Source: Perkinsus chesapeaki ATCC PRA-425
Lineage: Eukaryota; Protista; Perkinsozoa
Reading direction: 5' to 3'
DNA length: 64,000 bases
Assembly: GCA_013115145.1 (NCBI GenBank)
Contig: JAAPAO010000020.1
Coordinates: 1-64,000, forward strand
The notes beneath the pieces were generated by a model that ran no database searches, was not told the origin of the DNA, and saw only the letters and a list, made by a program, of their open reading frames with translations. The translations under genes were made by a program, and so were the position numbers. The first letter of the stretch is position 1, and the number at the start of each line of letters is the position of its first letter. Below are positions 1 through 64,000 of the stretch, one piece after another.

Positions 1-73
1 GAGGAGGCGTTTTCAAGCATTCACCGCAGAATGGATCTCTGATGGTGCATTGAGCCTCCACTCACCCTGGTCA

Positions 74-262
74 CTAAATTAGTCTGGGCTTTTACTAATT
101 TGTTCTAGGCAATATTAATTTGTTCTGGGTTTTTACTAATTTGTTCTGGGCTATATTAATTTGGTCTTGGCTTTTACTAATCTGTTCTGGGCTATATTAA
201 TTTGATCTTGGCTTTTACTAATCTGTCCTGGGCTATATTAATTTGATCTTGGCTCTTACTAA
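74..262. repeat. Minisatellite of alternating 21- and 20-bp units (41-bp higher-order repeat), about 9 monomers
   Basis: Units of type ctgggcttttactaatttgtt alternate with ctgggctatattaatttgat; period 41 is not a multiple of 3. Confidence 0.9.
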
Positions 263-1756
263 TTAGATCTTGAAATGGTGTAGTTATGAGGATGTCAAGC
301 AGTCACAGTATTGTCTACATGATTTGGTTGGTAGCTTATCTGAAAATCATGGCCATTGGGTTGGTCGGATTGATCTAAGGAAAGTGTTTCACCCCCATAA
401 GATGAAGAAGCAAAGCCAATATCATGAAGACCAAAGCGTGAATAAGTCGATTATGCTCATCAACTGTAAGTCGCACTTAGCGTGCGAGGGTGGTATGTGA
501 TAGTATTTTATTGATCGATGAATGAACATTATGTTATATCTTGCTATCTTGTATATCCTCTAAACTGTCTGTAACACAAAGCTGTTACGCTAGTTAGTTT
601 GCTATACTACGTAAATAATAAGTGAGAGCCACTACTACTATTTCCTATTCGTTATTATGAGTTTACCATCATCAAGTCCCGAATTGAACAATGGGAGATC
701 TACCGCTGACAGGAGGGTATCATATCGAAGATTGGAGTGACAGGTAGCAAGTTGAAGCTGTCGCTCGGGATTACTGCCTCGGGTACCACAACTCAGGAAA
801 TCCCCTTTTGCGACATTGGGCTCTATTTCACCGACGTTGTATTACGCGCAATATGACGTAACACAGCTTACATTTAAAACACGGTTGAAATCGGTGACCT
901 GCCAATTTCCTCCAGAAAATCGTCCGTCCACAGGATACGAGCCGCTGCCTGGTATAGCTGACACCACTAGCTACCACAACTCCAAGACGTCCTCCCCTCT
1001 TACGGTTAAGCGTCATTTCCATTCGCAGCTCATGTATGGCTGTCTCCTCGGTTGGAGGATTACTCCCCTCTGTGCTGTCCATCAAACACCCTCGATACTT
1101 CTGTACACATTCCATCTATCAGTACCAGTAGCTGCTGCAACAACAGTAATAAATCGACCCCTACTCGGACATCCACAAGTACTGCAGCGCCACAGCCGAT
1201 TGTTGTGTTGAAAATGTCCATGAAAGGCCTGAAAATGGCTACGTTACACGCGGAGAGATCCTTGATGGTGCCACTGGAAATACTCGCGAAATCGAGTTAT
1301 TGCTCCTGATCGGGCATAATAAAGCTCTGACAAACGAATAACCTCGAACTTCGTAAGAAGCTCCAAGTCGTACGTGGTTTCCCGCACAATTTTGCTTTAC
1401 TGATGGATTTCCATTCACAACTCCGCTAAGCAACGACAGCATCACTTACGAGAACTGGCCTCCACTTCGCTCGAGTTGTTCTTCTGATAACACTACGTAG
1501 AGCTGAGGCATGAGAACTGGGTTTATCAGCATCCTGAGCAGCAGCAAGAATGGCTTGTCGACTATGTGATAGAGCGGGCTTTAACAGGGGGTAAGCCGAC
1601 GGCTACTTGCTTTTTCGATTCTCTACTGTATATCTACTTTTATATAACATTCAACGTTCATTTGCATGGCCTACTATGTGATCTTCCTCATGCAATAACA
1701 ATACGGTGGATTCATTCGGATCCATGTTATTAAATGTAACAGCGTCTACTGCTATG

Positions 1757-2807
1757 CTAGTAGTACACAAAATAATCACAGTTTCCGAGGCTGTCCGATG
1801 AAGTAGTTTGAGAGCCCCCGCCCCAATACAGTGGTGCCAGTCTACCGCTTACTTCCCCTTGAAGAACTCTTTATTGAGTCGTCGTGAGCCTCCAACCACC
1901 AAGTTAATCCGCTGTATGTGAACCTTGAGAATATCCAGTATCTCCAGTTGTATATCGGTCTTGGTCTCCTACATAAATAGCCACAAATATAGGCGTAAAT
2001 AAAGCAACGCCTTTGCCTTTAGCAGACTAGAACAACTTGTGGTGGAAATAGCTACCCTCGGGGTGACACTAAATGAAAGATGCACCGAAATCCCTATACG
2101 AATTGCTAGTGTGTGGTACCCCTTGGATCGACTTGTTGAGGATGCGGTTGCACACCGTCGAACCCCTAGGCTAGCACCCATCTGATTGGCTTTGCAATAA
2201 ATAAGTCAAAAATATGTGAACAGTTGGACGTGTAATTCCTCACCTTCCTCAATCGTTTTCCTTCATTAATAGCTTCCATTAAGGATTCCTCTATAGTGTC
2301 AACATACCGTGGATCAGCCATCCTCTCAGATACCACTTCGTTAGCCTATCACCACACCATATAGAGCAACTCTACTTACGCCTTACCAACGCCTTTAGGG
2401 CCAGCTTGCTGCCTTCTGGTAGGAACTCGTTAAAGTACCTAAGCAACAAGCTTGGTGAATAGTCGAAAAAATTGAAGAATGCCAGCAGCCTGTCAGGGAA
2501 TGTAGTACGCAAGATCAGACGGTGAACTTACTGTTTTTGTGGGGAAAACTCCTTGGGACAAAGGCTCTCGATTTGTCTTTTGGCCAGGCCGGAGAAAACC
2601 TTACGTCACAGGTGAAACGGGCGCGGGGCAAATGCTTACAAAATCCTTCAGAGTCTGCTCTGGCACTTCCCCCTCGGCTGCCCACTTCTCCACCAGAGGC
2701 GCTGTCCCCTCGGCCGCAACGTGCCGAGCAATCCCTCGAGACCAATGGAGAGCCACAGGCGCCAGGAGCGGCCCAGAGATTAACTGCCCGCCAGCACGTG
2801 AGAGCAT
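1757..2807 (-). CDS. Multi-exon hypothetical protein, possible mitochondrial presequence (3' end approximate)
   Basis: Exons MLSRAGGQL...QTLKDF | VFSGLAKRQ... | ...RYFNEFLPEGSKLALKAL | ANEVVSERMADPRY...RLRK | ... | ETKTDIQLEILDILK..., mostly joined in frame by short GT-AG introns; no family recognised. Confidence 0.5.
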
Positions 2808-3045
2808 GGGAAGACAATACTGATTGAGACGGGTTTTCGGGTTTTTGAAAACCCGAATAAAGAGGACAGAGCCACCAAGAGACTCTCAAGAGGGTAGGCA
2901 TGTGCTGTCTCTGTGTAGCAGGAACGATAACGCAACAGCTTCCTGGGTAAATCATAAACGCTGTTCGATTTCTCTCCTTGGACGTCACGGCCCATTCTCG
3001 GCGGCCATGCAGCTGAAGCAGCCCATAACAGTGACGCCTCAGTAT

Positions 3046-4977
3046 TCAGGAAGGACCCTCGAAGACGCCAACCAACTCAACCCACGGTGTGGCGAGTAAT
3101 CCGGCTCTGGCTAGAGTCCTGCTCCAGGCTACCTTCACTTCACCAAGTGTGTTGCCTTCCCCTTGCCATGGAATAACGCATCGACCGGTTGTTGGAAATG
3201 CAGCCGGAACGTATACTAAAACTAGTCCAGTTGCCTCCGCTGGGATTCGAACCTGCATCCTTCCGAATACAATACTATCTTCCTCCCGAATTGAGCCAAC
3301 ATCCATGGTCAACTCTCCGCTTTGAAAGTCAATGTTGAATATAGGGAAAGTGTCAGAGCTTTCCTCGAGGTCCTCCAACGGAAAGTCCAACAGTCTGTCC
3401 GCTCGAAGTATCTCCCCTCTTCTCGCTTCCTCCCGGATTCCCTCCGGCACGCTTTCCTCTACAATCGCCGACGCCCGCCTCACCAAACTACTCCTCGTGA
3501 AGTATCCCTGACATCTTACAATTGCTGCTGGCCACAGCTCGCTTCCCAGAGCCGATACGAACTTCAAGGCATCACCGTTAATTGAGCCCCACGGTGTAGT
3601 GAGCTGGCAGACAATGCCAGCTACGTCACCACGCTGTCGGAAGCCATTGCGGCCAAGCTCATCGGCCAACTCGAGCCCGGAATTCGCTTCGACCATCCGG
3701 CCGCGTTTAGCAAAATCAAGCGGTGAGATTCTAAAGTGCTCCAGCTGGTCTCTGAGGATGGACCACAGGCCATCGCCTTCCTCCGGCATCCATGATAGAA
3801 ACGTTCCAACATACCCTCCTGCCAACAAACAAGGTACAACAGAGTGGCCTAGTCCAGTCAAGTCTATCACACAACCTTCATGCGGAAGGTCCCCGGTTCC
3901 AACCCCGGCAAGACCATCTCTTCTCACACTGCTGGCCACCATCATGTCAACCTCCGATGCCGTGGTCACACCCTCTACGTAAGATCCATCTACCAAAACT
4001 GACAGCAACGAATCTTCACACGACACATCAACGACTATCCTTTCACCGCTCTCAACCTTCCCCGGCCGGCACGGATACACCGCATAGTCCCAATCACACT
4101 GGCCAACACTGGTGATACTAACATCAACATAAAGATCAGCCTCCCACCAAACCAGCACGCATGCGCACGTTCCGCCTTCCTTTACTGTCACTTCCTTACG
4201 GCCAAGACCCTCAATTCTACCCGTCATAAAATCAGCTCGACATACCTCGAAGTCATCTGTTAGTTTCCTATACTTGAACCCTTGGTGAATGCTAGCGTAT
4301 CCTCCCTCCAGAGCGACGCCCTCTGTGAAATAATATCCCCTTTCCGAGATCAATTCAGATTCTATAATCGCCCCATAAACTCGACCGCTACGAGGAATCA
4401 CCACCGCATTCTCCGCCAGCTGCCCTCGATTACGTAAGTCCCTGACAACCTCCATGAACCTCTCCCCGAGGAGGGCACAGTCCATAAGTTCGGCAACCAC
4501 CATGTCGGCCGGCCGAGCCAAAGCCAACTCAGACGAGTCGCTTTGGATCACATTTACTCGAGGACCGCACGCCCGTCTGGCTACTGAGCAAAGCGCCCAG
4601 CTGCAATCACACGCTGTTATTCTCACCCTCGCAGGAGCTGCCTCTGCGATGTAACAACTCAGTATACCAGTGCCGCAACCAATATCGATCACGTGATCGA
4701 TTTTATCTCCTCGATCTCTCATCGCCTTTACGATGGCTGCCCGGTACGCTCGATTTCTACCGCCATCGTTGAGCATGCGGATATGCCACTCATCCACACT
4801 ACTCCGTCGCAGCCGATCTCTAACCTGCGCCAACAAAACCCGCACAGGTTCGATTCGCGCCTCCGGCATTTTCTCCAATGAAAGAAGCCTCTTCCACCCT
4901 TCAGAATAGCTCTGCTCACCATCAAGTCGAAGGATGCTCTCCAGCTGCCTAGCCACCGCTGGAGGGATCGACATCAT
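3046..4977 (-). CDS. Protein arginine N-methyltransferase, PRMT7/PRMT9-like double-domain type, intronless
   Basis: 643-aa ORF with WHIRMLNDGGRNRAY, motif I VIDIGCGTGILS, double-E loop VAELMDCALLGE, and a degenerate second module. Confidence 0.88.
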   Translation of the reverse strand: MMSIPPAVARQLESILRLDGEQSYSEGWKRLLSLEKMPEARIEPVRVLLAQVRDRLRRSSVDEWHIRMLNDGGRNRAYRAAIVKAMRDRGDKIDHVIDIGCGTGILSCYIAEAAPARVRITACDCSWALCSVARRACGPRVNVIQSDSSELALARPADMVVAELMDCALLGERFMEVVRDLRNRGQLAENAVVIPRSGRVYGAIIESELISERGYYFTEGVALEGGYASIHQGFKYRKLTDDFEVCRADFMTGRIEGLGRKEVTVKEGGTCACVLVWWEADLYVDVSITSVGQCDWDYAVYPCRPGKVESGERIVVDVSCEDSLLSVLVDGSYVEGVTTASEVDMMVASSVRRDGLAGVGTGDLPHEGCVIDLTGLGHSVVPCLLAGGYVGTFLSWMPEEGDGLWSILRDQLEHFRISPLDFAKRGRMVEANSGLELADELGRNGFRQRGDVAGIVCQLTTPWGSINGDALKFVSALGSELWPAAIVRCQGYFTRSSLVRRASAIVEESVPEGIREEARRGEILRADRLLDFPLEDLEESSDTFPIFNIDFQSGELTMDVGSIREEDSIVFGRMQVRIPAEATGLVLVYVPAAFPTTGRCVIPWQGEGNTLGEVKVAWSRTLARAGLLATPWVELVGVFEGPS

Positions 4978-5086
4978 ACCACACTTTCCTGAGATACGCT
5001 ACCCACTACACCCATTCATTTAACTCAATCTCCTTGACACACCGAAGCTTAAATATCCGAGGCAGACGGCGACAGACTGGCCCGTA

Positions 5087-5945
5087 CTATCCAGTATGAT
5101 CAAAATGCGCCGCAGCTGCTGCCGGGGCCTCGGGCGGCAGGAGCCGATGCTGCTGCTGCTGTTGCCGTTGCTGTCCCAATTCTATCATTTGATTGTGTAC
5201 ATCAAAGTAAGAAGCATGTGCCTCGAGACACAGTCGAGCATCCTTCAGAGACTCAGCGGTCGATGCCAACAACACTATAAACCGATCATCATAACCGTAG
5301 TCGCAATATTTGATGGAATCCTGTAAAATACCAAGAAATACCGAGCCCAGGAATCGAACCCACGCCCTCCTATTAGTACCAGTCTAGCTGTCTTGGCAAC
5401 CTCTTCCAACCACCGACCATCTGGGCCTGTTATGTATCGGTCAAAGACTCTGGACACTGGTGATGTTGCTGATGATGACGATGCTGCCGATGGGACTGCT
5501 CGCTCATACAACCGATCTATAGGAATACGCAACTTCTTCAGCTCAGTTGCTGCCAAATATCCCTGAAAAGATAACCCTCAAAAGTCCACCACAAAAATAT
5601 ATGCATTCCCATGGACAATACAACACATTCCTGAGCCCTCTTTACTAGACGACAACCCAGCAGTCGTATTAGTAGACTTTCACTTCCCCCCTTCTACGTT
5701 CAAGTTACTCCTATTCGCCCCCCCTACTCTATTACCTCGAAGACAGTTCTCTCTTTGGAACTGCTTATCTTCCATCCCTTAATAACTGCCTTTTCAAGCT
5801 TCTTCTCCTTCCTCCCTTTAGACCGTGAACTTGCCAATACCCAATCGCTCGAGCATCCAGAATCCATGTCTATCGAAGTGACCGATGCTGCTGACACCCT
5901 CCCTATTCTGGCCGATGATGACCCCTTGTGGTCTCGACCAAACAT
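5087..5945 (-). CDS. Multi-exon hypothetical protein with a KH-like GxxG segment
   Basis: Exons MFGRDHKG..., ...FDRYITGPDGRWLEEVAKTARL | intron 5321-5379 | DSIKYCDYGYDDRF...HFDHTG*; the splice restores the frame. Confidence 0.5.
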
Positions 5946-6260
5946 TACGCAAAAAATCTTGACCCACAATCATCATGACAAACCACGCAACACAGTACCC
6001 ACACCAGTCGCTACCTTAACTGTGACAGGAAGTCCAGGGAGCTGCCACACTAGACCGCTGCCCGCCACGTCACTACTAGAGCAAGTATCAACCTATTTTG
6101 GTCCGATGAGAATTAGAACTTCCAATGAGAATATTCAACAGGCGGTGACCCGGTGGATCCGTAATAATCACATTCCCATTGATTCCCACTATAAAACAAT
6201 GCATAATATAGAGAAAGAGTATCATATACCAGAGACTACGATAGCCAACCATAAACTAAC

Positions 6261-9200
6261 TCAATCCTCTCCTTCATAGACTCCTGGATGCTCCTGGAAA
6301 TAATACCATACTTCCCCCAACTCCTACCCACACCTACCGGTCGGTCCTCGTCCTCCCCCACATCTATAGGCTCGGCTGTCTGCTGCTGCTGCTGTTGTTG
6401 CTGTTCTACATCTACTACCTGTGGCTGTTCATCATCCTCAGGTATCTACTCTATCACATGCCAACCTCCCCCTACCCCTCTCACCATACCTCCGCCCCAA
6501 TAACAGCTCCTGCCTCTGGTGGCAATGGTTGTGTCGGCTCTGTCACCTTCGCTGCTGCATCCGCTGTCTCATTTGCTAGATAGGAGCTGACAAGGAATCC
6601 ACGTCTTCAGAGTATGTGCGTGGAAACAACGACAATCACCAAGTTGGGAACTTCTTTCATGCGTAATGAACGTGAACGAACGAAACTAGTGTGTCCTTCC
6701 GGATATTATATAACAGTAGGCTACTACACTACAGTATTATACTACACTNNNNNNNNNNNNNNNNNNNNNNNNNNNNNNNNNNNNNNNNNNNNNNNNNNNN
6801 NNNNNNNNNNNNNNNNNNNNNNNNNNNNNNNNNNNNNNNNNNNNCACTATATTATATAACAGTAGGCTACTACACTACAGTATTATACTACACTATATTA
6901 TATAACAGTAGGCTACTACACTACAGTATTATACTACACTATATTATATAACAGTAGGCTACTACACTACAGTATTATACTATACCTCCTTGTTCATTCC
7001 CATATTACCATTTAAACGGATATTTGCTAGATTGTTTAACAAATTCCTCAGCACCCCATCGACTCTCAAACCGCACTATACAGCTCTCTTCCCTCCATAT
7101 AAAATCACGTACACCTTTAACATCCAGCACCTATATCAAACCGTGTGCATGCGTGCAAAAAGATTCTCAGAGCTCACTCTGAAGTACTCCATAACAACAG
7201 GCACTGAATCAAAGTCCGAGTCCATCTCCTCCAACAGTATTGCCCTGGGACGGTTGTCTAGAGTCATCCGATCTTGGGACTGACAAAGTGATGCGTTGAG
7301 GAAATACAAGATTTGCAAGATTTCTCAGTGCCTACTTCCTTGGATTGGTTCTTTTGCAGTGCCTGCATTCCGGCGTACCGCGCTCGAATTGCCGCGTCCC
7401 GCGCCTGTTAGAAATAGTAAATAACCCAGCCGAGATTCGAACCCACAACCACGAGCCCTATACCACCTTAGCCTTCTCAGCCTTCTCTTTCTGCATATCC
7501 TCCGACAGGGAGTGCATCTGCTCCTTAACCTTCTCTAAACATTAAGACAATTGAAGTGCCCCACCCCGGAATTGAACCCACGACCTCCCAACCCACCTAG
7601 CAATTTCTTGTACTTCTCTTTCTGTGCTTCCGACGTCCTAAAGCATCAAGCTCAAGCCTATGGTAATCCCCTTATTACTTGTCATCCGTTAGTTTAGCCA
7701 AGAGCTGCTTTACTGTCTCAGACATCCTAGACAACACCGCAACCCGCTGCATCTCTTGAGCGTGCTTAGCCTCCCGTGCCTGATAAAATATGAAACGGTT
7801 GATCGATTTAACGTCACACGATCACTTCCTTCGGCATATCAACATTGCCGGGACTAATTTATTCCACCACTTGTATCGTTCCAAAAATACAGCACATACA
7901 ATCCAATAAGGACGTCTTTTTTTTTGTGTCGAGAACTGTCCCCTCTCCCTCCTACCGCTCTCTGTTGCTGATGTTCTGCGTTCTCCAATACCAGATTCCC
8001 GGTATGACGCGGCTGTTGCTGTCGGAATCCTATCACAGCTGCTAAATCCTATCATTGCTCCTCATTACCCTTTCCACCAGGGCCTCCTCCTCCTCCTTTA
8101 CCGCCCCCAACTCTACCACTGCTCGGGGAAGGACCTGAAGACCATAAGCTGTGCTTCAGTAGCATACGACAAGATACTCCACTCTGCAGTGATATTTATA
8201 AATATATCTATTGACAAGAAACTACTAAATGAAGTTTATACTCATTATTATACCGACAACTCGAAATTTAACTCCGACAAAAACAATACCAAATCTCCTC
8301 CAAGTCCAATGTGAGTTCACCTCAATTCCCAAATATCGAAATTTACTATTCAAATCGCCTCTCAAGCTCCGTACAAACAATGGGGACTTCTCAAATGCCA
8401 ACACTCGCGAACAACCATTGTACTATAATATCCAAAATGAGCCCTCCAAAGTCGAGAGCTCCATGCGACTTTTCATAGAGCCCGACATAACCCAATACTG
8501 AGCTCTATGTTATATATCACACCGACCCAGTATTACTACTACCTCCTCCGATCTGAGGCACCGTCGCTGACGTTGGTGGACTAGGTGGCAAATTAGTGAC
8601 TTGCCATTTCACCTGACGCAGGTTCGATCCCCGGCAAGTCTGTTTCTGCTACCTGTATCTCCGGATGACCAAGAACAGGTTCCGCCATCATTGCTATTGC
8701 TGATTGCCGATTACTGAGGTGACATACAACTCAGACATTTCAAGGGAAGCAATTCAACCGAGGGTTTGATCAACAGTACTGAAGTATCTTATATCCCAGC
8801 CACACCGAAGACGCTATAAGGGGTACAATCAATCTCAAATTACATGACTCAAGATGAAGGAAGCTCGTAACTACACAAAGGCCTCTCCTCAGTAAGTCTG
8901 ATCGCGAAATCTGCTCCGTTTCACAGAGAAGGACAAATCCATTATCCACCACTGCTAACAATAGCCTTTGCTGCAGTCCCGCAACAGTCCCCCTCCCTTT
9001 ACTACGTAAACTCCACTGTAGCATTGCCTTCCTCCAGCTTGCAGTGGACGCCGCTAACCTCCCTAAACACAGCCACTTACCCTTCGATGACCGCCGCCGA
9101 CGATGGACCTTATATTACCCGTATTTCTGGCAATGTTGAAACAAAGCTGGCAACGATACATCTGACGGAATATTGCTAAGTATCTAATCACCATCATCAG

Positions 9201-10894
9201 TCCCACAGTCACTGCGCCACAAAATTACCAATGTACTAGGTGGAGGAGCTCTAGGTGGTGGCGGTGGGGGCTGCTGCTGTTGGACGTAACCTCCCGCACC
9301 TGACGAGACTCGGAATAACATTGACATTGACAATGAGTTAAATAGGACACCCAAAAGCAAGCAGAATGACACTATACTTGGCACGGGCGCGAAGAACACT
9401 TTAATTTTCGAAAGACCGGCTTCTGATACAAATCTAAGGCATTTTTAGAATCAGATTTGAAGTGGCTCAGCGTAATGAGCGGAGATAATGACGATAATAC
9501 AAACTGTCAGAGACTGACAGAGAAGCTTAATGGAAAAAGACATTATAAGAAAAGCACCAGCTAAAGACTTTTGGTAGCACCCATTAAATGAATCTTCGGG
9601 AAGTAACCGTTGGGGTGAAATTATACAATACCAAGGTAAGAGTTGGTAAACGTGATAGTAAAGACATTCCAGATGTGACATACATTAACCACAATTCTAT
9701 GACGTAGTAGTACTAAGCCAACTGAATATCACAAGATTGCCATATTACCAGGAGCTGGCGGCGGGAACTGCGGTGGCAATGGTGCATTCATCTGCCGAGG
9801 TTGAAATCTGATTCAATGGCATCAAAAGATACGCCGCCTGCCACGTACAACGGGTTCACAGCAGGTTGTCCCCACGGTTGCTGTTGAGCGGCTTGTCCTG
9901 CGTATCTGTAGTTCACGCTTCAACTTAAGATACTCTGCTATCCCTACTGTGCGCTTCCCCAAGTAGTGTTAGCGGTGGCCGTAGGGGACTGTCCGCCAAA
10001 CGCAGCGGTTAGCTCATCATCGTCATCTCCGTACCTGTCATTTCCATCATGCATGCATCAAGCTAAGATTCTCCTACCCAAACTGCGCTGCCATATCATC
10101 ATCATTGCCGACGTCCTGTTTAGGTGGCGGAGGTTTGGCCGGATGGAAGCGCTGCCACCATGGAGTGTTGTCTTCTGCTGCTTTGTCTGCCGAGTTACCT
10201 GACCCAGCAGAATCAGCAGCACAGTGCAATCTCCGACACCGCTAACCATAAACGACGCCAAGAGCAAATAATATAAAAGATTCTCAAACGGATTTGAATC
10301 TCTATAAGATCGTAAAAGAGAGATATTAAGTCCTTTATTGTCCTACGTTCTTTTCCTTCCCCTTCATCAGCGCCTCCTCCTCCACCACCGATAGGGGAAT
10401 CTTCTCCATACCCCAGAGGGTCCTCGTCGTCACTTACTCCACTATTACCCATTTGATTGTATGGGAATGGCAGTTCGCCATCTGACCTGATCTCATACCG
10501 ACTTTTCCACAATCTTCCCAGGAATGCTGACTACCCATCGTCCATCGCCTCGGTTGTTGGGACCTCGTCCTCTCGAGGAGCCGGTGGCTCCGGTGGGGAC
10601 GACTTGTCATGGGATCGTGACCGAGATCTGCTGGCCATTCGACCCCTGTGTCCTCCCCCACCTGGATAAGATTATATTAACGCGCTAGCCTGGATTCGAT
10701 CCCGATGCCTTTCGATATGTAAAATGCCCCTCTACCGCTCCGCTATTACCATCCCTGCGTGACCGCTCTTCTCTGCGATAATCGTCTCGATAATACGATT
10801 CTCTATCACCGCCGCCGCCGCCTCGACCTCTCCTACTCCCTCTCGGTGATGGACTTCTATAATGACGGTCTCTTCTTGAGGACCCTCGAGGCAT
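6261..10894 (-). CDS. RBM26: RBM26/RBM27-like RNA-binding protein (RS/Pro-rich N-terminus, RRM, coiled coil, second RRM); 5' end uncertain
   Basis: Spliced exons give SNIPSDVSLPALFQHCQKYG (RRM1), VKQLLAKLTDDK..QKEKYKKLLEKVKEQM (coiled coil), TLDNRPRAILLEEM and CIVRFESRWGAEEFVK (RRM2), the same order as RBM26/27. Confidence 0.65.
6703..6982. repeat. 46-bp tandem repeat spanning the assembly gap, intronic
   Basis: Identical cactatattatataacagtaggctactacactacagtattatacta copies start at 6845, 6891 and 6937, plus one copy left of the gap. Confidence 0.95.
6749..6844. other. Assembly gap (96 N)
   Basis: Run of N. Confidence 1.
8569..8641 (+). pseudogene. Degenerate tRNA-Gly(GCC)-like sequence
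   Basis: A-box-like TGGACTAGGTGG, anticodon region CTTGCCA in a GTGA/TCAC stem, B box GGTTCGATCCC; T-stem and acceptor stem are mispaired. Confidence 0.4.
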
Positions 10895-12601
10895 TACCAA
10901 GGAGCCGAAACAACAACAACAGCAAGCAAATAAGATTGCCCACATCACAACAGAAATCTCGCGAATGGCAAGGAAACGTTGTTACCACCTAATCTGGCCG
11001 CGCGCTTTATTCCCCCTCCGTTTGGATTCTTCCATCTGTGATTTAACCTGGGCGAGGGTCTCCTCCGTCCAGTCCTGACGTCCTTTCTGCCCCGCAGGAA
11101 CCACCAAATGTCTCGAAGAACGCCCTTTAGCCAACTTGCGCTTCTCTCGTTGCTTCACAATAGCTAAGATATAACAAATCATGCACGCATCAACCCAGGA
11201 TACGGCATTACAAGGGCGCGTCTTCGAAGCGAATTGCTCAGTAAGTCTTGTGAACCTGAGACGAAAAACTCATCTAGAAGTTTGTCACTGAGAGCATTAA
11301 CGTCTCATAGACCGTTTGCCTGCGCGGACCAAAGCAACATGTGCCATCATAGACGTCATTATTTCCCTAACATTGAATTTATTCGTTGAAAGGTTGAACC
11401 ATTAAAACCATTCAAACGACTACGGCTGAGTATACAATCTCGCGTTAGTTCAACAAACCACCAATAAGTGCCTAGTTATTCTATACAAGCGTAATGGCGT
11501 CCTGCAATCGGTACAACAATTCAGTACAGGTAGCGTCTTGAGTTATCTAGTACCACATTTCATACCGCTCTCTCCTCCAAAGTTCCGAGGGACTAAAGCC
11601 AATTACATGTAAGCCTTCTCAGCTTTATGCTTCCTTTCTACCCGCCGCTTCTCAAGCTCACTAGGCGTCAGCTTCGCACTCGATTTTTCTGATAAAGATG
11701 AACCGTATGACCGCGCGCCATTAAATTCTCAGACTATACCGACTTTTCTGTACAGTATTTGTCTGAGCCGCCTCCTGTTGTCGTTCCTCCTCTACTGCCC
11801 GCCGGTAATCATTTGATAAGGATGATGACGCACCAGTCATAACTCAATTTACTAATGCAACACACACCTCGTGGGAATACCAACTTGCGATCTTATTATC
11901 ACTTGGACTTCCTCAATGCATCTCACGATCAGACCAACCGCGCAACAGCCAGTACGGTGGTCTGAATTAGTTAAACTGAACTAATTTAGTTTTGAAAACT
12001 ACTGTGGAATTGAATGTGAATCTTGCAATTAGATGATCGCTGCTCTTCTATCTCGCCACGGTAGCACTCCTATCAACCTCCTAGGAATCTTTCGTCCGGC
12101 CCATGGGGAAAAGTACCGTCAACGGAACTCGCAAAATTCACACCGTAAAGATGCTGATTATCTGATCATATCCATCAAGTGCTAGTCTACGTAAAGTGCA
12201 TCTGCTCACTACAACGTGGAAATTCGGCCTTCCTTGCGGTGAAACGGGCGCGAAATCTGAAGACAACTCGAGATACTTGGGAAACTGCAGTGAGATCGAA
12301 ACTTGTCTTATCGAACGATCAATGCATGTCACAAAGGAAGGTTAGCTACAAAGTACTATAAGGACCGCTTTGACGAATCCAATGCCGGGACAGAATTCGA
12401 AGATCAGGCGCTGCTAATAACGTTGGGAGACTGGACACCTCGAGCAAGGGGAATCAAAGCCGAATGAACCCGGGAGTGCAGGACCATTCCGGCCAACCCG
12501 GAAATGGGGTTCTTTCCCTCATAGATTTCTATCGCTGTATTGAATCACTAAAGTTCGAACCGAGGGTTCGATATGACCGTGTATTTGCCAGCTAATATCC
12601 A

Positions 12602-13495
12602 ATGGGTATCATAGAAACAACCTTTCTAGTATTCTGCCTCCTCCTCAACGGTCGCAGTCTTATAGCAGTCCTCCCTACCCTTGGCTGGGGCATGCTCATC
12701 TCATACGGTAATGCGGATGGGACATTCTAGGTGCTAAATTACTCTATTCAGGCACCTGGGCAGTAGTCCGATGGATACTAGCACCGTTTGAGAAGGCAGC
12801 GTTGGTCACCACCCTTGTCTGTCTGACCTCAACCGCAGTCATCTACCTCCACTGCGGGTAAGGCTGCCATCTGCTCTCCCTCGGTGTCCCTCTTCTATGT
12901 CAGCCTAATAGCAACTTTGGCGTGCTGCGGCTCATGGATTCTGACACAGACTGCAGTACTGCCCGCCCAGGTAGTAGTTACCCGCAGTATCGCCGGCCGG
13001 TCTGACACTTATTCATTTCAGTTCACCACGGCGATCCTACCCGGGCTTCTCGCCCTCAGCCTGCCCAATGCCCCATTCGGCCTTCTATGGCTTTTTCATC
13101 CTATTGGCCATCTCTGTTTTCAAAGTATCATCACCGTTACCTTGCCCCCCAATCTCACCGCCCTCACAGGTACTATTCTATTTGTATTCCCCACAAGAAC
13201 CTTCTGTTGGGCCACGAACCCGGCATCTTCGTGGGTGCCCGAACGGCAGCCGCACGTTCTGGTATCTACCTGCTGCCGTTCGTTCCTCTCAGCATTCCCA
13301 TTGTAGGTTTGCCTACTCCTCTCGGTCTGGTCCGAGTTCTCCACCTTATGTCCGGCCATGGCGGTATCGCTAGTAGGCCTGCTGTTAAGGTGCCAACTTT
13401 TCATACCACACTTCCGTCAAATCTTGTCTCTGTTTAGTCGCTCCCATGGTACTGGCCGCCGTAGCATCTATCACAGTCCATGGCCGTCCACTGTA
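12602..13495 (+). CDS. Possible multi-exon membrane protein (may be degenerate)
   Basis: Hydrophobic exons MGIIETTFLVFCLLLNG..., GTWAVVRWILAPFEKAALVTTLVCL..., LIATLACCGSWILTQ..., separated by GT-AG introns; 3' frame not resolved. Confidence 0.35.
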
Positions 13496-16400
13496 ACTGG
13501 TAAATCATCCGATAGAAACAAAGGAACAACCTTCATCGTCTTTGTAAGGCTTTATCGATGCTAATACTGTGGGAGAGATACCTGGCTATTTTTTACACCA
13601 TCTGGGCCAGGTTTCGTCGACATTATAAAATATCTTGACTATATTCCTTCGCCTCTTCGTGGCCCATATTGAGCTGCTGCACTTCTTGGCACCTCCTCGT
13701 TGTCAGTGTCCGTGTTGCTAGTGGTATAAAATTCTTATCGAATAGGCTGGCACCTGTTTTACTGGTATGAAGATTTGATCCGATCTATTTTTTGCCGTTC
13801 GATGAGCTCGGCACCTTCGCATTTTGAGGAAGGGTTTCTGTCGTTCATAACCCTACCTTGGTCTGATCAGGTCCACGGTCTGGACTTCAATGACAGCCAG
13901 TGGATAGTAGGTCGTATACTTCTACCGAGGCTTCTTCAATCCACCGAACGGAGGTAAGCCGCCTGCATTATGTCTCTGATGAGCTGTCGTTATCAGAATC
14001 CATACAAGTGCAATAAATCTCCATGGCGGCGGGTGGTTGGAGAATGACCATCAGCCAGACGAGACCGTTAATGATTATATGTTTATCCTCCACGACCATC
14101 TCCGATCGCTGAAGGGCAATGCCAAGCTCGATAACATTGTGAGATTCGGGAAGGGGAGCGGTTAGAAATTATTGAACTTTAATTGCCTTTGAACTTTACC
14201 ATTCCGCAGCATGTATTCATCAGGTTTTAATCGGCCACAGTCTCGGCGGTCTCATCTGCGAGGACTACTGTCGGTCACGTCGATGCCACATGCTTGCCCA
14301 TGATCGTAACTCAGATCCTGGTGAGATAACTGCACCACTCCTGGACGCAGCAGCTTGTGATTAGTCCCGATTGCCGGTGTCATCTGCATCTGCTCTCCCT
14401 TCGACGGCGCCAAAGTGGTATCTTTGATCCCACCAGAGCTTCGTCATGATGTAGGCTCCTGGTCGAGCGCCGTCCCGGCGACCAATGCGCCATCAGGTGC
14501 ATCTGTCACTGCATCGAAAGCATAGCAAGCTGCTGAGGGACATTCATAACGACCACAAACGTGGAGGCTCGAAGCTCGAGATGCCTCGTCCGACCCGACC
14601 GGTCCCGCCATGGATGGCAGCTAAGAATCCCCCCAAGTAGACTTTGGGCCACTAGACTCAGATTTCCAAGGGTCAGTTAGGTCCCCGCAGAAGGTCGAAC
14701 GAAGTACCGCAGCATTGCTGCTGGTATGGATCAGACACCTCGTCTGTACCGCCATATGGGGTGGTGACTGGAAGGGAGAGTAAGCCTGAGCTGGTCCAGC
14801 CTGAACTGCGGACATGCTTCCCCCCCCTCCGCAGCCCGCCACCGATACCAGGTGAAGACAAACTAGCCGAGCTCAGTCTCCCTCTCACTTCAACAGAAAT
14901 GTCAGAGGAGGCCATCAAGATGCGCACGGGTTGGCTGCTTCCTCCTGACCTGTGGAGTATCATGACCGTTTCAGATCCCGTCACCGGTCTGACCCCACAC
15001 AATGGCTTCCCAGACGGGCTGGCGATGTCCTTTCACAGAATGCACATGCATGCTGTTTGGGATGCATTCTCCGGCACTCGTCTCCGAAACATTGTAGAGC
15101 CCTCGGGTAGGCCATCCGACCTTCGGTGAATCTTTAACTTACTTCTCAGCTGATAAGGCCACACTCATCTCGGGGCCTGTGCCGCTAAAGACAGAAGTCA
15201 CGGCGTCATCGACTGGGAAGGACGACGAAGGTTGGTCAGCAGCAGCCTCCACTGTCTAGAACTATAGCTCCCTTTTTCAGATGGTGACAGCATCTGCTCC
15301 GGATCTTCTACCCCTCGGATACCGCCCCGACACTTCTCGACCTTCTCAGATGTTTGCCTATGGCATTGTGGGCATTACAGTGCCGTGGTGAGCTCGACAG
15401 CTTGGATCCACATTGCCGAGTTCATTCGTATCCGCATTATCGAAGGCAAAGGCTGCGTTGTGTACACCAAAGGCTGTCAGCACTTTTACGGTTATTAGCC
15501 GTTACGAAGTTTAGCATGCAATTTATAATCCTTACCCGGTTAATGTGGGCTGTTATGATGAAGATGATGCAGCACGAACAACATGAAGTCGTGAATGTTA
15601 CGCATACGCTGTTGAGTTCACCCACAGTGGGAGGAAACGTCACGCGCCGTAAAATTACGCCAGGCCCGTTGTTGCCACCATGATGGTCTGGAATGTCGTC
15701 TAGTGATTCGCCGCCGTCGGCTGGCCACTACGATCGGCGTATCGACTCTCTCAAGATGGAACTCAACTTGGCCAGACTTCGCTTGGCGCGAGTATCAGCG
15801 CGCTCTTTCCCCGCCCATCCCGAGGCCGGTATCTGCTAGCACCAAGGCCACGTATGAGCTACCGAAGTTAGGCCGTCGGGTTAGCTTATCGATTTCTGTG
15901 CGAGGGAGACAGCGGGCGAGTTTCAGCAGCGATCGATGCTCATACTGATCGAACGGCTAGACCTGAACCTGTAAGGGATCGCCAAACCAACACCTTCGTC
16001 TCCCTGTCATGTGGTGCCTGTTCTCAGTGTCCTCGGCCTCCTCTCAAAACTCGTCACGTGCCCTCTAGAAGCCGGCAGCGTTCCGAGCGCTGCGCTGAGG
16101 CTGCTTACTCCCAGGTAGGGTGGCGCCATAAGTGGATGTCCAGTCATCCTTTTAGGCTTATCATGAGCATATGTCGGCAACTGAAAAGGTATATACAACC
16201 GAAGCCAATACTGTGCTGAAAGTGAGGTAGCTGTGAGATCATAGCCATCAGTTCGGCATTGTCAGCCACTGCGAGATGCCGACCGAGCCAGAAGAGCTAT
16301 ACCGTGATTTGATGAGTCATTGGGATGCGGGTCTTCTCGGTAAATGGTGGTAGATATGACCAAGAAGACCCGAAAACGGGCAGATGATGTCGATGAAGTC

Positions 16401-16988
16401 TGGAAGGTCGGCTGTAGCATTCGCTCTGATAGGTAGCTCCTCTGCCACTCGTCTGTCTAACAACGGTGAAATAGTCTTCTATTGTGTTCTCGCCGATGAC
16501 TGTTATGATGATGTGATCATGTTTGATTGTTAGGTGTCCATACCGCTCTTTCGTCTAATCTATGTTGAGTTACCTAGTCGCCATACACCCAGATCCACGC
16601 AGATCGCCAGTACCCGAACGTTCGATGGCATCCACAAGCAGCCCATCGTCCGCGTATCGGTTCCCAGCGGATATCGTGAGCTTCCTCAATGCTAATGGCA
16701 TTCCACTGGAGCTATACGGTGCGTGCTTGTAAGGGAATCTAGCGTTATTGAGCAGCTCAGATCCTCATCACCAACCGACTGTTAGAACCGTTAGACAGCG
16801 ATTCGACAAGGGTAGTGTCGAAGATGAACTCAACAAGGAGCTGGAACGACAGAACGATTCCGCCGAGCCGTCAGGTAGGACGTTTCTTTTGTCTTAGCAA
16901 AATTCCGCGAGCTTTGAGAGCTCAGTGATTAGGAACTGCCGAGCGTAGCAGTAAGGGTCTGGTCACACCTATCCAGTGGCTTGAGCCA

Positions 16989-17972
16989 TTGACGAGGTCT
17001 CGTTTCGGGCCAGGATCGAAGTTCTTCTCGATACCAAAGGACACTCAGATGAGCAAGTTGGATCTGTACAAGTCCGGTAGCTCTCCGTCCCTCCTTCCTT
17101 ACTGTATCCTCGTTTATTCAGGTAAACTCTTCGGCTTGGACGTTTCCAGTGCTTCTGCTGTATTTGCCTTGTTAGGCGAAGACGGCCCTCCCCCCGGCTC
17201 TAACGTGCTCGACATGTGCTGTGCTCCCGGTACCAAACTCCTCATGCTCTCCGAGCTTTGTCCCGGCAGCCGGGTCGCTGGTGTAGATGTGAGTCGGGAT
17301 CGTCTAATGGTTTGTCGGAGTCTCCTCACCAAGTACGGCTCCAACGATGTCGAGCTCTATCACGGGGATTCCCGATACATCTGCACCGCGGCTGTGGAGA
17401 GGCTTCCAATTGCGAAAAAGAAATCGCGGGGACGTAAGCGGCAGCGGCGGGCAAGTCCCGAACAGCAAGCTGACAAGTGTCTCCTCGGCGGCGAGGGCAA
17501 CTGGGACTTCGTCCTATGTGATGCCGAATGTACTCATGATGGCAGTGTGAAGCATATGTTGAAGCATCTTGAAGGCGGGTCGGGAGATGGTGTCGTAGGA
17601 TTCTGGCAACAGCAAAGCCAAGGCAGTCACCCTATGCCTTGGCTCGATAAGCTGGACGAGCTGGAATCCCTCCAACGAGCGTTGATAACCGCCGCATTTG
17701 ACGCTCTCAAAGCCGGTGGAGTTATGGTGTATTCTACTTGTAGCATGGCAAGAAGACAGGATGAAAGCATCGTGGAGTATCTACTGGATCATAAAGGAGC
17801 CGCTGCCGCTCTTAGCCCATTGCCATTCGATCTCTCTATTGTACCAGCCAAGGCTGCTACTAAGAATGTTGGTGGTGATGTATGTGCGTGTAGGTTTGAC
17901 CCAGCTGATGCTGATATGACTCGGGTTGATGCTGGCGGGCTTTTCATCGCTCGGATACGTAAAGTTCTCTGA
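16989..17972 (+). CDS. NOL1/NOP2/Sun (RsmB/NSUN) RNA m5C methyltransferase; true start probably upstream (~16800) and one in-frame 45-nt intron likely
   Basis: VLDMCCAPGTKL (motif I), VLCDAECTHDG (motif IV Cys), MVYSTCS (motif VI Cys), GLFIARIRK. Confidence 0.9.
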   Translation: MTRSRFGPGSKFFSIPKDTQMSKLDLYKSGSSPSLLPYCILVYSGKLFGLDVSSASAVFALLGEDGPPPGSNVLDMCCAPGTKLLMLSELCPGSRVAGVDVSRDRLMVCRSLLTKYGSNDVELYHGDSRYICTAAVERLPIAKKKSRGRKRQRRASPEQQADKCLLGGEGNWDFVLCDAECTHDGSVKHMLKHLEGGSGDGVVGFWQQQSQGSHPMPWLDKLDELESLQRALITAAFDALKAGGVMVYSTCSMARRQDESIVEYLLDHKGAAAALSPLPFDLSIVPAKAATKNVGGDVCACRFDPADADMTRVDAGGLFIARIRKVL

Positions 17973-18715
17973 TGGACGTTTGTCTTGTGTTTTATTACCA
18001 CCCTCTTGAAGAGGACAGAGACATTTGTCCACAAGGACAGGAAGAGAGAGGTTCTTTCCCCCCTAGGGCTACGTCGTTATATCCACCCTCTGGTCTCACC
18101 ATTAATTCGACACACAACGGCCAAGCGTGACCAGACATATCGTAGTAACTTATATAACTTGTTTAGTATTCATGGCATTCGTTCGAATGCCGAACGACCA
18201 ACAGTAGTGCCGTGACTTGATACTCCAACCGCGAATTCGAGCGGCAGGAGGATCACAAGAGAGCTCATTGCTAGGACACGCAGTTAGCACTGTGTAACAC
18301 AACTCCTATCAAACTTAATATCCATGTACTCCCGTAGCTTATACAAGCCACGGCTGACAGACAATGAGAAGACACTACTTATTCGTCCGATAATATCTAC
18401 CATTACTACAAGGACACCAGTTAGCACTGAGCCTTATCGATTGTTGACATATCTTTGGGCCCGAAGGCTATGACCACAAATCTCTGCAAATGATGCCGAG
18501 TAAAATCTCATCATCCCTATGAGGGGCGAGATGGCATCATTACGACAGCGGACGAAAGGAAAATATAGACCTTCTCTAAAACTACGTATCATAGCATATT
18601 AATAGTAGACAGAATCTTTTACGAGCAGCTAAAATAAGCTACACACCACCTGTAGTGAATGCTTCCATCAAAGGCATGTCACAACAACTTCAATAATAAT
18701 GACGACGGGAAAAGA

Positions 18716-20236
18716 CTAGATTCCTTCGACGGAGACATCACCGGCCTCGGCTGTACCGTGGTCAGTGAGAATGGACTCCTTAGAGATGGTTGGAGAGAAT
18801 CTGTAGGCCTGGGAATGGTAGTGCTTGGCAGCGTCAGCTCCGGTCATCTCGTGGTGCTCTTCAATACGGAATATTTTGAACAGGCGCATGATTCCGAAGA
18901 TAACGGCACTGCTTGCACCGACGAATGAGATTATAACAACCACACCAAGGAGCTGAATACCAAACTGATAGCCAACAGTGACATTTGGCGAGGCACTGAA
19001 TGCACCAAAGCCAGAATGAAAGTCCCACAGAGGGGCGGCCAGGACACCCCAGATCCCACAGGCACCGTGGACAGCAAATGCATCGATGGGATCATCAATT
19101 TTGAGCTTCTGAACTGCCCACGAAGCGAACTGATAAACGAGCGAACCGATTGTGGCAATGGCTATAGCGCTGCCCGGCACGACATTGGCGCAGCCAGCGG
19201 TGATCGATACTAAACCAGCCAGAATTCCATTGCACACACCGACAACGTCGTACTTCTTAACGAATAGGAAGCGGATAAGGAATGTTACAAATCCACCAGA
19301 GCCAGCAGCCAAGGCAGTGTTGACAGCCGCTAGAGACGCCACCCAGGCATCCTCGGATGATTGCATAGCCAAGGTCGAGCCAGCATTGAAGCCGAACCAA
19401 CCGAACCAAAGCACAAACGTACCGAGGACAATCAGAGGGATGGAATGAGGATGGAATTCGCTCTGGTCGTGACCGTTCTGGAAGCGGCCACAACGAGGGC
19501 CCAGGATGAGCGCACCAGTGAGAGCGCCGACACCACCAGTGAGATGAACAATACCACTGCCAGCGAAGTCGTAATAGGGCGAATCGAAAGCGGTGGAAAG
19601 CCAGCCTTCGCCGCTCCACGTGAACTGGACCACTGCGGGGTAGATGAAGGCGCTCATGACAGCAGAGTAGACGAAGTAGCTGCTAGAGCGAACTCTTTCG
19701 GCTACGCCACCTGACACGATGGTGGCCGCAGTGGCACAGAAGGCCCATTGGAAGAACCAGTCCTTGAAGGAGTATTCCCCTGGCGAAGGGAGAGAGCTGC
19801 CATCCTTGTACTCATAGAGCCCATTGCCGAAGAAGCCATGAGCATCGCCGACACCGTAGGCGATAGCGAATCCGAAAGCCCACCAACATAATGTACCAAC
19901 AGAGACGTCCAGAAGATTCTTAAGTAGAATATTCTGAACGTTGGCAACTCTGACCGAGCCGGCTTCCAAAGCAGCAAAGCCAAACTGCATAAGCATAACC
20001 AAAGCACCAGAGAAGATGAGCCATATGGTGTCAGTAGCGTCGGCGAGGCCCGTAACCGAGGGGCCATCGTCGAGGGACCGAGGAGGGGCGGTTGAGGCAC
20101 TCTCAAGGAGTCTCTCCAGCTTAGCAGCCTTCTCCTCGAGCTCTAGTATGCGGTTCTCCAGGGGGCTACTGTCACCAGGAGCAGCCACAACTGCGTAGGC
20201 GGAGACGGCGAATACACTCGAGCGGAACAGCTTCAT
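18716..20236 (-). CDS. AMT: Ammonium transporter, AMT1-type, intronless, with N-terminal signal peptide
   Basis: FQWAFCATAATIVSGGVAER, DFAGSGIVHLTGG, WFGWFGFNAGS, DDPIDAFAVHGACG (twin His); likely ATG at 20236 (MKLFRSSVFAVSAYAVVAA). Confidence 0.96.
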   Translation of the reverse strand: MKLFRSSVFAVSAYAVVAAPGDSSPLENRILELEEKAAKLERLLESASTAPPRSLDDGPSVTGLADATDTIWLIFSGALVMLMQFGFAALEAGSVRVANVQNILLKNLLDVSVGTLCWWAFGFAIAYGVGDAHGFFGNGLYEYKDGSSLPSPGEYSFKDWFFQWAFCATAATIVSGGVAERVRSSSYFVYSAVMSAFIYPAVVQFTWSGEGWLSTAFDSPYYDFAGSGIVHLTGGVGALTGALILGPRCGRFQNGHDQSEFHPHSIPLIVLGTFVLWFGWFGFNAGSTLAMQSSEDAWVASLAAVNTALAAGSGGFVTFLIRFLFVKKYDVVGVCNGILAGLVSITAGCANVVPGSAIAIATIGSLVYQFASWAVQKLKIDDPIDAFAVHGACGIWGVLAAPLWDFHSGFGAFSASPNVTVGYQFGIQLLGVVVIISFVGASSAVIFGIMRLFKIFRIEEHHEMTGADAAKHYHSQAYRFSPTISKESILTDHGTAEAGDVSVEGI

Positions 20237-20763
20237 GAGCAGCAACTGAGGGAATAACGAGATAACCAATAATTTCCCCTCGAGTGGATTGGGCTCGTCT
20301 TTTCAGAAATGCACGCTTGCGGTACTGAGAAAACACATTGGGCGTCGAATGGTGAGTGGTTCAACAGATCGATGCAACGACAACCGTCGAGGATTGACAA
20401 CCCCGCGATGAGTATCGTATTATTAATTTCGATTTAATTACTGCAACATGCATTCGGCATCTTCGTCCAATACTAATCCGTATAAACCTTTCCCAAAACG
20501 CCATCTCCGAAGAGATCATGCACGCAGCACAAGTCGTTTACACCTGGGCGAGCGAAACGACAAAGAAACGACCAAGAACGCTTCTCCTCCTCCTCCGACC
20601 TCCATTGCATCACGCTCTCACCATAACTGAACGCAGATCTACGTGGATAATAGAGAATGCTCATAAATGATGATATACCCGGTCAGCTACGACCAAAGGA
20701 TTACGAATATGTTAAGCAAATAATACTCAGGCGGCGAGGGCGGCGGGCGCCGCAGGACAGGAC

Positions 20764-21870
20764 TCAGTGGTTACTGCTGTTAAGCTGCTGGTGATGATGA
20801 TCGCTGCTCTTCGATTCCTGAGATATCCTCACCAAGTCGATGAGCTCTCGTGTCTTATTCGTCGATGCAATCCATTCACGAAAGTAACCTTCCATGAGCT
20901 CGGATACTTGCTGTCGTCTTGTGCTGTCGGTGATTTCATCCAACTGCCTGCACACCTTGGCATGAGCCTCTCGTCGCTCCTCCTAAACCAGCAGCCCCAT
21001 CATTAATCCATCCCGGGCACGGGCAACAGCCTACCAGTGCGTTGTAGTAGACCTCGGGCAATGCTAATTTCGGTACGCTGTCTTCCGCATTCAGGCCTCC
21101 CCCTAAAGTTGCCTTTCGCGGCTCCGGGAAACTAACCGTATTGAAGTTCTCGGGTGCCATCTGAGACCGACAAGATATTCTAGTTGAAACGCTTGCTGAC
21201 ACAGATGAGCCGTTCGAGCTTCTATGTAGCAGCATGTCGATACTCACGGACGGCGGTTACACAGAGGCAAGGGACACTTACCAGATAGTATCCTTGAGCT
21301 GAGGCATCAGTAGCAGCCGAGCCTGTAGATGTCCTGTTAGAGGCTGCACTAGCCGAGGACGTTCGATCCCCTCCTCCTCCACCACCATTGCCATCTGCCA
21401 TCAGGGGGCACCACACTGGATGGGCCCATATGCCGGCCTAACGCAAGTTAAGGAGGACACAGAGGCGAATCTCCCTACTGCGTATCGATTTGGTGGCTCT
21501 TTTTCCGTTCCAATCAAATCCAGCATCCCTGCCGATTGCAGCAAGGGCGCGCTTCTACTGTACAAAACATTGAACGGGGCCAGCTTGATGCCGCGGCAAT
21601 CGCCGGTGACGACGGGAGGGTTCTAAGAGGAGCAAAAAGCAGCATGCGGACTCCCCACCTGTGCGAGGGCTCACCCTAGTCAGCGTATAGAGGTTAACAT
21701 CGACGCCACTCTCGAGCCTGGAGAAAAGGTGACCAGATTCTCACACCGCTGTCTCACCTCGTCGCAGTGGCAACAGCATGGACATTACACCGCTCACAGT
21801 TGGCAACGGAGACTTGACAAGTGCAACAGAGTAAAACTATATCACAGTCAACACAGCCGACAACAGCAGC
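20764..21870 (-). CDS. Multi-exon hypothetical protein (boundaries approximate)
   Basis: Coding-like exons ...GIWAHPVWCPLMADG...GYYL | ... | EERREAHAKVCRQLDEITDS...EGYFREWIASTNKTRELIDL...* with GT-AG introns; family not recognised. Confidence 0.4.
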
Positions 21871-24800
21871 AAATCGTATAGGACCTGAACGACAAATCGC
21901 ATTATACGAACATAATACTTAGTAGTAACTTTTTATATTAATATTAAGTGCAGTTACTTTGTTTAACTTATGGGCGTATATATAAATTGCATTATTGAGG
22001 TATTTCCTCAGTGTATTGGATGACAAGCGCCTTTATCGCATCACAGAAGAGAATGTCAAGGCCGGGGATCAACGGAAGCGTAGGACACGTTGGTCAATTC
22101 ACCGGCCTTCTTCCGATAAGCCATCATAATATATATGACATGCCTCTATTTATGTCTGGATGTAATTATTCAAATCATTTCCTCATCGAATGGACGCAGT
22201 ACGGATCAGGGTACGCTGGAATTAATCCCAGTTTTCTTGCTCGCCAAAATGTATAGGCCATCACACTCACATACTGTGCGACCCAAACTGTTATGCAAAT
22301 CAGTTATCATAATGTTTTCATTCAGACGAGTAAGAATACGAGATTTGTAACATATGACCAACACTGCCGAGACACCAATGCGGTGAGCAGCTGTCCTGTG
22401 GCAAAGGGAAGGGTTGATGCTCACCCGATAGGTAAATGATGGTCTCATTGCAGTTAGAAATATACAACAGGTCAGTCGGGGCAGCAGCGTCCCGCCCAGC
22501 ATCCCGAAGGACTGTAGTTTTAGATAGTCCAGACAGCGTCAAAGATCGATACCTAACAAGTCTGATGATGTAGATAATAGACTTGGCTGCTTACCCAATT
22601 GCACAGGTAGCAGGGCTCTCGATGCTCATAGGTCCTGTTTTATTAGTGCCAAGGGTTGGAGGGTAAATAACGTCATTCCACACTATATTAGATTCGATGA
22701 GTGCCTGAAAGAACCGAGGACTCAGCAACATAACCACCGTGCAGGGCTGAGAGCTCTATTGGAAAGATACTGAATGAGAAAGTCAATGAGAAATATTTTC
22801 CTGCCCATAGGAACCATTATAGTTCGACGAAGTTGTGGTTTAATAAACTATTGCTCACGGGGAAGGACATCATAGGCTTATTGCTATCTGCAATATCGTT
22901 GACATTAACAATGGACTAGAGGGAGTTCTACGTGATCGATGCGTGCTCCCCAGTAAGGACACGAGGCCCCTTCATTTCACCAACCCATAAATACTTTTAT
23001 ACAGAGCTTTAGACAGTAGTATCAAGTGAGCACCGACCGCCTTGGTGTTATTACCTGTAGTTTATCAAAGGCAATACTCGGCGTACTGGACAGCCGATTC
23101 CGAAATGAAGATGCGCCACTTAACGCAAAAACGGCCTCATGGAGCGTCTTGCACGGCGAACCAAATGATGGTCCGCCAGCAATTAATATCCTAAATCAAC
23201 CCATTAGTACCCCACCCCAGACAATACGGCGGCGGCATTTACCCAAGACTGTCAAGGGCCTCTGAAGAGACCTTATCCACCTTCATTTCCTTCCTCGGCG
23301 GCGATGACTTCGGAGATGAGCCTCCATCAGGTGCTTCGTACCACTGACAGACTATCCGCAAAAGACTGCAGCTATGTGTCCTGAGCGAAGGATACTTCCA
23401 GGATACGTAATTGCCTACCACCTTATGAATGCAATTGCCTGTTGATTGTCTCTACCAATCCGGCCACCACTGAGCTGTGACGACATAACCATGGAAGCTC
23501 TCGGGGATTGCTGGAATAATTAGTAAACCAAGCTCTTCCGAATGCCCACACTACCTGTGATTGCGATCGAGGTGAGTGAGCAGCTGCCGAAGCTGAAAAA
23601 AGGCGAAATTAGCGGGAATCGATTCCATTCCAAAAGTCCGTGCACCGTTACAGAGCACTTATCAGCGTAAATTATATCATATAATTATACAGCACATGTT
23701 GAAAGCGAGACGACGAGGTAGGAGGTATTACCATCAGGTAGAGCTTGAACCCAAGATTCACCAGCTGCCGTTCCTCTACGGAAGGACTCCTGTCTTAGGT
23801 TTCGCGAGTACGGCAGAATCTGAGGGCAAACTATAGACAGTGGGGAAGTTAGAACTTCAGCAACCTCAGCGAAAACGTCAGTTATATGCGTACAGAGGTG
23901 ATGGATGAGCATGAAGCAAACGGATGGGGTTAAATAACGACCATAATGGATACAATACCTTGCAGCACAGTGATGAACGGCAAGCCGACTAATGATGGAG
24001 CTGCTATTGCGAAATATCCATTCGTGATGCTTATCCGATATAGTTTAAACTATTCCTGTTAGCTATCATCTAATTCACCATACTAACTACCCCTATTACT
24101 ACACAAGCTGACTGGGTTCCCATTACCGAGTAAGTTCCCATCTCCCGCCCGTATTACCTGTAGAAATAGCAATACCCCCAATACTCTTATATCGCACCAA
24201 TCGCCGCCACCATTAGCCCCCTCTGCCGACTTAAGCGATGTACTGGTCCCACTAGGAAGAGGAAAGATTGCTCTGTTTATATTGGAGAAAACCGTCCAAT
24301 AGCTGACATCATAGAAATGCCTGTCAATAGTAGAGATGTCCCTTACGCAAGAGCCTCGGTCTGCGTCAAATGCGGTAGATGCTCTCCAGGCTCAGCGCAG
24401 TAGTCCAGAAACCGTGACCGCAATACGGCCGTCCCCGGTATCGTCCGTCTGAGGGCAGAATAATAAACGGCCGCTGAATAACTGCGTAACTTGGCCAACC
24501 GACCTTAAAACTTATTTTTAAAGCCGAATACGATTTTCGAATACATTTGTACGTTGCATGACCAATAAAAAGCGCCCTGCAGTGTGACTTATAGTACATA
24601 TTCCGCACGATGAATCAATAAACTTCTCCGGCGGATTGACGAGGCTATGAGTGGTAAGATGGTTCCCGTTAGTACTTGAGACCCTTCAAAAAGTCCATGA
24701 CGTCTCTGACGGACCATCGTACTGTTGTATGGACTGTGGCATGGTCGAATACCTCCCCTCTAGGCCACAACATTACCACAACAAACACTTACTTGGTATA

Positions 24801-26774
24801 TCAGAGACTAACACAATACTTCTAGTGGCGATGGAAATGGATAATAATATAGGCCATCCCATAGGCCGATGACCATCAGATGATCGATGCTAGTAGCATA
24901 CTGGGTATTCAACGGGCACATATCACATAAGAAGCTGCAATGGGAGGATCAATCTAATGGAGCTTGCTCAATGGGCTGCTCAAGGATATTTGAAGACTAT
25001 AAGGCGGGTTCGAATAAGTATCTATTTCGAATGTACGGTACAGTTTCATGATGCAAGATACACAATAGGTTGATAGACAACCCTTACCATGGAAGACATC
25101 CTAAGCCTAAGCTGAAATAGATTTCCTTTCATAGACTATGTAACTGACACCATCTCTAATGCGTTCACAGTCCTATCTGTAATGCTACTATATTCCTCCC
25201 ATCGATGCTTATAACGTGGTTCAAGCTAAAGATGCTGCCAGACACATGTAGACGTTCCTTTGGATAACATTCCATGGTCAAGGTGAGGGCATTTCAATCG
25301 AAATCCTCTCACGTCATTTACAACTCAGAATCGATCCCCACATGCTTCATACAGTATACCGTCGAAAGGAGGAGGCAGGTGGTGATGAACACTATTTTTC
25401 TCGCGCGCCACGAAACTCCACTCGCGTGAAGGAGGGCGGAGATAGTCCTTAGGCATCTGATGATGATAACCTCGACAATGATACCAGCTCTGGGTAATAT
25501 GCTCATACCGCTCCTTCATCAGTATTCATCGATCTATGGGTTACCCTCTCAGGTATCTTCACAGTAATTACTCTGTTGGAAGGCAATGAGGATGGTGTCG
25601 TATACAAATCGGATGACATAACGGTAATATATACGTTATCGGATGGTCCTTACTCTATAATGGAGATTGAAAAGTATAGTGGACAGTGAACGGAGTCGCT
25701 GAATTTCACTGCTAATTTGCGCTATCTCCATCGCTTTCAATTACCATGGCGGGACCTTTGCTGTGCTACCTTATCTGTGGCGCTTCGTTGAGCGTTCGAA
25801 TGACGTTTTTATGGTGGCGAGGTCGTCGGCCTGGAGGCTGCCCTCCTCCAGAACCCCTTGAATCAAGACAATCTTAGACGGCCAGAACCGATCAAAACTA
25901 ATTGAGCTAATATTTGGCCGTCATTGCGGCCCGACTTAAAGCTTGAATAAGTACTAAGTAAATCAAAACCTGTGAAAATCAAGGCTAAAATCAAGTGTGA
26001 ATTAGCTCTACAGTATACCATGATCCGTATGAATGCATCACTCGACACTGTTATATGGGTACGGAGTCGCAAGTCTACTTTATACAACGGAGGCTTTGGA
26101 GGGGTCTGTTAGTAAACAATGAGGTGTGCGAACCTACGTACTAAATAATATTAGCATACTGAAGTGATAACCTAGGCTACGGTGAGTACACCATTTAGTT
26201 ACCTATTTCTGGATCAACGGCAGATCTAGATGCCCTACGAGCCAGGATACGGGACCTCGAGAATGGTCCAGCTCGAACGGCTCTCGAAGGTGTTACCGGC
26301 AAACTATTCACTGAAGATATCAAGCGGGAATATAATGGCAGACGGTTATACGATCAGTGGTAGTATCCAACACAGAGGGACTCTGTATAAAGATTTGTAG
26401 GTCGGATGAAGAGGTAGTGGACGGGGAGACAAATTGCACAAAGGATCCTTGCTGTGAGTGGTGGCAGCAGTGTTGGATGTGATCTCTTTACCTAAGCTTT
26501 AATAGGCTTATAGAAATTCCATGCTCTAAAGCAGGCCGGGATCCTGCCAAGTCAGTAATTTCCTTCCCTAATTTAGGCGAGTCTTCGTGTATCCACACGA
26601 AGCGGACCGCTGCATACACCTCTGCCAGCGGTGTATGACTACCCCGTAGGGCCCCATGGGTTACTGCTGTCAGTCTTTAAGGATACCAAACACTTCGATT
26701 GCAATTGCAAAATGAGCATTTGTTTTTCGATCTGCATCGTGATGGAGACCGTGACGATCTCTTCATCGATTAAG

Positions 26775-28748
26775 GTACCAAGTGGATAGCAATTACGACC
26801 ATAGCGGATGCGACACCAGACGGTGTCAAAGTTGCCGCTGATGTGATGCTATCTACGGGGGAGTGGTAGTAGGCGTGGGGCACCGCCTGGCTTGGGTACC
26901 CACCGTAGGTGCATGGTCATTGCCGGGGACAAGAAAGGTCCTAGGGAAATGTGGGCAGATTTGAAACAGCATCCTATGGGATCGATGATAGTCTTCTTGA
27001 GTGATGATGAGCAGGTGGCTGTCGGGGGCGAATTTGCAGTAGGAAGTCGGCCAAGGGGATCGTGAAGACATGGATGTCAGGAGAAGCTACCTTGGAAGCA
27101 TTTTGGGCGGAAAAACGTGGCATACTTGTAGACCTCAAACGAATATTTTTCGAGGACCACGGTTCAACCTAAGATACGCACTGGTTCATGGAGCGGAGAA
27201 AATCCTGGATCTCGATGACGATAATATAGTCTATCCCGATTCCATCGATGACATCACCAATGGCACCTTCACCAGCCGCTGTACCCCCCCCCCCTCCTAC
27301 CCTATCACGCCGCCCACTCTCCCAACAGGTTGTCCAGAAAACCATGCTTACACGGTTTCGCCGACAGCAGCCCGCCCAAGCGTTTTTAACCCCTACAGTG
27401 AGCGGCCAAGGAGCTTTCGTGAGTAGGAGTGTGTTAGGCACAGGAATGGCAAATCTAGAGGGGGAAGTATTGTGGCCGAGAGGCTTCCCTTTGCGATACA
27501 TTAAACGGCCACACGCGACAAGTATAACGAGGCGAATACCGCTGACTGGTGGTGTAGGAGGCTGAGCGCTAAGAGCATGAGTGAAGCTTAGATACACCCA
27601 AGGTCGCTGTGGTGCAGACACTAGCCGACCATGATCCTGATTTCGATGCTATATACAGGCTAACTCGTACCGCTCCTTCCTCAACTCTTAGGTTCACCCC
27701 CCCCCATCAGGCCCACTGCCAGCCGATTTCCATCAGCTAGCCGCACCTGCATTTATCCTTCAGTCAACAGTCTTCACTCCACTTAACGCTCAAGCATGCC
27801 TATTTAAAGACTATGACGCTCTATGGGGCCTCTATCTCCCCGTTACAGTACTCGCGTCACCACCCTCTATCACCACCCACAGTGTCAGGTCCATGGCCGA
27901 GTTAGTGACATCTGGCGTGGTTTCGTAAGACATTAACGATTGTGCCACCAGTAGGGCTGGAACAGGTCCTTCAGAGGCTTCTATGGGACATAGGAGCTTC
28001 GGTGGCAGTAGCTGGGCGAACTTGGGTTAAACAGATTAGAAACTCTCATGACTACCTTGGTGACTTCATTGCTGAGGAGAATGTAGAGATATTGGCAAGG
28101 AGGGGCTGATAGGCAGGCGATAGGTATATGAGAAGTCTGAGGTTATGATGAGATTCCTCACCACGTGGCAGCCGACTGCCAGTAGCACCCCATTCATGTC
28201 CTTCCCGATGCGTATGACAGATACACTGCCCGGCAGGCTAGAGGAAGCCTATATTGAGCTCTTCAGTAGAGGATTTGTAGAGGAAGATGAGGTAGTAGCC
28301 TTGTGCGAGATTACTGCTATTGGCAGCCATTAGGAAGTACCGAGATAATCTCCCTGAATCTCGCTGAAATTTCGGCGAGATTTCATACCTTTATGGTTGG
28401 TATGAAAGTAGGCGTGAAGTTATATGGCGGGGTAGGAAAGTACTTCTTTTCTTATTACCGAAAAGCTGTAAAAGAAGGCGCTTAGAATTTCCCTCATCGA
28501 AAGCCCTTGTTCCTAAGCCCCCTGCACCACCACCTATTAACATGGCCTGTCAGGTCTACCACGTTCAGCGATGGATCAATGCCTTCACATCAGCAGGGTA
28601 TAAGTAATGTCTGCACAGTCCTAATCATACCAAGACAGGTATCGGTGGCCATCAATAGTGGCATTCCATCACGGTAAAGATGCGACTAATGAGACGGGAG
28701 CTGCCCAGGCCCAGCCCAGTGGACCGCCTCCAGCTCACTTCTGCGATG
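26775..28748 (+). CDS. DUF288/STELLO-like (GT75-related) glycosyltransferase-like domain, multi-exon; 5' exons extend upstream; one +1 frameshift at 27697-27704
   Basis: Spliced motifs in family order: KWIAITTI, LPWKHFGRKNVAYL, YALVHGAEKILDLDDDN, VFNPY, LWPRGFPL, VQTLADHDPDFDAIYRL, FTPLNAQ, LWGLYLPVT, RVSDIWRG, QRLLWDIG, QIRNSHDYLGDF, RGFVEEDEVYHVQRWINAFTSAGYRWP. Confidence 0.85.
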
Positions 28749-28875
28749 GTACGTCGTCCAGGGGTGCTCGTCTACTTGCTGCATTTCACGGCGTTTCCGG
28801 GCGTTCTGGGAGTTCACATACGATGAACGCTCGGGAGGTTTTGGATGGCAAGAACCTTTACGGTAGTTATTCCAG

Positions 28876-30476
28876 GCACAACACGTCGAACAGTGCGAGT
28901 ATGGATAACAGGGATCAATGGCATGATAGGCTCCAGTCTTGCCAAGGCTTTGGTACACCGCTGCACCTTAACGCTGTTAGCGGTCCTCCCTTACAGATCG
29001 GCCTTACGAAGGACCCTAATGGCCCATGTTACGCTGTGTTTGGTATGGTACGCTATCGGGCCAATTTGGGCAATCTAGCTGGTGTTATGGACAATGTCAC
29101 TCTTACCTATGGTGATCTTACAGATGCCCAACGAGTTGGCCAGATCGTTCGGGGTAGGTAGGATATGCCGTAGGGGCGGAGGGTTTGGTCAGAGGTCCGC
29201 CCTCATTTGGTGTTCCACTTCGCCGCCCAAGGCATCAATGGGGTATCTTTCCAGTCAGAGTCGTTGACATACAAGTCCAACGTAATGGTGACATACACAC
29301 AGAAATGGAGGACTTGCCTGGTTCAGGTGGAGGGCACATCAAATGTTCTCCAAGCCTTAAGGCGCACTGGAGCTCGGGTTCTAGTCGCCAGCAGTAGTAC
29401 CGTGTACGGCAGTAAGCTGCATTGTGAGCTGTTCGAAAGTTAAGGCGTTAATAGGCACCTCTGATAGCCCTGAGTATATTGGTAAACCCATACCAGAGTC
29501 GGCACCAATGGGACCAGTATCGCCCTATGGTGTCAGTAAGGCGGCCACTGAGATGATATGCCTACAGCAGCATAAGGCCCATGGTACACTATCCAAGATT
29601 GGGCCTGCTGCTGCTGCTGCTCGGAGGCCCCCCTCCTCCTCCACCACCTCGTCAGGCACACACTGTGTGGCAGTACGGCTGTTTATACATGTGTCGCCGG
29701 GCGGGACTGAAGCTCTGGCCCTCCAGGAGTTCTGTCGGCAAGTTGCCATGATCGAAGGAGGGAAGCAGGAACCTGTTATCAAGTCGGACAGCCTTCCGCC
29801 CATTGCGAGTATCGTCCCTAAGGGGATGATGCCTCATCAATTCGATGCTCTCGGATAGACCGCTTCCATAGGGAAACGTCCGTATAACACTATGGCAGGC
29901 ACGGCTCCCTGAGCACCCGACGAGACACTACCGACATAAGGGACTCTGCAATACAGCTTATCAAAGTAACCTGAAGATTAGGTTGCTTGGCATCACCATT
30001 ACCTAGCTCCTGGAGGCCTCCGATCCCGGTGAAGTTTACAATGTAGGGAGTTACCTCCCTGAGACGAGCGACGAGCGAGAGCCAGGCCCGCCACGCCACA
30101 CTGGGGTTTGCTCGTTCGACTTTGTGGTGACGGCAGACTAGTCGCTCAGGTGGTATCCACGGAGGAGCTGCTGCACCTTGTACTGTCCGAATCTCCAATT
30201 GGGGGAAGGATCGAGCTTAGACAGGATGCGAGTCGGATGAGAGCCTATGATGAGGCTGTGCTCATCGCTAATAACACAAAGGTTGAACGTCGCCTTGTCG
30301 ATTGGAAGAGAATAAGAATCTTTCAGCTGCGTAACTTGACTGGGTGGGTGCCGGCCAATGATATACGGCAGACCGTACGGGATGTCCTGGAGTACTGGCG
30401 AGGGGAAGTGTCACGGCGATACCCGGACGCCAAGACAGACCACTGGGAATCATCTGTAGATCCTGACGACCTGTAG
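28876..30476 (+). CDS. NAD-dependent NDP-sugar epimerase/reductase (extended SDR, GMD/RMD-like scaffold), multi-exon; probably the C-terminal domain of the preceding gene
   Basis: VWITGINGMIG (GxxGxxG), YGDLTD, FHFAAQ, ASSSTVYG, SPYGVSK (YxxxK), HGSLSTRRDTTDIRD, GEVYNVG, LTGWVP...VLEYWR. Confidence 0.9.
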
Positions 30477-30815
30477 TCACTAGTTTGCTGCCTCTAATGG
30501 GCGGGTCATGCAATATTGCTGCCGGTAGAGTCTCTAGTTGTATGTGGTGTGGCAGTTGAGTTCAGTTAAAGGTGGCTAGTTCTAAGATGGGGCACACCGT
30601 ACTTGCAGTGGCAATACAGTAGAGTTCCATCTCCAGTTCGCGGATAGCTATCTCTCCAGCTCCTGCGCAGTAATGGCTTCGACTGCGCTTTGATTGGGTC
30701 TAGTATGTCTTGTAGTACTTCCATAACGAATGGCATTGCTTCTGCAGCGCCGAGTGACCCTTCCTCTGCGTCCACTAGGCGCCCGATGTCTGACTGATGG
30801 CCCCCTGCCCAGTCA

Positions 30816-31555
30816 TGGCAAAGCTGTATGGATGTTCAAGGACAAGCCACACACGATGGCTGACAGACGCATACGGCCGTCGACACTTAAGAACAGATCC
30901 ACCCAGAAGAAGTACGTCTTCTAGGGCGGACCGTTGGGCCTACAGCCGGTGATGTCAGTTGGCCCTACCACAAGACCAAGTACTTTTCAAAAACTTTCTA
31001 TCAGACAGACTTCAACAACCCAACTCTCGACAAGTCCAATACGAAGATCCACATTGTTTATGAGCCCTTTGTCGGTAGGCGGCGGCGCTCTCACCAACGA
31101 TGCCTACCAGACCGATCCTCCCTCAGAAACCGATGTCTACTTCACCTTGCGGAATGCCCTCCAGCGTGCCTACCCTGGCATAGGAGTGACAGGTGCGTGA
31201 TAGCTGCACTGGTGTTGTAGAGAGCTGTCAGGTGAGGGCTTCTCGACATCATCGGATAAGGGATGGTTTAAGATCTATCGAATGAATGACAAGAGAGTCC
31301 TCTTCTGCGCACAGCCACAGTCGATGACTCCGGACAAGGTAACTGAGTGCGCCTTTGCAGCTCGAATTGTAGGTCCCTTCAGGCCAAGGAAATGGGCCGG
31401 ACCTATGATAGAGATTCGCCGGTCATTGCCGGGCTCCAGCCAGGTAACTCACGGCATCACTGGCACTCCGACCTAGGCCTTGGCTCATTCCAGATGATTT
31501 AGTGACGGACATGCAAGCTTTCCGTAGACTTCTCATGGCTGTCGGGGAGTGGTGA
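30816..31555 (+). CDS. Rdx/SelW-fold-like protein without a CxxC/CxxU motif, multi-exon (5' start and last splices uncertain)
   Basis: Spliced KIHIVYEPF|TDPPSETDVYFTLRNALQRAYPGIGVT|GEGFSTSSDKGWFKIYRMNDKRVLF and a final DMQAFRRLLMAV helix parallel the SelW beta-alpha-beta-beta-beta-alpha pattern. Confidence 0.45.
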
Positions 31556-31572
31556 CAGAAGCCTGTGCTTCC

Positions 31573-33185
31573 ATGGTGACGTTTCTGCAATCTCGTGGAA
31601 GCCGTTGTGTTTTCCTACACGAGGATCACTTTCCCCTCAGCATGGACAGATCTCATTCCCTTACCCATGTGGTGCCCCAAGAAGATCTCTTACAGCAGCA
31701 GCAGCAGCCGCCCTTGCATGCCGAGCAGCGGCGGCACCCAGTCTTGGAGGAAGGGGGACTGACGAAGTGGGCCGCAGATGCCCGAGCGGCGCTTTCGGCC
31801 TTCAGCGGTTTCTCCAAGAACGTCACGGTCCCCGCGGATCCAACCATGCGGATTGATACACCAGATACTGCTGACGATATCCAGTTCCCCTCCCTCATGA
31901 CCGAGGCGGTTAGAGTCGTTGATCGATGTATTGAAGACGACACCGAGCCGCCCACCTTGGCCGAGCTCCGACAGCAGAGGGCGCGGAGAGTAGAACATCT
32001 CGCCTCGGAGAGACTCAAGCGAAAGCACGGCGGCGGGGAAGGTGTGCAGCCATTCCGTCACGATTATACCGTTCGAGGGACAGTAAGGAAGACTACGCTG
32101 ATCAAAAGGATTAAGAGTGCACTGCCGTCGGAGTACAGTAGTATAGTTAAGAACGCCGAAGAAGATCTTTCTGTTGAGGAGGGCCTGCACAGGATGCCTG
32201 ATAAAAGCGAAGTGATAATATCGGTGGATGTTTACACAACTGATCAGAGGAGTTTCCGACGGAACGACCACTACGAGTCGATAGACATCCTAGGCAGTCA
32301 AACGTTAAAGGAGCTCCGAGACTCCTTCTGCTTCACATGCGATGAACTTTACGATGGTCCGTTCTACGCCAGGTCTGCTTGTTTTGTGATAGGCCATTGG
32401 GTCTATACTGATTTGCCTGATAACCCTGGAAGGCGAGAGAAGTAAGTCAGTCCCTCCGCCACAAGGTGCCCGTGATGATGCTGATTCAGGGTGGTTAATT
32501 ATGAGGAGCATATCCGAAACTGGCTGCGAGTCCATGACGACTCCATCGAGCCTGAAGCACGACAGTCACTCCCCGAGATCCATTTTGCCGAGATGCAATC
32601 GACGACCGTTAGTCAAGCGTAAGCGGCTTTGATGGCGTACCGTTGCAGGATATTTTCGTCAGCGTGGAGCGGCTGTATCGGTTGTCCCCAAATGGCCACT
32701 CCCAGTGTTGCTTCTATCTCCATTATACCGACCAAGAGGAGAGGATCTACTTCACAAATGTCACATTGCTTGACAGTCGTGTACATTCCCTAGTAGGCCT
32801 GTATCACTGCTATGCCTGTTCATCGACAAGTGGCATTCAGATTCGCCAAGTTTACCCGCTGAAGACTTTCCGCCGGCAGAAGCTCAACCTGACTTTATGC
32901 GCGGTTAGTAAGTGTCGTTTAGTCCTATTAATATCTTTGTTGGTCTCAGTTATGCAATGCAGCCTACGCTAACGTTGTGGTGTTGAATGACCCTATACTG
33001 TCCAACAATCCCATGTACTGCTGTCAAAAATGTTACCAACACATTCGGACGGATAGAGACGGAAGGATTATTCCACCAAACTTGAGAGGTAACACCGCTT
33101 GCTTTTCTCCCACTAATAATGGCTCGTCATTGAAGGTCCGGATACAACTGGCCAGGTGGTGAGCACCTTCAGATACGTTCAATAG
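31573..33185 (+). CDS. SNAPC3: snRNA-activating protein complex subunit 3 (SNAP50)-like; ATG at 31573 or 31642
   Basis: LGSQTLKELRDSFCFTCD, SACFVIGHWVYTDL, YPLKTFRRQK, and C-terminal zinc finger NDPILSNNPMYCCQKCYQHIRTDRDG. Confidence 0.8.
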
Positions 33186-33423
33186 TTTAATATTTCTTCT
33201 TATACGTTCAACCTGTTGGGTTTGAAGTAACCTAAAAGCATGCTAATCCAAGAGTTGGTTTATCCAGCATAAGTGGCAAAGTTGGATTCCAACTCTGCCA
33301 ACCAAGTCCTGTTATTCTCGTATATACATGTATCCTATCTCACATACACCATACTCACTCAAACGTGAGTGCGAGCGATGCGTTACCAAAATAAGATGTA
33401 GTTGCGGTTTAGACTGCCAATAT

Positions 33424-33462
33424 TCGAACTCTGAACGAAGATAGTATCTTCGTTTAGTTCGA
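33424..33462. other. Palindromic hairpin in convergent intergenic region
   Basis: TCGAACT-ctg-AACGAAGATA-g-TATCTTCGTT-t-AGTTCGA (10-bp plus 7-bp arms). Confidence 0.85.
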
Positions 33463-33582
33463 CGTCGGAACTTCAAGCATGTGATTCTTCATCTGTGGGA
33501 TGCCGGTCAAGGCATTTGCTCATTAACGCAATAGCAGAGAGAGGGAAACCGAAGCGCGTGATGCTTTTAATTAACCGTAAAG

Positions 33583-36500
33583 TTACCAGTCTGAATCGAC
33601 CACTTCAGAATCCTGATGGCTGGCGAATTCATCCGAGTCCCAACCATCGGGGTTCTCCTCCGCGACTTGGCGGGGCATGTCATTCGTCAGGCCAGAACCA
33701 GCGGCCACACCAGAGCTGGGAGATGGTCCCCTCTCGCTTGTTAATTCTGCAGAGCCATCTTGAATGCCTCCATCGTTGATGTGGCTGTGGGAAGCACTAG
33801 ACGAAAGCCCGATAGATTCGAGTGATGCTTCTCCGGGCGGGGAGGCTGCAATCCTGATCTGACGAGCAAATACTCGAGCCACTCTGTAAATATCTTACAT
33901 GCTGTTCTTTCATATCCACAGCTTCAAGAATATCCTGCCCGCTACTAACACCCGGCGCAGGTCCGTCTGACTTCTTAGGCACTACTGAACCCTCAATAGA
34001 CCGCGCTGAGTCCTGAATGAGTGTGAGCTTCGAATACCTGCAGGTCCACTCACGGCTATAGGGGGGTCCACCTGGACGGTTTTGGTAGGTGGAATAGTGA
34101 AGTCAATTTGATGACTCTCGTTGCCGACACGCGAGTTTGCTATTTTATCTTCTTCGCGAAGACTGCCGACTATCTGGAAGCTTCCAGTGGAGCTGGGAGA
34201 GCTCTTCGTTGGACGTGCGATCTCTTGCTCGTAAGTGTGGTCGTCCTGAAGGACTCAGTTGGTTCTAGTTATGCGCGAATGAACGACAGACACTGGCGCA
34301 CTTTGCGTTCATGCGACGACGAACTTGAAGGAGCAGCAGTCCAGTGAAGCTCAGTCGAGGAGTGACCTCCAATCTCTCTGTTGTCGGGGTGGTTGCTCTG
34401 TTGGCTACTTGCCGGTGAGGAACCAGCTGTTTGAGTAGGAGATTTCCGGATAGACACATGGGACCATCCGGGAGCACCCTTCTCTGAACTTGAAGCCCTC
34501 CCTGGGAGCCCTTTGGCCTTCTCCACCCGCAGCTGCAATTCAAGTTCATCTATCTGAAATGAGAACAATTCGTAATAGCGATCAACAATTCGTAATCCCC
34601 AGTCACCTTATCGAGCAGGAGTTGCCTCTCCTCCTCAGCAAGAGCAAGGTGCTGATTTGCTTCCAGTTGTGCCGCTTGAACACTCTGCAAGCGAGCCTAC
34701 TGCAGAACATCTACACACTAGTATGGGAACTTCCCATTGGGAAGTTCGGAGTGCTACTACCTTCCAGGCTTGTAGCTTAGCCTTCTCTCTTTCGGCTTCT
34801 GCCAAGGCCTCCCTCGCCTGTCGCTTTTCTACCTCGACTTCAGCCCTCATACGAGAGCATGCAGCCTCAACCTGCACTCAGACTAAAATGATCGTAGAAT
34901 TGATAATCGTATGATTGCATATCATTTGTAAAATAACTTGCAATTCGATAAGCCAAACGACCCCAGCAATGTGGCCAGGAGTGACTTGCCGCTAACCCGG
35001 AGGAGAGTCGGAATTCTGGTACTTACGTACTTGCTCGTGGCTCTTACCTCTTTTTGCTTATCTACGGCAAGTTTATCTCTCAAGGCAGCCACAGAATCAA
35101 CTTGATGTTTGATCTCCAGAGCTTTACCTTGCATCTCAGCCTCCCGTGCAGTAACTACCACATTGTTCTCTACAGCGACTTGCATTCGTAAGTCCCACCA
35201 TTCACGGTATCAATGGGGACTTTAGGGGACAACAGCGGGGCCTACGCGACTTTAGTTTTTCCTTGAAGGACTCTCGTTCCGACTCCAGCTCCCTCAGCAA
35301 TCGATCCTTGGCTGATATTTCTCGCCTCTCCAGCTCGGTCTCTCTCTTCCTCAACTTGTCAATCTGATAAAGTGTTTTCCGACTACTATCATCATCACTG
35401 CACAACACCTCAGCATGTTGCTCTTTAACCTCTTCAAGGCGTCTCTTGGTGATCGTCAGCTCATGATCGATCCTCTCATTAGCTCGTCTGTCGGTCTCTA
35501 TCGTGGCCTAAGATAATTGTCGCCAGTCGGGCTCGGGCAAGTGTGATAAGGAGGACCTCTAAAACACGGCTCTGTCTTCGCGCTTCCTGTAGGCTTTCTT
35601 GCAATTGCTCCACTTGCGCTGCCAATGAATCCCGTTCCTTTTCAACAGTCATTAATTGTTGTCCAGTACTCATGTGGGTGGTGTGGACCGACTGTAGACG
35701 AACCTACTGTTCAATGCTGGCCTTCGCTTGCACAGGTACTCGTTGGATGTGACCTGCTCGCTATCTAGACATGCCCTCATCCTGTCAATTTCATTCTGTT
35801 TGTCAACCAATGAGCGCCGTTCAGCTTCCATCTCTGCCCTTAGCTTTAGGGTGGCAAGCTCGACCTGAACGACGAAACGGAAAGGATGAAACACCCACCG
35901 TGGGGCTCGAACCCACGACCACGAGGTTAAGAGCCTCGCGCTCTACCGACTGAGCTAGACGGGCAACTTGGTCTATTAGATCAGGCGACTCCGTATAGAG
36001 ACCCACACCGCCCATAAAGCACTGCACGATCACACCCATTTACTTCTTTATTTTTCAGGTCTTCGAATTGTTGCCTAACAGTCCGTAATTTATCCTCTCT
36101 CTCCTGGACTTCACGCTTCATTGCCTCAATCCTCCTCTCCAACTGCCCCAGTTCACTTTCCCTCGCGGCCACTAACATTAAACCATCACAACCCCCTCAT
36201 CCTACCATCCCTCACATGCGCGGGCCTTCTCTCGTACGGCGATGCGTTCATTCTCGAGCTCTCGAAGCAGCGACTCTTTCGTCGATATAGCTCGTCGATC
36301 AAGTTCGGCTTCTTTCATTCGCAGCCGATCAACCTGTTGAGGGCCTCAACTAAACATATAAACCCGAAGTTCCCCCACCGTCCGTTGCTCCTGTATTCTG
36401 AATTTCGCTTCGCGTTCTTTGGCTTCTCTCTCCAAGTCCTCCCGAGCTGCGCGTAGCTCGGTTCGCAACTGCGCTGCGGCTTCCAGTCGAGCATTGGGGA

Positions 36501-37322
36501 GCTCAATAGACCTACCACAGTCTGCTGCCCCAACGGCTACGGTTAACGTACCTTATCCTTTCAACTTGCGCCTCCACCTCTTCTTTTACTCTCCTATCAC
36601 ACTCTCGCTTGTACCTGGACTCCTGGGGTAACATGCTTCCTCATACTCCGGGGCTCGCTACCGTATCATCCTCTCCTCCAGCCTCACATGGCGATCGTTG
36701 TCGTTGGCCGATGACATGGAGGCCGCTGCATTCTCGAGCGCCCGTAGTTTATCTTCAAGAGTCTGAGATGGCTCAGGAGGTTCAGTCTGGACCGAGGCGG
36801 CGGCCGTCCTAACGAGGCTGATCGAGGACGAAAGCCACACAGCTTTCACCATTACCCCGGAGGGACCATGTGGTTTCTTGGTCTACTGGCGGCCTGTTTA
36901 ATTGCATCCACTATGCTGGCCAATACAGGGGACTGCTCATCAGTGGCCAAAGGGACTTCCTGTAAGCCAAGAGCTTGTATGATATCCTCGCCAGTGAGCA
37001 AGTCTGACGACGTAAGACCATAGTCAGGAAGGATAACCTGAATTCCGATGGAGCAGTGTCACTCGCTCCGGGGGCCCACCGAAAGGCTCAGATCTTTCTT
37101 TGTTTGTTTGAGGTAGTCTCCAATAAGCGAGATCATCGCCTTCGTTCTTAAGCTGTGATCATTGGCCTTCACTTCATCACCGTTTCTCTGCCGTCTTCTG
37201 AACTCTTGAACAAGCCTCGTCCGCAAAAGGCTCTTCAGTTCTCCAGCCAAGCCTCGGGATTTGACAAATTCCCTGAACTCGGAGGAGACTTCTCTCCGCA
37301 CATTCTCGTTTGTGGTTGCCAT
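33583..37322 (-). CDS. OFD1: OFD1-like LisH plus long coiled-coil centriolar protein, many exons
   Basis: N-terminal KSRGLAGELKSLLRTRLVQEF...SLIGDYLKQTKKDLSLSV (OFD1/FOP LisH pattern), followed by many E/R/K-rich heptad exons. Confidence 0.6.
35892..35964 (-). tRNA. trnK-CTT: tRNA-Lys (anticodon CTT), inside intron ~35865-36043 of the OFD1-like gene
   Basis: GCCCGTCTAGCTCAGTCGGTAGAGCGCGAGGCTCTTAACCTCGTGGTCGTGGGTTCGAGCCCCACGGTGGGTG; 73 nt, complete cloverleaf, A and B boxes. Confidence 0.96.
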
Positions 37323-37414
37323 TTCTCCGAACGTCCCTGCCTTCCACAACGACCACATTTAATTAACAACACTGTTCAGGCCGCGAAGGTGAAACGGTTG
37401 AGGTCAGAAACATT

Positions 37415-39975
37415 TCACGTGACAGCGCCGAGCTCTATGCTCTTGAATTTTCGTCGGCTACCGGGCAGGTCATCGTCCATTAATTTCTCGGCAACCTGTG
37501 CGGCCACGTCCTCAGTGGAGTCTATGTCGAGCTGCCCTCGTATCGCTCTGGTGATGGCTTCAACCACCTTGGTTCGAATCTCTCGGACCTCCGTTTCTGA
37601 CGTGTAGACCTGTGAGCTGCTCCTCCGAGCCAACCATAAATAGAGGTCATAAATTTGACACACTCTTTCCAGGTGGAACACAGCAGAGACCGTCGTCGGC
37701 ACTTCGGCGTCGAACACTAAACTCTCCGGCAGAGGCACCTGCCTTGTCGCTACCAAGGACTGCGCGAATGTTCTGAGGCCACTGAGGACGATTGGGTCAT
37801 TGGGGTCAGCTGGAGATGAGCAGAACTCGACTATCTGTTGAAACGTGAGCCCCTCGATGTCAGAGAGGCCCTTGGCAATGTTGACCATCCGGGCCGACCA
37901 AGTCCCCAGGTAGCAGATCGGGTCTGTGTGAGCGACCTCAGCGAAGGTCTGGAAGATCTTGGCTGCTGGAACGTCTCTCTGTCCTAAGGCAGCTTCCGCC
38001 TCGGCACTAAACGCGTTGAGCACGCTGCTTTCGGGAAGTATGGCCGCTTGGGTGACCTCATCGGTAACCATCAGGTGAGCAGGCACCTCGAGCTCAAAAA
38101 TATCTTTAGACCACTCCAGGCCGAAGCCTTGGAAGAGTGGAGCAAGCTGATCCTCATGCATGCAGGCGACAACGCCTCCCTCGGCCCCAGCAGCCAGGCC
38201 GTAGCGTCCCGCACGACCTCCAATCTGTCTGAACTCGGTGGGCACGAGCTGCCTTGTCTCTACTCCGTCGAATTTGTGAACGGTTGAAAAGATGACTCGA
38301 CGAATATTAAAATTGAGCCCGAGCCCGATGCAGTCGGTGGCCACGAGGACATCAAACTCTTGCCGATTGAAGCTGTTGATTTGGTCACGGCGCGTCTCCG
38401 GTGGCAGAGTCCCATACACCACACAGACGCGCCATCTAGTGGATCGCTCAATGTCGGCCTTTACTCTGAGATGATGGGAATGAACGAGCACGTGCGTTCA
38501 AGCTCACCTCATAATGTCCCATCGACTGAAGACAACGACACAATCACCTCGTCGGAGACTGCGGTAAGACCCGATGGCTTTGCCAGAAAGGAAGAGCGGA
38601 CTTAACCGAGAGTATCTGAACTTCGATGACGTTCGTTTGGTGGAGTGGATGCGGGGCGCTACGGTTTGTGGCGAAGCACAATGTCGTTCGGACGGTACTG
38701 CCCCAGGAGGGCCTCCACAAGTCCAGTGGCTCTCCCGTCACCACACAGATGTATCTCTCGGGCTGGGAGGGCCAATATTGCCTACATGCCAATACTAGTC
38801 ACGATACGCCAATACGCCTTACTCGGGTCCAAGCACCACCGCGCTCGCGATCACCAACTAGTTGAACTTCGTCGATGACGCCAATATCGTACTCGACGCT
38901 GCCCGGGCCGGGAGACATCTCGACCGTGCAAGACAGATGGCTGCCAACACCAGCCTCGCTGTCTTCAGTTGCCCTAACGGGTTCGGTCTCTGACGCCTCT
39001 GATTGCTGCCCACGTATGTGCTCCTGGAAATACCATGAATAGTGATATGGGCTAACTGACCTGGCCGGTGAGAAGGTCAGCATCGAGCCCCATCGCCAGC
39101 AGGTCCTCATAGCATTGCCATGCCAGCAGTCGAAGCGGACCGCAGTATACACCACGTCTGAGTAACAACAATATACCGCGGCAGTGTAAATCAATGATCA
39201 CTACTCAGCTTTCCTCAAAGCCTGCATGGCACTATACGTCTTGCCACTATTAGTAGGTCCTTCGTGGAAATGTATAACGCGGGGGAAGGAGGGCCTGACC
39301 GACCAGGGCTGATTCATGATAGGGAGATGGCATGTCTTACGTCTTGGTCTCCAGTTTCCGAAGGTCTGCCAAATGGCGAAGATTCCTGTGGGCAAAGACT
39401 TGTCCCTGGCACTTGTCTTCAAGGAAGCTGGTCACGGCCTTGGCCACCTCTCTCAACTTCACCGGCAGTTCGGATGAGCGAGTATCACCTTGGGCAAAAG
39501 TATCATCAACCAGGCTCGCTCGGAGGCCTGCCACAAGCTGCTGGCCCTGCTGATACCTGCATGGTCGGAGCAAATGGAGATCCGTCCGCTGGCGATGGGT
39601 TTACCTGAGGTAGAGGTCGAACCGTTCCCGGGTATTCTTGTCCTTCATAAGATGCATGGGGACACTGTGGAGGTCCTTTGTGCCGCCGGCATCACCAAGA
39701 CTGTCATACAGACGCACCAGCTGGCCTATCCTCGCATGCAAGGCTTCAGACTCGATGTCGGTGAGCTCAGGACTACCACAGTAACTACGCGGCTTACCTT
39801 GCTGGGCATAGGCTTACACTTCCGAGATGCTATAGTAGCTAGGGGCAGACGACTCCCACAAGCTTTCAACGGGCTGTGCCGCAGCAGCTGATACCCGCCC
39901 CCGAGGCTGAGCGCGAGAGGATGCTACTGCCGTGGCTGCTGCCCGACGCATCAGTGCCTTACACCGCACTATCAT
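37415..39975 (-). CDS. SUV3: SUV3-like mitochondrial ATP-dependent RNA helicase, multi-exon
   Basis: HEGPTNSGKT (Walker A), SCTVEM, VIDEVQL..DRERGGAWTR, VYGTLPPETR, ATDCIGLGLNFNIRRVIF, RQIGGRAGRYG; Arg/Ala-rich presequence. Confidence 0.93.
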
Positions 39976-40053
39976 AGTAATGATGATGACCCTGTCGTCA
40001 TAGTGGGGGACTTTGAACGCAACGAGACCGGCTTTCTTAAACCACATGGTGAT

Positions 40054-43000
40054 TCAACACATCTTATTAATTGCAAGTTCACATGCACGACCTGTCATAT
40101 TAGATACGATCCAGGTCTCCCAATCAACCTTCGGCGAATCATTCTGCTTCGCTGCAGCTGGTGAGGGAGCGCTACTAGCGAGCTGTTCAGAGGGAAGCAG
40201 GTCTGACGCCCATTTGGCGAAGCCCCCGTTGAGGCTTCTACGATATTGACTCGGTTGATCTTCAAGAAGGGGTGCTACTAGCTCAAAGAGATGCAGGAAG
40301 TGGCCTGGATGGAAGCGGTACCACACGGGCCGGTACCGTGCTAAGGCTAGAAGTAGACATAAGTGAGGAAGCCCATCCGAAGACAAATGAGGGAGGCATC
40401 CGAACAGCTGGGAGAAGGCAAGGTTATCTCGAGAAGATCTGACGAACACCAATGATACCACGAGTACTACAAGCGCGCTGTTGACGTCCAACGCCGATTC
40501 TGCCAGGATCGCTCGCTCAACCGCTTCAACGATTAGGCTAGACATTTCGCTCGGAGGAGGTCTAAGAAGACCAGTAGAGATCCCTATGGCACAGTAAGCG
40601 GCACGAATGCAGAACTCGACCTTAAGGGAAGAGGGCACCACCGCTACGCCAGCAGCAGCAGCGAACACTACAGATTCTGGTCGCTCCTCGACCGAGGACT
40701 CCGCACAGGCGCAGAGCCAAACACATTTGTGGGTTATATTGTGAGACCGAAGGAGCTCAAATACAACAGCAGCAAGCTTCAGGCAGCTCTGAGTTAGGCG
40801 GTGATCGGGCCGAACGCTACATGTGATTTGTGCTGCAGCAACACTTTCGAGAGAGCTGGCGAGCTCGCTTAAAGACGATGCCTTTACTTGTTGCGTCATC
40901 GCGACCACAACGGCGATTTCGCACAATAGGGCGCATTCAGGCTCTTTGGGTTGAGAGTTGGACAATGATCGCCTACAAGCCGATAACAGTGCCTCTACTT
41001 GCCAGTCGTCCAGGGGAGCCCTAATGACCGGTAGCAACTTAATCGTTGATTGGAGAATGCGCAGTGTGCAGAAATCATCCTGTTGACTGGCAGCGGCCAG
41101 CACGGCACGCACCAGTTCGGTGAAGCCAGTCTCGTGCACGTCGGTGGATGTGGAGGCTAAGGCAGCCAGAAGCTCCATTATTTCCGGTTGAACCTCTTCA
41201 CTGTCCTCAAGAAGCCATGCCAGGGTGACCGTAAGCTCACGTAAATCATGAACTTTTGCTGCTGGGTCGCGCACCCACTCACGACAGTGCGCTCGACCGA
41301 AACAGGTAAGAAGCCGATGCTTCAAGTGCGGCAGCATACGATGGTTACCCTGGCTCGAGACCAACCGGAATGTGTGAGAGGCTACTATAAGGCCTTCCAT
41401 AAGAAAACGAGGCTCCCAATCGGAGACCACCAGTCCAGAGAGAGGATCGACCGATGTCAGCAGTAGGCTGCTGCCGAGGCAGCTTCTGTCCAGGAGAGAG
41501 GTGAACAGAACAGTTAGAGGAACGATGCTCGAAGGGCCTTCGAGTCGGAGTGCTGTACGAAACAGTTCTCCAGTGTTCCCACGAAGCTCATCAACTGGAA
41601 CTTTAGCAAGCAGCCACCGAGGTAGAACTCCCAATAGGAGGAGCCGGACCACCGACCCTGCCGACCCTACACTGAGGGCTGGTGCAAGGACGGCCGCCGA
41701 ACGTAGGCGGCACTGTAGTGCCCTTAGTCGTGGCGATTCGTAGGAATCGCCGATTAGAATTGACATTGCTTGCACGAACCCCTCCATTGCAACTGGACTG
41801 GAGATGAAGCCATCCAGGAACACTGACGAGAGTTGCTCGATGACCGCCACTGACGGTGTCGACGGCGATGATGGAGATGCTGCCACGATCAGGTCACATA
41901 TTCTGTTGAAGGCCATATCTGCCTCAACCACAACACCGGCCCAGTTAGGGGCAGACTTCAGCAGCGACATAACTTCGAGTTCAATATGAGTAAGCTCCTC
42001 GTGACTCAGCGAGGGGATGACGAAGTCCATAACAGCAATTGCGTGAATCGGCAAGTTTGAACACAAAAGTATCTCGGTCGACTCTATCATAGCCTTCAAG
42101 CAAGTGAGGCTGTTTCTGTTGCCCACAGGCACCGACTTTAGTAACGTACTGAGCAGATCCGCGAAGGGGACTTCGTGCACGCTTGGTTGAATTATAGTTA
42201 CGAAATCGGCACCCCATATACGATTAGCAATTCCTTCGGGACATGCCTCAGCAAAATCCTGTAAACACACAGCAGCAGCCGCACCCATGTTAGAGCCTGT
42301 CCGGACCAAGTCCAGCAGCCAGTCGGTGATCGAGAGTGTCCGAGGCCCGCTGACAACAAGCGGCGGGGCAGGCACTAGGAACACTCGGCACAGTATGATG
42401 CATGCTTCCTGAAGGTCCTCCTCGGCGGACTGCAAAACATGGTACTCAATGGCAGCCTCGAGCTCATGAATGAACGATTGGAAACCCCCTATGTCGTCCT
42501 CGTGTGCCAAGGACCTAAGTGAGCTCGGGTATCCCAGAACTGCAGAAACCTGTATGCCTACCCCATGAAGAGGGCGTCCACTGCCTCCTGGCAGCCCGCT
42601 ATCATCAACAGTATCCTTATAGAGCAATCACAGCGTTTGCCTCGTGCAAAGCGAGATACTAGTCCTCTGCACAGATTAACATCGACAAACCACAAAGGGG
42701 AAGTAGCCGCGACTTGATCACGTTCAAGCAAATTAGTAGTGATGCACTCGATAACTTCACAGGCAGCACCAACTACAACTTCATTGCTACCATCGCTCTG
42801 GGAGACCATCTCCACACACTTCCCCAGCAAAGGGTTATCAGCCTGTGCTAGAGACGAGATATAACAGCCCATCAGCGCAGGTATGTTCAACACGTGTCGG
42901 AGAGTGAGCACCACGGCTTCCTGTGGAAGGTGCGGCCAAACCTCCTCCTCCTCGTCGTCGGCCTCCTTCCTCACCGATACAAGCAAAGCGAGCAACTCGC

Positions 43001-43421
43001 AAAGCAGTTCTGAAAGCCCATCGCCTCTCCTGTCAGCCACGAGCTTCGAAATGCAAAGGACTACTTGAGCCCACACAGGCTTGGAACCTGCCAACGCCTC
43101 CTTGTATGCCCTGCTCCCACCAAGAACCCTCAGAATGCATCGCGCTTGGGAAAGGAGAAATCGAGAAGGCCTTTCATGAGAAATGCAGTCGGTGAGAAAG
43201 CAACCAAAACAGAACTCTGTCAACTCGGATTGGCCGAGTTGCTCACTCGAGCCAACAGCCACTGGGCAGTACCACAGGTGGCTGGATCTGCATTTACCAG
43301 TAGGGCTGAGTATTGGCACCCCCACAGGCACCCTCGGTTGGATGCCAGAGAGTGAGTCTACTCCTCTTTGAGATGATGCTATGGTTGAAGAAGGCATCTC
43401 GGGGATTCCAACTGGCATCAT
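40054..43421 (-). CDS. Large ARM/HEAT-like helical repeat protein (~1100 aa), possible MEI1/PRD1 homolog
   Basis: The 287-aa and 857-aa ORFs join in frame through a 47-nt GT-AG intron (42515-42561); Leu/Ala-rich helices; N-terminal C-x3-H...FC-x2-CF motif. Confidence 0.7.
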
Positions 43422-44412
43422 ACCGCCTCTTCGATATACCAGGATTGCATTCGACTAGCACTGTATACAAAGCTAATTTCACTACAAAGTTTGTAGTTTG
43501 TAGTACAAACTTGGGGCAATTGAACAATCACTGGAAAACCCCCATCCAGTACCCCAATAACACACTACAGTAGAACCCCCCACTATAGCTGTATCAATAA
43601 CAACGCAATAAGGCAAGTACAGAATCCTTTCAGCTAACACACAGTTTGAGCTAGTCGCCTATGAGCACTCCTACCATAAATGGTGAACACATACGAGCTT
43701 CCACTGGAAATTCTCAACACCATCTATGGTGGCGGAGACGGCAGCTCAAACAGCAACGATGCAATAGGTAATAAAAGAATCCAGTGAACTATAACAAGCG
43801 AAAGTGTGCACACAGTGTTGTTTCAAGCAGGGCAGGCGCGATTTGACAGTCGAATGTATCGAGGCCAATCACGCACCAATACTCAATTGGTGGGGGACTG
43901 AGCTATGGCTTAGTCTACTAAGGAGATGGTCACAGTTCAACAACAAGAGATACTACAAGAAAGCGGTAATAATAACTGATCGTCTATAACTAAACGGGTA
44001 TGACTTTGTCATGCAGTGCGGAAAGGGGCAGTGAAAGAACATCGAAGGTTGAGAAAAGCTACGCTCTAACTCGCAAGCAGCGAGAGCACAGTTTGATGCA
44101 GTCTCAATCACCTCCAAGGCTTAAGCTAAAAACCGGATCATAACTTCTAAGCACGAACTGCGCACTCAGAAGGATAACAGTATCGCTAATTGCACTACAG
44201 CATACTACGAAATAGTCTGTATAGATAAGTCAGCGGGGGGCAAGACTCGAGCCAGAATTGAACGACAAACTGCTCGATTAGGGACAGAATAGAGAGATGA
44301 AACAAATAGAACAGTTCGTCGTCAAGTCAGAGAGATGACTCGTGCTCTAGTAGGCAACCACATCTGCACAACCGTAGAGCGATTCTCAAGAATAAGACTA
44401 AGGTAATGACGT

Positions 44413-46192
<1,780 letters not shown>

Positions 46193-47001
46193 ACGCGAAA
46201 AACTTGACTGCATCAAGAGGTATACTCAAGCACGGACAGTTGACCCTAAATAAAGGCAAAGCAGCACAACCAACCGCCACCACCGAGGGACTGGAGCACA
46301 CGAGAGCGGGAAGAATAGCAGATTACCCCCGATAGAGACAACACAAGGGAAGCGAATCTCAAGAAAGTAGTGTAAGCTAATTGCTTGGGAAAGTCTTGCT
46401 GGTGTGTGGAATCATCCCGACGTTTCAATCGGCACAAACTGTGCAACGATACAGCGCGCGCCACCTCGTGTATTCTGTCGTTGCCTTTTGCCTACCGGAA
46501 AAGCACAGTAAGCCCGCTGCAAATTGAGGGACACCATATGGAGGCATTCACCCCTAAGATTGGAAGAGGACCAACGATATTACCCTAGTCAAGTAGACCT
46601 AAGACCAAAGGCTACTGTGCATTACGAAGAGCAAGGGCCGTGGTGGGAAACACTGGGCTCTCCACAGGAACATGCCCCAATCAGATAGCAGACTACTTAC
46701 GGACCACTAAGTGCTTCTACTCAGGACAATAAGACGACACACTGACTAAAATGTCTAACTCTGGCGAGTAGCTTGAGCGAGCTCTATGTAGCACACTTGA
46801 ATCACCTCCCAACTCCGAACCACCAAAGCCGTTTGCCTACTTCAGACCAAGTACCAGGATAAAGCATCCGGAAAACTCAGAACTCAACAACGTCCAACAG
46901 AAGCTGCTTGCAGACAGTGCAGAATGGCAATTTTAATAATGTGGTAAATGTTGATCTTGTTGTTATTGGGGCGAATGTTATATTCGAAAGATACAATGTA
47001 A

Positions 47002-48463
47002 CTAAACTCCACAGCACCCTCCACCACTAGAGGACTCCTTTTCCCCAAAAGGGAGGTCAAGCCTGAGAAGTAAAGAAACAGACGTACGTTATATGACCAT
47101 GAAGTAGTGCTTGTTTAGCACTCTTAACGCATAGCCGATAAGGGCGCCTACTTTATAGGTCTATCATAGTCTCGGGCGACAGCTACTCCATAATCAGTTC
47201 CTTCTGTTGGCACTGGCGCCCCGAAGCTCGAGTGTTGCGTCTGCTGTTGGAGCATTTGCCGCTGAAGCGCTATTCGGACCACCTGAGTCGGGGCATCACT
47301 ACTAGACGCCACCAAGAGCAGCAGTAAACGAGCCCTTAACGGCCATCAACCGCCCCGGCAAGTACCTTCTCTGCAACGGCATGAAATAGGAACTCAATCT
47401 GCTCCCCACCAGTTAAAGAGGAGGTCAAGAAAAATGGGAAGCCCTGAAAGAATGTAGCAGTTTCAACCAGATCGCATTAGCTGCTTAATAAGGGAGCCCT
47501 TGAAGTGGCAACAAGTATAAGGCTTGCGCCCTAATCCACCCTATTACATTCTCATTCGCATATCTCCGAGCGAACGACACGTCCAGCTTAGGTGCTAAGT
47601 CCTGCTTAGTTCCGACCTGAAATGGGAGAATAGAGAACTGTGTCAACACACGAGAGATATGCCACACGCGCCACTCTTTGCCCCAACCTCCGCTAGTATT
47701 AAACACCAGTCATTTAGCCAACAGCAATCTATCCACAACAATGCCGGATGTAGTGACCCACGTGAAACGAGCTACGAGGTTTATTCGGCAATATGGAACC
47801 GTCCAACCTCTCCGTATCTCCGTTGCATTATACTTCCGATTAACAAAGACTAACCCAAACTACTACCAAAACAAACTCCGCTCGGTCATTGTGTTGGGCG
47901 ACTTGGTTCTGCCACCATTTTATTTGATCAAAAGACGCTGCATTGGACAAATCAAAACATAATAGACATATCTGAAAACCACGACAGACACACTACAGAG
48001 CCTATGCCCCGAAGGGTATATATTTACTACATCAGCTTGTCTGTAGTAGCTCCCTGCTAGTTGGGCAAACCGCTCTTGGCCAGCTGTATCGTACAGAATC
48101 AATTTCACTGGCTCGGCTACACCTGAGCGAAGTTGACAAATACGCAGTGTATCGGCAAATATCTGTCGCATACCGGTGACGTTCAGCGTTTTTTCCTTCG
48201 AGTCGCATCCGAGCGTAGACTGTGTGTTGGCGTCAAATACGTCATCGACAAAACTGAACACCAGAGCTCTCTATCATAATAACGAGATAAACTTAAGCCG
48301 TAAGATACGGCAACCAAAGACTTTGTCAAGAAACGCCCAGAAAGACTGGCATCCTAAGCCCGCCGCCAGATGCCCCCTACTACCGAGTAACCAGGCAGGT
48401 CTTGCCTACACTCGCAGGCCCCACTACGATAACCTTCCCCACTAATACCTTGGGAACAGGCAT
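47002..48463 (-). CDS. Rab-family small GTPase, multi-exon
   Basis: G1 GPASVGKT, G3 YDTAGQERF, G4 VGTKQDL, G5 LTSS, probable last exon ending GGGCCGV* (CCxx prenylation motif). Confidence 0.9.
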
Positions 48464-49186
48464 AAAGAGGGCAAACAACCAACTGAAATAAATGGGAGAC
48501 GGAACACAGGGAATGCACAGCATCAACAAACGCAAGACACGCATGTTCAGCTAGAATCTCATTTGGTGTAGCATCATCATACAGCATGGTTTAATAATCG
48601 CAGTATAATGAGTTCCCAGTCTAAGATTGTGGTGGTAACACTGCTGTAGGCTATAAAGCCGAATGCAGTAAAACTCAATACCGAAGGTGTGCGCATAGAG
48701 GCGCAAAACAGCCAAGCCGGCTGAGGCAGTATGTCACTAATCGCTGTGTGGGATAATCCGGATCTCTTCGCCGCATCACTATCCTCTGGAGAGCTAACAT
48801 CGTACCTTTACTTTAAAGTACTTGAGTTTAAAGTAGGCGTTTAAAGGCTTCAAAGGTTTCGCGTTCTCACCACAAGAATTTCGAGTCGAGACGACAATTA
48901 TTATTAATAATTTATTATGATGAGCACCCTACCAGCCTATTACTACCTATCCAATATCCTGCTTTACTTGACAATCTTAATCCTTCATAGATGTCTCGGA
49001 GGACTCCTGTAGAGGCGCTTCCATCATGACCCATGCATGGAATTTGTGCGCGGCGAGCGAACCGCTCCGGGGACTTGATCTCTCGACTCTACTAGAATCC
49101 CGTGCTACGACCATCATCGTCCAGTTGGCGTTCACCCGAGATGTAGCACTATTCATTGTTTATGTCAGCTTAAATTCCACTTCCAA

Positions 49187-49764
49187 ATGTGCATCCTCGC
49201 TGCCATGATTTTCTGCTTCGTCGTGAAGCTCGTTGAAGGCGACTTCTTCAGCGGGATTGTCGTAGAGCCTCCGAGTGTCTGGGAAAACCAAGTGACGGAG
49301 AAGCCGGACACAGAGGGGTTCTTCGACGGGTTCGAGCCAGATCTGCCTGGTATGTTTGACACGTCGTCTGAACAAACCAGCAGTCCGAGCACGATCGACC
49401 TGAGCTGGGTATCGCTGGAAGAGTAAGTCGATATACTATTTCCCAATTCAGTATCTTATCTTAGGCCTTTGACGACCACCACGGTTCCACCGCTACCCAA
49501 GATCGAAGGTGGCAACGAGATGGAGCAGCAGCATGAGTCTGCCGAGGATTACTCGGCAATTCTCGTTGCTCTCTTGATCGTTGTTTCTTTGATCTTGGTC
49601 GTAGTGGTCGCGCAGCTCCTTGTCCTCATTAAGCTTTTGACAAGGAGCCCGAAGAAAGAAGCAAGCCAGGACCTAGAAGAAGGGTAAGCAAGCGATTACA
49701 TAGCTCTACATCGCGCCATATGTGACTCACTATCAACCGTGGAGACTTCCTCCTTTCAGGTGTA
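49187..49764 (+). CDS. Small type I single-pass membrane protein (signal peptide, acidic ectodomain, one TM)
   Basis: MCILAAMIFCFVVKLVEG... exon, then ...YSAILVALLIVVSLILVVVVAQLLVLIKLL...EEG exon with GTAAG donor. Confidence 0.55.
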
Positions 49765-50709
49765 AAGCTGGCGAGACTTCTGGTGGGAAGGCAGCGGCGG
49801 CGGTGACTGCACAGGCGGTAATGGGATCATGATGAGTAACGTGTTGGAGACCATTACAATATTTAGTTGTTGAAAATCATTCAGAATTGTAGTGTTGCAA
49901 GTTACTTACGAACTTCAGTTGTTGTCGTTGACGTACAAGGATGTAAGTTACACCCTGAGTTTAACTCCTAACTCAGTGAGTTAGGGTGCCGAACTAGACT
50001 GTAAGAGTCAGGATTCACCCAAGCAGCTCCACAGCTAATGCCGATCTGGATCTGCCAGCTGTCAGCTGCCGAAGCGATGAAACACACATGACAAGCTCCA
50101 CCAGAAAATACATTTAAAATATCTAATGTTTGGATCGAACCTGGGATTACACCGAGTACGAGTCCAAACATCAAATTGCAACTTGCATCATGCAAGTTGC
50201 ATGTGCTGCGGTAACATCAGTATTGAACGAACCTCAAGCAAAGATTGTGGGCAACTGCCTAACGAGAGACTCTGAGTTGATGATGATTTTTCTGACCGGT
50301 ACTGACAGGTACCACAGGTACTGCAGGTACTGCAGGCAATGGATGGTTTCTGACCCACAAAACTGTACTGTATAGTGTAAAACGATGGAAATCCGATACT
50401 CGCGTGCAGGAATCTACGTAGAGCCATCCAGTGTTCGGCGAACACAGGAACCTGCGTGAGCAGGTCATGCCGGAGGCACCATGTGTGAATCTGAAACCAC
50501 GGAGGTCTATGAGGCTTTCAGAGAACTCCCAACAGAATGTTTGAGTGCATGCATAAACATGTGGCTTCTATCGAGAACGTCAGAGAAGCTCTCCAAGAGT
50601 TATTAATATAGTAACGGCGTTACCATATTGATAACTCTAATAAGCCGAAGGCCGCCAACGACCAGCGCAAAAGCCGACTCACCGCGTACATGGAGAGAGA
50701 TGTTAACGA

Positions 50710-51140
50710 TTGGTACACATAAAACACGTACACTTAATGACATTGAACATTGTTCAATCTCCATAAATCACGTTCATACTCAACTCGATCGCTTGAAACA
50801 CGTACACAGTCAGCTCGTTCGCTCCTATTCAGATCATCGGCAGTTCGACCACCAAAAGTACGTTCACTATTATCTCGTATCCATAAACTCGGTACACTTG
50901 CATTCAGTACACTAAAAGTTCGTACACTTTCATTCCGTTCACCCCTATTCCAAGCACCAAAATCTCAATCCACACCTTTTCATACACGCATATCTCGTAT
51001 ACTTTCATTTCGTACACTCCAAAAATTTTAAAATTTTTCGCCCCGGCTCCGCCGGCGCTTCAATTCCCAGCTTACTCACCCCAGGCTTTCAGCTCCTCAC
51101 ACTCCCATGAACTGAACATACCCCGGGTTAGATTCTAACC
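50710..51140. repeat. Array of degenerate (c)gtacact motifs followed by three palindromes; possible transposon end
   Basis: About 12 gt(a/t)cact-like motifs in 300 bp, an 18-bp AT palindrome at 51021-51038, CCGGC-TCC-GCCGG at 51043-51055, GGTTAGA-T-TCTAACC at 51126-51140. Confidence 0.5.
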
Positions 51141-51599
51141 TAGAACCTTGCCCATGTCAGGTAGCCCTTATAGCACTAGAGCAATCTGGCTACACAATTC
51201 GATGTCGCATCGACTCAATACTTATATTACTTATAACAATATCCACGCGAATCACAGAACACGACTCAGTAATTTCAAGCAGGGATCACATCTCAATGAG
51301 AGAACAATCTTATACTCCTCATTAATGAGTCATTAGCAATCTTATACTTGGCGTGCGACGGGCTGGTTCTGCATCTCCATGAGCCTGACAGAATGTGCGC
51401 GAGTTTATTGTAGTCAATGTGGCCCGCCTGGGTTAAGGGCAAGCAGCCTCCAATCACCTTGCCCACTTACCGGCGGATAGCTGCAACATCAGCACCAATC
51501 TTGTTCACCTAACAATTGGTCGCAAGCGAGCAGCGGTAGCAACAACTGCTGCGTGGAGCCTCCTACCGTGTCACGCATCTGGTCCATCTCCCATCTGAG

Positions 51600-52345
51600 C
51601 GACGCTACCTCTGCGAAAAGCTGACTCGTTGTGACATCTGCCCCTGAAATACCACTACAACTCTCGCGGGAGCCACGAAGGAACTCTCACTATTGGCATC
51701 GGGCGACACCGAATTTGTGGGCTCAACCTGCAGGGCGTCTTCCGAGCTGCCTAACTTGCCACTATCCAAGGTGACCGTAACTGCATCCCATTGTACGGGA
51801 GCCTACCCACAAAACGTATGAGGTCGAACTGCATTTTCAGGACAACAACAGTGAAGTACAGAGAGGCTCAGGAGACCACATCACACATACCTTGATTTTA
51901 TTTGCCCACACAAACGCTTTGTTGGTTTCTTCGGCACCACTGCTGTCTTCAAAAGTTGAAACCAGCATCAGAATTTGCCGATCTCCCAGCACTGACAGCC
52001 CGCGCATTCGACAGTTCGCCTGGACAAAGAGTGACAACATTTCCAGAACCAATGACATAATTTCCGCTGCGACTCACTTCCCAATGTGGAGCATGTGCTT
52101 GTAGATCAATAGTATGCAACACAGATATCCCACCGTTTTTGTATCTGACGAATATCTCCACATCAAGCGAACTACCGGGTCGACCCTGCGGCAGCGATCG
52201 AGGGTAAGCCCTCAGAGCTTACTGATAGATCTGGACTTGAGCTAGGCCAAACCCACCCATTGCGAAAAGTGGTCCACGAGAACCGTATGCTCCTTCTAAC
52301 CATTTCTGGAAGGAAAGATTTTCAATGCAGTGAGGGCTGACAAAG
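51600..52345 (-). pseudogene. Degenerate hypothetical gene fragments (frame-discordant exons)
   Basis: Coding-like blocks MVSVIVFVSPH...LEGAYGSRGPLF, EIFVRYKNGGISVLHTIDLQ, LSVLGDRQILMLVSTFED in different frames, with stops. Confidence 0.3.
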
Positions 52346-53493
52346 ACGATTACGGAAACCATGTAAGTATAACTCATTAGATTAAGCTTACGTAGCGATG
52401 ATCAATCCTCTTTCTCGTTCGCTCGACAAGAGGCAGCGATGCGCTGTTATGGTCAGATTGGTCTGCCAGCTCGAATACACATAGGAAACTGAGCGACAAC
52501 AGTGGTTGAGCTGTCTAGTGCAGGTGCTGCCCCACACTGTTGTAGGCAACGTAATTGCCAATTCTCTAGAGTTATCCGGCAGCAACGATGGGAGCGCCGA
52601 GCCATCAGGCATAAGCAGCCTAGAAGAAAAATGACAAATACAGTAAAACATCTTTAATGAGGGTTGTCACCTGTCTAACGAGAGGCTCTGGGTTGATGAT
52701 TTTTCCGACCTGTACAGCGATGAAAATCGATACTCTCGCGCAGGCACCTACGCAGAGCTGCTCTGCACCTGGTCTTCGTGCGCTTCTATCCGACACACAA
52801 TGACGCCTGAGCACATATACGCAGTTATGAGAGGGTCGCCATTTCGGTGTAGCGGAGACAATCGAACCTACCTCCTCGAAAATTGATAGCGGAAGTTATA
52901 CGACCCGAACACAGGAATCTGCGTGAGCAGCTCATGCTGGAGGCACCATGTGTGAATCTGAAACCAGGTAAGATACTCTGGCAGGAGTGTAGGTTCCAGG
53001 ATACTCTACACACAGTGTCACGAGTTTTTATCCACAGGCGAATAGCTTGTCTTCAGAAGACCCCCAATCTTCGAGAATGCTTCATTTGTAAAAGGCCGAG
53101 ATCAATCGGAGGCCGCCAGCGATGACAGCTTAAGTCGACTCACTACGTACATGGAGAATCCACCAACACCGTAAATGAGGACCTTTTCCAAGTCCTTCGC
53201 AAGCTCGATGCAACAAGTTTGTGGATGCCTTGGAATTTCAGCACGAATTCTCTGAAGAACCACCAGCGGGTCAGCGCTCAGTTCCCTGAGGAAGGGAGAT
53301 GACTCACAGGGGAAATCTAAGATGGCTACATTATGCTATCTTCAGTGACCGCCACGATCATACTGGCTGATACCCATTCGATGCACCTTACATCGCCGTC
53401 GACTGCGCACCTACCAGCAGCTTGCTCCCGGAAGATCCTCGGCGAAATACCGTGCGGAGTCCTCAGTGTGACCATCTTCTTCGCTGATGGAAC

Positions 53494-53730
53494 CTACCCT
53501 GAGCTCCTTTGACGGCGCGGCATAGTAACAGAAGCGGACGACCTATCGAGTGTCAACAGAATTGGCGATACGGTATCACTGATACCGAGCTTCATCAGGC
53601 CAGTTACGTCGTTCACAATAGGATCCAGGGAGAACTTATTCCCAGTCAATTGCGGTAAATCAATCTTCTTCGTATAAACTTCATCTCCTTCGGAAAATCT
53701 GAAAAGGTCTCCGTTGTCAATCTGTGAGCG
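53494..53730 (-). CDS. Isolated exon of a hypothetical gene
   Basis: cag|IDNGDLFRFSEGDEVYTKKIDLPQ...RQRSS|gtagg, flanked by splice sites; other exons not resolved. Confidence 0.3.
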   Translation of the reverse strand, partial: RSQIDNGDLFRFSEGDEVYTKKIDLPQLTGNKFSLDPIVNDVTGLMKLGISDTVSPILLTLDRSSASVTMPRRQRSSG

Positions 53731-54459
53731 ACTGGCCACGGCACGACTTGGTGCGAACAAGCAACGCACCCAGCTAAATATCCGCAATTAACAGCCGGCT
53801 GTATGAGCTGGTAGGTAACGCTTCTACCAGCAGATCCCTAATTGAGGTAACCGTAACTGGGGTAAGCAGGCAAAGCTTATGCTACCTTTCTGGCTGCTCG
53901 TCGAGTACCTAGCAGATTGTAATTTGGGCTCGTTGGCGAACACAGGCCAGGAGATGTGAAGAGATGATCAATTTTCATTGTTAGTTGCAACCTCTCAGAA
54001 AACCTATAAACCTGTGAGCAAATGCATTAGACCCACACCGAAGTTATCGACCGATAGCTGCCGTACTGGTGTGTACGAGTTTGTCCCGATTGGAAGGGCC
54101 CTAAAGGCTGAATGGCAACATTACTGTCGGAGGCGAGGCATCAGGCTGCGCTCAGATTCGGTATTCGCTTGTGCACCCTTGAACGTTATTGCCCGGAACC
54201 AGGCAAGTATGCATGGCACGCTGTGTGTGTTCTCGCTTGATAAATCTTCGGTCCTTCCATGCACTTGAGGCACGATGCCCGCGGTACTGGAGAATGTGCT
54301 TGCTCAAGGCTTTCGTTACCAGTTTACTGTAAACGAAACATATCATCTGCCGACGTAAGCAATCACAATTACCAATAGTAAACTTTGGTAGGAAACGAAC
54401 AATACAGCAACCGAGTGATGATGGTGGTGATAAGGCAAGTCTACAGCAAAGGTGCAATA

Positions 54460-57400
54460 AGAGCGCATCGTCACCGATTTGGAAGGCAATGGTCAGCGCG
54501 TTCCTGGTAGTCTCGTGGATGCTCCTCTCCGCGGTGCTTCGCTCCTCGGCATTTATCCTTCAACTTCCTGAGTTGTTCCCGAGAGAAGAACACTTGCTTC
54601 CATGCCCTAAGTGAAGCAATAAAACGCCCAAGCCCAACGCGGATGCTCACATTAAAGCTCGTCGCTTCCGCAACAGATTTTGAACGAGATAAGAGTTCAT
54701 CTCCTGCATGTGCCGCGCCTCCTCGACTCTTTCCTCCTCCACGCGCCTAGCCGAGTCGTGATCTGAAATGTCGTCAATGCGCTGCTGATTGCTATCACGA
54801 CCGCTGCGATAGCTTACCGATCCAGGAGGATATATCATCCTGGAGAGATATGTGATCCAATCTGTCAACAAGGCCATTAGGCAAATCCGCCATCATCAGC
54901 TCATCATCGAGTATAGCTCTTCGCTCCCCCACAGTGGGCTGAGCTGGCTCCTGAAATATCTCTTCGTAAGATCAACAAAACTGAGTCCGCAAACCTCTAT
55001 CCGGCGCTTCCGCCGAGGCCGCCGGCTCCAAAGCTCTGATTCGTCACCACTGAAAACTTCGCACTCGTCGCGCACAATGCTCGGAGGCACGGGTAATGAC
55101 GGGGCAGCAGGAAACGGTTGCTGCATTTCGGCTACTGTGGTCCGAGGGACAGCCTCAATAGAGGGCTGCGGAGTGACGGGTTCAGGAGCAGGGGCCTTTG
55201 ATAAAACAGCTTGCGCCACTGTCGGTTCCACCGGTGCGCTGGGCGTAGACGACTGAGGAGGAGAGACTAGTGATAGACGGGCCCGTCAACAAGGGGAAAA
55301 TCACCCCCAGCCTCGGCAATGCCCACGCACGAGCTTACCGTGAAAATCGAGGCCCCAAAGAGAGACGTAGATGGCTCGTCCGGCTCTACGGGTCGTGCAC
55401 TATCGGCAGGCGTTGGTTTGATAATATTTGTCGGAGCGAATAACGGCGAAGCGGGAGCTTTGAGCTCCTCAGCCGCAACGAGATGCTCTTCCACAGGGCC
55501 TTTCGCGTCTTTCGAGATAAGCGCTATCTTCGGAATTACTTGTGCCTTGGCCTCGGGAGGCACCACTGGCTTGAGGCCTAGGCAAAGCACCGCAGGTGCT
55601 CGGTGATAGAGGCACCTGCTTACCTTCGAAAATAGGAACCTTTTCTGTAGTCGGTTTCTTCGCAAGTCTAGGCGACTGGGCACCCGAGGACCGCGACGGA
55701 GACAAACGCGCTGCCGGGGACGTTGCCTTTTCACCTTCAGTCGCCTGCAAATAGAACATGGGAACCAATACGCCAGGCCGTTCAAGCACTTACAGCAAAC
55801 GGCCCGGTGGTAAGTGGTGGAGCCGCGGCTTTGCTCATGACAGGTTGGAAAGGCGATACAGAAGCCTTGCTAGTAGCTACATTCTTCGCACCAAAAGGGC
55901 TTGAGGAAGGCGCTGCCACAGTCTCGCCAGATACAGCTCCGAAGGGACTGGTGGAGGACCCCGAAGCGGGTTTACTTGCCGCTCCGAAGGGCCCGCTGGT
56001 AGTAGTCGGAAACGCGCTTGCAGTCTTGGCAAATGGTCCCGAGGATGCCACCTTCGCGCTAACCCCGAAAGGGCTACTGGACGGTGTTAAGGCTGTCACA
56101 TGCCCAAATGGAGATTTACCCTACAACGAGTGGCGAACAATCGCTGAAATTGCACCGCCACTATGGCCTACCGTAACTGCTCCCGGATGCACCGCACCGA
56201 AGGGAGTAGCTCCTCCGGGTTTTATCGCTCCAAAGGGAGTAGCTCCTGCTGATTGCGCCGCACCGAAGGCAGTAGCTCCTGCTGATTGCGCCGCACCGAA
56301 GGGAGTAGCTCCTGCTGATTGCGCCGCACCGAAGGGAGTAGCTCCTGCTGGTTGAACAGCCCCAAATGGAGTAGCTCCAGCCGGTTGCGTCGCAGCAAAG
56401 GGGGTCACGTTCGCCTTGGGCAATGCGGTGGCTTTATTGGGCATCAGTACAGCTATTTTTTCCTTCAGGGGTTGGGGGGCCTTAGTCGGTCGAACGGGAG
56501 GTGGAAGGGACCGTCGGACTGGAGGAGCCGGTCGCATTGGCTTCATCACAAATGAGCCAGCAAGTCTGAAGCAGCAGACATCCACACCGCAGGGCAGTGA
56601 GGTTTTCCATCACCCCGGGTCTATGGCGCCGATGACGATATCCTTCAAAGTGACACCCGAGTCCAACAGTTGATCGTACTTCCGTGCTAATATAGGGTCG
56701 ACCTACAAGGAGAATGAGATTGCATAGAAAATACAAATCGTAGTTCGGAGTGGCTCGCAATACGGAAAAGGCAGAATCCGAATATGATACAAATGTAACG
56801 AAGTACGAACTACAAAGCTTATGTAATGATACAACAAGGGCAATACCCGTCATCTAGTCTATACCTTTCAGAAACATTTTTCGCGCACAAGGCCACCAAT
56901 TCAGAGAATAAAGAAATCACTTTCGCGAAGAAGGATTACAGCTCCACGGATAAAGACAGCTATTTCACTTTTTTGAGCTCAGCTAGTTTCAATGTATACA
57001 ATATAGGTCGGTTTTATATAGGAGCCTTACAGTTTGAGGGAAAGTGCACCTCATGACGGTGTGATCAGCATTGACGTTCTCTCCCAGACGCTCGGTAAAC
57101 TCTTTACGAAGTCCCCAAGTCCACGATTCTGGCACTTCCTGATGGGTCTGGTGCACCTGATATAACATAATCTATACAAGGAAGATTAATCTACTTACCC
57201 AATCATCGCTAGATAGCCACCATTTATACGGCAGCCGTAGCATCCTCGGCGGTAGAAGGCACTCGATCCCCTGCGGAGAGAGGAGCTCGTCGGCAGAAGG
57301 GTCAACGTCGAGGTTGGTCGTCGAATCCATCACCTACACCGTACAGCTGACCTAGTCAGGAAAAAGGGGGCTCACTCGGCAGCCGTGGTACTGCAAGAAT

Positions 57401-58997
57401 TCAGCGCACATCGAGGGGTCCTCCAAAAACAGCATCTCTTGCATCGACTGAACAAGGAGTACGTCTTGTAGTATGCATAGTTTGGACATCTACCTGTAAA
57501 GATACTCTCTCGGGCCTCGGAGCTCTTGCTGGATGCCCCTCTCCTTTAGGAAGTAAAAACGGCCGGTTAGTTCGGACAACGTCATATAAGACGCGGGAAC
57601 GGCAAAGGAAGGCGATCTGCAAGAATAGCGATACTCATCATCACAGGTTACTCAGACGTTAGCCTTCTACTGGCATGAGAGCAGTTGCGGTGAGGAAGTC
57701 CGTCGATGTGCTTGCATACGTTTGGAGCACTCGAGACCACTGACCGACTCGAAACCAGTTCACCACGTTTAATGCAAGCCTGAAACAGGTAAGTCAGAAC
57801 AGGCCGAGTTCCGCGAATCTTCCTCAGATCTCACCTGACATTAGGGTGGGCGAAGACCTCAGGCTGCTGCTTTGCCAGTTTATCAATGTAGAAGAGCACG
57901 CGAGTAGTGTCACCGTTACATAGCAATATTAGTATAATGTACCTAAGGGCAATACTGCTGATGGATAACATACCGTTAAATCCCACCTGTGGATGGCTGC
58001 CTCTCGCGCCACTGTCCTATCGTCCGCCTCTCGATCGTCGTTTTGCACAACATAGCTGAGCGTTAGAGGATCGATGGTTTGCGCGATCGAGTTCAACGAC
58101 AGCTGCCAATTGAACTTCCTGTCCGCACCTACATAGCGGACATCAACACAGGGGCCAATAGGCAGACGGCGGCATACCCTCTCCAAAGTTGCGGCCCCAG
58201 AGCCGGAAAATGCTAAGTATCTCGAACCGAAGACACCACTCGTGGATATCCGTGAAGACCTGGGAGTGGACGAGGTTCTGCACGTGAAGGTCGACCCTCA
58301 CTGCGCGTGTTCCTGAGCAGGACAAGGATTCATGCTGCTTCACGCCTACGTGGGGCCTCACGGTCTCGAAGGAAGGAATAAATGTCAAAGTAAGTAGCAA
58401 GCTGGCAGTCGGGATGATATCCTTCTTTGGGGTTGATGTCGAAATCCAACACATTGTCCAGAAGATACCTGAGAGCAATATCCGTCACGCGCCATGAAAT
58501 ATGGATGCTGACATCATTGAGTCGTAGCATGCCCGCTCGGTCCTGATATCCGATGCCGAGTACACCTTGTCCGCAGACGACCGCTGGTATCTGTCAAGGA
58601 GGGGATCGTTGAGTGATCTAAGAGAAAGTCGGTATCAGCTGGTCGCCGCCTACTTCTTCACCATCAGACTCGGGTTCGCCTTCGGTCGTCCCTCATAGTC
58701 TTCGACGGCTCTCTCAAACTTGTCAATCTGAAACCCGAGTCACCAATGCCCGTCTCCAAAACGCCTCTTACTTGTCGGGTTTGTTGTCGGTCTAAAACCT
58801 CCTTCTCCGAGCAATTGGTCTCAAGTTCCCCAACAGTTCCCCCTGTTCCTGCATAAACCATACCAACCCGCACACAACGGCTGTCTACCTTCATCAGCAC
58901 TGCCATCCATGGGGGGAGGTGGCGGTGTCATCACCTCGCTCGAATCACTCGTATCAGTATGCCGGCGCTGATGCTGTTGCCGGCCGCGGTTAAGCAT
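54460..58997 (-). CDS. SAC3: SAC3/GANP-family TREX-2 scaffold with internal FG-repeat region and C-terminal CID-like helix (3' end approximate)
   Basis: TNCSEKEVLDRQQTRQIDKFE, MVKK|YQRSSAD..SDIR, YSFLRDR|TRAVRVDLHVQ, IHEWCLRFEILS, HPNVRLALNVV..GQWSRVLQ, WH segment EMLFLED..AEFLQYHG, then xPFGA repeats and RRVEEERVEE...LRAWKQVF. Confidence 0.85.
56194..56410 (-). repeat. 33-bp coding tandem repeat (11 aa, GATPFGAAQSA), about 6.5 copies
   Basis: Units start on the + strand at 56194, 56227, 56260, 56293, 56326, 56359 and 56392. Confidence 0.92.
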
Positions 58998-59076
58998 ACC
59001 CGCAACCACCAGCGGGAGAACTACATCAGGTAGCGCTCGTCGTCCCCGAACACAACAACAGTGAAGACACTCATGC

Positions 59077-59707
59077 TCATGGCAAGTATTCACTCAGGCG
59101 ATCTCTGACGCCTTCTTGAAGGGCCGCCATGATCGGCGGCCAGGCCTCCTCCGTGTAGGTGTATGGATCAGGAATGCTCTCCAGTGTAAGCATCTCGATA
59201 CGCGTGCCAGCCTAAGCAGGCAGCTGCTACCAATTCGTTCCTCAGATGAAAGCACGCACGCCGCACTGCTTGGCTAAGGCCTTCAAACGCTCGACGTGTC
59301 CCTTGTCCATACCTTAAGCAACTCGTGATCGAGCTAAGATATCTCCGGTGAGCTGATTCAAGAAACCAATCACCACCATCATACGGTTGTACGCCGGTAA
59401 GAACTCGAAGCGAAGAGGACCGCACCTTCCTCGACGCATGTTTCCGTTCCTGCGTAGTATCGTAACCTTGCGCAGATAACAACTTGATCGCCAAAGGGTT
59501 CATGGGCTGGCCCGGTTGAGCATCGAGACCAGCTGACCTGATGATTCCAGCTCCTTCCCGCAGACCTAGCCACCTGCCCTACTCGATATTAGGTATATCC
59601 TCCGATGATTTGGCGAGAAGATGGTATGAATAATACTGGGCCACAGCTGACCGACAGGTGTTCCCTGTGCAGACGAATAGTATGTCTATCGGGGCGGCGG
59701 CGCTCAT
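59077..59707 (-). CDS. Low-molecular-weight phosphatase (LMW-PTP fold) with YwlE-type P-loop, multi-exon; not captured as such in the ORF track
   Basis: MSAAAPIDILFVCTGNTCRSAVAQ, IE|SAGLDAQPGQPMNP, KHASRK, GMDKGH, IPDPYTY...GVRDRL; 45- and 46-nt introns restore the frame; middle splice ambiguous. Confidence 0.88.
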
Positions 59708-59957
59708 GAGAACGCTGTGCGGCCGCAAGGTGCTAAAGTACCGCAACACAAGGCGTATTAAGTGTCAGCTCCCATTGGAAATCAATTTCATGGCGCGTGA
59801 CGTCGCCGCTTCATCTATTAATCGAATTCCACCTCATCATCATCATCCCAATCGTCATAAGATTCCTCTCTCTCCAGTGTTGCCTCCCTCTGAAAAGTGA
59901 TTACCATACAACCAGAAAAGGCGCGGAGACTTCGGCGGTACCCCCCAGCAGGCCACC

Positions 59958-62900
59958 CTAGTTAACAAGCCCTTGAAGTAGCTGGTTCGTAGTCTTTAAC
60001 AGCTCAACAGTTCCATTGCCAAACAGTCTACTATCTTCTGCCTACCTTCCCTGTTGCCAACCCCGTGCTTGTACGCTGTACTGCTGCAATCCTATCATCA
60101 TCTTCACTGCCCTCTGACGGCGGTGTAGGACATTCCTCTGGAATTGACTCTTCATCGCACTCTTCTTTCGGGGACACTGAGCAATATCTTCACTCAATCC
60201 ACCGAGGCCCTACTTCCTACAGAGATCTCGCTGGGCGACCAGTGCTAGATGGGACGAGGCCGGCAAGGGCTGAAAGACAGGACCCACGATTGCGCCCCAA
60301 CTAGGCGGTTACCCACCGCCGCCGTTGGCTTCTGGCTGGCCTTCTGTTGAGTGTCTCCTTCAGTGCCGAGGTTCACTACAATGCGCGGCTTCACGTCCGA
60401 GTCTCCTGCGCCGGAAGAGACGGTATTGCTCGCAGAGCGCTACTTCGCCCTACTGGACCTGTCTCTATCCTCGTTAGCTCGGGAACACTCTGCCGCACCA
60501 GAGCCAGTTGGCTTGGATGGCTGTGAGTCCCGAAGCGACGTGGAGAAAGTCATAGGAGCGTCGGCGTCGTAATTCCCCCGCGAGAGGTCCAAGTCGCTAC
60601 TCAGCCCCGAAAGTTCATCGCCGTTGCTCCACCGTGGCACTGCCGGAGTAGCCGGTGACGCGGATGTAGGACTCTCTTCTATGAAGTATGCGTGCTTCTG
60701 TTGTGCCCTTACACCCTCGACAGGCGATACAGCTTTCTCTGCGCTCGAGCCACGATCGACTGACCCAGTGGGCGCCGCAGCGGCGAGTGGCTTCTCACCA
60801 TCCTAGGAGGAGTTGGTTAAACTACTCTGTAATACACTGAGAAGCAACGTACCTCTTTAGAATTGCCAAGAGCTGCCACACGCTCCTGCGGCTGCTGCTG
60901 CTGCACCCTTGTGTTCGGTAGCGCCACTGTACTCTTATCACTGATTGGGGCAGCATGAAGCCGCTGGTTCATCTACAATGGCTCGCGTGGTGTTGCTATC
61001 CACTGACGTGATGCATTTACTTCGCTTGTGGAGCCAGCTTCGCCAGAAATAACATCATCGCTTCCCTTCAGCTTTCCCAGCATACCAATTTTCGCCTAAT
61101 AATGCGGAACTTCCAACAGCTAGCATCCCCAAAGAGAATCACGGCAATAGTCGTCCACCTGTGCCTTATCATCAACACTCTGCCATCGACGCAGACGGTC
61201 CACTTCCTCGAGCAGTTTCTCTGACTGTCCCCTCAAGTCCCTCACCTCCCCTTTCACGCTATCAACGACCCCCTTCAACTTCCTCATCTCTCCCACAGCA
61301 CCCTCTACGGTGGTGATGCCCTTAACCCTATCGACCAAAGCCCTCTCATCAACCTCCAGCTTATCCACTCTCCTCTCAATTATCTCTTCCCATCCATCCT
61401 CCTCAGTATACCTCTGCCACAACTCCCCCAGCTTCTCTCTGTCCTGCACCAAGCTCTCTTCTATCATCGCGATGACATCTTCTCTGCCTTTGTTCCTCCA
61501 CAGTTCATCAACCTTTTTGCCGTCCCTGGATATCTTCGCCTCAGCCTCCTCGAGCCGGTCTGCCAACCCATCAACTTTTTCCTCGATTTCTGTTACTCTG
61601 CTGCTTCGCTCCGCTGTAACCGACGACCTCATTTGCTCAACGCTACGCTGGAGCCCCGAGAACTTCCGCTCCAGCTCTTCGCCTACCATACCCACTTTTC
61701 CGCCGCACTCCTTGTCCCCCAGCAATTTTCTCAGATGCGCTTCCATCTCTCCCAGCTTGCCGTTGCGCCTATTAACATCCTCAACGACCCCCGCCAAATT
61801 GGTGGAGAGCTCATCTGAAAGTATCAACGTAACCACGAGACCCACTCGGGTCGAGATCGGAATACAAATCGGTAAAGAATACAATACACAGATTGTTCGT
61901 TTTTGAAGAGCCCCACCCTGCAGCTCCTTACGACGAGCGAGTTAGGGCTCGAGCCTCATATAGCGCTCGAATTCAAACTACTTTGCAACAAAAAGTTACA
62001 GTAGAGGAGTCCCTCCATGGACCATAAATTCATAGACTGAACCTTTACATACTCATTTACATTCATAATGAGTATGTAAAGTACCAGAGAGTATGGTGGG
62101 AATAACAGGCAATGCGGGAAAGAGATGGTATGTGTCTCCAAGACAACGGACAAGATAGAGAGCTTATACAGTAAGACCTTTGGAAAACTCCCCAACGACG
62201 AGCTGCGAGAGGTTTCAACGCAACTGCAGTAACTTCGAAGAGTAACTCGTAGCTTACCTATCATTGCCCTTTGCTGAGCACTCTGTGTCTCCAATGCCTC
62301 CACCGCGGCCTTCACCTCGCCCACATTCACGGCTGCTATATGCCTCCCCCCTCCTCCTCCACTGTCCATCCTTCTCTGCAACCTTTCTATCGCTTCCGCC
62401 TGTCCACTGATAGCCTTCCTTAATCTAGCCATTGAGTCCTCAACACACTCTATAGAGGACCCCATCCGTGGCGATATTCCCTCCAACTTCTTCTCTATTT
62501 CTGATATCCTCATTAACATTGACCTCTCCACGCTTTCTTGAAACCCATCAAGCTTCGCATCCAGCGCCTTCTCAATGCTCTCCAGCCTAACCCTGAGTGC
62601 ACTGTCCACCGTACTGAGTTGGTCCCTAGTAACACTCTCGCCAGAAGGACCACGGTGCCCCCAGGCATCACTGGTGCAGGGCGACCTGTCGCCTTCCACG
62701 AAGCCATCCATCCTAATCGACTGTCGTCTGCACTCGTTCTTCACCGCTTCCATCTCCCTTTGTATCAGAGCCACTTCGCTGGCCATTCTCCTCTCCAGAG
62801 CTGCAATGGCATTCCCCGCTTCACTCGAGGCCCCTCTAGCAGCTGCCTGCTGAGCCTGAGTATGGAAGCTGCGTATCAAACTGCTTCTGTGGGGCCACTT

Positions 62901-64000
62901 CTTTTATTCGATGGAGCTCGTGTATAAGACCATCTATCGCCTCCTGCTGGCGTAGCATAGCCGAGGCCACATCGTACCTGAGCCGCTTGAGGACTGCCCT
63001 CAGCTTGCCCCTCGCCCAGGAGACGTAGCTCATCACTGCTTGCGAATGACTACAGTACCAACGCACCATATCCGTTCGCAATCAGTAAGTATCAATTTTT
63101 ATTATATCTGTCGGATACAGCAATATTAACTAATTAGGAGGGCAGGAGCACAAGGAAGCCGGGACCAACGAATGCCAAGCCGTCGCTCTATCTGTCTCTA
63201 GTGGATAGCGGTGCCCGTCGCACAGTAGCTCAGTACGAGACTGTTGGCAAGCCGTAGGAGGGAGATAACATACGTCGCGTTCCCTGGTGCTGATGCCGAT
63301 CTAGGGGAATCAATTGAATGACGTCGAGTATAGGAGCGATGGACCTGCAGCAACCCTTGCACCCGGGTTCGATCCCTGGCACAGGCACCTCGACAAAAGG
63401 CATTTTAGAAGCTGCCGCCCCGCCGAAGAGTGACGTCGGTAGGTCTCTGGATGATATCGACCGCGGAGGTGACCGTCCAATCTCCATCAGGTGCTTATCA
63501 GTCTCTGCCAGTATTTTGGCCACAGCATTCCTATCATACCTGCAGTCCGACATTTTAGAGGCAAAACTGGCTAACTCCTACATAGACGATGCCAGTGAAG
63601 GCGAAAGGCCTAAGTTCGGGGAATATTGCATAAACGGGCTGCTCTTCCCTAGGGAACGGTCGTCCAACTAAAATCACTATTTGTTCGGAAACAACGTCAT
63701 CCCATCGGTAGCTTCGCCGTGGCGGCCGCTGACCAGCGTATTCTGACACCTCTATCCATGTGGCTATCAACGACATGTTCTCTATGTAAAACTCTTGCCA
63801 GTAGGCGTTCCCTTCCTTCGTCTACTGCTGCCTCTTCTTCCCCAGTCTCAGCCGTCACCGTATTCCTCCGCTGTGCCCCTCGCTCCCTCAATGGTCTTGT
63901 ACCCTCCATCTTTCGCTGGCCAGTCTGGTGACCGCCGCCACCAGTAGCCGTTGCCGTTCGTTTGTGTTGCTGCAGCGCTATCGGTTTCGGATCTTTAGTG
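59958..64000 (-). CDS. Large coiled-coil/low-complexity protein, multi-exon, 5' end beyond the window
   Basis: Exon ORFs 61120-61884, 61956-62879, 63230-63553 and 63697-63909 are rich in E/K/R heptads; frame is open to the window edge. Confidence 0.6.

What the first reader, a model, noticed from the sequence alone, without database searches (positions are those of the whole stretch)
26775..30476. Apparent gene fusion: STELLO/DUF288 (GT75-like) domain joined to an NDP-sugar epimerase/reductase
Seen: the DUF288 tail (...EEDE|VYHVQRWINAFTSAG|YRWPSIV) continues without a stop into a Pro/Ala linker. A strong donor G|GTACGT at 28749 and an acceptor TTCCAG| at 28875 join it in phase to G-TTRRTVRVWITGINGMIG, the SDR Rossmann strand. 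Known: Arabidopsis STELLO proteins are Golgi GT75-related proteins, GT75/RGP includes UDP-arabinopyranose mutases with a DDD motif (DDDN is present here), and plant UDP-Araf synthesis uses a separate SDR 4-epimerase plus a mutase. Inference: one polypeptide may couple nucleotide-sugar interconversion to transfer or mutase chemistry for a surface or wall glycan. I do not know of this fusion being described.
Basis: partly seen in the sequence, partly recalled or inferred. Interest (0 to 1): 0.8.

Follow-up and report, generated by a model that had tools for sequence, protein, structure and literature searches.

The report
STELLO-like domain fused to sugar reductase
This Perkinsus gene very probably encodes one protein that joins a STELLO/GT75-like sugar-handling domain to a GDP-sugar reductase-like enzyme, a pairing that also occurs in many other protists and giant-virus-like contigs but whose chemistry nobody has tested.

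Summary
The window is Perkinsus chesapeaki. Exons of a STELLO/DUF288-like domain (26775-28748) are followed by exons of an extended SDR (28876-30476). A GT..AG intron at 28749-28875 joins them in phase.

That join alone proves little: 22 of 78 GT-AG pairs at the junction also give open in-frame joins. The GenBank model that uses it also wrongly splices out the stop codon and absorbs the next gene. The real support is comparative:
- P. olseni and P. marinus keep a phase-1 intron at the same place.
- The linker has no stop before that intron in any of the three species.
- P. olseni has no possible start codon for a separate SDR.
- The same two-domain order occurs as uninterrupted ORFs in about 15 other protein clusters from protists and giant-virus-like contigs.

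The SDR is closest to Rmd, a GDP-sugar reductase, not to a UDP-sugar 4-epimerase. The N-terminal domain is closest to MtdL, a GT75 GDP-sugar pyranose-furanose mutase. Relatives carry N-terminal signal anchors, so the protein is probably lumenal.

No RNA data were available, and I found no paper on this fusion. It is a new variant of known kinds, of moderate interest.

The parts
25552..25650 (+). Candidate upstream exon with a hydrophobic stretch (..FIDLWVTLSGIFTVITLLEG..), a possible signal anchor. The start codon was not found.
   Evidence: This block is conserved with P. marinus L003 at about 2784. It also matches the N-terminus of P. olseni model P0164..RILSTVAFLEVVSNSDD... The evidence is weak and the boundaries are unknown.
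26199..26453 (+). Two stem-region exons (26199-26344 and 26401-26453). They carry the conserved motif GVTGKLFTEDIKREY (26298-26333).
   Evidence: They map exactly to P0001. The region is conserved in P. marinus, score 103. A G-x-L-F...I-R/K motif follows the signal anchor in other fused relatives.
26775..28597 (+). Twelve exons of the STELLO/DUF288-like, GT75-related domain. Motifs: GDKKGP 26925-26942, WKHFGRKN 27093-27116, DDDN 27214-27225, WPRGFPL 27473-27493, DPDFD 27633-27647, NAQ 27785-27793, HGRVSDIWR 27892-27918, VKQIRNSH 28026-28049.
   Evidence: Pfam STELLO scores 37.4 bits against a cut-off of 27.8. The domain is 37-42% identical over about 380 aa to STELLO-family proteins. The family alignment is A1. 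The AF2 model has pLDDT 87. Foldseek and profile searches both match MtdL.
28639..28748 (+). Last STELLO-domain residues (YRWPSIV) plus a Pro/Ala-rich linker. There is no stop codon.
   Evidence: The orthologous linker exons in P. marinus and P. olseni are also open and in the same phase.
28749..28875 (+). Junction intron, GTACGTCG...TTATTCCAG, 127 nt, phase 1. It contains the in-frame ATG at 28845.
   Evidence: The acceptor CAG|GCAC is conserved in all three Perkinsus species. The intron is longer than the gene's median of 44.5 nt. The donor is not uniquely determined.
28876..30476 (+). Ten exons of an Rmd-like extended SDR. Motifs: GINGMIG 28911-28931, SSSTVYG 29390-29410, YGVSK 29526-29540, RRDTTDIRD 29918-29944. 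The stop TAG is at 30474-30476.
   Evidence: Pfam GDP_Man_Dehyd scores 169.8 bits over model positions 2-331 of 332. The PDB match to Rmd 2pk3 has E 2.3e-39 over the full length.
30814..32969 (+). Neighbouring SNAPC3-like gene. It is wrongly merged into GenBank model KAF4677120.1 and is not part of the feature.
   Evidence: The model's 'intron' 30473-30812 removes the TAG stop. SNAPC3 is a separate gene in P. marinus and P. olseni. Pfam SNAPC3 matches P0001 residues 1175-1337.

Best explanation
One Perkinsus chesapeaki gene, from upstream of 26199 to 30476 on the + strand with at least 25 exons, encodes a single two-domain protein of at least 845 aa.

N-terminal half. This is a STELLO-family, GT75-related GT-A domain. 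It keeps the DDDN metal/nucleotide motif, the arginine of WPRGFPL that is the sugar-accepting nucleophile in GT75 mutases, and the Asp, Gln and Arg residues that hold the sugar and beta-phosphate in MtdL.

C-terminal half. This is a complete extended SDR of the GDP-sugar branch, closest to Rmd (GDP-4-keto-6-deoxy-D-mannose reductase). It has GxxGxxG, Ser and YxxxK. It has Thr where GMD, DdahA and Rmd have the Glu used for dehydration, so it is more likely a 4-keto reductase than a 4,6-dehydratase.

Inferred mechanism. The SDR makes or finishes a GDP-6-deoxyhexose. The tethered GT75-like domain uses it at once. It either transfers the sugar to an acceptor, as is presumed for plant STELLO, or passes it through an Arg-sugar adduct to the furanose form, as MtdL and Hyg20 do with GDP-L-fucose.

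Location. Nearly all relatives, and a P. olseni model of the same gene, begin with a signal anchor. The protein is therefore probably a type II membrane protein acting in the ER/Golgi lumen.

Shown here: the gene structure, domain identities, motif conservation and recurrence of the architecture.
Inferred: expression as one mRNA, the substrate, the reaction and the location.

Rough odds:
- single fused protein: 0.9
- GDP-sugar chemistry in both halves: 0.6
- N-terminal domain, given that it acts on an NDP-sugar: transfer about 0.45, mutase or autoglycosylation about 0.4
For: Gene structure
- A phase-1 intron sits immediately before the Rossmann exon in all three species: P. chesapeaki 127 nt, P. 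olseni 47 nt, P. marinus 41 nt. The acceptor CAG|GCAC is conserved.
- The linker exons are 109, 112 and 133 nt. All are 1 mod 3 and have no stop before the donor, while the linker sequence itself has diverged.
- In P. olseni the SDR frame has a stop 15 codons upstream of the acceptor and no ATG before the glycine-rich loop. The SDR there cannot start on its own.

Recurrence
- STELLO plus GDP_Man_Dehyd occurs in uninterrupted ORFs: P0034 (a 799-aa ORF at 48-2447 of a 2545-nt contig), P0014, P0018, P0008, P0016, P0024 (Prymnesium MAG), P0035 and P0162-P0168.
- P0008 and P0016 carry the GT domain plus two SDR domains.
- All fused and signal-anchored SDRs form one starred clade, separate from about 310-aa stand-alone proteins.

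Domains
- SDR: Rmd 2pk3 E 2.3e-39; DdahA 7us5 E 1.5e-35; GMDs about 1e-17. The motifs are listed.
- GT domain: AF2 pLDDT 87. Foldseek matches MtdL at E 3e-21 with TM 0.72-0.76, and rice UAM2 at E 8e-12. The family profile matches MtdL at E 1.2e-33, with DDDN, R159, D195, Q229, R257, D260, R289 and H292 aligned to invariant or nearly invariant family columns.
- The roles of those residues are taken from PMC9937993.
- Thr13, which helps MtdL select guanine and is Pro in UDP-using RGPs, is Thr in the STELLO-like family.

Topology
- N-terminal hydrophobic anchors are present in P0034, P0014, P0008, P0035 and most unfused relatives, and in P. olseni model P0164.
- Plant STELLO is a type II protein facing the Golgi lumen (PMC4906169).
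Against: - No transcript evidence. No RNA run holds the stretch, and the two runs laid gave no coverage.
- All Perkinsus proteins in the databases are gene predictions. The P. chesapeaki model demonstrably over-merges at its 3' end.
- In P. chesapeaki and P. marinus an in-frame ATG lies inside the junction intron (28845; L003 5195), so an SDR-only isoform is not excluded there.
- The junction intron is three times the usual length, and many alternative splices also work.
- In the GT-domain tree the fused forms are scattered (at least 6 changes forced by starred branches, quick tree) and Perkinsus sits on its own long branch. Inheritance of the fusion from a fused ancestor is therefore not shown.
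- Two residues essential or metal-binding in MtdL differ across the whole STELLO-like family: D87 is Phe and H287 is Gln.
- In Arabidopsis STL1 the arginine mutant R271A still complements.
- No NCBIfam equivalog cut-off is reached by the SDR, so its substrate is inferred only from its nearest relatives.
- The P. chesapeaki start codon and anchor exon were not found.
Confidence: 0.6

Rival explanations
1. Two adjacent, separately expressed genes. A STELLO-like gene ends in or just after the linker, and an SDR gene starts at the ATG at 28845 (MARTFTVVIPGTTRR...). Gene predictors have merged them.
For: The same GenBank model wrongly merges the downstream SNAPC3 gene by splicing out a stop. In-frame ATGs exist in the junction in P. 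chesapeaki (28845) and P. marinus (5195). In-frame joinability is common here, at 22 of 78 pairs. There are no RNA data. In P. marinus and P. olseni an unspliced STELLO frame would reach a stop 19-26 codons past the donors tested (5139 in P. marinus).
Against: P. olseni has no ATG between the upstream stop and the GxxGxxG loop. In P. chesapeaki the STELLO frame has no stop for 137 codons past the donor. Phase, acceptor sequence and linker length modulo 3 are conserved in three species. The same domain order occurs in continuous ORFs in many other lineages.
Confidence: 0.08
2. The fusion is real, but the N-terminal domain is a true NDP-sugar pyranose-furanose mutase. The protein would then be a two-step synthase of a GDP-6-deoxyhexofuranose donor, not a transferase.
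For: The closest characterised relatives, MtdL, Hyg20 and the UAMs, are all mutases, and the bacterial ones act on GDP-L-Fuc and GDP-L-Gal. The nucleophile Arg, the base Asp260, Asp195, Gln229, Arg257 and the DDD motif are all conserved. Ser228 is Ala here, but active AtRGP2 has Gly at that position and MtdL S228A keeps about 21% activity.
Against: Asp87 is Phe, and D87N and D87S abolish MtdL activity. The Mn ligand His287 is Gln, and that His is also lost in inactive AtRGP5. The Arg is dispensable for Arabidopsis STL1 function. No Pfam RGP match was reported at E<=0.5.
Confidence: 0.3
3. The fusion is real, but the SDR is a 4,6-dehydratase or epimerase acting on another nucleotide sugar, for example a GDP-heptose or a UDP-sugar. 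In that case the product is not a rhamnose-type 6-deoxyhexose.
For: The second-best PDB match is a GDP-heptose 4,6-dehydratase at E 1.5e-35. No NCBIfam equivalog cut-off is met, and LegB, gmd and galE models score alike at about 89-94 bits. Triple-domain relatives carry two Rmd-like SDRs, and one of these may be the dehydratase.
Against: The Glu of the S-x-E dehydratase motif is Thr in Perkinsus and in the whole eukaryote clade. UDP-glucose 4-epimerases score about 1e-13 or worse. The GDP_Man_Dehyd Pfam model is the top hit and matches over its full length.
Confidence: 0.2

Closest known systems
Arabidopsis STELLO1/2 (Pfam PF03385, DUF288). These are Golgi-lumenal type II GT-like proteins needed for assembly of cellulose synthase complexes (PMC4906169).
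   Same: The conserved core is the same: GDKK, RKN-GYL, DDDN, WPRGFPL, DPDxDAIYRLT, NAQ and DIWR. Both aspartate motifs that are essential in STL1 are present. Relatives carry N-terminal signal anchors.
   Different: Only positions 1-116 of the 387-position Pfam model are matched, and an SDR follows where the plant C-terminal region would be. I did not align an Arabidopsis sequence directly. Neither the donor sugar nor the acceptor of any STELLO protein is known.
MtdL and Hyg20, bacterial GT75 GDP-L-galactose/GDP-L-fucose pyranose-furanose mutases (PDB 7xpr and others; PMC9937993), and the plant UAM/RGP proteins (8cid).
   Same: The fold matches (TM 0.72-0.76) and the family profile matches at E 1e-33. 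The DDDN motif, nucleophile Arg159, Asp195, Gln229, Arg257, Asp260, Arg289 and His292 are conserved. The guanine-side Thr13 is also conserved. In the bacterial pathways these mutases work downstream of GDP-6-deoxyhexose SDR enzymes (my own knowledge of the hygromycin A and A201A pathways).
   Different: Several MtdL residues differ: Asp87 is Phe, His287 is Gln, Ser86 is His, Asn42 is Lys and Ser228 is Ala. Identity is about 21%. The Perkinsus protein is probably membrane-anchored and lumenal rather than soluble. It is fused to the SDR rather than encoded by a separate gene in a cluster.
Rmd, GDP-4-keto-6-deoxy-D-mannose reductase (Aneurinibacillus 2pk3, Pseudomonas 6x3b), which makes GDP-D-rhamnose.
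   Same: It is the best solved relative and aligns over its full length (E 2.3e-39). It shares GxxGxxG, Ser, YxxxK, the F-x-H-x-x-P-G-x loop and the RD-x-x-D-V/I-RD substrate motif.
   Different: Perkinsus has Thr where Rmd has Glu before the Y-G. Identity is modest. It has N-terminal extensions and fusions, and it belongs to a separate eukaryote/virus clade. Its activity is untested.
Other bifunctional nucleotide-sugar proteins: yeast Gal10 (epimerase-mutarotase, 1z45), ArnA, plant RHM, and the Golgi-lumenal type II SDRs of plants (UXS, GAE, MUR4). These are cited from my own knowledge, apart from 1z45, which is listed.
   Same: The logic is the same: an SDR nucleotide-sugar step is tethered to the next step, or an SDR is anchored in the Golgi lumen.
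   Different: None of them pairs an SDR with a GT75/STELLO-type domain.

Membership tests
STELLO / DUF288 (PF03385) | A Pfam PF03385 match above the gathering score. | tested here: met
   The match scores 37.4 bits against a cut-off of 27.8 for P0001:79-490, but covers only model positions 1-116 of 387. Stand-alone protist 'STELLO' proteins show the same partial match.
STELLO / DUF288 (PF03385) | Full-length similarity of the GT core to proteins that sources name STELLO. | tested here: met
   Identity is 42% over about 380 aa to the Plasmodiophora 'STELLO glycosyltransferase' P0172, and 33% to the Porphyridium 'STELLO1' P0267. All 13 invariant family columns are kept.
STELLO / DUF288 (PF03385) | The two aspartate motifs needed for STL1 function (DD205-206 and DVD297-299). 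| tested here: inconclusive
   DDDN (27214-27225) and DPDFD (27633-27647) are present and lie in nearly invariant or invariant family columns. Their equivalence to the Arabidopsis numbering is inferred from the motifs, not from a direct alignment.
STELLO / DUF288 (PF03385) | An N-terminal signal anchor with type II lumenal topology. | tested here: inconclusive
   The P. chesapeaki 5' exons are unresolved. A hydrophobic block lies at about 25552. P. olseni model P0164 and most fused relatives do have an anchor.
STELLO / DUF288 (PF03385) | The C-terminal region of the plant proteins (Pfam model positions about 117-387). | tested here: not met
   This region is not matched. The SDR follows after a linker of about 30 residues.
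GT75 (RGP/UAM/MtdL NDP-pyranose mutases) | A GT-A plus core plus helix fold like that of MtdL. | tested here: met
   Foldseek gives E 3e-21 and TM 0.72-0.76 over about 396 columns. Rice UAM2 matches at E 8e-12.
GT75 (RGP/UAM/MtdL NDP-pyranose mutases) | The DDD motif and the conserved glycosylated arginine. | tested here: met
   DfDDDN aligns to MtdL D109-N112, and WPRGFPL aligns to FPRGFPF containing Arg159. R164 is invariant in alignment A1.
GT75 (RGP/UAM/MtdL NDP-pyranose mutases) | The other residues shown to be essential in MtdL: D87, D195, Q229, R257, D260, and the Mn ligand H287. | tested here: not met
   D195, Q229, R257 and D260 are conserved. D87 aligns to Phe and H287 aligns to Gln across the whole family.
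GT75 (RGP/UAM/MtdL NDP-pyranose mutases) | Mutase or autoglycosylation activity. | not testable with these tools
   This needs an enzyme assay.
Rmd / GMD branch of extended SDRs (PF16363) | A full-length Pfam GDP_Man_Dehyd match, with GxxGxxG and the Ser...YxxxK motif. | tested here: met
   The match scores 169.8 bits over model positions 2-331 of 332. The motifs are GINGMIG, SSSTVYG and YGVSK.
Rmd / GMD branch of extended SDRs (PF16363) | The GMD-type dehydratase Glu (S/T-x-E), or an equivalog-level match to gmd. | tested here: not met
   Thr occupies the Glu position. TIGR01472 scores 94 bits against a cut-off of 415.
Rmd / GMD branch of extended SDRs (PF16363) | Rmd activity, that is NAD(P)H reduction of GDP-4-keto-6-deoxy-D-mannose. 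| not testable with these tools
   The only evidence is the nearest solved relative, 2pk3 at E 2.3e-39.

The most novel reading that the evidence does not exclude
The fused proteins of Perkinsus, other protists and giant-virus-like contigs would be secretory-pathway synthases of a GDP-6-deoxyhexofuranose. That would make them the first eukaryotic GDP-sugar pyranose-furanose mutases, working directly on the product of their own Rmd-like domain. More broadly, the fusion would act as a 'Rosetta stone' showing that the whole STELLO family, plant STELLO1/2 included, works on GDP-linked 6-deoxy sugars. The STELLO substrate has been unknown since 2016.
Probability: 0.25. Interest if true: 0.75.

Novelty: new variant of a known kind. 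Interest (0 to 1): 0.55.

Why it matters
STELLO proteins are required for cellulose synthase assembly in plants, yet their donor sugar, acceptor and reaction are unknown. Here the same domain is tethered again and again to a GDP-sugar SDR, sometimes to two of them. Its nearest characterised relative is a GDP-sugar mutase. Together these give a concrete, testable guess at the substrate class: GDP-6-deoxyhexoses.

For Perkinsus, a shellfish parasite, the gene marks an unstudied lumenal glycan pathway that may feed the cell wall or surface. The presence of the same architecture on giant-virus-like contigs links it to viral glycan synthesis.

There is also a practical lesson. The public P. chesapeaki model is chimeric with SNAPC3 and lacks its true 5' end. 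The P. marinus model is a fragment named 'UDP-glucose 4-epimerase'.

Tried and rejected
- RNA evidence. The look-up of sequencing runs found no holder of the stretch. The two same-species runs laid on 26700-30600 gave zero coverage. I drew no conclusion from this.
- Single-exon Pfam scans. They were too short to be useful for the STELLO part.
- Transcript-derived fragments across the junction. A word search with P0001:400-600 returned only P. olseni gene models.
- The GenBank model as support. I rejected it as independent evidence because it removes the TAG at 30474-30476 through a 340-nt 'intron' and runs into SNAPC3.
- The P. marinus donor. My first choice (5139, GTACCT) is out of phase with the conserved acceptor. 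The phase-1 donor is 5164 (GTGGGAGC), which gives a 41-nt intron.
- The start codon and anchor exon. Motif and hydropathy scans and tblastn with the P. olseni N-terminus gave only a weak block at about 25552-25650.
- The idea that the long 'SDR plus 400 aa' relatives carry the STELLO domain in reversed order. There was no BLAST or Pfam match.
- NCBIfam naming of the SDR. No model reached its cut-off.
- Literature. Searches for STELLO, DUF288, GT75, Rmd and GDP-D-rhamnose with protist terms found no description of the fusion.
- A single origin of the fusion. The quick GT-domain tree does not support it, but I ran no AU test.


Full report
**Identity of the window.** A search of protein cluster representatives with the SDR piece 29424-29855 returned P0001 as top hit. 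This is GenBank KAF4677120.1, a 'hypothetical protein' of Perkinsus chesapeaki, 1344 aa. Every block of P0001 maps exactly onto the window between 26020 and 32969. The window is therefore that assembly or one identical to it.

**Checking the observation.**
- With P0001 as a guide I derived each intron as the GT..AG pair that reproduces the protein.
- The junction intron is 28749-28875: atg|GTACGTCG ... GTTATTCCAG|gca, 127 nt, phase 1.
- Splicing it gives ...PPAHFCDGTTRRTVRVWITGINGMIG.
- DDDN lies at 27214-27225 and the stop TAG at 30474-30476.
- Joining the exons from 26199 to 30476 gives one open frame of 845 codons.
- The median intron length in this gene is 44.5 nt, so the junction intron is unusually long.

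**How much the in-phase join proves.** It proves little on its own.
- The STELLO frame stays open for 137 codons beyond the donor.
- Of 78 GT-AG pairs in the junction, 22 give stop-free in-frame joins that keep the Rossmann strand.
Its last 'intron' (30473-30812) starts inside the final CTG-TAG, removes the stop and runs into a SNAPC3-like gene.
- In P. marinus and P. olseni SNAPC3 is annotated as a separate downstream gene.
- No RNA run holds the stretch, and the two same-species runs gave no coverage.

**Comparative evidence within Perkinsus.** I fetched the orthologous loci of P. marinus (L003) and P. olseni (L004).
- In both, the exon that ends the STELLO domain begins YRWP and runs into a diverged linker without a stop.
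- A phase-1 intron follows, ending in CAG|GCAC immediately before (G/S)T(T/C/S)RR(T/V)VRVWITGINGMIG.
- The intron is 47 nt in P. olseni (5208-5254) and 41 nt in P. marinus (5164-5204). Both are ordinary lengths.
- Counted from the Y codon, the linker exons are 109, 112 and 133 nt. All are 1 mod 3, although the linker sequences barely align.
- In P. olseni the SDR reading frame has a stop 15 codons upstream of the acceptor and no ATG before the glycine-rich loop. A stand-alone SDR cannot be translated there.

**Comparative evidence outside Perkinsus.**
- Pfam finds STELLO plus GDP_Man_Dehyd, in that order, in P0008, P0014, P0016, P0018, P0024 and P0034.
- A second search added P0161 (P. olseni, 832 aa, without the SNAPC3 merge) and P0162, P0163 and P0165-P0168.
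- Most of these come from metagenome or Logan contigs on which genes are called as uninterrupted ORFs.
- For example, P0034 is a 799-aa ORF at 48-2447 of a 2545-nt contig.
- P0024 is from a Prymnesium MAG.
- BLAST shows that the whole 390-aa N-terminal domain aligns, not only the Pfam segment, at 32-39% identity. The SDR aligns at 42-47%.
- P0008 and P0016 carry the N-terminal domain followed by two SDR domains.
- Contigs L005, L006 and L002 are gene-dense with uninterrupted ORF calls. L005 has two tandem fused genes and a TFIIS-type zinc ribbon. L006 has many small ankyrin genes. L002 has GT47-, FUT8- and O-FucT-like genes. Together they look like giant-virus DNA, or DNA of a very compact eukaryote.

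**Trees.**
- In an SDR-domain tree of 119 rows, all fused SDRs, the signal-anchored unfused ones and the 'SDR plus unknown C-terminal domain' proteins form one starred clade of 43-47 rows. The roughly 310-aa stand-alone proteins fall outside it. The Perkinsus trio lies inside that clade.
- In a tree of the N-terminal domain (75 rows), the fused forms are scattered among stand-alone STELLO-like proteins. Starred branches force at least 6 changes, and Perkinsus is on its own long branch.
- Both are quick trees. I conclude that the pairing is recurrent, not that it arose once.

**The SDR.**
- The best solved relatives are Rmd of Aneurinibacillus (2pk3, E 2.3e-39, end to end), the GDP-D-glycero-D-manno-heptose 4,6-dehydratase 7us5 (E 1.5e-35) and Pseudomonas Rmd 6x3b (E 3e-29).
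- GMDs follow at about 1e-17. UDP-glucose 4-epimerases score about 1e-13 or worse.
- GINGMIG, the serine run and YGVSK are intact.
- Three residues before the G of the Y-G pair, GMD, DdahA and Rmd have Glu. Perkinsus and the whole eukaryote clade have Thr there (SSSTVYG, or SSTEYG).
- No NCBIfam equivalog cut-off is reached.
- I therefore call it an Rmd-like GDP-sugar SDR. It is more likely a 4-keto reductase than a dehydratase, and its product is unknown.

**The N-terminal domain.**
- Pfam STELLO is matched above threshold, but only for model positions 1-116. The same is true of stand-alone protist proteins named STELLO, which then end.
- A 75-sequence alignment (A1) shows the family motifs. 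Perkinsus keeps every invariant column.
- AlphaFold2 on A1 gave pLDDT 87 and pTM 0.89.
- Foldseek against the PDB put six MtdL entries first (E about 3e-21, TM 0.72-0.76) and then rice UAM2 (8cid, E 8e-12). Ordinary GT-A enzymes follow only at 1e-5.
- A profile of A1 finds MtdL by sequence at E 1.2e-33.
- MtdL is a GT75 Mn-dependent mutase that interconverts GDP-L-Gal or GDP-L-Fuc between the pyranose and furanose forms. Hyg20 does the same (PMC9937993).
- I counted positions in the printed alignment. MtdL D109-D110-D111-N112, R159 (the proposed nucleophile), D195, Q229, R257, D260, R289 and H292 align to invariant or nearly invariant family residues.
- Other MtdL positions differ in the family: R90 aligns to Lys, S228 to Ala, N42 to Lys, S86 to His, D87 to Phe and H287 (the Mn ligand) to Gln.
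- According to the paper, D87N and D87S abolish MtdL activity and H287 is lost in inactive AtRGP5. S228A keeps about a fifth of activity, and active AtRGP2 has Gly at that position.
- Thr13, which contacts guanine and is Pro in UDP-using RGPs, is Thr in the family.
- For plant STL1, the DD and DVD motifs are required but the arginine (R271A) is not.
- The domain is thus a sister family of GT75 with most of the catalytic apparatus. It fails two tested GT75 features, so I do not file it as GT75.

**Topology.**
- P0034, P0014, P0008, P0035 and most unfused SDR relatives start with a hydrophobic segment. P0016 starts with what looks like a signal peptide by eye.
- After the anchor, the fused proteins share a G-x-L-F...I-R/K motif. 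This is present in the window at 26298-26333 and in P. marinus.
- P. olseni model P0164 has an N-terminus with a hydrophobic stretch.
- A matching block lies in the window at about 25552-25650 and in P. marinus.
- I could not find the start codon. The annotated start of P0001 at 26020 has no support.

**Reading.** The most economical explanation is one type II, lumenal, two-domain enzyme. An Rmd-like SDR supplies a GDP-6-deoxyhexose to a GT75-related STELLO-like domain, which either transfers the sugar or converts it to the furanose form. The fusion itself is well supported, at about 0.9. The chemistry is inferred.

**Novelty.**
- Both domain families are known.
- The proteins are already in public databases under uninformative or wrong names.
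- I found no paper that mentions the pairing.
- It is a new variant of known kinds and is widespread rather than peculiar to Perkinsus.

Noticed in passing
window 30473-32969: GenBank model KAF4677120.1 splices out the natural TAG (30474-30476) through a 340-nt 'intron'. This fuses the SDR to a SNAPC3-like gene, which is annotated as a separate gene in P. marinus and P. olseni.
   Followed up: yes
window 25500-26460: The annotated start (ATG 26020) has no comparative support. Blocks conserved with P. marinus and P. olseni lie further upstream, at about 25552-25650 and 25818-25860, and include a hydrophobic stretch. The true first exon was not found.
   Followed up: partly
window 29584-29655: This 72-nt intron is a multiple of three and free of stops. 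If retained, it would insert a low-complexity Ala/Pro/Ser stretch into the SDR. The P. olseni intron at the same place is 61 nt, so it is a real intron.
   Followed up: partly
L005 4967-12168; L006 479-4759; L002 8001-10256: Gene-dense contigs with uninterrupted ORF calls carry the fused gene. L005 has two tandem copies plus a TFIIS-type zinc ribbon. L006 has a three-domain version beside many small ankyrin genes. L002 has it among GT47-, FUT8- and O-FucT-like genes. They look like giant-virus DNA, but I did not look for viral hallmark genes.
   Followed up: partly
P0194, P0227, P0203, P0248 (P0248): The STELLO-like domain is also fused to other glycosyltransferase domains: GT10 fucosyltransferase (PF17039 and PF00852), Galactosyl_T (PF01762), and Glyco_tranf_2_4 in a Nannochloropsis protein.
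   Followed up: no
P0010, P0015, P0032, P0036, P0040, P0042; P0014:780-1186: Signal-anchored SDRs of the same clade carry a C-terminal extension of about 400 aa with no significant Pfam match. The extra C-terminal part of P0014 gives only a weak Stealth_CR2 hit (E 0.007).
   Followed up: partly
P0020 (Namystynia karyoxenos transcript); P0137: P0020 is a tandem SDR-SDR protein with a signal anchor, from a diplonemid transcriptome. P0137 joins this SDR to a kinesin motor and may be a chimeric gene model.
   Followed up: no
L003 4001-6388 (P. marinus XP_002772156.1): The P. marinus model is a 477-aa fragment. It skips the STELLO tail, the linker and half of the glycine-rich loop, and it is named 'UDP-glucose 4-epimerase, putative'. 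The locus itself holds all the orthologous exons.
   Followed up: yes

Follow-up and report, generated by a model that had tools for sequence, protein, structure and literature searches.

A transcribed YwlE-like phosphatase locus of Perkinsus chesapeaki, most likely a pseudogene or null allele

We analysed a phosphatase locus on the minus strand of a 64,000-nucleotide stretch of Perkinsus chesapeaki DNA (positions 1-64000 of contig JAAPAO010000020.1, GenBank assembly GCA_013115145.1), hereafter called the window. At this locus the DNA preserves a whole low molecular weight phosphatase (LMW-PTP) domain as a collinear relic, interrupted by introns with predicted lengths of 45, 73 and 48 nt. Most likely, the window copy of this YwlE-like phosphatase gene is a pseudogene or null allele that is transcribed. 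A preliminary description had proposed a candidate phospho-arginine (pArg) phosphatase; the LMW-PTP family and the YwlE-type P-loop behind that proposal stand, but a TAA lies in frame and the mRNAs observed carry neither the MD motif nor the catalytic Asp in frame.

Structure and family assignment of the phosphatase locus

The window has a G+C content of 50% and bears ordinary eukaryotic genes, i.e. an ammonium transporter, a SUV3 helicase and methyltransferases; an assembly gap of 96 N is found at 6749-6844. Direct translation of the minus strand placed the start codon ATG of the phosphatase gene at 59707-59705 and the P-loop CTGNTCRS at 59671-59648, with its nucleophile Cys, Thr at position 5, Arg and Ser (codons TGC ACA GGG AAC ACC TGT CGG TCA; the position-5 Thr, which corresponds to T11 of YwlE, is the ACC at 59659-59657). 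The SAG motif follows at 59536-59528, the (G)MD motif at 59313-59305, the DPY motif at 59169-59161 and the TGA that ends the homology frame at 59079-59077. The letters and position given earlier for CTGNTCRS were exact, and the SAG, MD and DPY motifs named with it are present. The order and spacing of these motifs match the LMW-PTP domain (Pfam LMWPc, PF01451), the distance from Cys to Asp being 112 residues at the locus versus 111 (C7 to D118) both in P0003, a YwlE-like protein of 149 residues, and in A1, an alignment of 43 bacterial YwlE-like relatives of P0003.

The motifs sit in different frames, and joining them needs three introns; neither this nor the TAA described below was mentioned in the preliminary description. 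Exon 1 (59583..59707, supported by Pfam LMWPc, PDB and HMM matches) comprises the start codon, beta1, the P-loop and alpha1 in 42 codons, the last of which is split, and is followed by intron 1 (45 nt, GT..AG, 59538..59582), which is spliced out in RNA. Exon 2 (59426..59537, from hhalign and Pfam LMWPc) carries SAG as well as alpha2 and runs to H-A-S-R-K. A second intron (intron 2, 59353..59425, of 73 nt with donor GTGCGG) is predicted from homology and is kept in all RNA contigs that cover it. The relic of exon 3 (59260..59352, from the HMM alignment) holds beta3 and the M-x-x-x-H block with a stop inside, i.e. the TAA at 59314..59316, which takes up one codon at a hydrophobic beta3 position of the translation and lies in the one frame bearing both MD and DPY. 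An ancestral intron 3 (48 nt, donor GTGCGT, 59212..59259) is predicted from homology, its use not being seen in RNA; it has a common acceptor with a 101-nt intron (59212..59312, donor AAG/GTATGG directly after the TAA) that is spliced out in RNA. In the homology frame, exon 4 (59080..59211, from hhalign and a six-frame scan) encodes the D-loop (I-P-D-P-Y) together with the C-terminal helix. Alternative forms of intron 1 (17 nt or 63 nt) and acceptors skipping the TAA were discarded, as they gave a wrong frame or too short an alpha1, and RNA backs the 45-nt intron. The idea of a tRNA-derived intron was also dropped (no match in Rfam or ARAGORN).

For the homology searches, exons were compared one by one with each resource, an X being placed at the stop where exon 3 was read through, and a YwlE-like HMM was built on the 43 proteins of A1, several of which carry the NCBI name 'low molecular weight protein arginine phosphatase'. 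Exon 1 alone matched Pfam LMWPc with an E-value of 9e-5 and scored 36.4 bits against the YwlE-like HMM (HMM positions 2-29). The corresponding values for exon 2 were E 0.037 (positions 33-65) and 15 bits (HMM positions 37-68), and hhalign aligned this exon to A1 with P 3.8e-7 over columns 37-66 of P0003, at about 33% identity to the profile. By the same program, the MDKGH block was aligned to A1 with P 0.014 (HMM positions 85-100) and the I-P-D-P-Y block was laid onto V-L-D-P-F of A1 with P 0.0022 (HMM positions 113-142). Among 3523 six-frame segments of the window compared with the HMM, exon 1, exon 2 and the DPY block ranked 1, 2 and 3, and the MD block 13; the three top-ranked segments are collinear, on one strand and within 630 bp. 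Given the Pfam match, the HMM score and these collinear top ranks, the LMW-PTP motif set at the locus is, as judged from sequence comparison, not a product of chance.

Twelve of the 15 residues that are invariant in the 43 YwlE-like proteins (C7, G9, N10, C12, R13, S14, P15, S37, A38, G39, H89, D118, P119, G121 and Y127) are kept at the locus, the exceptions being P15 (Ala), G121 (Thr) and Y127 (Trp). Nearly invariant positions are also altered (M16 to V, E18 to Q and D80 to R). Among solved structures, the top match of exon 1 was Bacillus subtilis YwlE, followed by other LMW-PTPs and ArsC; exons 2 and 4 gave no family match against solved structures and NCBIfam. The YwlE P-loop signature reported in the preliminary description is likewise a letter-for-letter match. 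The phosphatase locus can be assigned to the LMW-PTP family on its motifs and profile matches, and its closest relatives appear to be bacterial YwlE-type arginine phosphatases, according to exon-wise scores that are dominated by the P-loop.

With YwlE (B. subtilis, PDB 4kk3 and 1zgg), the locus shares an identical P-loop CTGNTCRS including the Thr at position 5, an equal spacing of SAG, M-x-x-x-H and D-P, and a single domain of about 150 residues. It differs from YwlE by its eukaryotic setting (three introns, a spliced leader, an in-frame TAA and a catalytic half lost by splicing), by having CRSA for CRSP, DPYTY for DPFGG and Arg at the nearly invariant D80, and by low identity outside the P-loop. 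Human ACP1, Escherichia coli Wzb/Etp and Mycobacterium tuberculosis MPtpA resemble the locus in belonging to PF01451 and in the layout of the catalytic Cys, Arg and Asp, and the D-P-Y start of the Perkinsus D-loop recalls the DPYY of canonical LMW-PTPs; these canonical enzymes, however, have Ile at P-loop position 5 where the Perkinsus gene has Thr. Exon 1 scored 14-18 bits against ACP1, Wzb and Etp versus 36 bits against the YwlE-like model, and exons 2 and 4 gave no match to ACP1, Wzb, Etp or MPtpA at E up to 10. Where ACP1 combines C-L-G-N-I-C-R-S-P with D-P-Y-Y, the locus has Thr for Ile, Ala for Pro and D-P-Y-T-Y. The thioredoxin-coupled arsenate reductase ArsC of the pI258 type (TIGR02691), which has a CTGN(S/T)CRS-type P-loop, was the best NCBIfam match of exon 1, at 22 bits, a score far under the family cut-off of 174 bits. 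The redox cysteines of ArsC after beta3 (C82 and C89 of pI258 ArsC) are absent, this stretch reading M-D-K-G-H-V-E-R-L, and the only later Cys, in K-Q-C-G, lies about 13 residues beyond it.

To place the gene among annotated proteins, exon 1 was used in an exhaustive HMMER search of 1.84 billion representatives, which returned four matches at E < 1e-3, all bacterial or metagenomic; as the exon is short, ordinary LMW-PTPs fall below this threshold and the search does not judge distant kinship. The matches were two giant dikinase-LMWPc fusions, one duplicated ArsC-like protein and P0003, the best stand-alone relative, which stands among proteins named 'low molecular weight protein arginine phosphatase'. 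No eukaryotic protein carrying exon 1 and no product of the locus was found among these representatives, the genome's own proteome included (the methyltransferase ORF of the window at 3049-4974 was found exactly in NCBI and UniRef). Exact look-up of nine ORFs around the locus retrieved none of them (0/9) in the collection, and no candidate came from a word search in which exon 2, read through as far as it is free of stops, was the query. The phosphatase gene is unannotated and has no annotated close orthologue; nor did we find literature on Perkinsus LMW-PTPs.

Some of the proteins encountered deserve mention in their own right. P0001 (1679 aa), P0004 (2197 aa) and P0124 (3117 aa) are bacterial or metagenomic, one being a named Elusimicrobiota MAG protein, and combine a PEP-utilising mobile domain and a PPDK_N ATP-binding domain with LMWPc domains in tandem, two or five in number, of which several have degenerate P-loops; this dikinase-phosphatase array seemed unusual. 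In P0002 (244 aa, ArsC-like LMWP), the first ~108 residues are exactly repeated in tandem, which may be an artefact of assembly or gene calling.

The in-frame stop and the splicing of the transcripts

The TAA is best read as a point nonsense change and not as the consequence of a mis-drawn gene model, because exon 3, once an X stands for the stop, can be aligned gap-free to HMM positions 72-100 (a score as high was reached by 1/500 shuffles), because the predicted exon 2/3 junction reads S-R-K/L-T, identical to P0003, and because the residue count from this junction to M-x-x-x-H is exact if the stop stands for one codon. Removal of intron 2 restores H-x-S-R-K/L-T, and the codon replaced by the TAA corresponds to a buried hydrophobic position of the beta3 strand. 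DNA contigs of two studies (runs X1 and X2) and RNA contigs of X6 and X9 all show the letters of the TAA. The DNA contigs match the window without any difference; these DNA runs may include the source sample of the assembly itself and are thus not fully independent of it.

Could the stop be bypassed, so that the locus itself yields an active arginine phosphatase through readthrough, recoding or an undetected splice? All catalytic motifs are present in the DNA with the Cys-Asp spacing given above, but we regard this as very unlikely. TAA and TAG are stops in this genome, no GT-AG intron removes the TAA while leaving the MD block in frame, and the splicing that was observed loses MD and throws DPY out of frame. 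The genetic code is standard, with TAA and TAG acting as stops, since the ammonium-transporter ORF matches positions 2-396 of the 399 in its Pfam model and has a TAG as its stop. A reassignment of TAA/TAG to Gln does not hold, as the TAG in frame behind exon 1 is part of the 45-nt intron that is removed in RNA, and the ammonium-transporter ORF stops at its TAG.

Four 454 RNA libraries that carry the label of marine metatranscriptomes, all from a single study, contained the locus, and contigs of X6 and X9 were compared with the window; as these are low-depth contigs, isoforms cannot be ranked and a minor productive isoform could escape. Runs X6-X9 are small 454 'marine metagenome' RT-PCR libraries whose contigs match the locus without difference and bear the DinoSL leader; they look like spliced-leader-primed cDNA. 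In RNA contig X6 record 6, 19 non-genomic letters correspond to the DinoSL core (spliced-leader sequences are given in PMC3101222) and are joined to the locus at cag/C (59715/59714), which places the trans-splice acceptor at 59714..59716 on the minus strand; the mRNAs are therefore trans-spliced. The 5' UTR extends just 7 nt ahead of the ATG at 59707, the first in the message. Both the short GT-AG introns and the DinoSL-type leader agree with published features of Perkinsus (PMC3101222). The earlier statement that introns exclude bacterial contamination was borne out, GT-AG introns removed in RNA together with a spliced leader identifying a eukaryotic nuclear gene.

The joint of the 45-nt intron (59535/59581, cut +2) was found in runs X6 and X9 and in a diverged contig of a second copy. 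The 73-nt segment (59425-59353) was retained in 3/3 RNA contigs reaching it, from two samples, one of these contigs bearing the spliced leader; it was read through in X6 record 6 (59344-59535) and X9 record 7 (59312-59535). The joint of the 101-nt intron (59210/59312, cut +1) occurred in X6 and X9, and with this splice the MD block is lost and DPY no longer in frame. The observed message consequently consists of exon 1, then 59537-59313, then 59211 onward in another frame, up to a TGA at 59096-59094. Its predicted product has about 79 residues of the phosphatase domain, i.e. the half with the P-loop, alpha1, SAG and alpha2, followed by 75 unrelated residues, and has neither M-x-x-x-H nor the general-acid Asp. 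A complete LMW-PTP domain is not found in any single reading, the TAA parting D-P from the P-loop in the domain frame and D-P being out of frame in the observed mRNAs. The donors used in RNA are GTAGGG and GTATGG, and the homology-predicted unused donors are GTGCGG and GTGCGT; this contrast may reflect the donor preference of the genome or decay of the sites.

A product devoid of both M-x-x-x-H and the general-acid Asp-Pro leads us to read the window copy as a pseudogene or null allele. The changes at P15, M16, E18, D80 and G121, and the lack of an annotated protein with exon 1, fit this reading as well. The ancestor would have been a stand-alone YwlE-type LMW phosphatase gene in the Perkinsus nucleus, with four coding blocks, introns of 45, 73 and 48 nt and an mRNA trans-spliced to the leader. 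In the window copy, a TAA takes the place of one codon of beta-strand 3 in the domain frame. The mature mRNAs that are visible keep the 73-nt intron and lose 101 nt from the donor right after the TAA, and the truncated product should be unable to form the LMW-PTP fold or to finish catalysis. Isoforms spliced as in the ancestor and bearing the TAA would be absent from RNA through nonsense-mediated decay; the isoforms without the 73-nt segment may be lost in this way because the TAA then lies upstream of a junction.

Part of the evidence runs counter to a pseudogene. The out-of-frame reading (window 59094-59425, minus strand) stays open over 75 codons, for which the chance is about 0.04 at the stop-codon frequency of the window, and this open tail could hint at a product in use. 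The 154-codon ORF of the observed mRNA might accordingly encode a real protein, e.g. a phosphate-binding pseudophosphatase made of the P-loop half and a new C-terminal half; the message is mature, with its spliced leader and two introns removed, and is open to the TGA in the last exon. We hold this to be distinctly unlikely: the new half is rich in Arg and Ser, as is usual for out-of-frame reading, and has no family match, the four-stranded LMW-PTP sheet is impossible without beta3 and beta4, and the unused homology frame still retains M85, H89, D118 and P119.

A second copy and the question of arginine specificity

Within the 64-kb window, tblastn found no second copy of the phosphatase gene. 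RNA contig X9 record 8, by contrast with the contigs that match the locus exactly, is about 90-95% identical to the window, with the 45-nt intron at the same position, and is identical to it only over 59604-59635. In DNA run X2, these same positions form a 32-nt unitig of depth 117 between flanks of 64 and 58. Given this doubled depth and the diverged RNA contig, we infer that the isolate carries a second copy (allele or paralogue) at about equal dose and that this copy is expressed; no literature on the ploidy of P. chesapeaki was found. The second copy is seen over about 150 nt only. Its listed exon-1 differences (59636, 59642 and 59657) are third-position synonymous changes, the P-loop Thr codon still encoding Thr, and 30 visible letters further on stay in frame (A-A-K-G-Y-D-T-T). 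As the three exon-1 differences between the copies are all synonymous, the gene seems to have been under selection until recently, a second point that runs counter to the pseudogene reading.

It is accordingly possible, though we give it well under even chances, that the gene functions through this second copy, which would encode a full-length YwlE-type enzyme, possibly with a preference for pArg, the window then holding the null copy. Its presence at equal dose, its expression, the shared 45-nt intron, the synonymous exon-1 differences and the conserved Thr codon would fit such a situation, as would, for the pArg preference, the effect of a position-5 Thr on the specificity of YwlE and of the Drosophila phosphatase DARP (PMC7772506). 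Against it, the visible stretch stops short of the beta3 codon and of the C-terminal half, and the collection holds no annotated protein of such type. The fuller version, in which an intact YwlE-type phosphatase of bacterial ancestry that dephosphorylates arginine is kept as the second copy and the window copy is its recently inactivated twin, appears unlikely; if true, it would imply protein arginine phosphorylation in a perkinsid alveolate.

With respect to substrate, replacing Thr by Ile in YwlE and DARP shifts activity towards phospho-tyrosine, Thr favouring phospho-arginine (PMC7772506, citing Fuhrmann 2013). The preliminary description had based its candidate pArg phosphatase on this signature; a single Thr does not suffice to tell the substrate preference. 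The ancestral Perkinsus enzyme may have had a phospho-arginine preference, to judge from its P-loop. As the window copy does not deliver the catalytic half, the matter is moot for it, and the arginine-phosphatase idea survives for the second copy only.

Nor would a eukaryotic arginine phosphatase be unprecedented, Drosophila DARP/CG31469 being already known (PMC7772506). Like the Perkinsus gene, DARP (PDB 7btg) belongs to the LMW-PTPs of eukaryotes, has Thr as the fifth P-loop residue (CIGNTCR) and shows D-P-Y in its D-loop. It differs in being intact and active with a narrow pocket of its own, and exon 1 of the Perkinsus gene scored 18.1 bits against DARP versus 24.1 against YwlE.

On the reading that we favour, i.e. 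a transcribed pseudogene or null allele, the window copy would be a cautionary case, in which a catalytic signature is perfect and yet frame and splicing no longer yield the enzyme. It would also offer a small natural example of a premature stop that coincides with intron retention and with the use of another splice donor. If an intact, pArg-preferring copy exists, it would be a first lead to arginine phosphorylation in alveolates, and its history would probably have involved gene transfer from bacteria, followed by the gain of introns and the use of the spliced leader.
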